From: Corallococcus exercitus
GTDB lineage: Bacteria; Myxococcota; Myxococcia; Myxococcales; Myxococcaceae
Assembly (NCBI RefSeq): GCF_003611585.1
Contig: NZ_RAVW01000068.1
Span: 1 to 29,627, forward strand
Direction of reading: 5' to 3'
DNA length: 29,627 nucleotides
Shown: in pieces, positions 1 through 29,627 of the stretch
Layout: each line of letters begins with the position of its first letter
Position numbering within the stretch: the first letter of the stretch is position 1
Program-made: the position numbers and the translations under genes
Notes under the pieces: generated by a model
Told to the model about the DNA's origin: nothing
What the model saw: the letters and a program-made list of their open reading frames with translations, nothing else
Database searches by the model: none

Positions 1-8260: not shown

Positions 8261-9018
8261 GCACGCGAAAAAAGCTGACACTCATCACCTACGCCCCTGC
8301 CCTCGTGGGCAAAGACAGCCGCACGCTCAATGTCATCCATGGAATGGAGAATGCGTTCCCTGGCTTACGACTGGAGTGGGAAGTTGGCGAAAGTGGGCGC
8401 CCCATCGCGTTGCCACAGCGTGACACCTGGCTCGTGGAAAGAATCGAGGACGGTGGATTCCCGGTCGTGTGCAACGGGGACGAACGTTACCCCGTGACGG
8501 TCTGGGCAATTGAAAGCTCAGGGCTCTCCAGTCCAGGCGGACAGCCCCAATTTGAAGTGCACGCAAAACTGCCACTGGACGGGCCCGTGGTCGCGGCAGC
8601 GGCGGCTCTGCTTGAGGCCGTGGCGGAGGGGGCACGGTCGTTCTGGGGTCATGCGTCGCCGTATGGCTACGGCTCAGAGGTCGCGCAGCAGTTCCGCCGC
8701 TCGCCAGACGACCCCGAGCGTTCACCCCGTGGGCTTCCAATGCTCAACCTTCCGGAGAAGAGCCCCAGGGCGGAGACTCCCTCTTTCCTCGGGTGGCTGA
8801 ACTATTGGTCCGCGGCTGCCGCGGAGGTCATCGGGTTCCCGGATCCTGCTCGCGATGCCGAGTTGCTCACGCGGGCACGTCGCACTCCGTCAGGCGGGTG
8901 GATCGTGCAGCTCACGGATGCACCGCTTGATTACGACAACCCCACTCACCTGGAAGCGCTCAAGCGGGCCTATGAGCGCTTCCCGGTGATTGGCGGGCGC
9001 ACAGCGCCTCGACTGTGA
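8257..9018 (+). CDS. Putative cognate immunity protein (translationally coupled to upstream toxin gene)
   Basis: ATGA start/stop overlap with the upstream gene (ATG 8257-8259 / TGA 8258-8260). Low GC in the 5' half. No signal peptide. No known catalytic motif. Confidence 0.6.
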   Translation: MSTRKKLTLITYAPALVGKDSRTLNVIHGMENAFPGLRLEWEVGESGRPIALPQRDTWLVERIEDGGFPVVCNGDERYPVTVWAIESSGLSSPGGQPQFEVHAKLPLDGPVVAAAAALLEAVAEGARSFWGHASPYGYGSEVAQQFRRSPDDPERSPRGLPMLNLPEKSPRAETPSFLGWLNYWSAAAAEVIGFPDPARDAELLTRARRTPSGGWIVQLTDAPLDYDNPTHLEALKRAYERFPVIGGRTAPRL

Positions 9019-9019
9019 C

Positions 9020-9709
9020 TCAGCCGCGAGCGGCCCGTGCGTCGCGGCCCCGGGCGCGGGCGGCCTTGGAGAGCACGTCGCTCCCCTTCTCCTCGCCCTT
9101 CATCCACGCCTTCATCGCGGGCACCACCTGCTTGCTCCAGGCGCGGCCGGCGCGCATGGGCAGGAAGTCCTGCACCAGCGCGTCCACGAGCCCGGAGAGC
9201 TGCTCGGTCAGCTCCAGCCGTTCGGAGAGCTGATCATCCTCTTCCTCGGTCATCAGCGCGGGCAGCTTGGCGGCGCGGATGTCCAGGAACTCGGAATCGA
9301 GGGTGACTTCGTATTCGCGCTCGCCGTGCGAGATGCGCAGCCGCGCCTGGGACACCAGCAGGCCCCGGTCCAGCGAGTGGCGAACGTTCTCCGAGTACGG
9401 CGCCAGCGTGCCCTTGGCGCTCATCTCCGTGACGTCGCCGGCCACGCCGCGCAGCACCACCTTGCCCAGGAAGAGGACGACCACGCCCGCGCCGTCGAAC
9501 TCCACGAGGGGGTCACCCGACTCCGAGCGCCACAACAGCCACGTCATGAACTCGCGGCCCAGGTAGGCCCGGCCGCGCAGCAGCTGTTCGCGGGCCTTGC
9601 CCTTTTCGACTTCGGCTTCGTCCTTCTCCTCCTCGGTGGCGACGCCATCCACGCCAACATCGCCCCGTGCGAACGCCGCCTCTTCCCTCGCCTGCTCACG
9701 CTTCGCCAT
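9020..9709 (-). CDS. rdgC: RdgC-like recombination-associated protein, C-terminal portion (gene apparently split by frameshift)
   Basis: Recalled similarity of the C-terminal ~100 aa to the E. coli RdgC C-terminal region; acidic linker after MAKREQ. Starts 13 nt inside the end of the preceding RdgC N-terminal ORF, in another frame. Confidence 0.45.
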   Translation of the reverse strand: MAKREQAREEAAFARGDVGVDGVATEEEKDEAEVEKGKAREQLLRGRAYLGREFMTWLLWRSESGDPLVEFDGAGVVVLFLGKVVLRGVAGDVTEMSAKGTLAPYSENVRHSLDRGLLVSQARLRISHGEREYEVTLDSEFLDIRAAKLPALMTEEEDDQLSERLELTEQLSGLVDALVQDFLPMRAGRAWSKQVVPAMKAWMKGEEKGSDVLSKAARARGRDARAARG

Positions 9710-10346
9710 GGGCGTCCTCCACCGAAGCCGTCGCCGGCAGGTCCATGCCAATGAGCTCCGCCGTGGGGCCCAGGGCCTTCTCGTCGATGCCCGCGCGCTG
9801 CGCCATGGACGCGGGCGTGATGCCAATCACCTTCACCGCCAGGGCGCCTTCCAGCGCCACGCAGATTTCATCCACCGTCTTGCGCGACGCGGCCCAGATT
9901 TGCACCGTCTGCGTCTTCAGGTTCCACGTCACGTCCAGCACGCTGGTGCGCGGCACGGCGCGCTGACGCAACAGCTGCTTGAGCTCAGCGCGCTGCTTGT
10001 TCTTCTCCGCGCGCGCGGGCGGCCGGCCGTTCTCCTTTGCGAAGGCGGCGGACCACTTGTCCAGCTCCGACTTCATCATCGACGCGGGCACCTTCAGCGT
10101 GTCGATGCGGAAGCCGAACAGGGCGTACTCGCCATAGAAGAGGTTTCCGGTGGCGAACTCGGAGGACTCCGGGTTCTCCAGCTCCACGAAACCCGCGGCG
10201 CGCTCCTCCTCGGAGCGGCGGTCGATGGGTTCGAATGCATGGGACTTGAGTCCCTTGGTCAACCAGCGCTTGACGTCGGACGGCGCATCCTTGGCCGGCT
10301 CGGTCCGGAAGCGCGAAAAGGTCACGGCACCACGTAGGACAGGCAT
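9696..10346 (-). CDS. rdgC: RdgC-like recombination-associated protein, N-terminal ~215 aa
   Basis: MPVLRGAVTFSRFRTEP..., then LKQLLRQRAVPRTSVLDVTWNLKTQTVQIWAASRKTVDEICVALEGAL, which aligns with E. coli RdgC [50 protein letters not shown]. ATG at 10346; the upstream extension in the ORF track is Arg-rich junk. Confidence 0.6.
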   Translation of the reverse strand: MPVLRGAVTFSRFRTEPAKDAPSDVKRWLTKGLKSHAFEPIDRRSEEERAAGFVELENPESSEFATGNLFYGEYALFGFRIDTLKVPASMMKSELDKWSAAFAKENGRPPARAEKNKQRAELKQLLRQRAVPRTSVLDVTWNLKTQTVQIWAASRKTVDEICVALEGALAVKVIGITPASMAQRAGIDEKALGPTAELIGMDLPATASVEDAHGEA

Positions 10347-10497
10347 GGGGCGCGGCAGGATGGGGGGCGCGTGGCGTCGCGTCAAGGCACTCGGTGTGGC
10401 TGGACGGAGCGGCCCGGGAATAGCCCGCGCGCGAAACCGTTTGCCCGTGCTCCGTCCAACCGTGCACGCCTCCGCCCCTCCCCGCCGGCGGGAAACC

Positions 10498-12021
10498 ATG
10501 ACACTCCCAGGCACGCGACATACGGTGGCCGCCGCCATGCGCCGCGCCCTCTTCCCCGCCAGCGTTGCCCTCTTCCTGTCCGCCTGCACCCACGCGCCCG
10601 CCACGCCGGACGGCGCCCCGCGTAACACCCTGCCCGGGGTGACGAACGCCCTGCTGGGGACCCTGGAGGCGGACGGGGCGATCACCGGCGCCTATGTGGT
10701 GGATGCACGCACCGGGGAGCCCCTCTTCACCCACCGGGAGAACGTGCGGCTGTTGCCCGCGTCCACGATGAAGGTGGTGTCCACCTCCGCCGCGCTGTCC
10801 GCGCTGGGGGCGGACTTCCGCTTCGTGACGCCGGTGTCCCTGGAGGGCTCGCAGACGGGAGGCCTGTTCCTGGGCGACGTGGTGGCGCAGGCGTCCGGGG
10901 ACCCGTCGCTGGGCTCGTGGCGCTTCCCGGAGACGGCGCTCGCGTGCGACCGCATCGCGGAAGCCTTCCAGGCTCGCGGCATCCACCAGTGGCGCGGCAA
11001 CGTGCGCATCGCCGGCACGGACGGCGTGGATGGCGGCCTGGGCCCCGGCTGGGCCTGGGACGACGCGGCGTATGCCTACAGCGCGGCGCCCACGCCCTTC
11101 GTCTTCCGCGAGAACGTGGTGGACCTGGCGCTGGCACGCGCTCCCGGCGCCACCTGCGCGGACGCGCCTTCCGTCCAGTGGACCCCCACCTTCGCCACGC
11201 TGTCCGCGGTGGTGAACGTGGACGTCAACGCGGAGCGCACGAACCTGGCCTGCGTGCGCGGCGGTGGCGGCGTGCGCTGCACCTGGCGCTCGCCCTCCGG
11301 TGGGCCGTGCCCCCAGTCCGCCGCGGTGAAGCTGTCCGTGGACGCGCCGGAGGCCCTCTTCGCCGCGTGCGTGGACGACGCGCTGGCGCGGCACGGGGTG
11401 ACGCGGCTGCCGCTCTCGCTGGAGGCCCCCACCTCGCCCATGCCGCCGGTGCCGGTGCCGCTGGTGGAGCTGACCAGCCCGCCCCTGTCGGAGCTGGTGC
11501 GCGCGACGAACAAGGAGAGCCTCAACCTGTACGCGGAGCGGCTGGGCATGCGCTTCGCGCGCGAGCGCACCGGCAACGAGGGCTACGCCGCGCTGCGCAC
11601 GGCCCTGGTCGCGGAGCTGACGCGCCGGGGCGTGCCGTCCAAGGACCTGCGCCCGGTGGATGGCAGCGGCCTGTCCCGCTACAACCTGGCGTCGCCCCGG
11701 GGCATGGCGCGGGTGCTGCTCACCAGCCTCCAGGAGCCCTACGGCGCCGCGCTGGTGGACAGCCTGCCGGTGCTGGGCGTGGACGGGACGCTCGCGGGCC
11801 GCAAGACGACGCTGTCCACCGCGGGCCGCATCCGCGCGAAGACGGGAACGCTCACGGGCCAGAAGTGCTTCGTGGGCGTGGCGGAGCGGCCCAACGACCC
11901 GGAGCACCCGCGCGTCGTCTTCGCGCTGATGCTCGGCAACATGGACGAGGGCACGAAGCCCAACGCCAATGAGACCTTCGACACCTTCTCCACCGCCCTG
12001 GTGGAGCTGCCCCTGCGATGA
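10498..12021 (+). CDS. dacB: D-alanyl-D-alanine carboxypeptidase/endopeptidase, PBP4 (peptidase S13) family lipoprotein
   Basis: Lipobox: MRRALFPASVALFLSAC. S13 signature AITGAYVVDARTGEPLF...LLPASTMKV (SxxK), then LSRYNLASPRGM, KTGTL. The ATG at 10498 starts the ORF as MTLPG..; MRRALF (10537) is an alternative. The ORF-track entry 10150 is extended upstream. Confidence 0.85.
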   Translation: MTLPGTRHTVAAAMRRALFPASVALFLSACTHAPATPDGAPRNTLPGVTNALLGTLEADGAITGAYVVDARTGEPLFTHRENVRLLPASTMKVVSTSAALSALGADFRFVTPVSLEGSQTGGLFLGDVVAQASGDPSLGSWRFPETALACDRIAEAFQARGIHQWRGNVRIAGTDGVDGGLGPGWAWDDAAYAYSAAPTPFVFRENVVDLALARAPGATCADAPSVQWTPTFATLSAVVNVDVNAERTNLACVRGGGGVRCTWRSPSGGPCPQSAAVKLSVDAPEALFAACVDDALARHGVTRLPLSLEAPTSPMPPVPVPLVELTSPPLSELVRATNKESLNLYAERLGMRFARERTGNEGYAALRTALVAELTRRGVPSKDLRPVDGSGLSRYNLASPRGMARVLLTSLQEPYGAALVDSLPVLGVDGTLAGRKTTLSTAGRIRAKTGTLTGQKCFVGVAERPNDPEHPRVVFALMLGNMDEGTKPNANETFDTFSTALVELPLR

Positions 12022-12058
12022 GCGTCCCGCAGGGGACCACCCGCATGCGAGGTGAAAC

Positions 12059-14239
12059 ATGAAGTCCAGAATCGCAGTGACGACCGCCGCGCTGATGCTG
12101 CCGCTCGTGGCGGCAGCCGCCGGCAAGGCGCCCGCGAAGCCCGCCGCCGCGGAGAAGCAGCCCGTGGAGACCACCTACCACGGCACCACCGTGTCGGACC
12201 CGTACCAGTGGATGGAGTCCGCCACCGACCCCAAGGTCCAGCAGTGGACCGACTCGCAGAACACATACACGCGCGCGTACCTGGACAAGCTCCCCGGCCG
12301 CGAGCCGCTGCGCCAGCGCATCACGGAGATCCTGTCCTGGAAGTCGCCCGGCTACGGCGGCCTGGACGAGCAGGGCGGCACGCTGCTGGGGCTGAAGTAC
12401 CAGCCGCCCAAGCAGCAGCCCACGCTCATCGTGGTGGGCTCGCTGGACGACACGTCGAAGGAGCGCGTGCTGGTGGACCCCACGGTGGTGGACACCTCCG
12501 GCAAGACGACCATCGACTGGTTCCAGCTGTCACACGACGGCAAGAAGGTCGCGGTCTCCATGTCCAAGAGCGGCACGGAGAGCGGTGACGTCACGGTGTG
12601 GGACGTGGCCACGGCGAAGGCGGTGCCCAACGAGCTGGTGCCCCGCGTCAACAGCGGCACGGCGGGCGGCAGCCTCGCGTGGAACGCGCAGGGCACGGGC
12701 TTCTTCTACACGCGCCATCCCCGCGGCGAGGAGCGCCCGCCCGCGGACCGCGACGTGTACCAGCAGGTGTACTTCCACACGCTGGGCACGCCCACGGAGA
12801 AGGACACGTACGCGCTGGGCAAGGACTTCCCGCGCATCGCGATGACGGAGCTGGAGTCCAGCGACGACGGCCAGTACACCTTCGCGCGCGTGGCCAACGG
12901 CGACGGCGGCGAGTACGACCTGTACCTGCACGGCCCCAAGGGCACCTGGACGCAGGTGGCGAAGTACGCGGACAAGGTGGTGGCGGCGCGCTTCGGCGGC
13001 GACGGCGCGGCGTACCTGCTCAGCCGCAAGGACGCCCCGAAGGGCAAGGTGCTGCGCCTGCCGCTGGCCACGCCCACGCTGGACAAGGCCACCGTCATCG
13101 TCCCGGAGGGCGAGGCGACGGTGCAGGCCGTGGTGCCGACGAAGAGCCGCCTGTACCTGCTGGAGCAGCTGGGCGGTCCGTCGCAGCTGCGCATGGTGGA
13201 CCTGACGGGCAAGGCCCTGGGGCTGGTGCCCACGCTGCCGGTGTCGTCGGTGGGCGGCCTGGTCCGCCAGGGCGCGGACGACCTGCTCGTCGTCAACGGC
13301 AGCTTCACCCAGCCGGCCGCGTGGTTCCGCTACTCGGCGGAGGGCAACAAGCTCACGAAGACGGCGCTGGCTCGCACGGCGCCCGTCGACATGAGCGACG
13401 TGGAGGTGGTGCGCACGGAGGCCACGTCCAAGGACGGCACCAAGGTGCCGCTCACCATCCTGAAGAAGAAGGGCACGAAGCTGAACGGGAACAACCCCAC
13501 GCTGCTCACCGGCTACGGCGGCTTCAACGTCTCCATCTCCCCGGGCTACAACCCGGTCACCGGCATGTGGCTGGAGCAGGGCGGCGTGTTCGCGGTGGCG
13601 AACCTGCGCGGCGGCTCGGAGTTCGGCGAGGAGTGGCACAAGGGCGGCTCGCTCACGAAGAAGCAGAACGTGTTCGACGACTTCTACGCGTGCGCGAAGC
13701 TGCTGGTGGACCAGAAGTACACGCAGCCGAAGAAGCTGGCCATCCAGGGCGGCAGCAACGGCGGCCTGCTGATGGGCGCGGCCCTGACGCAGCACCCGGA
13801 GCAGTACGGCGCGGTGGTGGCGCGCGTCGGCATCTACGACATGCTGCGCACGGAGCTGACGCCCAACGGCCAGTTCAACGTCACCGAGTACGGCTCGGTG
13901 AAGGACCCGGAGCAGTTCAAGGCGCTGTACAACTACTCGCCGGTGCACCAGGTGAAGGACGGGACGAAGTACCCGTCGGTGCTCTTCACGTCCGGGGCCA
14001 ATGACCCGCGCGTGGATCCGTACCACTCGCGCAAGATGGTGGCCCGGATGCAGGCGGCGACGGCGTCCCCCAAGCCCATCCTGCTGCGCGCCGACGCGGA
14101 GACGGGCCACGGCCTGGGCACGCCGCTGGCCGCGCGCATCGAGGAGGAGGTGGACGTCTACTCCTTCGTCTTCAACGAGCTGGGCATGACGTACAAGCCC
14201 AACGCGACGAAGAAGGTCAGCGCGCCCGCGCCGAAGTAG
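12059..14239 (+). CDS. Secreted prolyl oligopeptidase (peptidase S9A), paralogue of the Myxococcus xanthus prolyl endopeptidase
   Basis: Signal peptide MKSRIAVTTAALMLPLVAAAAG. TYHGTTVSDPYQWME (vs MX PEP LHGVQVADPYRWLE). KKQNVFDDFYACAKLLVDQKYTQPKKLAIQGGSNGGLLMGAALTQHPEQYGAVV is near-identical in pattern to MX PEP, including GGSNGG. Begins 37 bp after dacB, so probably an operon. Confidence 0.9.
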   Translation: MKSRIAVTTAALMLPLVAAAAGKAPAKPAAAEKQPVETTYHGTTVSDPYQWMESATDPKVQQWTDSQNTYTRAYLDKLPGREPLRQRITEILSWKSPGYGGLDEQGGTLLGLKYQPPKQQPTLIVVGSLDDTSKERVLVDPTVVDTSGKTTIDWFQLSHDGKKVAVSMSKSGTESGDVTVWDVATAKAVPNELVPRVNSGTAGGSLAWNAQGTGFFYTRHPRGEERPPADRDVYQQVYFHTLGTPTEKDTYALGKDFPRIAMTELESSDDGQYTFARVANGDGGEYDLYLHGPKGTWTQVAKYADKVVAARFGGDGAAYLLSRKDAPKGKVLRLPLATPTLDKATVIVPEGEATVQAVVPTKSRLYLLEQLGGPSQLRMVDLTGKALGLVPTLPVSSVGGLVRQGADDLLVVNGSFTQPAAWFRYSAEGNKLTKTALARTAPVDMSDVEVVRTEATSKDGTKVPLTILKKKGTKLNGNNPTLLTGYGGFNVSISPGYNPVTGMWLEQGGVFAVANLRGGSEFGEEWHKGGSLTKKQNVFDDFYACAKLLVDQKYTQPKKLAIQGGSNGGLLMGAALTQHPEQYGAVVARVGIYDMLRTELTPNGQFNVTEYGSVKDPEQFKALYNYSPVHQVKDGTKYPSVLFTSGANDPRVDPYHSRKMVARMQAATASPKPILLRADAETGHGLGTPLAARIEEEVDVYSFVFNELGMTYKPNATKKVSAPAPK

Positions 14240-14256
14240 TCCTGCTTCTCCACACG

Positions 14257-14301
14257 CCCGTCTCCCGAGCCCCAGGGCTTGGAGACGGGCGTTTCTTCTT
14301 C
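14257..14301 (+). terminator. Rho-independent terminator after the peptidase operon
   Basis: CCCGTCTCC-(15 nt)-GGAGACGGG followed by GTTTCTTCTTCC, immediately after the 14239 stop. Confidence 0.65.
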
Positions 14302-14328
14302 CCTGTTTCGTGGCAGCCTGCCGCCCCC

Positions 14329-14766
14329 ATGAGCCCGCTCATCCCCTACTTCATCCTTTCGCCCGTGGTCGCGGGCGGCCTTGCCTGGTGGACGCTCACC
14401 CGCCTTGGAAAGAAGCGGAACGCCCGCGCGAAGGGTTCGCTCGACGCGGTGGTGACGCGGCTGCGAGGGCAGAAGGCCACCGGCACGGCGGACCTCTTCG
14501 TCCAGGACGTGTCCTGGTCCGGAGAGACGGAGCTGTCGCCGCAGAACTGCCGCATCCGCGTGGTGATGGGCGGCCGGGACGCCGCGAGCATTCCTCCGCG
14601 CTTCGAGGTGGAGAGCGCACCGGGAGCCCCCCGCCCGCCCGCGGACGTGCTCGCGGCGCTGCGGGTGCTGGATGCGCAGGCGACGGAGGCCCTGAAGTCC
14701 GGCGGCTGGAGCTGGCAGCGGCCCACGGTGTCCTTCGAGCCAGTGAAGGCACCTCCCTCGGCATGA
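14329..14766 (+). CDS. Hypothetical protein with one N-terminal TM helix
   Basis: LIPYFILSPVVAGGLAWWTLTRL hydrophobic segment. High-GC codon usage. No recognisable domains. Confidence 0.55.
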   Translation: MSPLIPYFILSPVVAGGLAWWTLTRLGKKRNARAKGSLDAVVTRLRGQKATGTADLFVQDVSWSGETELSPQNCRIRVVMGGRDAASIPPRFEVESAPGAPRPPADVLAALRVLDAQATEALKSGGWSWQRPTVSFEPVKAPPSA

Positions 14767-14962
14767 AGGGGAGGGGCTCACTAGCGCCAAGCGACGGAAT
14801 ACTCGGCGCTTGCGGCAAACTCCGCGCCGAACTCTGCGCGACTAAAATACGACTACTCTCAAGACAACTCAGATCCGGGCTATATCCACCGGGCCTCTGA
14901 ATTCATCTCACGAGAAAGTCTCCCCCGATAAGAGCAACTCACATCGGCAGTTCCCCGAAACC

Positions 14963-15814
14963 ATGACAATAGCGGCCGCCTGGATCCGCCAGACGAAAAC
15001 TGTTCAAGAGCTTTTCATCGCATCAGATAGCCGACTTTCTGGAGGCATGCGTTGGGATCAGTGCCCCAAAATATTGGTACTTCCTAGATCAGACTGCGCG
15101 ATCTGCTTTGCTGGAGATACCGGCTACACATATCCACTAATGCTACAGCTGGCGAACGCAATCGATGCCTTTGAAAAATCCCGTACGCGCGCCGACGACA
15201 TTCGAAAATTGCGTGGCCATGTCGTCAAAACATTTAACGCACTATACGATGCAATTAAGGGCCAAGCTCCCGGCGAAGATGCGGCGGGGACTGAGTTTCT
15301 ATTAGCAGGCTACTCGTGGGTTTCAAAAGAGTTCAAGATCTGGAAGATCGCGTACAACAAGACCGAGAAGAAATTCGTCCACATTACTCCCAGGGCTCTA
15401 CTTGGCACACAGCTTCGAGTTGTTGAGTTTGCTGGCGACTGGGCGCCCATCGCTCGCAACAGACTAAGAACCCTGATGAAAACCCGTCTTGGTCCTCCAC
15501 CCCTGAAACGATGGAGAGGCCTTGACATGGAACCGCTAGAAGTCATTCGAGACCTGCTTCGTAGCAGCGGCCCTGATGACACCATTGGCGGCGCACCACA
15601 AGTCGTAAAGATTTTCCAACATCTCAATGCTCGCCCATACATAATCCCATGGATACATGAGGGGAAAACAATTCATACCCTTTTTGGACGGCACCTACTC
15701 CCATACGAAACTACTCGCCTTGGCATTCTAGATGTGGACACGATGCAGACATCTAGGCATGGCCTAAAAAATCCAACCACGCAAGAAAGGCATATTTTCT
15801 CCTATTCCTTTTAA
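14963..15814 (+). CDS. Proteasome-beta/HslV-like N-terminal-nucleophile (Ntn) hydrolase-fold protein with ~100-aa C-terminal extension (islet gene)
   Basis: MTIAAAW (Thr directly after Met, as for a Thr1 nucleophile). [13 protein letters not shown] and [35 protein letters not shown] resemble HslV TTIVSVRR..VVIAGDGQATLGN and [36 protein letters not shown] resembles the proteasome LLVGGYD motif. Lies in a visibly AT-richer region. Confidence 0.55.
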   Translation: [283 protein letters not shown]

Positions 15815-15844
15815 TCGCAACAAGAACGACACGATTATCGGAGA

Positions 15845-15870
15845 GGGAAACATGAGGGTTTCCCTTATCT
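15845..15870 (+). terminator. Hairpin downstream of the Ntn-like gene
   Basis: GGGAAAC-atgag-GGTTTCCC followed by TTATCT. Confidence 0.4.
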
Positions 15871-15946
15871 AGCAAGTCAATCAGCGTGCGTTCGCCCGGT
15901 CGCTGCGTGCGACGACACTGGCGCACGGGCAGAGAGGAAGGCCACC

Positions 15947-16460
15947 ATGACGCGCAAGGAGGCCATCCACAAAGAGCAAGTGCGAGCGTTCTTGACGGAG
16001 GCTTTCGAGGACGACCTGTACGTCAACCGAATCCTCTTCCTCTCACACACGCCCATGGGCGGCACAGACCACCAGTCTGTCCGTAGCGGTCATTGGCAAG
16101 GCCATGGCGTGGGCACGGGACGAGGACGACACCTCCAAGCATGCCGTGAAGCAAGTGGACCACCTGCTGTCCAATGGGAGCTTCGAGGTCTGGAAGCTGT
16201 TCGATGCCTGTATGCTTCGTGCTGGCCGAGCGCACTGAGTCGTGACAATGACAGGGAACCGCATCTTGATCACGCCTACGGCAGCAAGGACACTGCCCCC
16301 GAAGCATCTCGTCCACGCACGGGCGGAGCGCCACCACCACCTACCGGAGTCGGTTCCTACCCAGGAAAGGCGAAGGTCTGTGCGCGGTTTGAGCATCAGG
16401 CTCCCCGAAGTTGAGTGCGTTGCCTGCCGCCCGCACAGCGGAACTTCTGTGACGGGCTGA
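15947..16460 (+). pseudogene. Decayed gene remnant spread over three reading frames (at least two frameshifts)
   Basis: Frame a: MTRKEAIHKEQVRAFLTEAFEDDLYVNRILFLSHTPMGG. Frame b: VIGKAMAWARDEDDTSKHAVKQVDHLLSNGSFEVWKLFDACMLRAGRAH. Frame c: MTGNRILITPTAARTLPPKHLVHARAE.... Each piece looks protein-like, but they are not colinear in one frame. Confidence 0.35.
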
Positions 16461-16503
16461 GGAATGCAGCGCCACCATGCGCCGCATGTCCTCGTCCTTC
16501 CTC
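16417..16503 (+). repeat. Direct repeat copy 1 (87 nt): diverged duplicate of the 5'UTR + first 10 codons (MRRMSS[S/T]FL) of the downstream alanine-racemase-fold gene
   Basis: Gap-free alignment with 17514-17600, 69/87 identical (by-eye count). Core CATGCGCCGCATGTCCTCG[T/A]CCTTCCTC is 29/30 identical. Confidence 0.7.
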
Positions 16504-16622
16504 AAGTCGCCCCCCTCACATGGGGAGAGGTCTTGCCCCCATCCAATGTGGGCGACTTTAATGCAGCAGCAAAGGAACGGGCGAACTGCTCTCGCAACTG
16601 ACCAGCGCGCCTCCAGCTCTCT

Positions 16623-17420
16623 ATGTCCGACCTTACCAAGTTTGAGATGCGTCAATTCGAGCGGCTGTTCGGGATGAGTTCCGGCTACGTGCTAAATTTT
16701 TCAAACCGAACATTCGAAGACTTCATTGCCGATAGCGCAAAAAGAATTATCTCCGAACCAAAGTATTACAGACACTCCGGTTCTAAAGCCAATCGACTGC
16801 GGGCCTTCTGGGAAGTAGAACCTAATCATGTCGTCGGAAAGCTTTCAGCCGACTTACTGGACTACACTCGCATCGAAAAGCTCATTGAGAACAAGGACCT
16901 ATTCGACTCCTGCCAAAAGATCGCCCAGCGCCTTCTCCATGATGCGCCGGCAATCAACATCGACGCCTTGACGCCAGTATCAACGGAAAGAGAGTTCGAA
17001 GCACTTGTGAATGCTGTCAAAATCTCAATCGAAAACAACGAACCGGAGTCGGCACTGGATCGGCTTCACACATTTTTCATCAAGTACTTACGACTCGTTT
17101 GCAGCGGCCGAAAAATCTCTATCGATAGAGAGAAGCCGCTCCACAGCCTGATGGGCGAGTACATCAAGGCACTAAAGCAGCAAAACGCGATCGAATCAGA
17201 AATGACCGAACGCATCCTCAAGTCAACCATTAGCCACCTGGACGCATTCAGCCGCGTCCGCAACGAACAAAGCCTCGCCCATGACAATAGAATGCTAAAT
17301 TACGAAGAAAGCCTACTCATCTTCAATCAAGTAACGAGCACCGTCAGGTTCATCCGTGCCATAGAAGATCGCTTGGCAAAGCAGGCTGCTCCAGTGGCCG
17401 ACGATGACATCCCCTTCTGA
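16623..17420 (+). CDS. AbiJ-like abortive-infection protein: N-terminal AbiJ-NTD-like domain + C-terminal HEPN (Abi_C) domain
   Basis: Visibly the lowest GC in the window. C-terminal SRVRNEQSLAHD fits the HEPN Rx4-6H motif (R-NEQSLA-H). Overall size and layout match the AbiJ / Abi_C family. Bracketed by the 87-nt direct repeats. Confidence 0.55.
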   Translation: MSDLTKFEMRQFERLFGMSSGYVLNFSNRTFEDFIADSAKRIISEPKYYRHSGSKANRLRAFWEVEPNHVVGKLSADLLDYTRIEKLIENKDLFDSCQKIAQRLLHDAPAINIDALTPVSTEREFEALVNAVKISIENNEPESALDRLHTFFIKYLRLVCSGRKISIDREKPLHSLMGEYIKALKQQNAIESEMTERILKSTISHLDAFSRVRNEQSLAHDNRMLNYEESLLIFNQVTSTVRFIRAIEDRLAKQAAPVADDDIPF

Positions 17421-17513
17421 CTCCAGTTCTACAGATCCGAACTCAGGCAGAACGATGGAGCCGCAGCCTGCTTGCCCCTGAGTTTCTGGCGATGTAACTG
17501 GCAGGGCTTGATG

Positions 17514-17600
17514 GTTGGTTGCAGCGTTGCCTGCCGCACGTCCGGCGGGATTCGGGTGACGGGTCGGGAAACGCGGTGCCAGCATGCGCCGCATGTCCTC
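17514..17600 (+). repeat. Direct repeat copy 2 (native 5' end of the alanine-racemase-fold gene)
   Basis: See copy 1. Contains the functional ATG at 17584. Confidence 0.7.
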
Positions 17601-18678
17601 GACCTTCCTCGATACGCTCGACACGCCCGCCGCCATCGTGGACCTGGCCCGCGTGGAGCGGAACCTCCAGCGCGTCGCGACCTACGCTCGCGAGCACGGC
17701 CTGCGCTGGCGTCCCCATACGAAGACGCACAAGACGGCGGAGCTGGGCGCGATGCAGGTCGCGGCGGGAGCCACCGGCGTCACGGTGGCCACCGTCCTGG
17801 AAGCCGAGGTCATGGCTTCGGTGTCCGACGACGTGCTGCTCGCGTACCCGCCGGTGGGCGAGCGCAAGCTGGCGCGGCTGATGGCCCTGCCTTCGCGCGT
17901 GCGGCTCACCGTGGCGCTCGACTCCCATGACGTGCTGGAGGGCCTGGCGCGCGCGGCCCGGGACGCGGGGCGCACCGTGGGCGTGCTCGTGGAGGTGGAC
18001 CTGGGCATGCGCCGCGTCGGGCTGCGCACGCCGGAGGAGACCGTGGCCCTGGCACGCGCGGCGGCCTCCACGCCTGGCGTGGCGTTTCGCGGGGTGACGT
18101 TCTACGCGGGCCACATCCGCATCCCCCAGGCGGAGCTGCCTTCCGCGATGGGCGCCCAGTCGGCAGCACTGGCGACGTTCGTGGGCGCATTGAGCGACGC
18201 GGGCCTGCCGCCGGAGGTGGTCAGCGGCGGCTCCACGCCGACCCTCTGGCAATCCCATACCGTGAAGGGCCTCACGGAGATCCGCCCGGGACTCAATGCG
18301 CTGAACGACCGCAACGCGGCGGTCATCGGCGCCTGTGATTGGACGGAGTGCGCCTATTCCGTGCTGGCCACCGTGGTGAGTACGGCCGTGCCCGGCCAGG
18401 TGGTCATCGACGCGGGGGCCAAGGCGCTGGTGAAGGAGGAAGGGCTGGCGCCGGGCTATGGCGTCCTGCTGGACCGGCCAGAGGTCGTGGTGAAGAACCT
18501 GTCGGAGGAGCACGGCCTGCTGGACGTGTCCGGCACGACGTGGCGCCCCCGCATCGGCGAGCGGGTGCGCGTGGTGCCCAACCATGTCTGTGTTTCTGTC
18601 CCCCAGCATCCCCGGCTGTACGTCGTGCGCGGCGACACGCACGTGGCCACGTGGGAGGTCGCGGCACGCGGCTGGTGA
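17584..18678 (+). CDS. PLP-dependent alanine racemase-fold (fold type III) enzyme, D-serine dehydratase-like / D-threonine aldolase family
   Basis: LRWRPHTKTHKTAELG (PHxKxHK PLP-lysine motif of the DSD1/D-TA family). Ala_racemase_N-like N-terminus. C-terminal beta-domain. Confidence 0.8.
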   Translation: MRRMSSTFLDTLDTPAAIVDLARVERNLQRVATYAREHGLRWRPHTKTHKTAELGAMQVAAGATGVTVATVLEAEVMASVSDDVLLAYPPVGERKLARLMALPSRVRLTVALDSHDVLEGLARAARDAGRTVGVLVEVDLGMRRVGLRTPEETVALARAAASTPGVAFRGVTFYAGHIRIPQAELPSAMGAQSAALATFVGALSDAGLPPEVVSGGSTPTLWQSHTVKGLTEIRPGLNALNDRNAAVIGACDWTECAYSVLATVVSTAVPGQVVIDAGAKALVKEEGLAPGYGVLLDRPEVVVKNLSEEHGLLDVSGTTWRPRIGERVRVVPNHVCVSVPQHPRLYVVRGDTHVATWEVAARGW

Positions 18679-18688
18679 ACCCCGCGCC

Positions 18689-19684
18689 TCAGACGATGCG
18701 CTGCAGCTCCTGCGTCAGCATCTCCTCCAGGTGCCGGATGTTCCGGTAGACGAGGCACCGGTAGCTGGACACATCGAAGCGCAGCTCCTTCACGTCGCGC
18801 ACCAGCATCAGGGTGGGCTTGCCGCGTCCCCAGGCGTAACCCACCTCCAGGTAGACATTGGGGTTCGCCAATGACAGGTCCGCGATGACGACCTTCGCGG
18901 TGTCGATGCGGTCCCGGATGCGCTGGATGATGGGACCGTCGAAGATGGCCTGATCCACGCGCTCGCACAGGAGCCCGGCCGACTTCACCGGATTCAGGAT
19001 GCCGTAGTGGTAGGTGTCCTCCAGCTCCGGCGCGAAGGGCATCGCCACGAAGGCGTGGGGCTTCTCGTTGGAGTTCGCGCCCGCGGAAGCCATGGGCGGC
19101 GCCTGGACGAAGCGGGACGTCCGCCGGACGCGGAAGCCCGTGGCCCCCATCAGCGGCTCCACGCCCGGCGTGAGCCCCAGCCCCAGCGCGATGGCCTTGC
19201 GCAGCCGCTCCACGCGCTTCGGGTTCAGCTCCACCACCGTGATGCGCTCCAGGTTGCGCGGGCCGCTGCCGCGCTGGAACGCGTCCACGAAGCCGCCCAC
19301 CAGGGCCAGCACGGCCTCGTCCTCATCCAGCCCGTAGTTGGGGCCGTGCACCGTGCACGCGAGGTGACGCACCTCGTGCCGGGGCTCCAGGAGCTGGAGC
19401 GCGCGCACGGAGAACTGGCGGATCTCGTGGTAGCCGAACTGGCGCAGGCGCACCGTGCCCAGGAAGAGCACCAGCGGAGCGCCCAGGCTCCTGCGCGTGT
19501 CGATGAAGCGGTGGTCCCCGGGGAGCAGGTCGAAGGCGTCCATGGCCACGCCCGCCGCCTCCAGCCGGCGCGACACCGCGCCGTCCGCCCCGTGGAAGCC
19601 CTGCGCGTACTTCAGCAGCACGGCATCCGCGGCCGTCTCCCCCACGTCCCCCAGGTCCACCACGACGTCCAGCGTGTCTCCCAT
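18689..19684 (-). CDS. Two-domain protein: N-terminal Macro-like (ADP-ribose-binding) domain + C-terminal SLOG / nucleoside 2-deoxyribosyltransferase-like Rossmannoid domain (ThsA-like architecture)
   Basis: Macro: VVVDLGDVGETAADAVLLKYAQGFHGADGAVSRRLEAAG vs the consensus VxGDITxxxxDAIVNAANxxLxxGGGVxxAIxxAAG. C-terminal: FVAMPF...KVVIADLSLANPNVYLEVGYAWGRGKPTLML, the NDT/SLOG-type pattern (AD...E.GYA..GKP). Confidence 0.7.
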   Translation of the reverse strand: MGDTLDVVVDLGDVGETAADAVLLKYAQGFHGADGAVSRRLEAAGVAMDAFDLLPGDHRFIDTRRSLGAPLVLFLGTVRLRQFGYHEIRQFSVRALQLLEPRHEVRHLACTVHGPNYGLDEDEAVLALVGGFVDAFQRGSGPRNLERITVVELNPKRVERLRKAIALGLGLTPGVEPLMGATGFRVRRTSRFVQAPPMASAGANSNEKPHAFVAMPFAPELEDTYHYGILNPVKSAGLLCERVDQAIFDGPIIQRIRDRIDTAKVVIADLSLANPNVYLEVGYAWGRGKPTLMLVRDVKELRFDVSSYRCLVYRNIRHLEEMLTQELQRIV

Positions 19685-19898
19685 GGGCCCGGGACTGTAG
19701 GGCGTCCCGGTCCAACCACGCCATCCCCCGCGCCCGTCGCCGTGCGTCAGGAGGGCGAAACACAGACGTTGCCAAAGCAGGTCAATCCCTGTTCAATGAC
19801 GCCTTGCGCCTGCCTGGCTGTCTTTCAGGCCACCACCGCGCTGCCTGTGAAGCACTTCACAGTTTCCGCCCGGGCGTCCCGGGTAGCATTTGGGCACC

Positions 19899-20792
19899 AT
19901 GTCCCTGTTCGCGCGCCTGCAGGCCCTGCTGTCCGCCCATCCGTCCGCCCCGGTCTCCTCCGGCGGGCAGACGTCCGCGACCTCCGCCACGGCCCCGGCG
20001 GCAGGGGCCCCGGCGGACGTGGAAGGGGCTCCCGCGCCGCCGCCCGTCTGCACGCGCTACCTGCCCGCGGGCCAGGTGGTGGTGCGCGAGGGCGACCCGG
20101 GCCATTCGATGTTCGTCGTGCTGGAGGGCCGCGTCGCGGTGCTGCGCGGCGGCGACAACGGCGCCAACACGGAGGTCGGCCGCCTGGGGGCCGGCGAGTT
20201 CTTCGGCGAGCTGGCGCTGCTCACCGGCACGCAGCGCACCGCCACCATCGTGACGGTGGAGGACGCCGTGCTGCTGGAGCTCACCCAGGCCGGCGTCCGG
20301 GAGCTGGGCAAGGACTACGGCGTCAAGGGCGAGCAGATGCAGGTCACCGCCCGGGAACGCCTGCTCGCGGACGCGCTGCGCAGCAACCCGCTCATCGCCG
20401 CCCTGCCCCCGGAGGTGCAGCACGAGCTGGGGGACGCCTTCGTCCCCTGCACCGTCCCCGCCGGAGAGACGCTGCTCACCCGGGGCCAGCCGGGCGACGC
20501 GCTCTACGTCCTCATCCGGGGCCAGTGCGAGGTCTTCCACACGCACGGCGACGGCCGCCAGTCCCCCTACCCTACGCTGGAGGAAGGCGCCCTGTTCGGG
20601 GAGATCTCCCTCTTGCGCAGCCGGCTGGCCACCGCCACCGTGCGCACCGTGACTCCCTGCACGCTCCTCAAGCTGGAGCGCGACGTGTTCAAGAAGGCCT
20701 TCCTGGGCCAGCCCGACCTGCGCGGCGCCCTGGTGCGCCTGGGCCTGGAGCGGCTCAAGCACACGATGGAAGTCATGGGCGAGCCGAAGTAG
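19899..20792 (+). CDS. Tandem cyclic-nucleotide-binding (CAP-family cNMP) domain protein, no output domain
   Basis: Domain 1: GEFFGELALLTGTQRTATIVTVEDAVLLEL. Domain 2: GALFGEISLLRSRLATATVRTVTPCTLLKL. ATG at 19899 (the ORF track used an upstream TTG). Confidence 0.85.
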   Translation: MSLFARLQALLSAHPSAPVSSGGQTSATSATAPAAGAPADVEGAPAPPPVCTRYLPAGQVVVREGDPGHSMFVVLEGRVAVLRGGDNGANTEVGRLGAGEFFGELALLTGTQRTATIVTVEDAVLLELTQAGVRELGKDYGVKGEQMQVTARERLLADALRSNPLIAALPPEVQHELGDAFVPCTVPAGETLLTRGQPGDALYVLIRGQCEVFHTHGDGRQSPYPTLEEGALFGEISLLRSRLATATVRTVTPCTLLKLERDVFKKAFLGQPDLRGALVRLGLERLKHTMEVMGEPK

Positions 20793-20966
20793 TCCGCCGT
20801 CCTGCGCCGTCCCGCTTTGTACCCTCCGAGAGCGTCTGGCTTCACCCGGAGAGGAAATGCTTCATCCCAGACAGACAATCGCCCTGCGAAAGCAGTTGTC
20901 TGTCCAACACCTCACGGCTGGTATTGGGAATGCAATCACGCCACTCCGGAGCAACCGGGAGGCGTC

Positions 20967-22979
20967 ATGCAAGGCAGGGCTGTGCGTTGGGGCAGGAGAA
21001 GTCTGGGGTGGCTGTCCGCGTTGGTGCTGTGCACGCATTGCGGTGGAGTGGCGGAACAGGAGCAGGCAGGACCGGAGGCCGCGGCGCCTCCGGAAGCGGT
21101 GAAGGCAGCACCGCTGGCGACGGGATGCATCTCCGAGACGATCTACGAGACCTTTGGAAGCCGGCGGGAGGGTGACGCGTACGTGGACGCCGCCCGGCCG
21201 ACGACGAACTTCGGGAACGACCCGTTGCTCCTGGTGGATGGCTCGCCCCAGCTGGCGTCGTACATGAAGTTCAGCGTGACGAATGACGACGCGTACTTCC
21301 CCATCGTCGGGGCGACGCTGAACATGTCCGTCCTGGATGGCAGCACGGATGGGCCCGCCCTCTACCGCACCAGCACCGGGTGGAGCGAGGACACGCTGAC
21401 CTGGAACACGCGGCCCGCGCCACAGGGTGACCCGCTGGGAGACCTGGGCAACGTGGAGAGCAACACCTGGGTGACGTACGACGTGAGCGCCGCGGTCCGG
21501 AGCTCGGGCGAATACGCCTTCGCGCTCCTGCCCACCGGCGGCAACGGCGTGGACATCGAGTCCGAAGAATCCAGGAACATCGGCCCCATGTTGAACCTCA
21601 CGCGCGCCATCACGTACTGCTCGCGCCAGGGCACGGGCGGCGCACTGCAGGGGGTCTGGAAGTACGGCGGCCCGGGAGAGGAGATGCCCTCCGCGGTGGC
21701 CGCCGCTCCCGATGGCGGCTGGGTCGTCGCGGCGCGCTTCTACACCTCCGGTGACTTCGGCGGAGGGCCGGTGAATGCCCCCGCGTACCTGGTGCTCGCG
21801 AAGTACGGCCCGGACGGGTCGCATCAGTGGTCGCGCAGCTACGTGCCCTTCGTCACCGGAGGCGTGCCGGACATCACCGTGGGCGGGTTGGCGGTGACGT
21901 CGCTCGGCAACATCCTCATCGCGGGCTCGTACTCCGGCAGCCCCGACCTGGGGACGGGGGCCCTGCCGGCGACCTACGGGAACATGCCGGGCGTCTTCAT
22001 CGCGAAGTATTCGCCCAATGGCACGCCGGTCTGGTCCAAGGGCTTCCTCGCGGGGACCCCGCAGGTCGGCTCCTTGGAGAAGGTCCCCGCCCGGGCGTTG
22101 GCCGTCGCCACGGACGCTTCCGGAAGCCTCATCGTCACGGGCAGGTTCAGCGGGCAGATGGACCTGGGAGGCGGCGTGCTGGACTCCGGCGCCACCGTGG
22201 CGGGCCGGGAGGCGCTCTTCGTCGCGCGCTTCTCGTGGGAGGGGCAGCACCTGTGGTCGCGCGTCCATGGGGCCGGGAACACAGGCTCCGAGGGCCAGGC
22301 GCTCGCCACGGACAGCACCGGCGCGGTGCTGCTCGCGGGCGTCGCGAGCCCCCACCCCACCAACACCCCGCTGGGGGTCCAGGGTCCCCGGACGCCCTTC
22401 GTGGCGAAGTACTCGCCCACGGGCGCGCTCCAGTGGTCCCGCGCGCTCAACGGCGGCCAGGGCACCATGCGGGGCGTCGTCGCGCGGCCCGGGGACGCCG
22501 TGGCCTTCACCGCCACCTTCACCGGCAGCTTCCCCTTCGCGGGGCGCACCTATAGCGCCAGCCTGGATGATCCGTACCTCAGCCGCACGGACATCATCCT
22601 GGGCGCGCTGTCGGCGTACGGCTCGGACCAGTGGGGACGGCAGCTGGGCGATCCCCAGACCGGAGACCGGGCCTTTCAATTGGGCGTGGATGGCCAGGGC
22701 CGGCTGACGCTGCGGGGCGACCTGTCCGCGCAGGTGGACCTGGGTGGAGGCCCCATCGGCCACCCGCGCTACGTGTCGAACTTCGTGTCGCGGTACGCGG
22801 CGGACGGCTCTCACCTGTGGTCGCGGGGCATGGACCCGAACCTCACGCCCGTCATGGCCGTCAACAGCGCAGGGGAGACCATGATCGCCAACCACCTCTT
22901 CCGGACGGGCACGGTGGAGGGGACGTTCCATACCGCCAACGGTCCTGGCGACCTGCTGCTGCTGAAGCTCGCGCCGTAG
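20967..22979 (+). CDS. Secreted/lipoprotein with N-terminal DNRLRE-type carbohydrate-binding-like domain and SBBP beta-propeller repeats
   Basis: GGGAGG RBS then ATG 20967. Signal peptide with C-rich end (LVLCTHCGG). TGWSEDTLTWNTRP (DNRLRE/malectin-like motif). Repeated ...YGPDGSHQWSR.. / YSPNGTPVWSK / YSPTGALQWSR / YAADGSHLWSR units typical of the myxobacterial SBBP repeat. Confidence 0.8.
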   Translation: MQGRAVRWGRRSLGWLSALVLCTHCGGVAEQEQAGPEAAAPPEAVKAAPLATGCISETIYETFGSRREGDAYVDAARPTTNFGNDPLLLVDGSPQLASYMKFSVTNDDAYFPIVGATLNMSVLDGSTDGPALYRTSTGWSEDTLTWNTRPAPQGDPLGDLGNVESNTWVTYDVSAAVRSSGEYAFALLPTGGNGVDIESEESRNIGPMLNLTRAITYCSRQGTGGALQGVWKYGGPGEEMPSAVAAAPDGGWVVAARFYTSGDFGGGPVNAPAYLVLAKYGPDGSHQWSRSYVPFVTGGVPDITVGGLAVTSLGNILIAGSYSGSPDLGTGALPATYGNMPGVFIAKYSPNGTPVWSKGFLAGTPQVGSLEKVPARALAVATDASGSLIVTGRFSGQMDLGGGVLDSGATVAGREALFVARFSWEGQHLWSRVHGAGNTGSEGQALATDSTGAVLLAGVASPHPTNTPLGVQGPRTPFVAKYSPTGALQWSRALNGGQGTMRGVVARPGDAVAFTATFTGSFPFAGRTYSASLDDPYLSRTDIILGALSAYGSDQWGRQLGDPQTGDRAFQLGVDGQGRLTLRGDLSAQVDLGGGPIGHPRYVSNFVSRYAADGSHLWSRGMDPNLTPVMAVNSAGETMIANHLFRTGTVEGTFHTANGPGDLLLLKLAP

Positions 22980-22994
22980 GCACCGCTTCACCCT

Positions 22995-23024
22995 GGAGGC
23001 CCGCGGCCGTGAGCGCGGGCCTCC
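22995..23024. terminator. Perfect 10-bp-stem hairpin between convergent genes
   Basis: GGAGGCCCGC-ggccgtgagc-GCGGGCCTCC. Confidence 0.55.
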
Positions 23025-23028
23025 GGCT

Positions 23029-23616
23029 TCAGCCGTGGAGCGTCTCCCCGGCCTCCAGCATGGCGATGAACTTCTCGAGCCGCCGCGCGCGCGTCTCCGG
23101 CTTCTTCGCGTCGTGGAGCCGGAAGAGGATGGCGTAGCGGTTGGCGCTCTTGAGCGTGGCGAAGAACGCCTTCGCCTTCGGGTTCTTCTCCAGCGCGAGC
23201 GTCAGGTCCTCCGGCACCTCGATGGTCTTCGACCCCGCGTACGCCGCCTCCCACCGGCCATCCGCGCGCGCCGCCTCCACCTCGCGCAGGCCCGCGGGCT
23301 TCATGCGTCCGGCGGCGACCAGGGCCTCCACCTTGCCGCAGTTGATCTTCGACCACTTGCTGCGCGGCTTGCGCGGCGTGAAGCGCTGGAGCCAGTACTC
23401 CGCGTCGAACGCGTCCTTCTGCCCGTCAATCCAGCCGTAGCAGAGCGCCACCTCCAGCGCCTGGGCATACGTCACGGACGGGATGCCGGACTCCAGCTTC
23501 GCCAGCTTCACCCAGACCCCCGGCGAGTCGGCGTGATGCTTCTCCAGCCACTTCTCCCACGCCTTCTCCGACGCGAACGGCACGACGGGGAGCTCCTGCT
23601 TCGCCTTCGCCTTCAT
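23029..23616 (-). CDS. YdeI/OmpD-associated family protein (DUF1801)
   Basis: C-terminus FFATLKSANRYAILFRLHDAKKPETRARRLEKFIAML is the family's hallmark (RY..L..I..AKK.ETR.RR). ATG at 23616. The 463-aa ORF in the track is an antisense-extended artefact. Confidence 0.8.
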   Translation of the reverse strand: MKAKAKQELPVVPFASEKAWEKWLEKHHADSPGVWVKLAKLESGIPSVTYAQALEVALCYGWIDGQKDAFDAEYWLQRFTPRKPRSKWSKINCGKVEALVAAGRMKPAGLREVEAARADGRWEAAYAGSKTIEVPEDLTLALEKNPKAKAFFATLKSANRYAILFRLHDAKKPETRARRLEKFIAMLEAGETLHG

Positions 23617-23712
23617 CCGGGGGTCACGCCTTTCCCTGGGCCCGCGCGCCTGCGCGACGGGTTCATGACAATCCCACTCTACCGGCGGAAGGCGGCGGGC
23701 GCGGAAGCGGTT

Positions 23713-24471
23713 ATGAAACACGCCATGGCTGACTCCAAGACCCCGCCGCCCGGCGCCGTGCCGCCCTCGCTCGCCCGCGTGGCCTTCCACGCCGTGGCGG
23801 CCGGGCTCACCCCGCTCATCCCCGTGCCCTTCCTGGACGACTACGCCCTGCGCCAGGTGCGCGAGCAGTCCGTGCGCGACCAGCTCAAGGAGAAGGGCCT
23901 GAAGGCGCCGGACAAGGCCGTGGCGGTGCTCGCCGGCTCGTACGATGAGCGCAGCCTGGGCGGGCGGCTGGTGTCCTATCTCAAGGCCGTGGCCCTCTTC
24001 CCGGTGCGCAAGGTGTTCCGCAAGGTCTTCTTCGTCCTCTGGGTGAAGGACTGCGTGGACCTGACCAGCGTGTGCCTGCACCACGGCTACCTGCTGCACC
24101 ACGCGCTCCAGCGCGGAGACCTGGACGCGGCCTCGCTCCAGGGGGACGCGCCCCGGAAGGTGCAGGCCGCCATCGTCGCCTCGTGCGCGGAGATGGACGC
24201 CCGCCCCATCAACCAGGCCCTGCGCCGCCTCTTCCGGAGCAGCAGCGTGCTGATGGCCGAGGCCACCCGCGCCTTCCTGGATCCGAAGCACGGAGGCGCC
24301 CGGGTGCCCGACCCGAAGGGCGAGAGCGCGGAGGTGAAGTCCCTCACCGACCGCCTTCTCCAGGAGATGTGGGAGGAGCGCGGCTACTTCACCGCGCTGG
24401 AGGCCCACTACGACAAGCACCTGAAGAGCGGCCTTGCCCCCACGCAGGCGCGGGCCGCCACGGGCACCTGA
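23713..24471 (+). CDS. Conserved hypothetical protein
   Basis: Long open frame with good codon bias. Start uncertain: ATG 23665, 23713 or 23725; 23713 has the best GGAAG spacing. No recognisable motif. Confidence 0.5.
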   Translation: MKHAMADSKTPPPGAVPPSLARVAFHAVAAGLTPLIPVPFLDDYALRQVREQSVRDQLKEKGLKAPDKAVAVLAGSYDERSLGGRLVSYLKAVALFPVRKVFRKVFFVLWVKDCVDLTSVCLHHGYLLHHALQRGDLDAASLQGDAPRKVQAAIVASCAEMDARPINQALRRLFRSSSVLMAEATRAFLDPKHGGARVPDPKGESAEVKSLTDRLLQEMWEERGYFTALEAHYDKHLKSGLAPTQARAATGT

Positions 24472-24480
24472 GGCCGGCCG

Positions 24481-25488
24481 TCACGGCGCGGGCGCGGTGG
24501 CCGTCTGAAGCGGCGCGCGGATGCGGGCGGAGAAGTCGTCCCGCCCCTGCGCGGCCAGGGCGCGCGCGTTGATGTGATAGCGCTGGCGGACCTGCGGCAG
24601 CGGCGCGTCCGTGTCGATGATGCCCAGCTCATAGGCGAGCTCGTCCGCGAACGCCGGCATCAGCGTGCGGTGGTCATACGGCACGTCCTTCGTGGCCACC
24701 TTCTCGAAGTGGCGCACCAGGTTGGTGGTGCAGTTGCTGGTGAGCGTGTCGTAGAACTCCGGCTGCGTGTGCAGCCCGTTCATCCGCTGCACCATGTCCA
24801 TGAAGAACGCGGTGATGCGCTCCCTGGATGCAGTCACCGGATACACATACACGTCGTCGTGGCGGAAGTTGGACCGCAGCTGCACCAGGTCCCGCTCGTC
24901 GCCTACGACGTAGGCAATCTCGAAGCGGCGGAACAGCCCGCCCAGCGCGGAGAACGTCTCCCCCTGCTCCCGCCGCACCTCCACGGAGAACACCACGCGG
25001 CGGCCGTCCTGGAAGCCGAAGCTCACCATCGTGTGCGCGGCGCCGTAGAAACCGGAGAAGGGCTCCACGATGAACGACGCCTCCGTGAGCGCGTCCGTGT
25101 CGTAGGTGGCCGTGTACCAGGCGGGGTCCCAGTCCGTGGTGCTGCGGTAGCGGAAGTCGCGCACCTCGTGCAGCGTCACCTTCGAGCCCGCCACCTCCGC
25201 CCACGGCGCCCGCGCCAGGTCCGGCGCCCAGTCCCGCGTGTTGGAGGGCTGGAACGTCCGCACCCAGCCGTACACGCAGAGGCACCCCAGCAGCATCACC
25301 GCCACGCCCCAGCGCCGGGAGCGCCACCGCCAGGCCGCCACCGCCGCGGCCACCAGGGCCCCCGCGACGAGGATCCGGGCCCCGTGCGGCCCCTCTGGCC
25401 CCGTCCCCGTCAGGGCCAGGGCCAGCGAGGCCCAGACGCCCCCCACCAGGAGCACGAGCCCCGACATGGCGTTCTTCCAGATGCGCAT
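24481..25488 (-). CDS. DUF4105 domain membrane protein (Lnb-like N-terminal periplasmic domain family)
   Basis: Two N-terminal TM segments, then [28 protein letters not shown]...[18 protein letters not shown] typical of DUF4105. Confidence 0.75.
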
Positions 25489-25676
25489 GCGGCCGAGTAT
25501 CCGCGCCCCATGACGCTCGTGTCACCCACACGGCTTCCGGGCGCAGCCCCGGCGGGCGGCCGGGCGCGGATCCACCCTCACGGGAAGGCCCTGAATTTGT
25601 CGCAACCGCCTACCTTGACCGCTTTTCCCCGGGTGTGCGACGAAAGGGGGTCCCCTGCATCCAGGAGCCCACCCCC

Positions 25677-25904
25677 ATGAGCGACGAGCGCGAAGACACG
25701 ACCGTATACAAGGTCGTCGTCAACCACGAAGAGCAGTACTCCATCTGGCCCGCGGACCGTGAGAACGCGCTGGGCTGGAAGGACGCCGGCAAGCAGGGCC
25801 TGAAGGCCGAGTGCCTGGAGTACATCAAGGAGGTCTGGACGGACATGCGTCCCCTGAGCCTCCGCAAGAAGATGGAAGAGGACGCGGCCCGCAACAAGAA
25901 CTGA
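25677..25904 (+). CDS. mbtH: MbtH-like protein
   Basis: [53 protein letters not shown] matches the MbtH consensus (VLVNDEGQHSLWP...GW...G.....CL.YVEENWTDLRP.SLR). AGGAG 10 nt upstream of ATG 25677. Confidence 0.85.
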
Positions 25905-25928
25905 GGACCGCGTGCGCTTCCCACCGCG

Positions 25929-25952
25929 CCCTCCCCGCTTCAACGGGGAGGG
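25929..25952. terminator. Perfect 9-bp hairpin between convergent mbtH-like and luxR-family genes
   Basis: CCCTCCCCG-cttcaa-CGGGGAGGG; a second hairpin, GCCGGACC-gtttaga-GGTCCGGC, follows. Confidence 0.55.
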
Positions 25953-25965
25953 TGGGCCGGACCGT

Positions 25966-26652
25966 TTAGAGGTCCGGCGGAGGCCTGACGCCCAGGTGGC
26001 AGGCGCGCAGGGCAAGTTGGGTGCGGTTCTCCGCGCCCAGCTTGCGGTAGAGCTGCGTGACGTGTGACTTCACGGTGCGCTCGGCGATTTGAAGATGCGC
26101 GGCGATCTTCAGGTTGTCCGCCCCGCCCGCCACGTACTGGAGCACCTCGCGCTCCCGCTGCGTGAGCAGCAAGAGCACGCTCGCCGTGGGTGACGTCACC
26201 GGCGGATGCTCGAAGTCGTTGCGCAGCAGCTGCACCGGGAAGAGGCGCTCGCCCCGCACCAGTGACTGCACCGCGGAGGACACCGCGTTCACGCCCAGTC
26301 CGGCGCGGAAGAGGTACCCCGAGGCCCCCTCGTCGAAGCACTGGGAGATGACCTCCGGCGTGCTCACCGCGGACAAGAGCAGCATGCGCACTTCCAGCCG
26401 GCGCTTACGGGCCTCACGCAGCAGGTTGAGCCCCTCCGTCACGGAGCATCCGATGGCGGCTTCGCCGTCGCTCTCCACGTCGAGGATGGCCACCTGCGGT
26501 GGATCCGTGCCGAGTCCGTCCAGGAAGCCGCGCACGTCGCGCGTCACCGAAGTGGAATGACCCTCACCCCGAAGCCCATCGGACAAGCCCTGCCAGGCCG
26601 CCCATGGTCCTTCGAGAATCGAAATACGAACTGCCGATTGATTCGCTGCCAT
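25966..26652 (-). CDS. LuxR/NarL-family response regulator (atypical receiver + HTH)
   Basis: C-terminal LuxR HTH: LTQREREVLQYVAGGADNLKIAAHLQIAERTVKSHVTQLYRKLGAENRTQLA. Receiver-like AILDVESDG...MLLLSAVSTPE...GASGYLFR, but with EG in place of the usual acidic DD pair near the N-terminus. ATG at 26652 (MAANQS); the upstream start 26709 is possible. Confidence 0.75.
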   Translation of the reverse strand: MAANQSAVRISILEGPWAAWQGLSDGLRGEGHSTSVTRDVRGFLDGLGTDPPQVAILDVESDGEAAIGCSVTEGLNLLREARKRRLEVRMLLLSAVSTPEVISQCFDEGASGYLFRAGLGVNAVSSAVQSLVRGERLFPVQLLRNDFEHPPVTSPTASVLLLLTQREREVLQYVAGGADNLKIAAHLQIAERTVKSHVTQLYRKLGAENRTQLALRACHLGVRPPPDL

Positions 26653-27134
26653 GCGATGGCCCCCCAGCCGTCGTGGCGAATTGCTTTCAATGCTACCTGT
26701 CGACTTCAACCTGCCCCGGAGTCGGTGGAAACGCGGCGGAACTTCCGCCTGTGCTGAGCGTGCGAGAACCGCGCTTCAACTCCATCCGGGGGTCTTGTCA
26801 GTGCTGCCCTGCGGACTGCGCTTGCGACTGCCGAACTGGCCCATCCGGGCCGTTCCTCCCTTTCCGTTTCAGGCAATTCCTGCCAACCGAGACCCTAACA
26901 TCATCCAAGGCCTGTTGCGAACCGCCCCTGTCGGGACTGTCAATTGCGCACGAATCGTATCGAAATCCAGGGCCCTGTCCGTCAGGTCGTGATCGCTGTC
27001 GGCCGCGGGACACGCATCCTGCGTCCACATTTCAATGTTTCGCCTGCTGTTTCGCCCTGTGCCCTCGCATGGCGCCAATGCACGGAGATGGCGCGTCCTG
27101 GACGCCAAGGGCGTATGCTGTGCGTCCCGCGCGC

Positions 27135-27920
27135 ATGACTCCCTCCGCCCCCGCACCCCACGTCGACGTCGCCACGCCCGAACGCGTGGCGCTCTCCCTG
27201 CCCGTGGCCGGCATCGGCTACCGCTGTCTCGCGTGGCTGGTGGACGCGAGCCTGCTGTTCTTCTTCTGGGTGGCGCTCTACTTCGTCATCACGCTGCTGG
27301 TGTCCGACGTGCTGGGTGCCTTCCAGGCGCTGTCGGGGCTCACGCAGACATTGCTCGCGGTGGGCCTCTTCGCCACGCAATGGCTGTACTGGACGCTGGC
27401 GGAGGTCTTCTTCCATGGACAGACACCCGGCAAGCGCGTGATGCGCATCCGGGTGGTGCGCGAGGATGGCTCGCCGGTGGGCTTCTACGAAAGCGCGGTG
27501 CGCAACCTCTGCCGCGCGGTGGACTTCCTGCCGGTGCTCTACGCCACCGGGTGCATCACCATGCTGCTGGACTCGCGGCACCGCCGGCTGGGGGACCTGC
27601 TCGCCGGCACCGTGCTGGTGCGCGAGGAGGCCATCGACCTGGACAAGTACACACAAGGTCCCCCGGACGAGGCCGCGTCCGGCACCGCGCCCGCGCCTGG
27701 CTCCGCCGTGCAGCGGCCCCTGGACGCGGAGGACGTGGAGCTGGTGCTGGCGTTCCTCGCGCGCGCGCCCGGTCTGGAGCCGGAGGTGCGCCAGCGGCTG
27801 GGAGCGCGGCTGGTGGACCGCGTGGGCGCGTCGCTGACGGACGAGGAGCGCGCGCGGGTGCTCCAGTCCCCGGACGCCACGGAGGCCTTCCTGCGCACGC
27901 GCGCGAAGGCGGCCCACTGA
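27135..27920 (+). CDS. RDD family membrane protein
   Basis: YRCLAWLVDASLLFF...GKRVMRIRVVREDGSPV...RAVDFLPV...LDSRHRRLGDLLAGTVLV (RDD motif). Alternative upstream start at 27069. Confidence 0.8.
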   Translation: MTPSAPAPHVDVATPERVALSLPVAGIGYRCLAWLVDASLLFFFWVALYFVITLLVSDVLGAFQALSGLTQTLLAVGLFATQWLYWTLAEVFFHGQTPGKRVMRIRVVREDGSPVGFYESAVRNLCRAVDFLPVLYATGCITMLLDSRHRRLGDLLAGTVLVREEAIDLDKYTQGPPDEAASGTAPAPGSAVQRPLDAEDVELVLAFLARAPGLEPEVRQRLGARLVDRVGASLTDEERARVLQSPDATEAFLRTRAKAAH

Positions 27921-27921
27921 G

Positions 27922-28932
27922 ATGGCCGTGCCCCTGCCCACGTTCGTCACGCGGCGCCGCCCGGACTGGGACGCGCTCCAGGCACTGCTCACGCGTCAGC
28001 GCACGGGCCGCCTGGGCCTGACGGAGCTGCGCACGCTGGACACGCTGTACCGGCGCGCGGCCGCGGACCTGGCGCAAGCCCAGACGTTCTATCCAGGCAC
28101 GGACGCGCACCGCTTCCTCAACCAGCTGTGTGGCCAGGCGTATGGCGCCATCTACCAGCCCCCGCGCGAGCGCTGGGCCTCCACGCGCGACTTCTTCCGC
28201 CGCGACTTCCCCGCCACGCTGCGCCGCGAGGCGCGCTTCGTGGGCGTGAGCGCGGGCCTGCTGGTGCTGGGGCTGCTCCTGGGCGCGCTGGTCGTGACGC
28301 TGGAGCCGCGCGGCGCGGAGCTGCTGGTGCCGGAGGGCGTGCGGCGCTACGTGGCGCAGGGGCGCATGTGGACGGACGACCTCCTGTCCGTGGCGCCGCC
28401 CAATGCCGTCGCGTCCGGCATCGCGACCAACAACCTCACCGTCACGCTGTTCGCGTTCGCGTCCGGCATCCTGCTGGGCGTGGGGCCCATCTTCACGCTC
28501 GTGAACAACGGCGTGCTCATTGGCGCTGTGGGCGCGCTGTGCTTCCGCGAGGGAATGACGGCGGGCTTCCTGGACTTCATCGCCGCGCACGGGCCGGTGG
28601 AGCTGTCCATCATCGTCATCGCGGGCGGCGCGGGGCTGATGGTGGGCCAGGCGCTCATCGACCCCGGCGAGCTGCCGCGCGCGCAGGCGCTCCAGGCGCG
28701 CGGACGTGAGGCGGTGAAGCTGGTGGTGGGCTGCGCGCCCTTCCTCGCCGGCATCGGCATGGTGGAGGGCTTCATCTCCCCGGGCCACCTGTTCCCCACC
28801 TGGGCCAAGGTGGGGCTGGGCCTGTCATTGGGAGCGCTGTTCTGGCTCTACCTGTTGCGCGCGGGCAGGACGGACGCGGGCGTGGCGCGCGTGGGCGAAC
28901 CGGACGCCATCGCCTCCAGCCGCTTGCGCTGA
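27922..28932 (+). CDS. SpoIIM-like / DUF95 family membrane protein (commonly paired with RDD proteins)
   Basis: Begins 1 nt after the RDD stop. Multi-TM C-terminal half with NNGVLIGAVGALCFREG...FIAAHGPVELSIIVIAGGAGL, typical of stage II sporulation protein M-like proteins. Confidence 0.7.
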   Translation: MAVPLPTFVTRRRPDWDALQALLTRQRTGRLGLTELRTLDTLYRRAAADLAQAQTFYPGTDAHRFLNQLCGQAYGAIYQPPRERWASTRDFFRRDFPATLRREARFVGVSAGLLVLGLLLGALVVTLEPRGAELLVPEGVRRYVAQGRMWTDDLLSVAPPNAVASGIATNNLTVTLFAFASGILLGVGPIFTLVNNGVLIGAVGALCFREGMTAGFLDFIAAHGPVELSIIVIAGGAGLMVGQALIDPGELPRAQALQARGREAVKLVVGCAPFLAGIGMVEGFISPGHLFPTWAKVGLGLSLGALFWLYLLRAGRTDAGVARVGEPDAIASSRLR

Positions 28933-29363
28933 CGGTGCTTGAGGATGCGCTCGTAGGCGGCGTTGAGCTCGCGCATCTGCTCCGCGGAGCCGCCCCGGTC
29001 CGGGTGCCGCTCCATGGCCAGCGCGTGGAAGCGCGCGCGGATGACGTCCGGCGGATCCAACGGCGAGACGCCCATCGTCTGGTACGGGCACTGCTCCTGG
29101 ACGGCGGTGAGCCACTGGTCCAACCGGGCCTTCACCTCCACGAAGCGCGCGTCCGCGTCCGCGGTGTCCTTCACCGGGTGCGTGCGCATCTTCGCGTCCG
29201 CGCGGAAGACCTCGCTGTAGGTGCTGGACACCCAGCGGTGGCATGAACCGCACCGGTAGTACTTCACCCGGCTCCCGGGCTGGAGTGTCATCATCACGCC
29301 GCAGTGGGTGCACTCCACCGTGACGTTCTCCAGTGTCTGCCAGCTCGCGACCGCCGCACCCAT
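28848..29363 (-). CDS. J-domain (DnaJ-like) protein with N-terminal CxxC...CxxC zinc ribbon
   Basis: CTHCGVMMTLQPGSRVKYYRCGSCHRW zinc ribbon. J-domain with HPDRGG (HPD motif): IRARFHALAMERHPDRGGSAEQMRELNAAYERI. ATG at 29363. Confidence 0.7.
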   Translation of the reverse strand: MGAAVASWQTLENVTVECTHCGVMMTLQPGSRVKYYRCGSCHRWVSSTYSEVFRADAKMRTHPVKDTADADARFVEVKARLDQWLTAVQEQCPYQTMGVSPLDPPDVIRARFHALAMERHPDRGGSAEQMRELNAAYERILKHRQRKRLEAMASGSPTRATPASVLPARNR

Positions 29364-29509
29364 GGTGACTTCGACCTCCGTTCGCAACACGCCTGTAGCA
29401 GCGGCAACCTCCCACGTCCGGCGATCCCGTCAAGAAAATGTCGCGGACGACCCAGGGGGCGGCCCCGGTGCGCTGCCGGGCTTCCCGGGTTTCGGGTAGA
29501 ACGAGGCCC

Positions 29510-29627
29510 ATGCGACCGCTCCTCGCCGCCGCCCTGCTCCTGACCGCCGCCGCGCACGCCCAGGCCCCGTCGGCCCCGGCCGCCGCGCCCAAGGCCTCTC
29601 CGAAGCCCGAGAAGGCCCCTGTGGAGA
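29510..29627 (+). CDS. 5' end of a secreted protein gene (partial; signal peptide MRPLLAAALLLTAAAHAQA)
   Basis: ATG followed by a canonical signal peptide with an AHA-Q cleavage site; runs off the window end. Confidence 0.4.
   Translation, partial: MRPLLAAALLLTAAAHAQAPSAPAAAPKASPKPEKAPVE

Follow-up and report, generated by a model that had tools for sequence, protein, structure and literature searches.

Organization of the insertion

The window analysed here, a 29,627-nucleotide stretch of Corallococcus exercitus DNA, carries a strain-specific composite insertion of 2782 bp (positions 14744-17525; GC content 0.537). Two genes lie within it on the + strand, at the positions where a preliminary description of the sequence had placed them. 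ORF-A (14963-15814; WP_147441886.1) encodes a stand-alone, propeptide-less 283-aa protein with the predicted fold of a proteasome-type N-terminal-threonine hydrolase, and ORF-B (16623-17420) encodes a 265-aa HEPN protein of the Abi_C (AbiJ/SadR) type with an all-helical N-terminal domain (residues ~1-105). Between the two genes, 808 bp apart, lie the remnant of an IS4-family transposase gene (15947-16214, + strand) and an internal, diverged copy of the native right junction (16419-16503, + strand).

The limits of the insertion were defined by blastn comparison with an empty site. In C. exercitus GCA_013116615.1 (L033), homology to the window stops at 14743 and restarts at 17526; the same empty site is present in four further Corallococcus genomes (L034, L035, L045 and L046), and C. 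terminator carries other cargo at the same insertion site. The insert takes the place of 24 bp of the native spacer between a hypothetical gene of 143-145 aa and the gene for a D-TA/D-serine-dehydratase-like enzyme (DSD). The first of these core genes (14329-14766, + strand; 145 aa, unknown function) now ends in foreign sequence: homology to its L033 and L034 orthologues ends at 14743, which leaves 23 bp up to the stop codon now in use, and its last ~8 codons belong to the insert. The DSD gene (17584-18678, + strand), which encodes a D-TA family PLP enzyme with the Pfam domains Ala_racemase_N and D-ser_dehydrat, is intact and shows 95% identity to its C. exercitus orthologue. A TIR-like gene of 331 aa (18689-19684) was considered as a further member of the islet and rejected, being kept at this position in all of the empty-site genomes.

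The base composition of the insert (GC 0.54) is distinct from that of its flanks (0.69-0.70), falling to 0.51-0.52 within 15001-16000 and 16501-17500 against ~0.70 outside. ORF-A has a GC content of 0.499 and a GC3 of 0.49 and ORF-B values of 0.492 and 0.60, compared with a GC3 of 0.88-0.99 in the flanking genes. The lower-GC stretch between high-GC genes that had been described beforehand, at 14790-17600, is therefore real, and the empty-site comparison refines its limits to those given above. A promoter and terminator scan of the insert returned nothing informative.

The region between the two genes

The decayed gene that the preliminary description had read as broken over three frames is what remains of an IS4-family transposase gene, namely its N-terminal part (~92 of ~384 codons), in which a single frameshift lies near 16065-16075; its decay is evident, and three-frame translations allow two frames to be assigned, not three. 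The frame-repaired peptide matches annotated IS4/ISAs18 transposases on plasmids (tblastn, E 2e-9 to 4e-7). Residues 41-92 of a Rhizobium IS4 transposase align to 16065-16214, and nothing in this alignment matched downstream of 16214.

The internal junction copy comprises the upstream region and the first nine codons of the DSD gene, including a pseudo-start ATG at 16477, and is 82% identical over 85 bp to L033 positions 9943-10027 (blastn). Its native counterpart at the right junction and true DSD 5' end (17526-17610, + strand; ATG at 17584) retains 94% identity to L033, which is also the level seen in the flanks. A repeat search recovered the two copies as family D1 (16417-16510 and 17524-17617; 78% identity). 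The donor of the internal copy was not found among the Corallococcus versions compared, to every one of which it is 80-84% identical. The duplicate flanks ORF-B only, and not ORF-A.

ORF-B is an Abi_C/HEPN protein

The assignment of the second gene to an AbiJ-type protein with a C-terminal HEPN motif, proposed earlier from the sequence, agrees with our results. ORF-B matches Abi_C (PF14355) with 45 bits against a gathering cut-off of 24 (E 1.1e-11), its motif RNEQSLAH occupies residues 213-220, the RN...AH residues are invariant among its relatives, and the four-helix HEPN fold and the catalytic pattern R-phi-x(3-5)-H are both present. The AbiJ_NTD4 domain that had also been expected was not found: residues 1-176 have no Pfam match at E<=5, including the AbiJ_NTD1-5 models. 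ORF-B differs in this respect from AbiJ, as its N-terminal ~105-170 residues belong to no AbiJ_NTD or other Pfam family; 2,257 of 2,815 Abi_C proteins likewise have no recognised N-terminal domain (PMC13590631). PADLOC gave no AbiJ match for ORF-B, in agreement with the report that it matches none of the Abi_C proteins (PMC13590631).

ORF-B resembles AbiJ of Lactococcus and SadR of Staphylococcus aureus in its Abi_C domain, its size and its stand-alone gene arrangement. SadR is an Abi_C protein for which single-gene RNase defence has been proven experimentally (PMC13590631), and its motif, RNEYGDAH, has nearly the same R-N-E-x4-A-H form as that of ORF-B. AbiJ proteins constitute a HEPN family with solo members in restriction-modification (R-M) operons (PMC3710099), and close relatives of ORF-B also adjoin R-M systems; the closest, with 71% identity, stands alone beside a type I system. 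By analogy with these proteins, ORF-B is, on good grounds, an ordinary stand-alone AbiJ/SadR-type gene for a putative HEPN RNase of defence. Its C-terminal RNase (R213-N214...H220) would be restrained by the helical N-terminal domain and freed upon infection, and the ensuing degradation of RNA would abort phage or plasmid propagation. ORF-B adds one more Abi_C/HEPN defence gene and brings nothing new in itself.

ORF-A and ORF-B as a possible two-gene system

The preliminary description had raised a protease-plus-RNase effector pair. In such a system the HEPN RNase would be switched on by the threonine protease, through sensing of infection or processing of a substrate, or the protease by the RNase; the shared strand, low GC content and common insert of the two genes speak for it. 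HEPN-type genes do adjoin members of the ORF-A family in three of 40 loci. The three, however, belong to three different, unrelated HEPN families, namely Abi_C in the window, a DUF4145 protein with overlapping stop and start codons in L019 and an ApeA-like protein in L010; when the ORF-B family was aligned to the L019 protein by hhalign, the E value was 0.54. A gene of the ORF-B type occurs in none of the 39 other ORF-A loci, and the 71%-identical ORF-B homologue has no ORF-A-type gene nearby. More generally, when neighbours of 70 aa or more were compared all against all by BLAST, no ORF-A neighbour proved conserved over the 40 loci, apart from those in one closely related (clonal) prophage group. 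The 808 bp gap holds the stump of an IS4 element together with a junction duplicate, which flanks one gene of the supposed pair, the closest relatives of ORF-B are solo, and Abi_C proteins act as single genes (PMC13590631). We consider the two-gene system highly improbable, although ORF-A relatives may occasionally be linked in function to HEPN partners. The lack of co-occurrence, on which the earlier proposal had itself been made to depend, together with the intervening remnant and duplicate, favours its fallback of two independent cargo genes.

Fold and active site of ORF-A

ORF-A gave no match in Pfam (E<=1), NCBIfam, PADLOC-DB v2 (E<=1) or PHROGs, none to PDB sequences with phmmer at E<=10, and none to Pfam Proteasome (PF00227). 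It was only structure prediction, after sequence searches had given nothing, that resolved the identity of ORF-A: the predicted monomer has a four-layer alpha-beta-beta-alpha fold with strands S1-S10 and helices H1-H4. This fold and the conserved catalytic residues fit the earlier suggestion of a proteasome/HslV-like Ntn hydrolase. Proteasome beta subunits, HslV, Anbu and BPH are proteasome-like Ntn hydrolases of MEROPS family T1, and the catalytic positions of the proteasome are Asp17, Lys33, Gly47 and Ser129.

The protein begins Met-Thr (M1-T2), as had been noted, and no in-frame start codon lies between the preceding stop codon and this start. Among 247 full-length relatives, Thr2 is found in 231 and Ser in two, the remainder being N-terminal gaps; 210 start 'MT', and almost all matches to the family profile begin with the first residue of the protein. 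Asp22 is kept in 241/241 relatives, Lys36 in 244/244 and Gly51 in 245/246, and the predicted structure places Asp22 where S2 ends, Lys36 where S3 begins and Gly51 where S4 ends. HslV 4hnz (E 0.033) is the only PDB chain that the family profile reaches. Alignment of the family to HslV by hhalign places D22 on D17 and K36 on K33, and that to the Thermoplasma acidophilum beta-subunit sequence was not meaningful. Methionine aminopeptidase, given its known specificity, is expected to remove Met1, which would make Thr2 the N-terminal nucleophile. Asp22, Lys36 and Gly51 would then sit at the proteasome Asp17, Lys33 and Gly47 positions, a mapping made from conservation, secondary-structure position and the weak hhalign match (E 0.006) rather than from coordinate superposition. 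An invariant aspartate, D159, appears to occupy the position where Ser129 is expected, so that the chemistry of ORF-A may differ from that of the proteasome.

The retention of the catalytic positions (T2, D22, K36 and G51) makes it most likely that ORF-A is an active threonine peptidase or amidase, free of a propeptide and working without any fixed partner. It seems quite unlikely that ORF-A is a passenger, catalytically dead or in decay, that serves no function in this genome at present: the ORF-A orthologues of E. coli are nonsense pseudogenes with a premature stop at codon 192, and the insert has no candidate promoter site by a sigma-70 consensus of limited relevance to myxobacteria, but the ORF-A of the window is full length and keeps every invariant residue of a family that is strongly conserved across phyla at 36-52% identity.

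Comparison with known proteasome-like proteins

ORF-A differs from proteasome beta subunits, HslV, Anbu and BPH in some 90 extra residues, among them longer loops and a C-terminal beta extension, which bears an invariant [ST]-I-G-G-x-P-Q motif. The family has no sequence-level Pfam Proteasome or PDB match, reaching HslV by profile only, and is sporadic and mobile rather than housekeeping. HslV is partnered by the AAA+ protein HslU, and Anbu by the products of ATP-grasp and transglutaminase genes; ORF-A has neither an AAA+ partner nor an Anbu-type operon.

A survey of such proteins has described 22 new proteasome homologues, among them PMI-1 to PMI-6, WPH and PHD, which are uncharacterised, propeptide-less proteins of the proteasome fold with insertions, patchily distributed across bacterial phyla and sometimes found in phages (Fuchs et al., 2021; PMC8665760). 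Compared by description, the broad phyletic spread of the ORF-A family resembles that of the PMI-type families; none of the representative accessions of the survey is among those retrieved for ten ORF-A family clusters. The same survey recounts that Connectase, a monomeric archaeal proteasome homologue, is a protein ligase, and that proteins of this kind need not be bulk proteases but can act as sequence-specific transpeptidases (PMC8665760). ORF-A is similar to Connectase in being a stand-alone, partner-less enzyme of the proteasome fold with an N-terminal threonine and a C-terminal extra domain.

Distribution and genomic contexts of the ORF-A family

The family comprises ~900 clusters at 50% identity and occurs, among others, in Bacillus, on Klebsiella plasmids and in Aeromonas. 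Its members occur sporadically, as cargo of prophages, conjugative plasmids, a retron operon and defence islands, and at many loci their GC3 lies below that of the neighbouring genes. Eight plasmid records carry a relative, five of them conjugative, and on one conjugative Klebsiella plasmid it lies beside LeoA GTPases. Other relatives are found with PIN/AIPR genes, with a KAP NTPase, HicAB and R-M genes, with a serine recombinase and GmrSD, and in an operon with a retron-type RT; an Rfam scan of L053 found no retron ncRNA. The retron-linked relatives are those of L053-L060, whose setting also includes a 192-aa gene. A set of 150 neighbours includes PifA, AbiU, RmrA, MADS, PD-T4-6, QatA and integrases, along with many housekeeping genes, and in ten unselected genomes three of the 20 immediate neighbours match PADLOC models. 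The association of the family with defence is thus to be read as qualitative. Longer family members contain no informative domain fusions; an apparent SDR fusion in one of them was set aside as a probable gene-call artefact. Our literature search for proteasome-like, HslV or Ntn proteins in anti-phage defence found nothing relevant.

These contexts make phage or mobile-element conflict the most likely setting for the role of ORF-A, because the family travels as prophage morons, as plasmid and defence-island cargo and as retron-adjacent genes. ORF-A could be a single-gene defence or exclusion protease, an effector that would cleave a phage or host protein. We propose, tentatively, that the proteasome fold has here given rise to a new kind of single-gene immunity against phages or plasmids: a propeptide-less N-terminal-threonine protease that prophages, plasmids, retron loci and defence islands carry as a moron and that would cleave a phage or host target on infection. 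It is also possible, to a degree that falls well short of probable, that ORF-A is mobile-element cargo with a non-defence function, such as a maturation or housekeeping-type protease of the element, a toxin/addiction module or an anti-defence factor. In four prophage-like IMG/VR contigs the relative lies between a 635-aa gene and a lambda-type portal gene, and the occurrence on conjugative plasmids is compatible with such functions. So are the second, Pfam-recognisable proteasome-family gene beside the relative in L011, the Prok-E2_D and ThiF-like genes adjoining another, and the failure of Fuchs et al. to find a functional context for the new homologues (PMC8665760). However, a search of 50,697 isolated phage genomes gave no match, which speaks against a core phage or anti-defence role. 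In phage contigs the gene varies in position, as expected of a moron (L038 versus L037), and its neighbours are often defence genes that stand alone, as opposed to genes for structure or replication. An addiction module is further disfavoured by the lack of a conserved antitoxin-like small ORF (25-90 aa, within 700 bp) near ORF-A relatives outside one clonal prophage group.

Interpretation and significance

The locus is probably a mosaic insertion of two independently acquired single genes, an AbiJ/SadR-type HEPN gene and a proteasome-fold enzyme of a mobile family with a likely role in conflict. The site of insertion, between two core genes of Corallococcus, is a variable one, and the two single-gene cassettes are parted by the IS4 stump and the diverged target-site duplicate. 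The candidate defence islet of the preliminary description stands in the case of ORF-B, through its Abi_C/HEPN domain; for ORF-A, it draws on the context of its relatives. The insertion with its boundaries, the folds, the conserved catalytic residues, the lack of co-occurrence and the mobile contexts are results of the analysis; the activity of the enzyme, its substrate and oligomeric state and any phenotype in defence are inferred.

Of the two genes, ORF-A is the useful lead, being an intact member of a strongly conserved family that is unnamed in the domain and defence databases searched. The survey of orphan proteasome homologues reported no defence or mobile-element context of the kind described here (PMC8665760) and had no context that hinted at function, whereas the ORF-A family shows a consistently mobile, defence-island-like lifestyle. 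Its presence in Bacillus, on Klebsiella plasmids and in Aeromonas provides tractable hosts, through which the function of orphan bacterial proteasome homologues becomes directly testable. If the proposed immunity role is true, ORF-A would give bacterial immunity its first effector of the proteasome fold, and an 'orphan' proteasome homologue its first functional assignment.

Composition, boundaries and history of the islet

The GC content of the window drops from ~0.70 to 0.51–0.52 at 15001–16000 and 16501–17500, with an intermediate value of 0.62 at 16001–16500, bearing out the low-GC islet proposed in the preliminary description; the GC3 of the four flanking genes is 0.88–0.99. The window and the corresponding locus of another C. 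exercitus strain (L033) are colinear at 94–96% identity, apart from three strain-specific segments that include 14744–17525. In that strain the D-TA/D-serine-dehydratase-like gene follows the 143-aa hypothetical gene after just 24 bp, and the same empty site is found in four further Corallococcus genomes; the 2782-bp block is therefore an insertion, which has also replaced the 3' end (~8 codons) of the left flanking gene. The same intergenic site in C. terminator (L047, 2716–5901) holds unrelated cargo, namely two alpha/beta hydrolases and a 250-aa gene, which together with the empty sites identifies it as a recurrent variable spot in Corallococcus.

Two genes of the islet, ORF-A (proteasome fold) and ORF-B (Abi_C/HEPN), whose products are each 100% identical to a C. 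exercitus entry at NCBI, are separated by debris. The decayed gene reported between them is real and is an IS4-family transposase remnant carrying a frameshift (15947–16214): once one frameshift is repaired, the encoded peptide aligns with the first ~90 residues of proteins annotated as IS4-family transposases (E = 2e-9 to 4e-7), and alignment to a 384-aa IS4 transposase stops by residue 92. Between this remnant and ORF-B, 16419–16503 is a copy (82% identical) of the native right junction (17526–17610) and extends into the downstream gene as far as its ninth codon, the origin of a spurious 'MRRMSSSFL...' ORF. The junction repeat brackets ORF-B only, as would be expected had an ORF-B cassette arrived by Campbell-type insertion together with a homologous segment of another lineage; the copy is 80–84% identical to all of the genomes compared, none of which is the donor. 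Given the IS4 remnant and the junction copy, the islet is a mosaic insertion in which two independent low-GC single-gene cassettes are joined by higher-GC debris.

The second strain-specific segment of the window relative to L033, 7265–9019 (1755 bp versus 365 bp), shows a GC dip (0.56 at 8001–8500) and contains a DUF5953 gene at 8257–9018 (E = 5e-114), while the third, an insertion at 20796–23023 (2228 bp versus 13 bp), has normal GC and encodes a 720-aa ORF (20817–22979). Elsewhere in the window, the C-terminal ~80 residues of a 331-aa gene product (18689–19684, reverse strand) match the PADLOC TIR 'Effector' model (E = 2e-13), and the protein also has a weak Pfam nucleoside 2-deoxyribosyltransferase match and matches to several PHROGs; since this gene is conserved in position in all Corallococcus genomes compared, it is a core gene and not a member of the islet. 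The gene at 4839–7118 (reverse strand), likewise kept in the other Corallococcus genomes, encodes 758 aa homologous to the major vault protein of eukaryotes and including both Vault repeats and an MVP shoulder domain (E = 3e-45).

ORF-B

ORF-B (16623–17420, forward strand; 265 aa, GC 0.492, GC3 0.60) matches Pfam Abi_C above threshold (E = 1.1e-11), and the HEPN motif RNEQSLAH claimed for it is present at residues 213–220. Its family is large (4185 matches) and has Arg213, Asn214, Ala219 and His220 as invariants; the best 120 of these matches, the window's own 100% entry aside, share 54–71% identity and are all annotated as Abi_C. AbiJ belongs to the HEPN-type Abi families, with solo members known from R-M operons (PMC3710099). 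The Abi_C protein SadR (motif RNEYGDAH), an RNase encoded by a single gene, acts against both phages and plasmids, and no Abi_C proteins are recognised by PADLOC (PMC13590631), in agreement with the null PADLOC result for ORF-B. A type I R-M operon immediately precedes the nearest relative of ORF-B (71% identity). The Abi_C match, the likeness to SadR and AbiJ and the R-M neighbourhood thus make ORF-B a routine case, one more member of a single-gene defence family that is already known.

ORF-A, a proteasome-fold protein and probable hydrolase

ORF-A (14963–15814, forward strand; 283 aa, GC 0.499, GC3 0.49) has Thr directly after the initiator Met, as originally read, and no in-frame start codon occurs from the preceding stop to its ATG. 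Searches against Pfam, NCBIfam, PADLOC, PHROGs and PDB sequences gave no match. More than 430 homologues (36–52% identity, ~270–300 aa), all annotated as hypothetical, are spread over Firmicutes, Proteobacteria, Leptospira, Planctomycetota, Chloroflexi, Acidobacteriota, Bacteroidota and Verrucomicrobiota; a full HMM search returned 896 clusters (50% identity) at E <= 1e-3 and 343 at E <= 1e-30. Comparison of ORF-A gave values of up to 17.6 for 20S beta subunits (185–191 residues aligned), 16.2 for Anbu, 15.9 for alpha subunits, 14.4 for HslV, 13.4 for BPH, 9–11 for other Ntn hydrolases and 9.3 for Connectase. The initial fold calls, proteasome-type for ORF-A and HEPN for ORF-B, were correct.

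Thr2, Asp22, Lys36 and Gly51 are invariants of the ORF-A family. Among 247 full-length relatives, Asp22 is found in 241/241, Lys36 in 244/244 and Gly51 in 245/246, and position 2 is Thr in 231 and Ser in two, the remainder being N-terminal gaps; 210 of the 247 start with 'MT'. Thr2 precedes S1, Asp22 ends S2, Lys36 starts S3 and Gly51 follows S4, the same places as Thr1, Asp17, Lys33 and Gly47 of the proteasome family (PMC8665760), and in an hhalign comparison of the family with E. coli HslV, a weak match, Asp22 falls on Asp17 and Lys36 on Lys33. From the conservation of these catalytic-type residues we infer that ORF-A is probably an active propeptide-less N-terminal-threonine hydrolase. The family also has a C-terminal beta extension and its own invariants, G-Y-S-W (116–119), G-D (158–159, at the place of G-S129 in the proteasome) and [ST]-I-G-G-x-P-Q (207–213).

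Of the 22 new families of proteasome homologues reported by Fuchs, Alva & Lupas (2021), all lack a propeptide, many have insertions and C-terminal extensions and some are present in phages; the authors found neither genomic context nor co-occurrence suggesting function (PMC8665760). The broad distribution of the ORF-A family resembles that of their PMI families, and it may be one of the families that they described.

Relationship between ORF-A and ORF-B

The two genes had been raised as a possible novel two-gene protease-plus-RNase defence system, with co-occurrence elsewhere as the criterion. HMMs of both families were applied to six-frame translations of each ORF-A locus, up to 10 kb either side; the 39 non-window loci came from isolate genomes, MAGs, plasmids, E. 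coli and IMG/VR contigs. An ORF-B-type gene was found at 0/39 of these loci, all-against-all neighbour comparison revealed no recurring ORF-A partner, large or small, beyond one clonal prophage group, and ORF-A is not related to the gene that adjoins the closest relative of ORF-B. By that criterion the pair hypothesis is refuted, both by this lack of co-occurrence and by the IS stump and internal repeat that lie between ORF-A and ORF-B, and the fallback of the preliminary description, two independent cargo genes, is supported instead.

HEPN genes of other families adjoin ORF-A relatives at two more loci, L019 (DUF4145) and L010 (ApeA-like). We read these as neighbourhood, not partnership, because HEPN genes are common in defence islands and the L019 protein has no detectable relationship to ORF-B. 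At L019 (8901–10513, a Flavobacteriales MAG) the start of the DUF4145 HEPN-family gene overlaps the stop of the ORF-A relative and both have low GC3; it is the only locus with an operon-like protease–HEPN arrangement.

Genomic contexts of the ORF-A family

Relatives of ORF-A adjoin PIN, AIPR, methyltransferase and polymorphic-toxin immunity genes in Peribacillus, and lie near KAP NTPase, HicAB, Bro-N and an R-M system in Desulfovibrio, a serine recombinase and GmrSD in a metagenomic Firmicute, and LeoA-type dynamin GTPases on a conjugative IncFIB Klebsiella plasmid. The 150 neighbours within 3 kb at 27 loci include PifA, AbiU, RmrA, MADS, PD-T4-6 and QatA, type I/II/III methyltransferases and three integrases, as well as housekeeping genes such as SecDF, MreB and enolase; in 10 unselected genomes with ORF-A relatives, 3/20 immediate neighbours matched PADLOC models. 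Relatives occur on eight plasmid records, five of them conjugative, and in none of 50,697 isolated phage genomes, and at many loci their GC3 is much lower than that of the surroundings. One ORF-A relative is present, in copies at least 99% identical to it, in 128 of 5426 complete E. coli genomes, in the tRNA-Ile/ypjA island and adjoining a tyrosine recombinase; the one copy translated, from strain KE47 (L043, 12290–13174), is interrupted by a stop codon at position 192, and its annotation is that of a hypothetical protein of 191 aa.

Four IMG/VR contigs (L037, L039, L040 and L042) carry an ORF-A relative between a 635-aa gene, for which PDB sequences gave no match, and a portal gene of lambda type (PDB 8k38, E = 6e-45). 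These two genes adjoin each other in L038, a related contig in which the ORF-A relative is elsewhere; such variable placement is the pattern of a prophage moron. At L053 (1721–5946; also L054–L060) an HTH gene, a retron-type reverse transcriptase and a 192-aa gene are followed by an ORF-A relative, which precedes a Schlafen/AlbA_2 ATPase gene and Mrr on a mobilisable element carrying MobA and RepA_N. The best PDB matches of the reverse transcriptase (311 aa) are those of retrons Ec86, Ec67 and Ec83, and it, the 192-aa gene and the ORF-A relative are spaced by gaps of 14 and 27 bp, close enough that the protease may belong to a retron operon; no Rfam match to a retron ncRNA was obtained in L053.

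Two further contexts were observed. In a Chloroflexi MAG (L011) the convergent neighbour of the ORF-A relative (4697–5428, reverse strand) matches Pfam Proteasome PF00227 (E = 6e-12) and shares its low GC3, placing two different proteasome-fold genes in one AT-rich islet. At L048 (4673–11520), on an element that also carries an RT, a 5'-3' exonuclease and DNA pol III gamma, the relative has a Prok-E2_D (ubiquitin-conjugating-like) gene immediately upstream and a ThiF/E1-like gene ~4 kb downstream; a proteasome-fold gene in the company of E2/E1-like genes may merit attention.

No link between a proteasome-fold protein and anti-phage defence was found in the literature searched. The pattern of these contexts is that of accessory cargo in the phage/mobile-element conflict zone, which is suggestive of a defence role for the family. 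ORF-A, which is intact, belongs to a mobile, as yet unnamed family of proteasome-fold hydrolases and is a reasonable candidate, at less than even odds, for a new single-gene defence or exclusion function.

Follow-up and report, generated by a model that had tools for sequence, protein, structure and literature searches.

In the stretch of Corallococcus exercitus DNA analysed here (29.6 kb; hereafter the window), the start of a D-serine-dehydratase-like (DSD) gene occurs a second time upstream, inside a mosaic islet of low-GC DNA that contains no integrase or att features. This upstream copy is best read, from its sequence, as a dead and diverged leftover of the gene start. On balance, we consider it probable that the copy stems from the DSD gene of a foreign lineage and was left as a relic at the seam between two modules by stepwise, homology-guided recombination. 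The event would be of an ordinary kind, through a mechanism that we infer. All genes, open reading frames (ORFs), repeat copies and the transposase relic described below lie on the forward strand.

The direct repeat and the native gene start

A repeat search of the window returned a single two-copy family, a gapless direct repeat of 94 nt with a spacing of 1107 nt at 16417–16510 (copy 1) and 17524–17617 (copy 2), in which 73 of the 94 positions are identical (78%). The similarity stops abruptly at both ends, the 60 nt on each side being unrelated. The preliminary description of this DNA had claimed an imperfect direct repeat of about 79% identity and had proposed a self-comparison by BLASTN as a check; run on the whole window, this comparison recovered the repeat as the strongest internal match (79.3% over 87 nt, E = 5.7e-15). 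The second copy had been placed at 17514–17600, which is 10 nt too low: the true partner of 16417–16503 is 17524–17610. Chance similarity of the two copies is ruled out by these searches. Between them, the copies bracket an Abi_C-family gene at 16623–17420.

Copy 2 comprises the resident intergenic region and the first 11 codons of the DSD-like gene (17584–18678), which is intact and encodes an alanine-racemase-fold protein of 364 aa. This protein matches the Pfam families Ala_racemase_N (3e-27) and D-ser_dehydrat (4e-23) and shares 98% amino-acid identity with that of C. exercitus SDU142. Copy 1 is a diverged relic of the same 60-nt intergenic region and first 11 codons. Its start codon opens an orphan ORF of 66 aa (16477–16677) that has no family match and extends into the Abi_C gene in a different frame. 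As had been proposed from the translations, the ORFs opened by both copies begin MRRMSS[S/T]FL, with the second copy forming the true start of the alanine-racemase-fold gene and the first an orphan start.

On sequence comparison, copy 2 is the native 5' region of the DSD gene over its full length. It is 94.7% identical across all 94 nt to the empty site of C. aberystwythensis (L003), and it matches the conspecific locus L001 at 100% over the 34-nt coding part. Compared with any Corallococcus version, copy 1 reaches an identity of about 79% (78–80% against copy 2 and L003), and its mismatches are spread throughout, except in the leftmost 14 nt and in a 19-nt core at the start codon. The earlier proposal that an inserted cassette had supplied the 5' end of the gene is contradicted by these results, since the gene-proximal copy is native over its full length (95% to L003).

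The copies have an exact core of 19 nt in common, CATGCGCCGCATGTCCTCG, and a single mismatch separates this core from CCTTCCTC. Among the nine closest Corallococcus orthologues (L001–L009), the gene-start core GCCAGCATGCGCCGCATG hardly varies, with 1-nt variants in L001 and L009, and is replaced or altered in L002/L004 and L010/L011/L049. Because the near-perfect core coincides with a nearly unchanged gene start, purifying selection explains it; the near-perfect core noticed earlier is thus real, but as a conserved part of a gene rather than the footprint of an insertion. The leftmost 14 nt are also identical between the copies (14/14) and are not conserved between species (10/14 in L005; diverged in L006). 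Over the remaining upstream part, the copies share 63% identity (29/46), and at that rate the chance of a run of at least 14 is about 0.03. We considered this 14-nt block as a dispersed recombination site and rejected it, as the block was found only in the two copies and in the native site of L003. Searches of the repeated leader for a regulatory RNA or riboswitch gave no Rfam match at E ≤ 1, and searches of metagenomes for the gene-start core and DSD relatives gave no relatives at the level of Corallococcus.

A mosaic islet at a variable spot

Junction alignment delimits an islet of approximately 2.77 kb (14750–17520) that the empty sites of L003, L005, and L006 lack; there, only 8–24 bp separate the left and right synteny blocks. 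The left anchor is a conserved 145-aa gene (14329–14766), in which synteny with L001–L011 ends at 14741–14750. Its last few codons and stop codon come from the islet, such that the C-terminus reads ...EPATAR* in L003 and ...EPVKAPPSA* in the window. Since the missing unit is about 2.77 kb, copy 1 lies inside the islet, 1.67 kb into the DNA missing from empty sites, and is not its left end. The empty-site comparison that the preliminary description had called for therefore gave a different picture from the one it drew: the gene it had named AbiJ-like is foreign (49% GC), but the repeats do not bound the missing DNA, which is larger than the 1.1 kb between them.

The GC content of the islet is 44–62%, compared to about 70% for the host, and it is composed of at least four pieces that differ in origin: an Ntn-hydrolase-like gene (module A), an IS4 relic, copy 1, and an Abi_C/HEPN gene (module B). 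Outside copy 1, the islet has no homology to any of 58 genome loci by blastn or tblastx. Comparison with plasmids and phages gave weak plasmid matches inside the Abi_C ORF only and no phage matches. The spacer left of copy 1 (16243–16416; ~62% GC) has no significant match to transposase, fetched loci, plasmids, or phages, and the right spacer of module B (17421–17523) has no similarity to anything fetched. Two candidate boundary features were tried and rejected. An imperfect hairpin (16504–16558; 22-nt arms, 77% complementary) lies at the breakpoint where DSD homology ends; as an attC-like site or terminator, its fold did not go beyond shuffles (z = −1.3) and it lacks the core motifs, its arms reading AAGTCGC.../...GCGACTT and the attC cores RYYYAAC ... 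GTTRRRY being absent. For a motif shared between the boundaries 14745–14775 and 16503–16530, 58 of 500 shuffles reached the local alignment score.

Module A is a 283-aa gene (14963–15814; ~50% GC) with a predicted proteasome-beta-like Ntn-hydrolase fold. The protein has no family match in Pfam, NCBIfam, or PADLOC, but its predicted structure (pLDDT 89) matches proteasome beta subunits with a probability of 1.0. It has 430 homologues, with at most 51% identity outside its own strain, and the family is invariant at M1-T2, K36, S118, and D159; at 100% identity, C. exercitus is the sole recorded source of the protein, with two contigs. Next to it, at 15962–16242, is the N-terminal part of an IS4-family transposase gene, truncated upstream of the codon for the first catalytic Asp and split by frameshifts among three reading frames, as a frame-by-frame tblastn showed. 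This relic matches the IS4 model NF033591 (1.3e-08), is 50% identical to IS4 transposases, and is closest to P0241 of Corallococcus sp. EGB (72% identity), for which an exact-protein look-up returned no record. It adjoins copy 1 on the left at a distance of 175 nt and is the sole mobility trace in the islet.

Module B, the gene bracketed by the repeat (~49% GC), encodes a protein of the Abi_C (HEPN-type) abortive-infection family (PF14355, 1.1e-11, residues 174–244). Like the lactococcal AbiJ/HEPN proteins (PMC3710099), it has a C-terminal Abi_C domain with an R-x6-H motif, here RNEQSLAH; unlike lactococcal AbiJ, it has no AbiJ match in PADLOC, where the only hit was a weak, sub-threshold one to Csn2 (E = 0.0056), and no AbiJ N-terminal domain in Pfam. 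Since Abi_C was the only match, with no AbiJ model or domain, the label "AbiJ-like" has to be narrowed to membership of the Abi_C/HEPN family. At 100% identity, the protein occurs in C. exercitus only, on two contigs, and looking up the exact Abi_C and 283-aa proteins of the window returned no record. The next best relative (71%) adjoins a type I restriction-modification operon, and the two have no DNA similarity beyond the ORF. Relatives were found neither among solved structures nor in viral contigs, and none of the Corallococcus and Pyxidicoccus loci fetched has the module at the same site.

Across the genus, turnover of gene content occurs at the spot flanked by the 145-aa gene on the left and by the DSD gene, its right anchor: among 14 Corallococcus and Pyxidicoccus loci there are empty sites and no fewer than six different contents. 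The earlier suggestion of a possible insertion hot spot at the 5' region of the DSD gene is supported to this extent. In C. exercitus SDU142, the spot contains a gene for a small predicted lipoprotein (~92 aa, read from sequence), whereas L002 and L004 have two GC-rich ORFs that look, from translations read by eye, like a TetR-type regulator and an aldo-keto reductase. L010, L011, and L049 have a common stretch (88–95% DNA identity) with a conserved 250-aa ORF, upstream of which the ORF list of L049 places a hydrolase-like ORF, and Pyxidicoccus has 6 kb with several large ORFs. In L049 (C. terminator), a 192-nt DSD fragment, 92% identical to that species' own gene, lies at the right seam of an extra module; being internal to the gene rather than its 5' end, it is a parallel to copy 1 but not an identical case. 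Chromosomal gene-flux and defence hot spots lie between conserved core genes. The spot resembles these in having the same flanking genes around different accessory genes, here including an Abi-family gene, but it is very small (0–6 kb) and its content in most Corallococcus species looks like ordinary high-GC genes and not defence genes.

Origin of the upstream copy

In the explanation that we favour, copy 1 would derive from the same DSD region of another Corallococcus lineage, its divergence being comparable to that found among Corallococcus species. It may have been carried in with foreign DNA that once lay beside a DSD gene in a previous host, and would now mark the seam between two modules stacked step by step through homology-guided, partly illegitimate recombination of incoming DNA. 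Two routes may be envisaged: a circularised fragment could have been inserted by a single crossover, or a linear one by homology-facilitated illegitimate recombination. The joint would probably lie at or near the leftmost 14-nt identical block rather than at the start-codon core. Since no donor or simpler intermediate arrangement was found among 58 genome and 18 metagenome loci (one genome per species), it is the degree of divergence that points to a foreign lineage. It also counts against this explanation that a 14-nt identical block is short for a RecA-dependent crossover and that the left flank next to the junction has no clearly donor-like stretch. Profiles of flank identity are uninformative about a donor-derived anchor: every pair of loci compared shows variation in the 145-aa gene, and the left flank of each species is a mosaic.

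A comparable pattern is known from type VI secretion (T6SS) and Rhs arrays, where sequential displacement by homology-facilitated illegitimate recombination leaves orphan fragments (PMC5361080). As in the T6SS effector-immunity arrays of Vibrio cholerae and in Rhs/CDI loci, modules are stacked beside a conserved anchor with no integrase, an older, diverged, anchor-homologous fragment has been displaced and kept as a dead relic at a seam, and the locus is a mosaic of the DNA of several lineages (PMC5361080). The window has the corresponding DSD-homologous copy 1 at a module seam, no recombinase, and a parallel in L049. It differs from those arrays in several ways: a housekeeping-type enzyme gene, through its 5' end, serves as the anchor where the arrays have a toxin gene; the relic is found on the upstream instead of the downstream side; each module is a single gene unrelated to the others and not a cognate pair; and no intermediate forms of the locus turned up in the other strains examined.

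Copy 1 could also have arisen in place, if the strain duplicated part of its own DNA, the intergenic region plus 11 initial DSD codons, during the insertion or in some subsequent local rearrangement, and the unselected upstream copy then drifted to 78% identity. We regard this as unlikely, though the alignments hold features that suit it. Copy 1 ranks its relatives in the order that copy 2 does (L003 > L001 > L005 > L006), is itself closest to copy 2 and L003, and retains the clade-specific MSS[S/T]FL start, all of which duplication with decay would fit too; from L049 it is further evident that DSD fragments of local origin, similar to the resident gene (92%), do arise at this spot. However, copy 1 has 17 unique substitutions among 22 variable columns (~18% unique), whereas the flanks of the conspecific L001 differ from those of the window by only 3–5%. 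The substitution spectrum is balanced (9 GC→AT, 5 AT→GC) and not decay-like, and at 16434, 16460, and arguably 16462, copy 1 has states common to L003 or L001 that are absent from copy 2. Moreover, the two foreign genes are still at 49–50% GC in a 70% GC genome, which argues for a recent insertion.

Site-specific integration, which the preliminary description had offered as an example, now appears improbable. In this reading, the Abi_C module would be a small cassette mobilised by an integrase encoded elsewhere, with the copies as attL and attR around a crossover core of 19–28 nt in the 5' end of the DSD gene. Direct repeats with an exact 19-nt core do flank a compositionally foreign single-gene module, and integrative islands of phages and ICEs likewise have a gene-end direct repeat (at tRNA or protein-gene ends) flanking foreign DNA while the target gene stays intact. 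Yet the three main islet ORFs (283 aa, 155 aa, and Abi_C) contain no recombinase or integrase by Pfam, NCBIfam, or PADLOC, and the orphan 66-aa ORF and 10 other large ORFs of the 29.6-kb window contain none by Pfam. The search for a cognate integrase that had been proposed thus found none within the window; nor was an intI gene found there, or a tRNA, attC-like site, or terminal inverted repeat for the islet. A crossover in the core would leave copy 1 with an upstream arm of native sequence and copy 2 with one derived from the element; compared with the empty site of L003, the upstream 60 nt show the opposite (72–73% for copy 1, 93% for copy 2). Copy 1 is diverged downstream of the core as well; such a crossover would make both copies chimeric, but each is uniform, with copy 2 native and copy 1 diverged to the left and right of the core, and a crossover there is not supported. 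Integrative islands further differ in having an integrase and an element-supplied gene-proximal copy, and in that the window's repeats are only 78% identical, are most alike where the gene itself is conserved, and do not bound the full indel: the DNA left of copy 1 is more islet, not native flank. The absence of the Abi_C module here from all fetched Corallococcus and Pyxidicoccus loci also speaks against this reading.

Assembly by the IS4 element, which would have moved adjacent DNA including a DSD 5' fragment from a previous position and then decayed, through composite or one-ended transposition or adjacent deletion, seems just as doubtful. The transposase remnant 175 nt left of copy 1 is genuine and inside the islet, and its closest relative comes from a Corallococcus genome; however, only ~95 codons of a ~384-aa transposase are left, and neither terminal inverted repeats nor short target duplications were found, a 12-nt pair at 15890/16575 being at chance level. 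IS4-type transposition makes target duplications of ~9–12 bp, and insertion sequences and transposons in general 2–14 bp, compared to a repeat of 94 nt that is only 78% identical. We give very little credence to a more novel reading, in which the 94-nt DSD leader (perhaps the 14-nt block and the hairpin) would be the docking site of an undescribed cassette-capture system, acting in trans or integrase-free, that in Corallococcus would repeatedly stack single-gene defence cassettes upstream of the DSD gene, each carrying the docking site of its previous host.

Implications for gene turnover in Corallococcus

An att-like repeat can instead be a relic flank. Three checks overturned the integration reading in this case: inspecting empty sites, asking which copy is native, and recognising the core as a conserved part of a gene. 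A by-product of the analysis may be of more interest than the repeat itself, as the 283-aa protein appears to belong to a widespread, unannotated family of proteasome-like Ntn hydrolases in defence-like neighbourhoods. The locus represents a small variable spot in a myxobacterial genome with an integrase-free stack of foreign defence-type genes. Such stacking suggests that recombination with the DNA of related species, rather than dedicated mobile elements, delivers genes here.

A direct repeat at the start of the D-serine-dehydratase-like gene

A repeat search of 15500-18500 recovered one long direct-repeat family, in which 16417-16510 (copy 1) and 17524-17617 (copy 2) align over 94 nt without gaps, at 78% identity and a spacing of 1107. 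Similarity is lost sharply at either side. Self-blastn of the whole window ranked the same pair highest, as 16417-16503 versus 17524-17610 (79.3%, E = 5.7e-15). Both searches bear out the imperfect direct repeat and duplicated gene start of the preliminary description; it described the repeat correctly, but its second copy (17514-17600) was set 10 nt too low. The copies share the exact core CATGCGCCGCATGTCCTCG (19 nt), followed after one mismatch by CCTTCCTC, and each opens a reading frame with the N-terminus MRRMSS[S/T]FL. Copy 2 opens the D-serine-dehydratase-like (DSD) gene (17584-18678, + strand), whose 364-aa product combines the domains Ala_racemase_N and D-ser_dehydrat and is 98% identical to its counterpart in C. 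exercitus SDU142. Copy 1 opens a 66-aa orphan frame (16477-16677) with no family match. In the related loci L002 and L004 (9995-10010), the first three DSD codons (MRR) are replaced and the second ATG alone is kept (M4 of MRRMSSTFL); as judged from this comparison, the true start may therefore be 17593 instead of 17584.

Syntenic loci were found in 12 Corallococcus-type genomes and in other Myxococcaceae. Over all 94 nt, copy 2 shares 94.7% identity with the C. aberystwythensis locus, and its coding part (34 nt) is 100% identical to that of the conspecific SDU142. The gene-proximal copy is thus native, contrary to the proposal that a cassette had supplied the 5' end of the DSD gene. Copy 1 shows 78-80% identity to copy 2 and to C. 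aberystwythensis, and lower identity to all others. Its 21 mismatches with copy 2 occur throughout the segment, to the left and to the right of the core, and 17 substitutions are private to copy 1 at positions where copy 2 agrees with C. aberystwythensis. Without its first 14 nt, the upstream part of copy 1 is about equally distant (59-65%) from the window, C. aberystwythensis and Corallococcus sp. RDP092CA. This divergence is comparable to that between Corallococcus species, given that over the same 60 nt the window is 83% identical to RDP092CA and 58% to C. coralloides. For a sequence of 69% GC, copy 1 has a balanced substitution spectrum (nine GC to AT, five AT to GC), and its own GC content is still 66%. 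Because of this species-like divergence, balanced spectrum and retained GC content, copy 1 looks less like a newly formed duplicate than like the orthologous DSD leader of another Corallococcus lineage.

Extent and contents of the islet

When 12000-19700 was compared with the related loci by blastn, the left synteny block ended at 14741-14750 and the right block began at 17521-17590. These blocks are 8-24 bp apart in C. aberystwythensis, RDP092CA and C. coralloides, which thus represent empty sites: only a few bases separate the stop codon of the conserved 145-aa gene (14329-14766, + strand, in the window) from GCGTTGCCTGCC, with which the 60-nt DSD leader begins. About 2.77 kb present in the window (c. 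14750-17520) is lacking from these sites, and this DNA has also taken the place of the final codons of the 145-aa gene. Given this span, copy 1 lies 1.67 kb inside the insertion and not at its left boundary; contrary to what had been supposed, the inserted DNA is not delimited by the repeats. The GC content, about 70% in host DNA, drops to 44-62% from about 14800 to about 17500, as two blocks of about 50% GC with a block of about 61% between them.

The islet begins with a 283-aa gene (module A; 14963-15814, + strand). Next is a relic of an IS4-family transposase (15962-16242, + strand), comprising the N-terminal 95 or so codons, frameshifted over three frames and stopping ahead of the first catalytic Asp. 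The nearest relative of the relic (72-80% identity) is a truncated 119-aa frame of Corallococcus sp. EGB, which matches NF033591 and is 50% identical to plasmid IS4 transposases. A spacer (16243-16416) with similarity to nothing searched leads into copy 1. The imperfect hairpin at the breakpoint (16504-16558) is no better than shuffled sequence, and no Rfam family matched the region. Module B (16623-17420) encodes a member of the Abi_C/HEPN family (PF14355, 1.1e-11) with an RNEQSLAH motif; its earlier label, AbiJ-like, should read Abi_C family, as PADLOC returned no AbiJ match. Its proposed foreign origin holds, since the gene lies in a block of about 50% GC within a host of about 70%. The closest relative of this protein outside the strain (71% identity) adjoins a type I restriction-modification operon, and DNA similarity to it is limited to the reading frame. 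Records with 100% identity to the Abi_C and 283-aa proteins came from C. exercitus only, in each case on two contigs, none longer than 30.7 kb. The search of the islet and of the window's large reading frames turned up neither an integrase nor a recombinase, and neither an attC-like site nor terminal inverted repeats; the window also lacks a tRNA gene.

Gene turnover in the interval and its surroundings

The interval between the 145-aa and DSD genes differs in content from genome to genome. SDU142 has 480 bp there, in which a short gene (about 92 aa by inspection of the sequence) is predicted to encode a lipoprotein, and L007-L009 have only 72-164 bp. L002 and L004 hold two GC-rich frames, which by inspection of translations only resemble a TetR regulator and an aldo-keto reductase; the former frame is oppositely oriented in the two loci. 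L010, L011 and C. terminator (L049) have in common 1.8-1.9 kb that includes a conserved 250-aa frame, accompanied in C. terminator by an upstream and a second hydrolase-like frame (by inspection of translations), and Pyxidicoccus has about 6 kb with several large frames. Right-hand junctions fall between positions -60 and +6, counted from the ATG. Most contents are high-GC frames that look like ordinary genes rather than mobile cassettes; among the loci compared, low-GC cargo occurs in this strain only. The suggested insertion hot spot at the 5' side of the DSD gene stands in the sense of a site of high gene turnover. On the left, all pairwise comparisons show variation in the 145-aa gene, and flank identity profiles show a mosaic across species.

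Further variable segments and genes were observed. An adjacent pair of proteins with DUF6310 and DUF5953 (6749-9018, + strand) lies in a second variable, lower-GC segment (about 7272-9020), which is absent from C. aberystwythensis and RDP092CA and diverged in SDU142. A 759-aa protein (4839-7118, - strand), with Major Vault Protein repeats and MVP shoulder (Pfam 1e-7 to 1e-45), is by its domains a bacterial vault-protein homologue. A third variable segment (about 20800-23000, + strand) carries a 720-aa CBM96-domain gene, only 69-86% identical in SDU142 and not found in C. aberystwythensis, L004, RDP092CA or C. coralloides. A second indel point lies directly 3' of the DSD stop (18678/18689 junction): about 1.2-1.3 kb is present in C. 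aberystwythensis, C. coralloides, L010, L011 and C. terminator, and missing from the window, SDU142, L002, L004 and RDP092CA. In C. aberystwythensis it encodes a 388-aa protein (11224-12390) that looks secreted and beta-helical by inspection of its sequence. Beyond this junction, a 331-aa protein (18689-19684, - strand) has a C-terminal TIR/nucleoside-deoxyribosyltransferase-like domain (PADLOC TIR effector, 2e-13; PF05014 under its cut-off). Its DNA aligns at 86-97% in all 12 Corallococcus-type loci compared (L001-L011 and L049), and the gene is therefore not strain-specific cargo.

Origin of the orphan gene start

The preliminary description had read the repeat, with its near-perfect core, as the footprint of an inserted mobile cassette. 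Apart from single-base variants in SDU142 and L009, GCCAGCATGCGCCGCATG is nearly unchanged at the DSD starts of the nine closest Corallococcus loci (L001-L009), being replaced or altered solely in L002/L004 and L010/L011/C. terminator. Such near-identity is expected if the start region was under purifying selection in both ancestors. A crossover at the core predicts a copy 1 that is native upstream and foreign downstream, with the reverse in copy 2; each copy is instead homogeneous, which speaks against such a crossover, whether site-specific or homologous. Site-specific integration at this position is very improbable: the core is a conserved gene start, copy 2 is native throughout, copy 1 is diverged on both sides of the core, and the insert is about 2.77 kb with copy 1 inside it. 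Together with the empty sites, these observations contradict an att-type footprint. Duplication of the DSD 5' region in situ, followed by decay of copy 1, would account for copy 2 and C. aberystwythensis being the nearest relatives of copy 1. We nevertheless consider it unlikely, as it needs about 18% change in a lineage only 3-5% from its conspecific, and the foreign genes of this lineage show no sign of drift toward host GC.

The only unexpected identity between the copies is their leftmost block, GCGTTGCCTGCCGC, which matches at 14/14 positions between them and in C. aberystwythensis and at 10/14 in RDP092CA, and is unrecognizable in C. coralloides. Based on 63% identity over the remaining 46 upstream nt, we estimate the probability of a run of at least 14 identical positions somewhere in 60 nt at about 0.03; this improbability hints at a recombination joint where the repeat begins on its left side. 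The only other occurrence of GCGTTGCCTGCCGC in the window and the 82 loci compared was the native site of C. aberystwythensis.

Two routes by which the leader of another lineage could have arrived both fit the window. A circularized fragment bearing the DSD leader of a previous host and the Abi_C module may have entered by a single crossover at the 14-nt block, in a recipient already carrying module A and the IS relic. Alternatively, a linear fragment of module A, IS relic and donor DSD leader may have been anchored in the left flank, its other end being joined illegitimately beside a resident Abi_C module. Natural myxobacterial strains are known to recombine homologously with one another (PMC5030687). 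One-genome-per-species sampling, metagenomes and viral contigs yielded no donor or intermediate arrangement.

A parallel case occurs in C. terminator CA054A, which at the same spot has about 1.46 kb more than L010 and L011, an added module that contains a hydrolase-like frame by inspection of its translation. At the right edge of this module lies an internal 192-nt DSD fragment (8878-9069, residues 183-245), 92% identical to the strain's own DSD gene and 90% to that of L011. With copy 1, this indicates that pieces of the anchor gene were left at a module seam at least two independent times here. In the islet, modules are stacked beside a conserved gene, no recombinase was found, and an orphaned, diverged fragment of that anchor gene lies at a seam. 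The same pattern has been described, as sequential displacement, for the effector-immunity arrays of T6SS and for Rhs/CDI orphan arrays (PMC5361080). The repeat is best read as a relic flank in a mosaic, integrase-free islet at a spot of gene turnover, an event of a type already known.

Module A is probably a more promising lead than the repeat. The 283-aa protein had no Pfam, NCBIfam, PADLOC or PHROG match, and its 430 homologues (Bacillus, Desulfovibrio, metagenomes) are at most 51% identical. M1-T2, D22-S23-R24, K36, S118 and D159 are invariant in the family alignment. An AlphaFold model (pLDDT 89) has a proteasome-beta-like fold, with a Foldseek probability of 1.0 and a target TM-score of about 0.7 against proteasome beta subunits. 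Homologues often lie near defence-like genes (Peptidase_M78 with DUF4411, SLFN-like helicase, DUF4062-TPR). As judged from the model and these neighborhoods, this widespread, uncharacterized family is possibly a new defence-associated Ntn hydrolase.

Follow-up and report, generated by a model that had tools for sequence, protein, structure and literature searches.

A macro-fold and NDT/DrHyd-like two-domain protein in Corallococcus exercitus: a vertically inherited gene with a putative sensor-effector architecture, next to an uncoupled cNMP-binding gene

The window, i.e. the whole analysed stretch of 29,627 nucleotides from Corallococcus exercitus (contig NZ_RAVW01000068.1), contains two divergently oriented genes, here called gene A and gene B, with the following features:

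17584 to 18678, forward strand: D-serine dehydratase-like enzyme (Ala_racemase_N and D-ser_dehydrat according to Pfam), convergent neighbour of gene A and synteny marker
18689 to 19684, reverse strand: gene A, open reading frame for a macro-fold and NDT/DrHyd-like two-domain protein of 331 aa with 1834 homologues (AF2 model, pLDDT 81)
18692 to 19069, reverse strand: NDT/DrHyd-superfamily (TIR-related) domain of gene A, aa 206-331, with the motifs HAFVAMPF, LCERVD, VVIADLS and NPNVYLEVGYAWG
18845 to 18847, reverse strand: codon of Glu280; this residue lies in the helix that follows strand 3, corresponds to the Glu of HVEIGWA in the alignment with MilB and is predicted to act as catalytic nucleophile
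19070 to 19120, reverse strand: flexible interdomain linker, aa 189-205, weakly conserved, with pLDDT <50 at aa 194-205
19121 to 19684, reverse strand: macro-fold domain of gene A, aa 1-188, with conserved G12-D13, K25, A27-Q28, G32, D34, G76-T77, T111, H113-G114 and G118-L119-D120-E121
19685 to 19898, no strand: divergent intergenic region between genes A and B, about 200 bp, read from the sequence
19899 to 20792, forward strand: gene B, 297 aa, two cNMP-binding domains and nothing else (PF00027 twice, E 4e-47)

Gene A is the orthologue of MXAN_3123 from Myxococcus xanthus, and its homologues have a length of about 331 aa throughout the Myxococcaceae and Archangiaceae. The AF2 model (pLDDT 81) presents a soluble two-domain fold in which no transmembrane helix is modelled. 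Nothing precedes the macro domain, and EAD, TIR or peptidase extensions are absent. No entry for exactly this protein was recorded in the contig index. The initial annotation of this gene as a fusion of a macro-like and a Rossmannoid domain is confirmed by the fold, the C-terminal domain being of the N-glycosidase type.

The N-terminal domain has the three-layer alpha/beta/alpha arrangement of the macro superfamily, and its assignment is made from this modelled fold only. A Pfam search with gene A gave no macro match at E <= 1, 44 relatives gave none at E <= 0.001, and a profile of the domain returned nothing significant from the PDB sequences, the top entry being an M17 aminopeptidase N-domain with E 0.46. 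In hhalign with the macro domain Af1521 (sequence of 1hjz), strand 1 alone was aligned. D13 of gene A pairs with D20 of Af1521, the adenine-contacting Asp. Loop 2, for which G-x-[FY]-G served as criterion, reads H113-G-x-x-Y-G118 and is similar to S-x-G-x-Y-G, and in loop 1 the canonical NAAN...GGG is swapped for K25-x-A-Q...G32-x-D34. We infer a putative ADPR cleft with retained adenine-contacting Asp and diphosphate loop and a remodelled distal-ribose loop. As neither NAAN nor GGG is preserved in its canonical form, this domain can be called no more than a putative ADPR binder. The N-domains of M17-type leucine aminopeptidases (LAP), for which no ADPR binding is known, score almost as high as macro domains. 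An M17-aminopeptidase type was nevertheless rejected as primary assignment, because the scores of canonical macro domains are somewhat higher and a macro domain accounts better for the GD and G-x-Y-G motifs.

The C-terminal domain had initially been ascribed a SLOG/NDT signature, of which the NDT/DrHyd part holds and the SLOG part does not. PF05014 matches the window protein with 24.3 bits (E 3.6e-5), which is below the cut-off of 28.8 bits, and this cut-off is passed by the relatives P0123 (40.3 bits) and P0226 (29.5 bits). Searches against Pfam, NCBIfam and PADLOC returned just this weak match and a C-domain match to the PADLOC model PDLC00733, and no macro, SLOG, ThsA or ThsB model. The latter match has an E-value of 2e-13 and covers aa 245-321 and profile positions 286-362 of 388. 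In hhalign, the domain aligns with the C-terminus of a PDLC00733-type CBASS effector at 98.5% and E 2e-15, with VVIADLTGSRPNCFLELGYALGRG opposite VVIADLSLANPNVYLEVGYAWGRG and the Glu retained. This effector carries both a SLOG domain (TPALS) and the domain in question, and the alignment covers the non-SLOG part only; a SLOG identity was rejected on this basis, and gene A did not correspond to models or structures of the SLOG superfamily (LOG, TPALS, ThsA SLOG). The solved relatives detectable by sequence are exclusively nucleotide N-glycosidases, whose Glu motif coincides with that of gene A in the alignment; the nearest ones are metabolic CMP N-glycosidases at a weak profile E of 0.006. The location of the active site in the TIR-DrHyd-SLOG clade (PMC9503650) also supports this reading, and the domain is predicted to be an N-glycosidase of the NDT/DrHyd superfamily. 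Compared with other N-glycosidases of the NDT superfamily, such as the CMP hydrolases MilB and BlsM, nucleoside 2-deoxyribosyltransferases and DNPH1/Rcl, the similarity seen in the profile and Pfam searches is weak. Gene A differs from these enzymes by its additional macro domain and its location outside nucleoside-antibiotic clusters.

Glu280 is kept in all 120 close and in 101 of 103 distant stand-alone relatives, i.e. in 221 of 223 altogether, and is lost in 13 of 43 fused forms (about 30%; Fisher p = 2e-6). Its retention is expected if the stand-alone protein relies on the C-terminal domain for catalysis. Some EAD-fused relatives have neither the Glu nor any other enzyme domain, which indicates that the combination of both domains is able to function without Glu-based catalysis.

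Gene B consists, as initially annotated, of two cNMP-binding domains only, and with the start at ATG 19899 its product shows 100% identity with a protein of C. exercitus. It had been proposed that both genes form one second-messenger sensing module with a common promoter, gene A being a Macro-SLOG sensor similar to ThsA. In the window and in five Corallococcus species about 200 bp separate the two divergent genes, and TIR-labelled PADLOC effector models are matched by both, namely PycTIR and PDLC00730-732 by gene B and PDLC00733 by gene A. However, a gene B orthologue lies near gene A in only 10 of 80 related loci, all of them in Corallococcus, and in 5 of these 10 a gene of the dienelactone-hydrolase type, about 0.9 kb long, lies in between. 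Gene B is absent from the vicinity of gene A in Myxococcus, Pyxidicoccus, Citreicoccus, Archangium, Hyalangium, Vitiosangium and all other phyla examined. Both genes are present in Myxococcus and Pyxidicoccus at unlinked sites, and the genes surrounding the Pyxidicoccus gene B orthologue are unrelated to those of gene A. Since adjacency is limited to one genus and is interrupted in half of the cases, the proposed signalling pair is not supported. A pairing that is not conserved in other genomes is the outcome that the initial annotation itself had named as refuting it. In addition, the PADLOC matches of gene B are caused by its generic cNMP domain, PDLC00733 represents TPALS effectors of CBASS and not Pycsar, the C-terminal domain of gene A is not SLOG, and no cyclase gene was found among the scanned window ORFs of >=200 aa. 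A sigma-70-type promoter scan of positions 19685 to 19898 gave no match. We regard a common module of both genes as highly improbable; gene B is a neighbour by chance and has no functional coupling to gene A. In a genome rich in such genes, divergent adjacency to a cNMP gene cannot count as evidence for a signalling module. Gene B matches the Pycsar effector PycTIR in its cNMP part, but the domains in question are located here on two genes that are not co-inherited and are not accompanied by a PycC cyclase. A split Pycsar-like effector, in which gene B would supply the cNMP domains and gene A the 'TIR' domain, was rejected for two reasons: PDLC00733 stands for a TPALS effector of CBASS, and the two genes do not stay together in other genera.

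Gene A itself is a chromosomal gene that is inherited vertically within the Myxococcaceae. Within the Myxococcota loci examined it appears to be single, syntenic and core-like. The D-serine dehydratase-like gene adjoins gene A in Corallococcus, Myxococcus, Pyxidicoccus and Citreicoccus, and synteny of gene A with D-serine dehydratase and an S9 peptidase is conserved across Myxococcaceae. Its neighbours in the window are metabolic genes, and no downstream effector gene was found nearby among the scanned window ORFs. The initial observation that no TIR gene is adjacent proved correct, as no TIR domain was found among the scanned window ORFs of >=200 aa or beside gene A orthologues. All-against-all clustering of neighbouring ORFs from 44 distant and 20 non-myxobacterial loci revealed lineage-local synteny only and no partner gene conserved across phyla; an amidase (upstream, 3 loci) and ThrE (3 loci) were considered as partners and judged coincidental. 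Full-length relatives were not found on plasmids or phages, where tblastn gave matches to the C-terminal domain alone, and a pattern scan revealed no viral relatives. The core-like status, the metabolic neighbours and the lack of a nearby signal-generating partner are atypical of a defence gene.

Several of these properties would also agree with a housekeeping or salvage function, in which gene A encodes a constitutive enzyme for nucleotides or ADP-ribose metabolites and has no role in signalling or immunity in myxobacteria. One such enzyme would be a MilB/DNPH1-like nucleotide N-hydrolase with a macro domain for the recruitment or processing of ADPR-derived metabolites such as O-acetyl-ADPR, ADPR-1''-phosphate or ADP-ribosylated nucleotides. 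Such a function is favoured by vertical descent with conserved synteny, by the apparently single occurrence in the loci examined, by the lack of a partner gene and of full-length copies on plasmids or phages, and by the metabolic CMP N-glycosidases as best solved sequence relatives. Furthermore, the polar residues conserved in the macro cleft (H113, D120, E121, K25, D34) exceed the need of simple binding. This explanation is opposed by the wider family of gene A and by the dispensability of the catalytic Glu among fused relatives.

Gene A belongs, as a stand-alone form, to a large uncharacterised macro and NDT-like family, which counts no fewer than 394 clusters at 50% identity and occurs in 534 or more species genomes. 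Beyond the Myxococcota, the family is scattered patchily over phyla. About 30% of the distant relatives carry added TIR, ThsB-like TIR, caspase/CHAT, EAD1/7/11, bDLD1 (Death-like) or HD domains, and a TIR fusion is present in 22 of 44 long relatives; one homologue of the TIR-macro-NDT type belongs to the Ktedonobacteraceae. The TIR-, caspase/CHAT- and EAD-fused forms have the same pair of domains as gene A with 37-49% identity. These fusions, together with those to Death-like domains, tie the pair to NAD+/ADP-ribose conflict systems. The initially suggested link to such systems is thus upheld at the level of the wider family by the fused relatives and by the homology of the C-terminal domain to a CBASS effector. 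The repeated joining to these domains, the use of the C-domain subfamily in a CBASS effector and the patchy spread outside Myxococcota all argue against pure housekeeping, which we consider unlikely, although it is the strongest of the alternatives.

DRHyd and Macro domains have been listed among NAD+/ADPR-processing effector domains by Kaur et al. 2020, 2021 (PMC7159879, PMC8195603). The 'NTP-dependent conflict systems' of multicellular bacteria described there combine an EAD, TIR or peptidase extension with a STAND, vWA or MoxR partner, whereas gene A has neither extension nor partner. Gene A also keeps the catalytic Glu, which many fused conflict-system forms have lost. No STAND NTPase was found on the short contigs of one EAD7-fused and one TIR-fused relative.

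The type III CBASS effector represented by PDLC00733 (TPALS and 'TIR') resembles gene A in having a ligand-binding-type N-terminal domain followed by an NDT-like domain, and the C-terminal domains are homologous. In contrast, its N-terminus is a SLOG-family TPALS/Cap17-like_N sensor (PF18178), for which gene A gave no match, while gene A has a macro fold. The CBASS effector, e.g. WP_004181948, is encoded in a CD-NTase operon of a Klebsiella pneumoniae conjugative plasmid beside CD-NTase, HORMA and TRIP13, whereas gene A is an orphan core chromosomal gene. In Cap17, an ATP-nucleosidase effector occupies the C-terminal position that corresponds to the homologue of the gene A C-domain. The searchable literature yielded no report on the activity of the TPALS and 'TIR' effector, and no characterisation of MXAN_3123, of fusions of macro and deoxyribosyltransferase domains or of TPALS.

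The initial annotation had further interpreted gene A as the Macro-SLOG layout of ThsA from Thoeris. ThsA is either SIR2-SLOG or TM-macro (PMC11204291), and gene A shows no PADLOC ThsA match, no SIR2 domain, no modelled TM segment and no adjoining ThsB, so that this interpretation had to be abandoned. With type I ThsA (SIR2-SLOG) gene A has neither domain in common, its C-terminal domain being NDT/DrHyd and not SLOG, and a SIR2 domain being absent; the likeness goes no further than the principle that one domain binds a nucleotide and a second one, linked to it, consumes NAD+. In Thoeris type II, TM-macro ThsA uses the macro domain as a pure ADPR-type sensor, and a partner ThsB subfamily has an NDT-like active site (PMC11204291). 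As in the gene A family, a macro domain is associated with a TIR-related, NDT-like domain (ThsB including ThsB2), and the TIR-fused relatives of gene A are a further likeness.

In type II Thoeris (PMC11204291) macro domains co-occur with TIR domains of the NDT-like kind, which could also mean that gene A makes or attenuates a signal. The NDT-like domain, comparable to ThsB2, would then work by hydrolysis or base exchange and yield a molecule derived from ADPR, which the macro domain would bind or degrade, and the role would be to produce, buffer or quench a TIR-type signal and not to kill. The frequent TIR fusions (22 of 44 long relatives) are in line with this, a homeostatic role would fit the core-gene behaviour, and the conserved acidic and His residues of the macro cleft could be catalytic. 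On the other hand, neither a ThsB nor a ThsA model was matched, the nearest defence relative of the C-terminal domain sits at the effector and not at the generator position, and a downstream effector gene is missing nearby. We regard this possibility as improbable.

The explanation that we favour, with a probability of roughly 0.5, is that gene A encodes a macro and NDT/DrHyd protein with flexible linker that is vertically inherited, uncoupled from gene B and operates by a macro-sensor and NDT-effector mechanism. The macro domain would bind a small molecule of the adenine-diphosphate-ribose type (ADPR or a derivative) in its canonical cleft, and the ligand would control the C-terminal domain, which, through Glu280, would cut the N-glycosidic bond of NAD+ or of a (deoxy)nucleotide. 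In its action, gene A would thereby resemble the sensor-effector proteins with two domains known from Thoeris, CBASS and Pycsar. The polarity is probably the reverse of the initial annotation, in which the C-terminal domain was the sensor, because this domain looks like a catalytic effector and the macro domain like a ligand binder. Sensor domains usually evolve faster than catalytic domains, and the N-terminal domain of gene A evolves faster, with a mean identity of 53% vs 78% for the C-terminal domain.

A more far-reaching and doubtful extension is that the pair of domains represents a previously unrecognised class of ADPR-signal-gated N-glycosidases with Thoeris-like sensor and effector on one chain. 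The TIR-fused relatives would then be complete one-polypeptide systems of signal maker, sensor and effector, and gene A of Myxococcaceae would be a domesticated core gene answering TIR proteins in trans, e.g. in phage defence or in programmed cell death during fruiting-body formation. Social myxobacteria have many TIR proteins.

If the favoured mechanism is true, a macro domain gating an NDT-type glycosidase would be a new sensor-effector combination in bacterial immunity by depletion of NAD+ or nucleotides, a testable chemistry would be connected with the as yet uncharacterised C-terminus of the TPALS effector from CBASS, and gene A would exemplify the rare situation that a multicellular bacterium has fixed an immune-type effector module as a core gene. 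With the orthologue MXAN_3123 in M. xanthus, the family is genetically tractable.

The window encodes gene A, the orthologue of Myxococcus xanthus MXAN_3123, and its divergent neighbour gene B, both at the places assigned to them in the initial annotation:

18689-19684, minus strand: gene A, an ORF of 331 aa
19890-20792, plus strand: gene B, an ORF whose likely start, ATG 19899, gives a product of 297 aa

This start is preferred for gene B because a Corallococcus exercitus protein matches the resulting product with 100% identity. The window DNA is myxobacterial, and gene A shares 99% identity with its counterpart in C. exercitus SDU142. Both motif strings previously quoted for gene A occur in its sequence, and gene B consists, as described, of two cNMP_binding domains only (PF00027, E 4e-47). 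The gap between the two genes also has the claimed length of about 200 bp; a sigma-70-like promoter had no match within it.

The product of gene A combines two folds. In the AlphaFold2 model (33 homologues, pLDDT 81), two domains are connected by a disordered linker (aa 194-205). No Pfam macro domain was detected for the N-terminal, macro-fold domain in gene A or in 44 relatives, and its profile retrieved nothing significant from PDB sequences. The hhalign alignment with Af1521 covered strand 1 only, placing G12-D13 on G19-D20 of Af1521; in macro domains, the Asp equivalent to this D20 contacts adenine. The N-domains of M17 aminopeptidases, which have the same macro fold, scored nearly as well as macro domains. 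Residues conserved throughout the family (D13, K25, A27-Q28, G32, D34, G76-T77, T111, H113-G114, and G118-L-D-E121) are all located at the C-terminal ends of strands in the model, which is the canonical position of the macro cleft. Since these cleft residues are conserved, loop 2 is similar to the S-x-G-x-[FY]-G diphosphate loop, and the NAAN...GGG loop of macro domains is replaced, the domain probably keeps a pocket in which an ADPR-like ligand binds, its specificity being altered at the distal ribose.

The C-terminal domain belongs to the NDT/DrHyd superfamily. PF05014 matches gene A with E 3.6e-5, which is under the Pfam cut-off, and two relatives score above it. The only PDB sequences matching this domain, with a single sequence as well as with a 20-sequence profile as query, were the CMP N-glycosidase MilB and BlsM, and YLE(280)VGYAWGRGKP of gene A aligned with the MilB motif HVEIGWASGMGKP. 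N274, N276, and the predicted catalytic E280 are carried on strand 3 (265-269), the loop following it, and the next helix (275-286). This region is the site of the defining active site in the TIR-DrHyd-SLOG clade, in which active members act on N-glycosidic bonds, by cleavage or transfer, and inactive members are sensors (PMC9503650).

The C-terminal domain is also homologous to a CBASS effector domain. Gene A has a match to the PADLOC model PDLC00733 ('Effector, TIR') at aa 245-321 (E 2e-13), and this model matches end to end the 388-aa protein WP_004181948, which was found via a tblastn match:

60208-61374 of Klebsiella plasmid NZ_CP099749.1: gene for WP_004181948, part of a type III CBASS operon that also has CD-NTase, HORMA, and TRIP13

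The N-terminus of WP_004181948 is Cap17-like_N (PF18178), a TPALS SLOG domain for which binding of the cyclic oligonucleotide is predicted (Rousset et al.), and in Cap17 the C-terminal position is taken by a PNP ATP-nucleosidase effector. In hhalign, the C-domain profile of gene A aligned with aa 292-363 of WP_004181948 (98.5% probability, E 2e-15) with the Glu kept, and did not align with its SLOG part. Because of this internal control, the SLOG label initially given to the domain is rejected. Within a known sensor-effector protein, the NDT-like subfamily of gene A thus fills the effector slot. The PADLOC 'TIR' model really describes a TPALS sensor followed by an NDT-like domain, an analogue of Cap17 with the NDT-like domain in place of the ATP-nucleosidase PNP domain. 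No report on the activity of PDLC00733-type effectors was found in the searchable literature.

Gene A does belong to a macro + NDT-like family, which is widespread but uncharacterised. An exhaustive search of representatives yielded 394 clusters at < E 1e-30, and, with one genome scanned per species, at least 534 loci with homologues were counted, most of them in Myxococcota and scattered copies in Binatia, Chloroflexota, Bacteroidota, Acidobacteriota, Longimicrobium, Nostocales, Gallionellales, Alphaproteobacteria, and a Methanosarcina MAG. Full-length relatives were found neither on phages nor on plasmids, and no literature text on this dyad of domains was found. Homologues also occur in MAGs labelled 'uncultured Enterobacterales' (loci of 68-71% GC), and BNCN01000010.1, titled 'Comamonas sp. 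KCTC 72670', contains a Myxococcus-type locus with gene A at 69% identity and the dehydratase and S9 peptidase genes in matching synteny; these records are probably mislabelled or contaminated.

Fusion of the family to immune-type domains is recurrent. Proteins that extend beyond the dyad make up 44 of the best 150 representatives, and they carry TIR_2 (22 proteins), TIR, CAP12/PycTIR-type TIR, ThsB_TIR, EAD7, EAD1, EAD11, bDLD1, CHAT, DUF4062, HD, or astacin-like domains; dyads are fused to a caspase in the Methanosarcina MAG and to TIR domains in Ktedonobacteraceae. Such domains are adaptors and effectors of conflict systems in multicellular bacteria, whose NAD+/ADPR-processing domains include DRHyd and Macro (Kaur et al.; PMC7159879, PMC8195603). 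The family is thereby linked to NAD+/nucleotide-centred conflict systems. The equivalent of E280 is kept in all 120 close homologues and in 101 of 103 distant stand-alone homologues, whereas Q, K, G, L, M, V, or T replaces it in 13 of 43 fused homologues, TIR-fused and EAD-fused alike (Fisher p = 2e-6). This Glu may be retained in stand-alone proteins because the NDT-like domain would be their catalytic part. The N-domain diverges faster, with mean identities of 53% versus 78% for the C-domain among myxobacterial homologues and 38% versus 51% among distant ones.

The proposed pairing with gene B did not hold and is refuted by the criterion that the initial annotation itself had set. In a tblastn census of 80 loci, a gene B orthologue (≥85% identity, ≤1 kb from gene A) was found in 10, all from Corallococcus and none outside this genus; in five the genes are directly adjacent and in five a gene is inserted, as in C. 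llansteffanensis with a dienelactone-hydrolase-type gene. Two more Corallococcus loci stop at a contig edge and are uninformative. Pyxidicoccus and Myxococcus do have gene B orthologues, at about 65% identity; the one in Pyxidicoccus sp. MSG2 lies among unrelated genes, with no gene A in its vicinity. Since adjacency is confined to Corallococcus and the C-domain is not SLOG, the ThsA-like Macro-SLOG module with a cNMP partner is not real; the underlying observation stands and its interpretation is supported in part. In agreement with the initial annotation, no TIR gene was found beside gene A: neither TIR, cyclase, nor STAND NTPase occurs among the other window ORFs of ≥200 aa. MXAN_3123 of M. 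xanthus DK1622 has a Smoa_sbd gene on one side and, on the other, the D-serine dehydratase gene, which adjoins gene A throughout the Myxococcaceae as simple synteny. Unrelated genes surround gene A in Archangium violaceum and in a distant Myxococcales MAG, and no neighbour gene conserved across phyla was found. The core-gene behaviour in Myxococcaceae favours the main rival explanation, a constitutive hydrolase of nucleotides or ADPR metabolites.

In the preferred reading, gene A adds a variant to the sensor-effector N-glycosidases: an ADPR-type ligand bound to the macro domain would regulate the NDT-like domain, which would cleave NAD+ or a nucleotide. This control is modelled on TPALS-effector proteins, PycTIR, and TM-macro ThsA (PMC11204291). 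The anatomy of gene A is nearly certain, and so is its lack of coupling to gene B; jointly with both, the sensor-effector reading is given a probability of about 0.5. As a third possibility, gene A might instead make or quench a signal, as suggested by the occurrence of NDT-like ThsB2 proteins alongside macro ThsA.

Further features of the window are:

1947-3569, minus strand: protein with matches to LysM and a VgrG3-like C-terminal (chitosanase/GH46-like) domain, possibly a secreted cell-wall hydrolase
4839-7118, minus strand: bacterial homologue (759 aa) of the eukaryotic Major Vault Protein, carrying Vault, Vault_2, Vault_3, and Vault_4 repeats and MVP_shoulder
6749-9018, plus strand: two overlapping genes, one for a protein of 503 aa with DUF6310 at its end and one for a DUF5953 protein of 253 aa, a layout resembling a toxin/immunity pair
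16623-17420, plus strand: Abi_C protein of 265 aa (C-terminal PF14355, E 1e-11)

Full-length homologues of the Abi_C protein (51-53% identity) are encoded on mobilizable Pseudomonas and Aeromonas plasmids and annotated 'abortive infection family protein'; its placement beside a proteasome-like gene was not found in two other genomes checked. A low-GC islet of 2.8 kb (14742-17547; 51-57% versus about 70% GC in the flanks) lies between the S9 peptidase and D-serine dehydratase genes, where the closely related C. exercitus SDU142 has 480 bp in its place, and is a strain-specific insertion of two genes. Gene A and the dehydratase gene are 10 bp apart in the window, and several Corallococcus species have 1.2-1.9 kb of extra DNA there. 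This extra DNA, the islet, and the hydrolase gene that five species have between genes A and B together suggest that the region is an insertion hot-spot.
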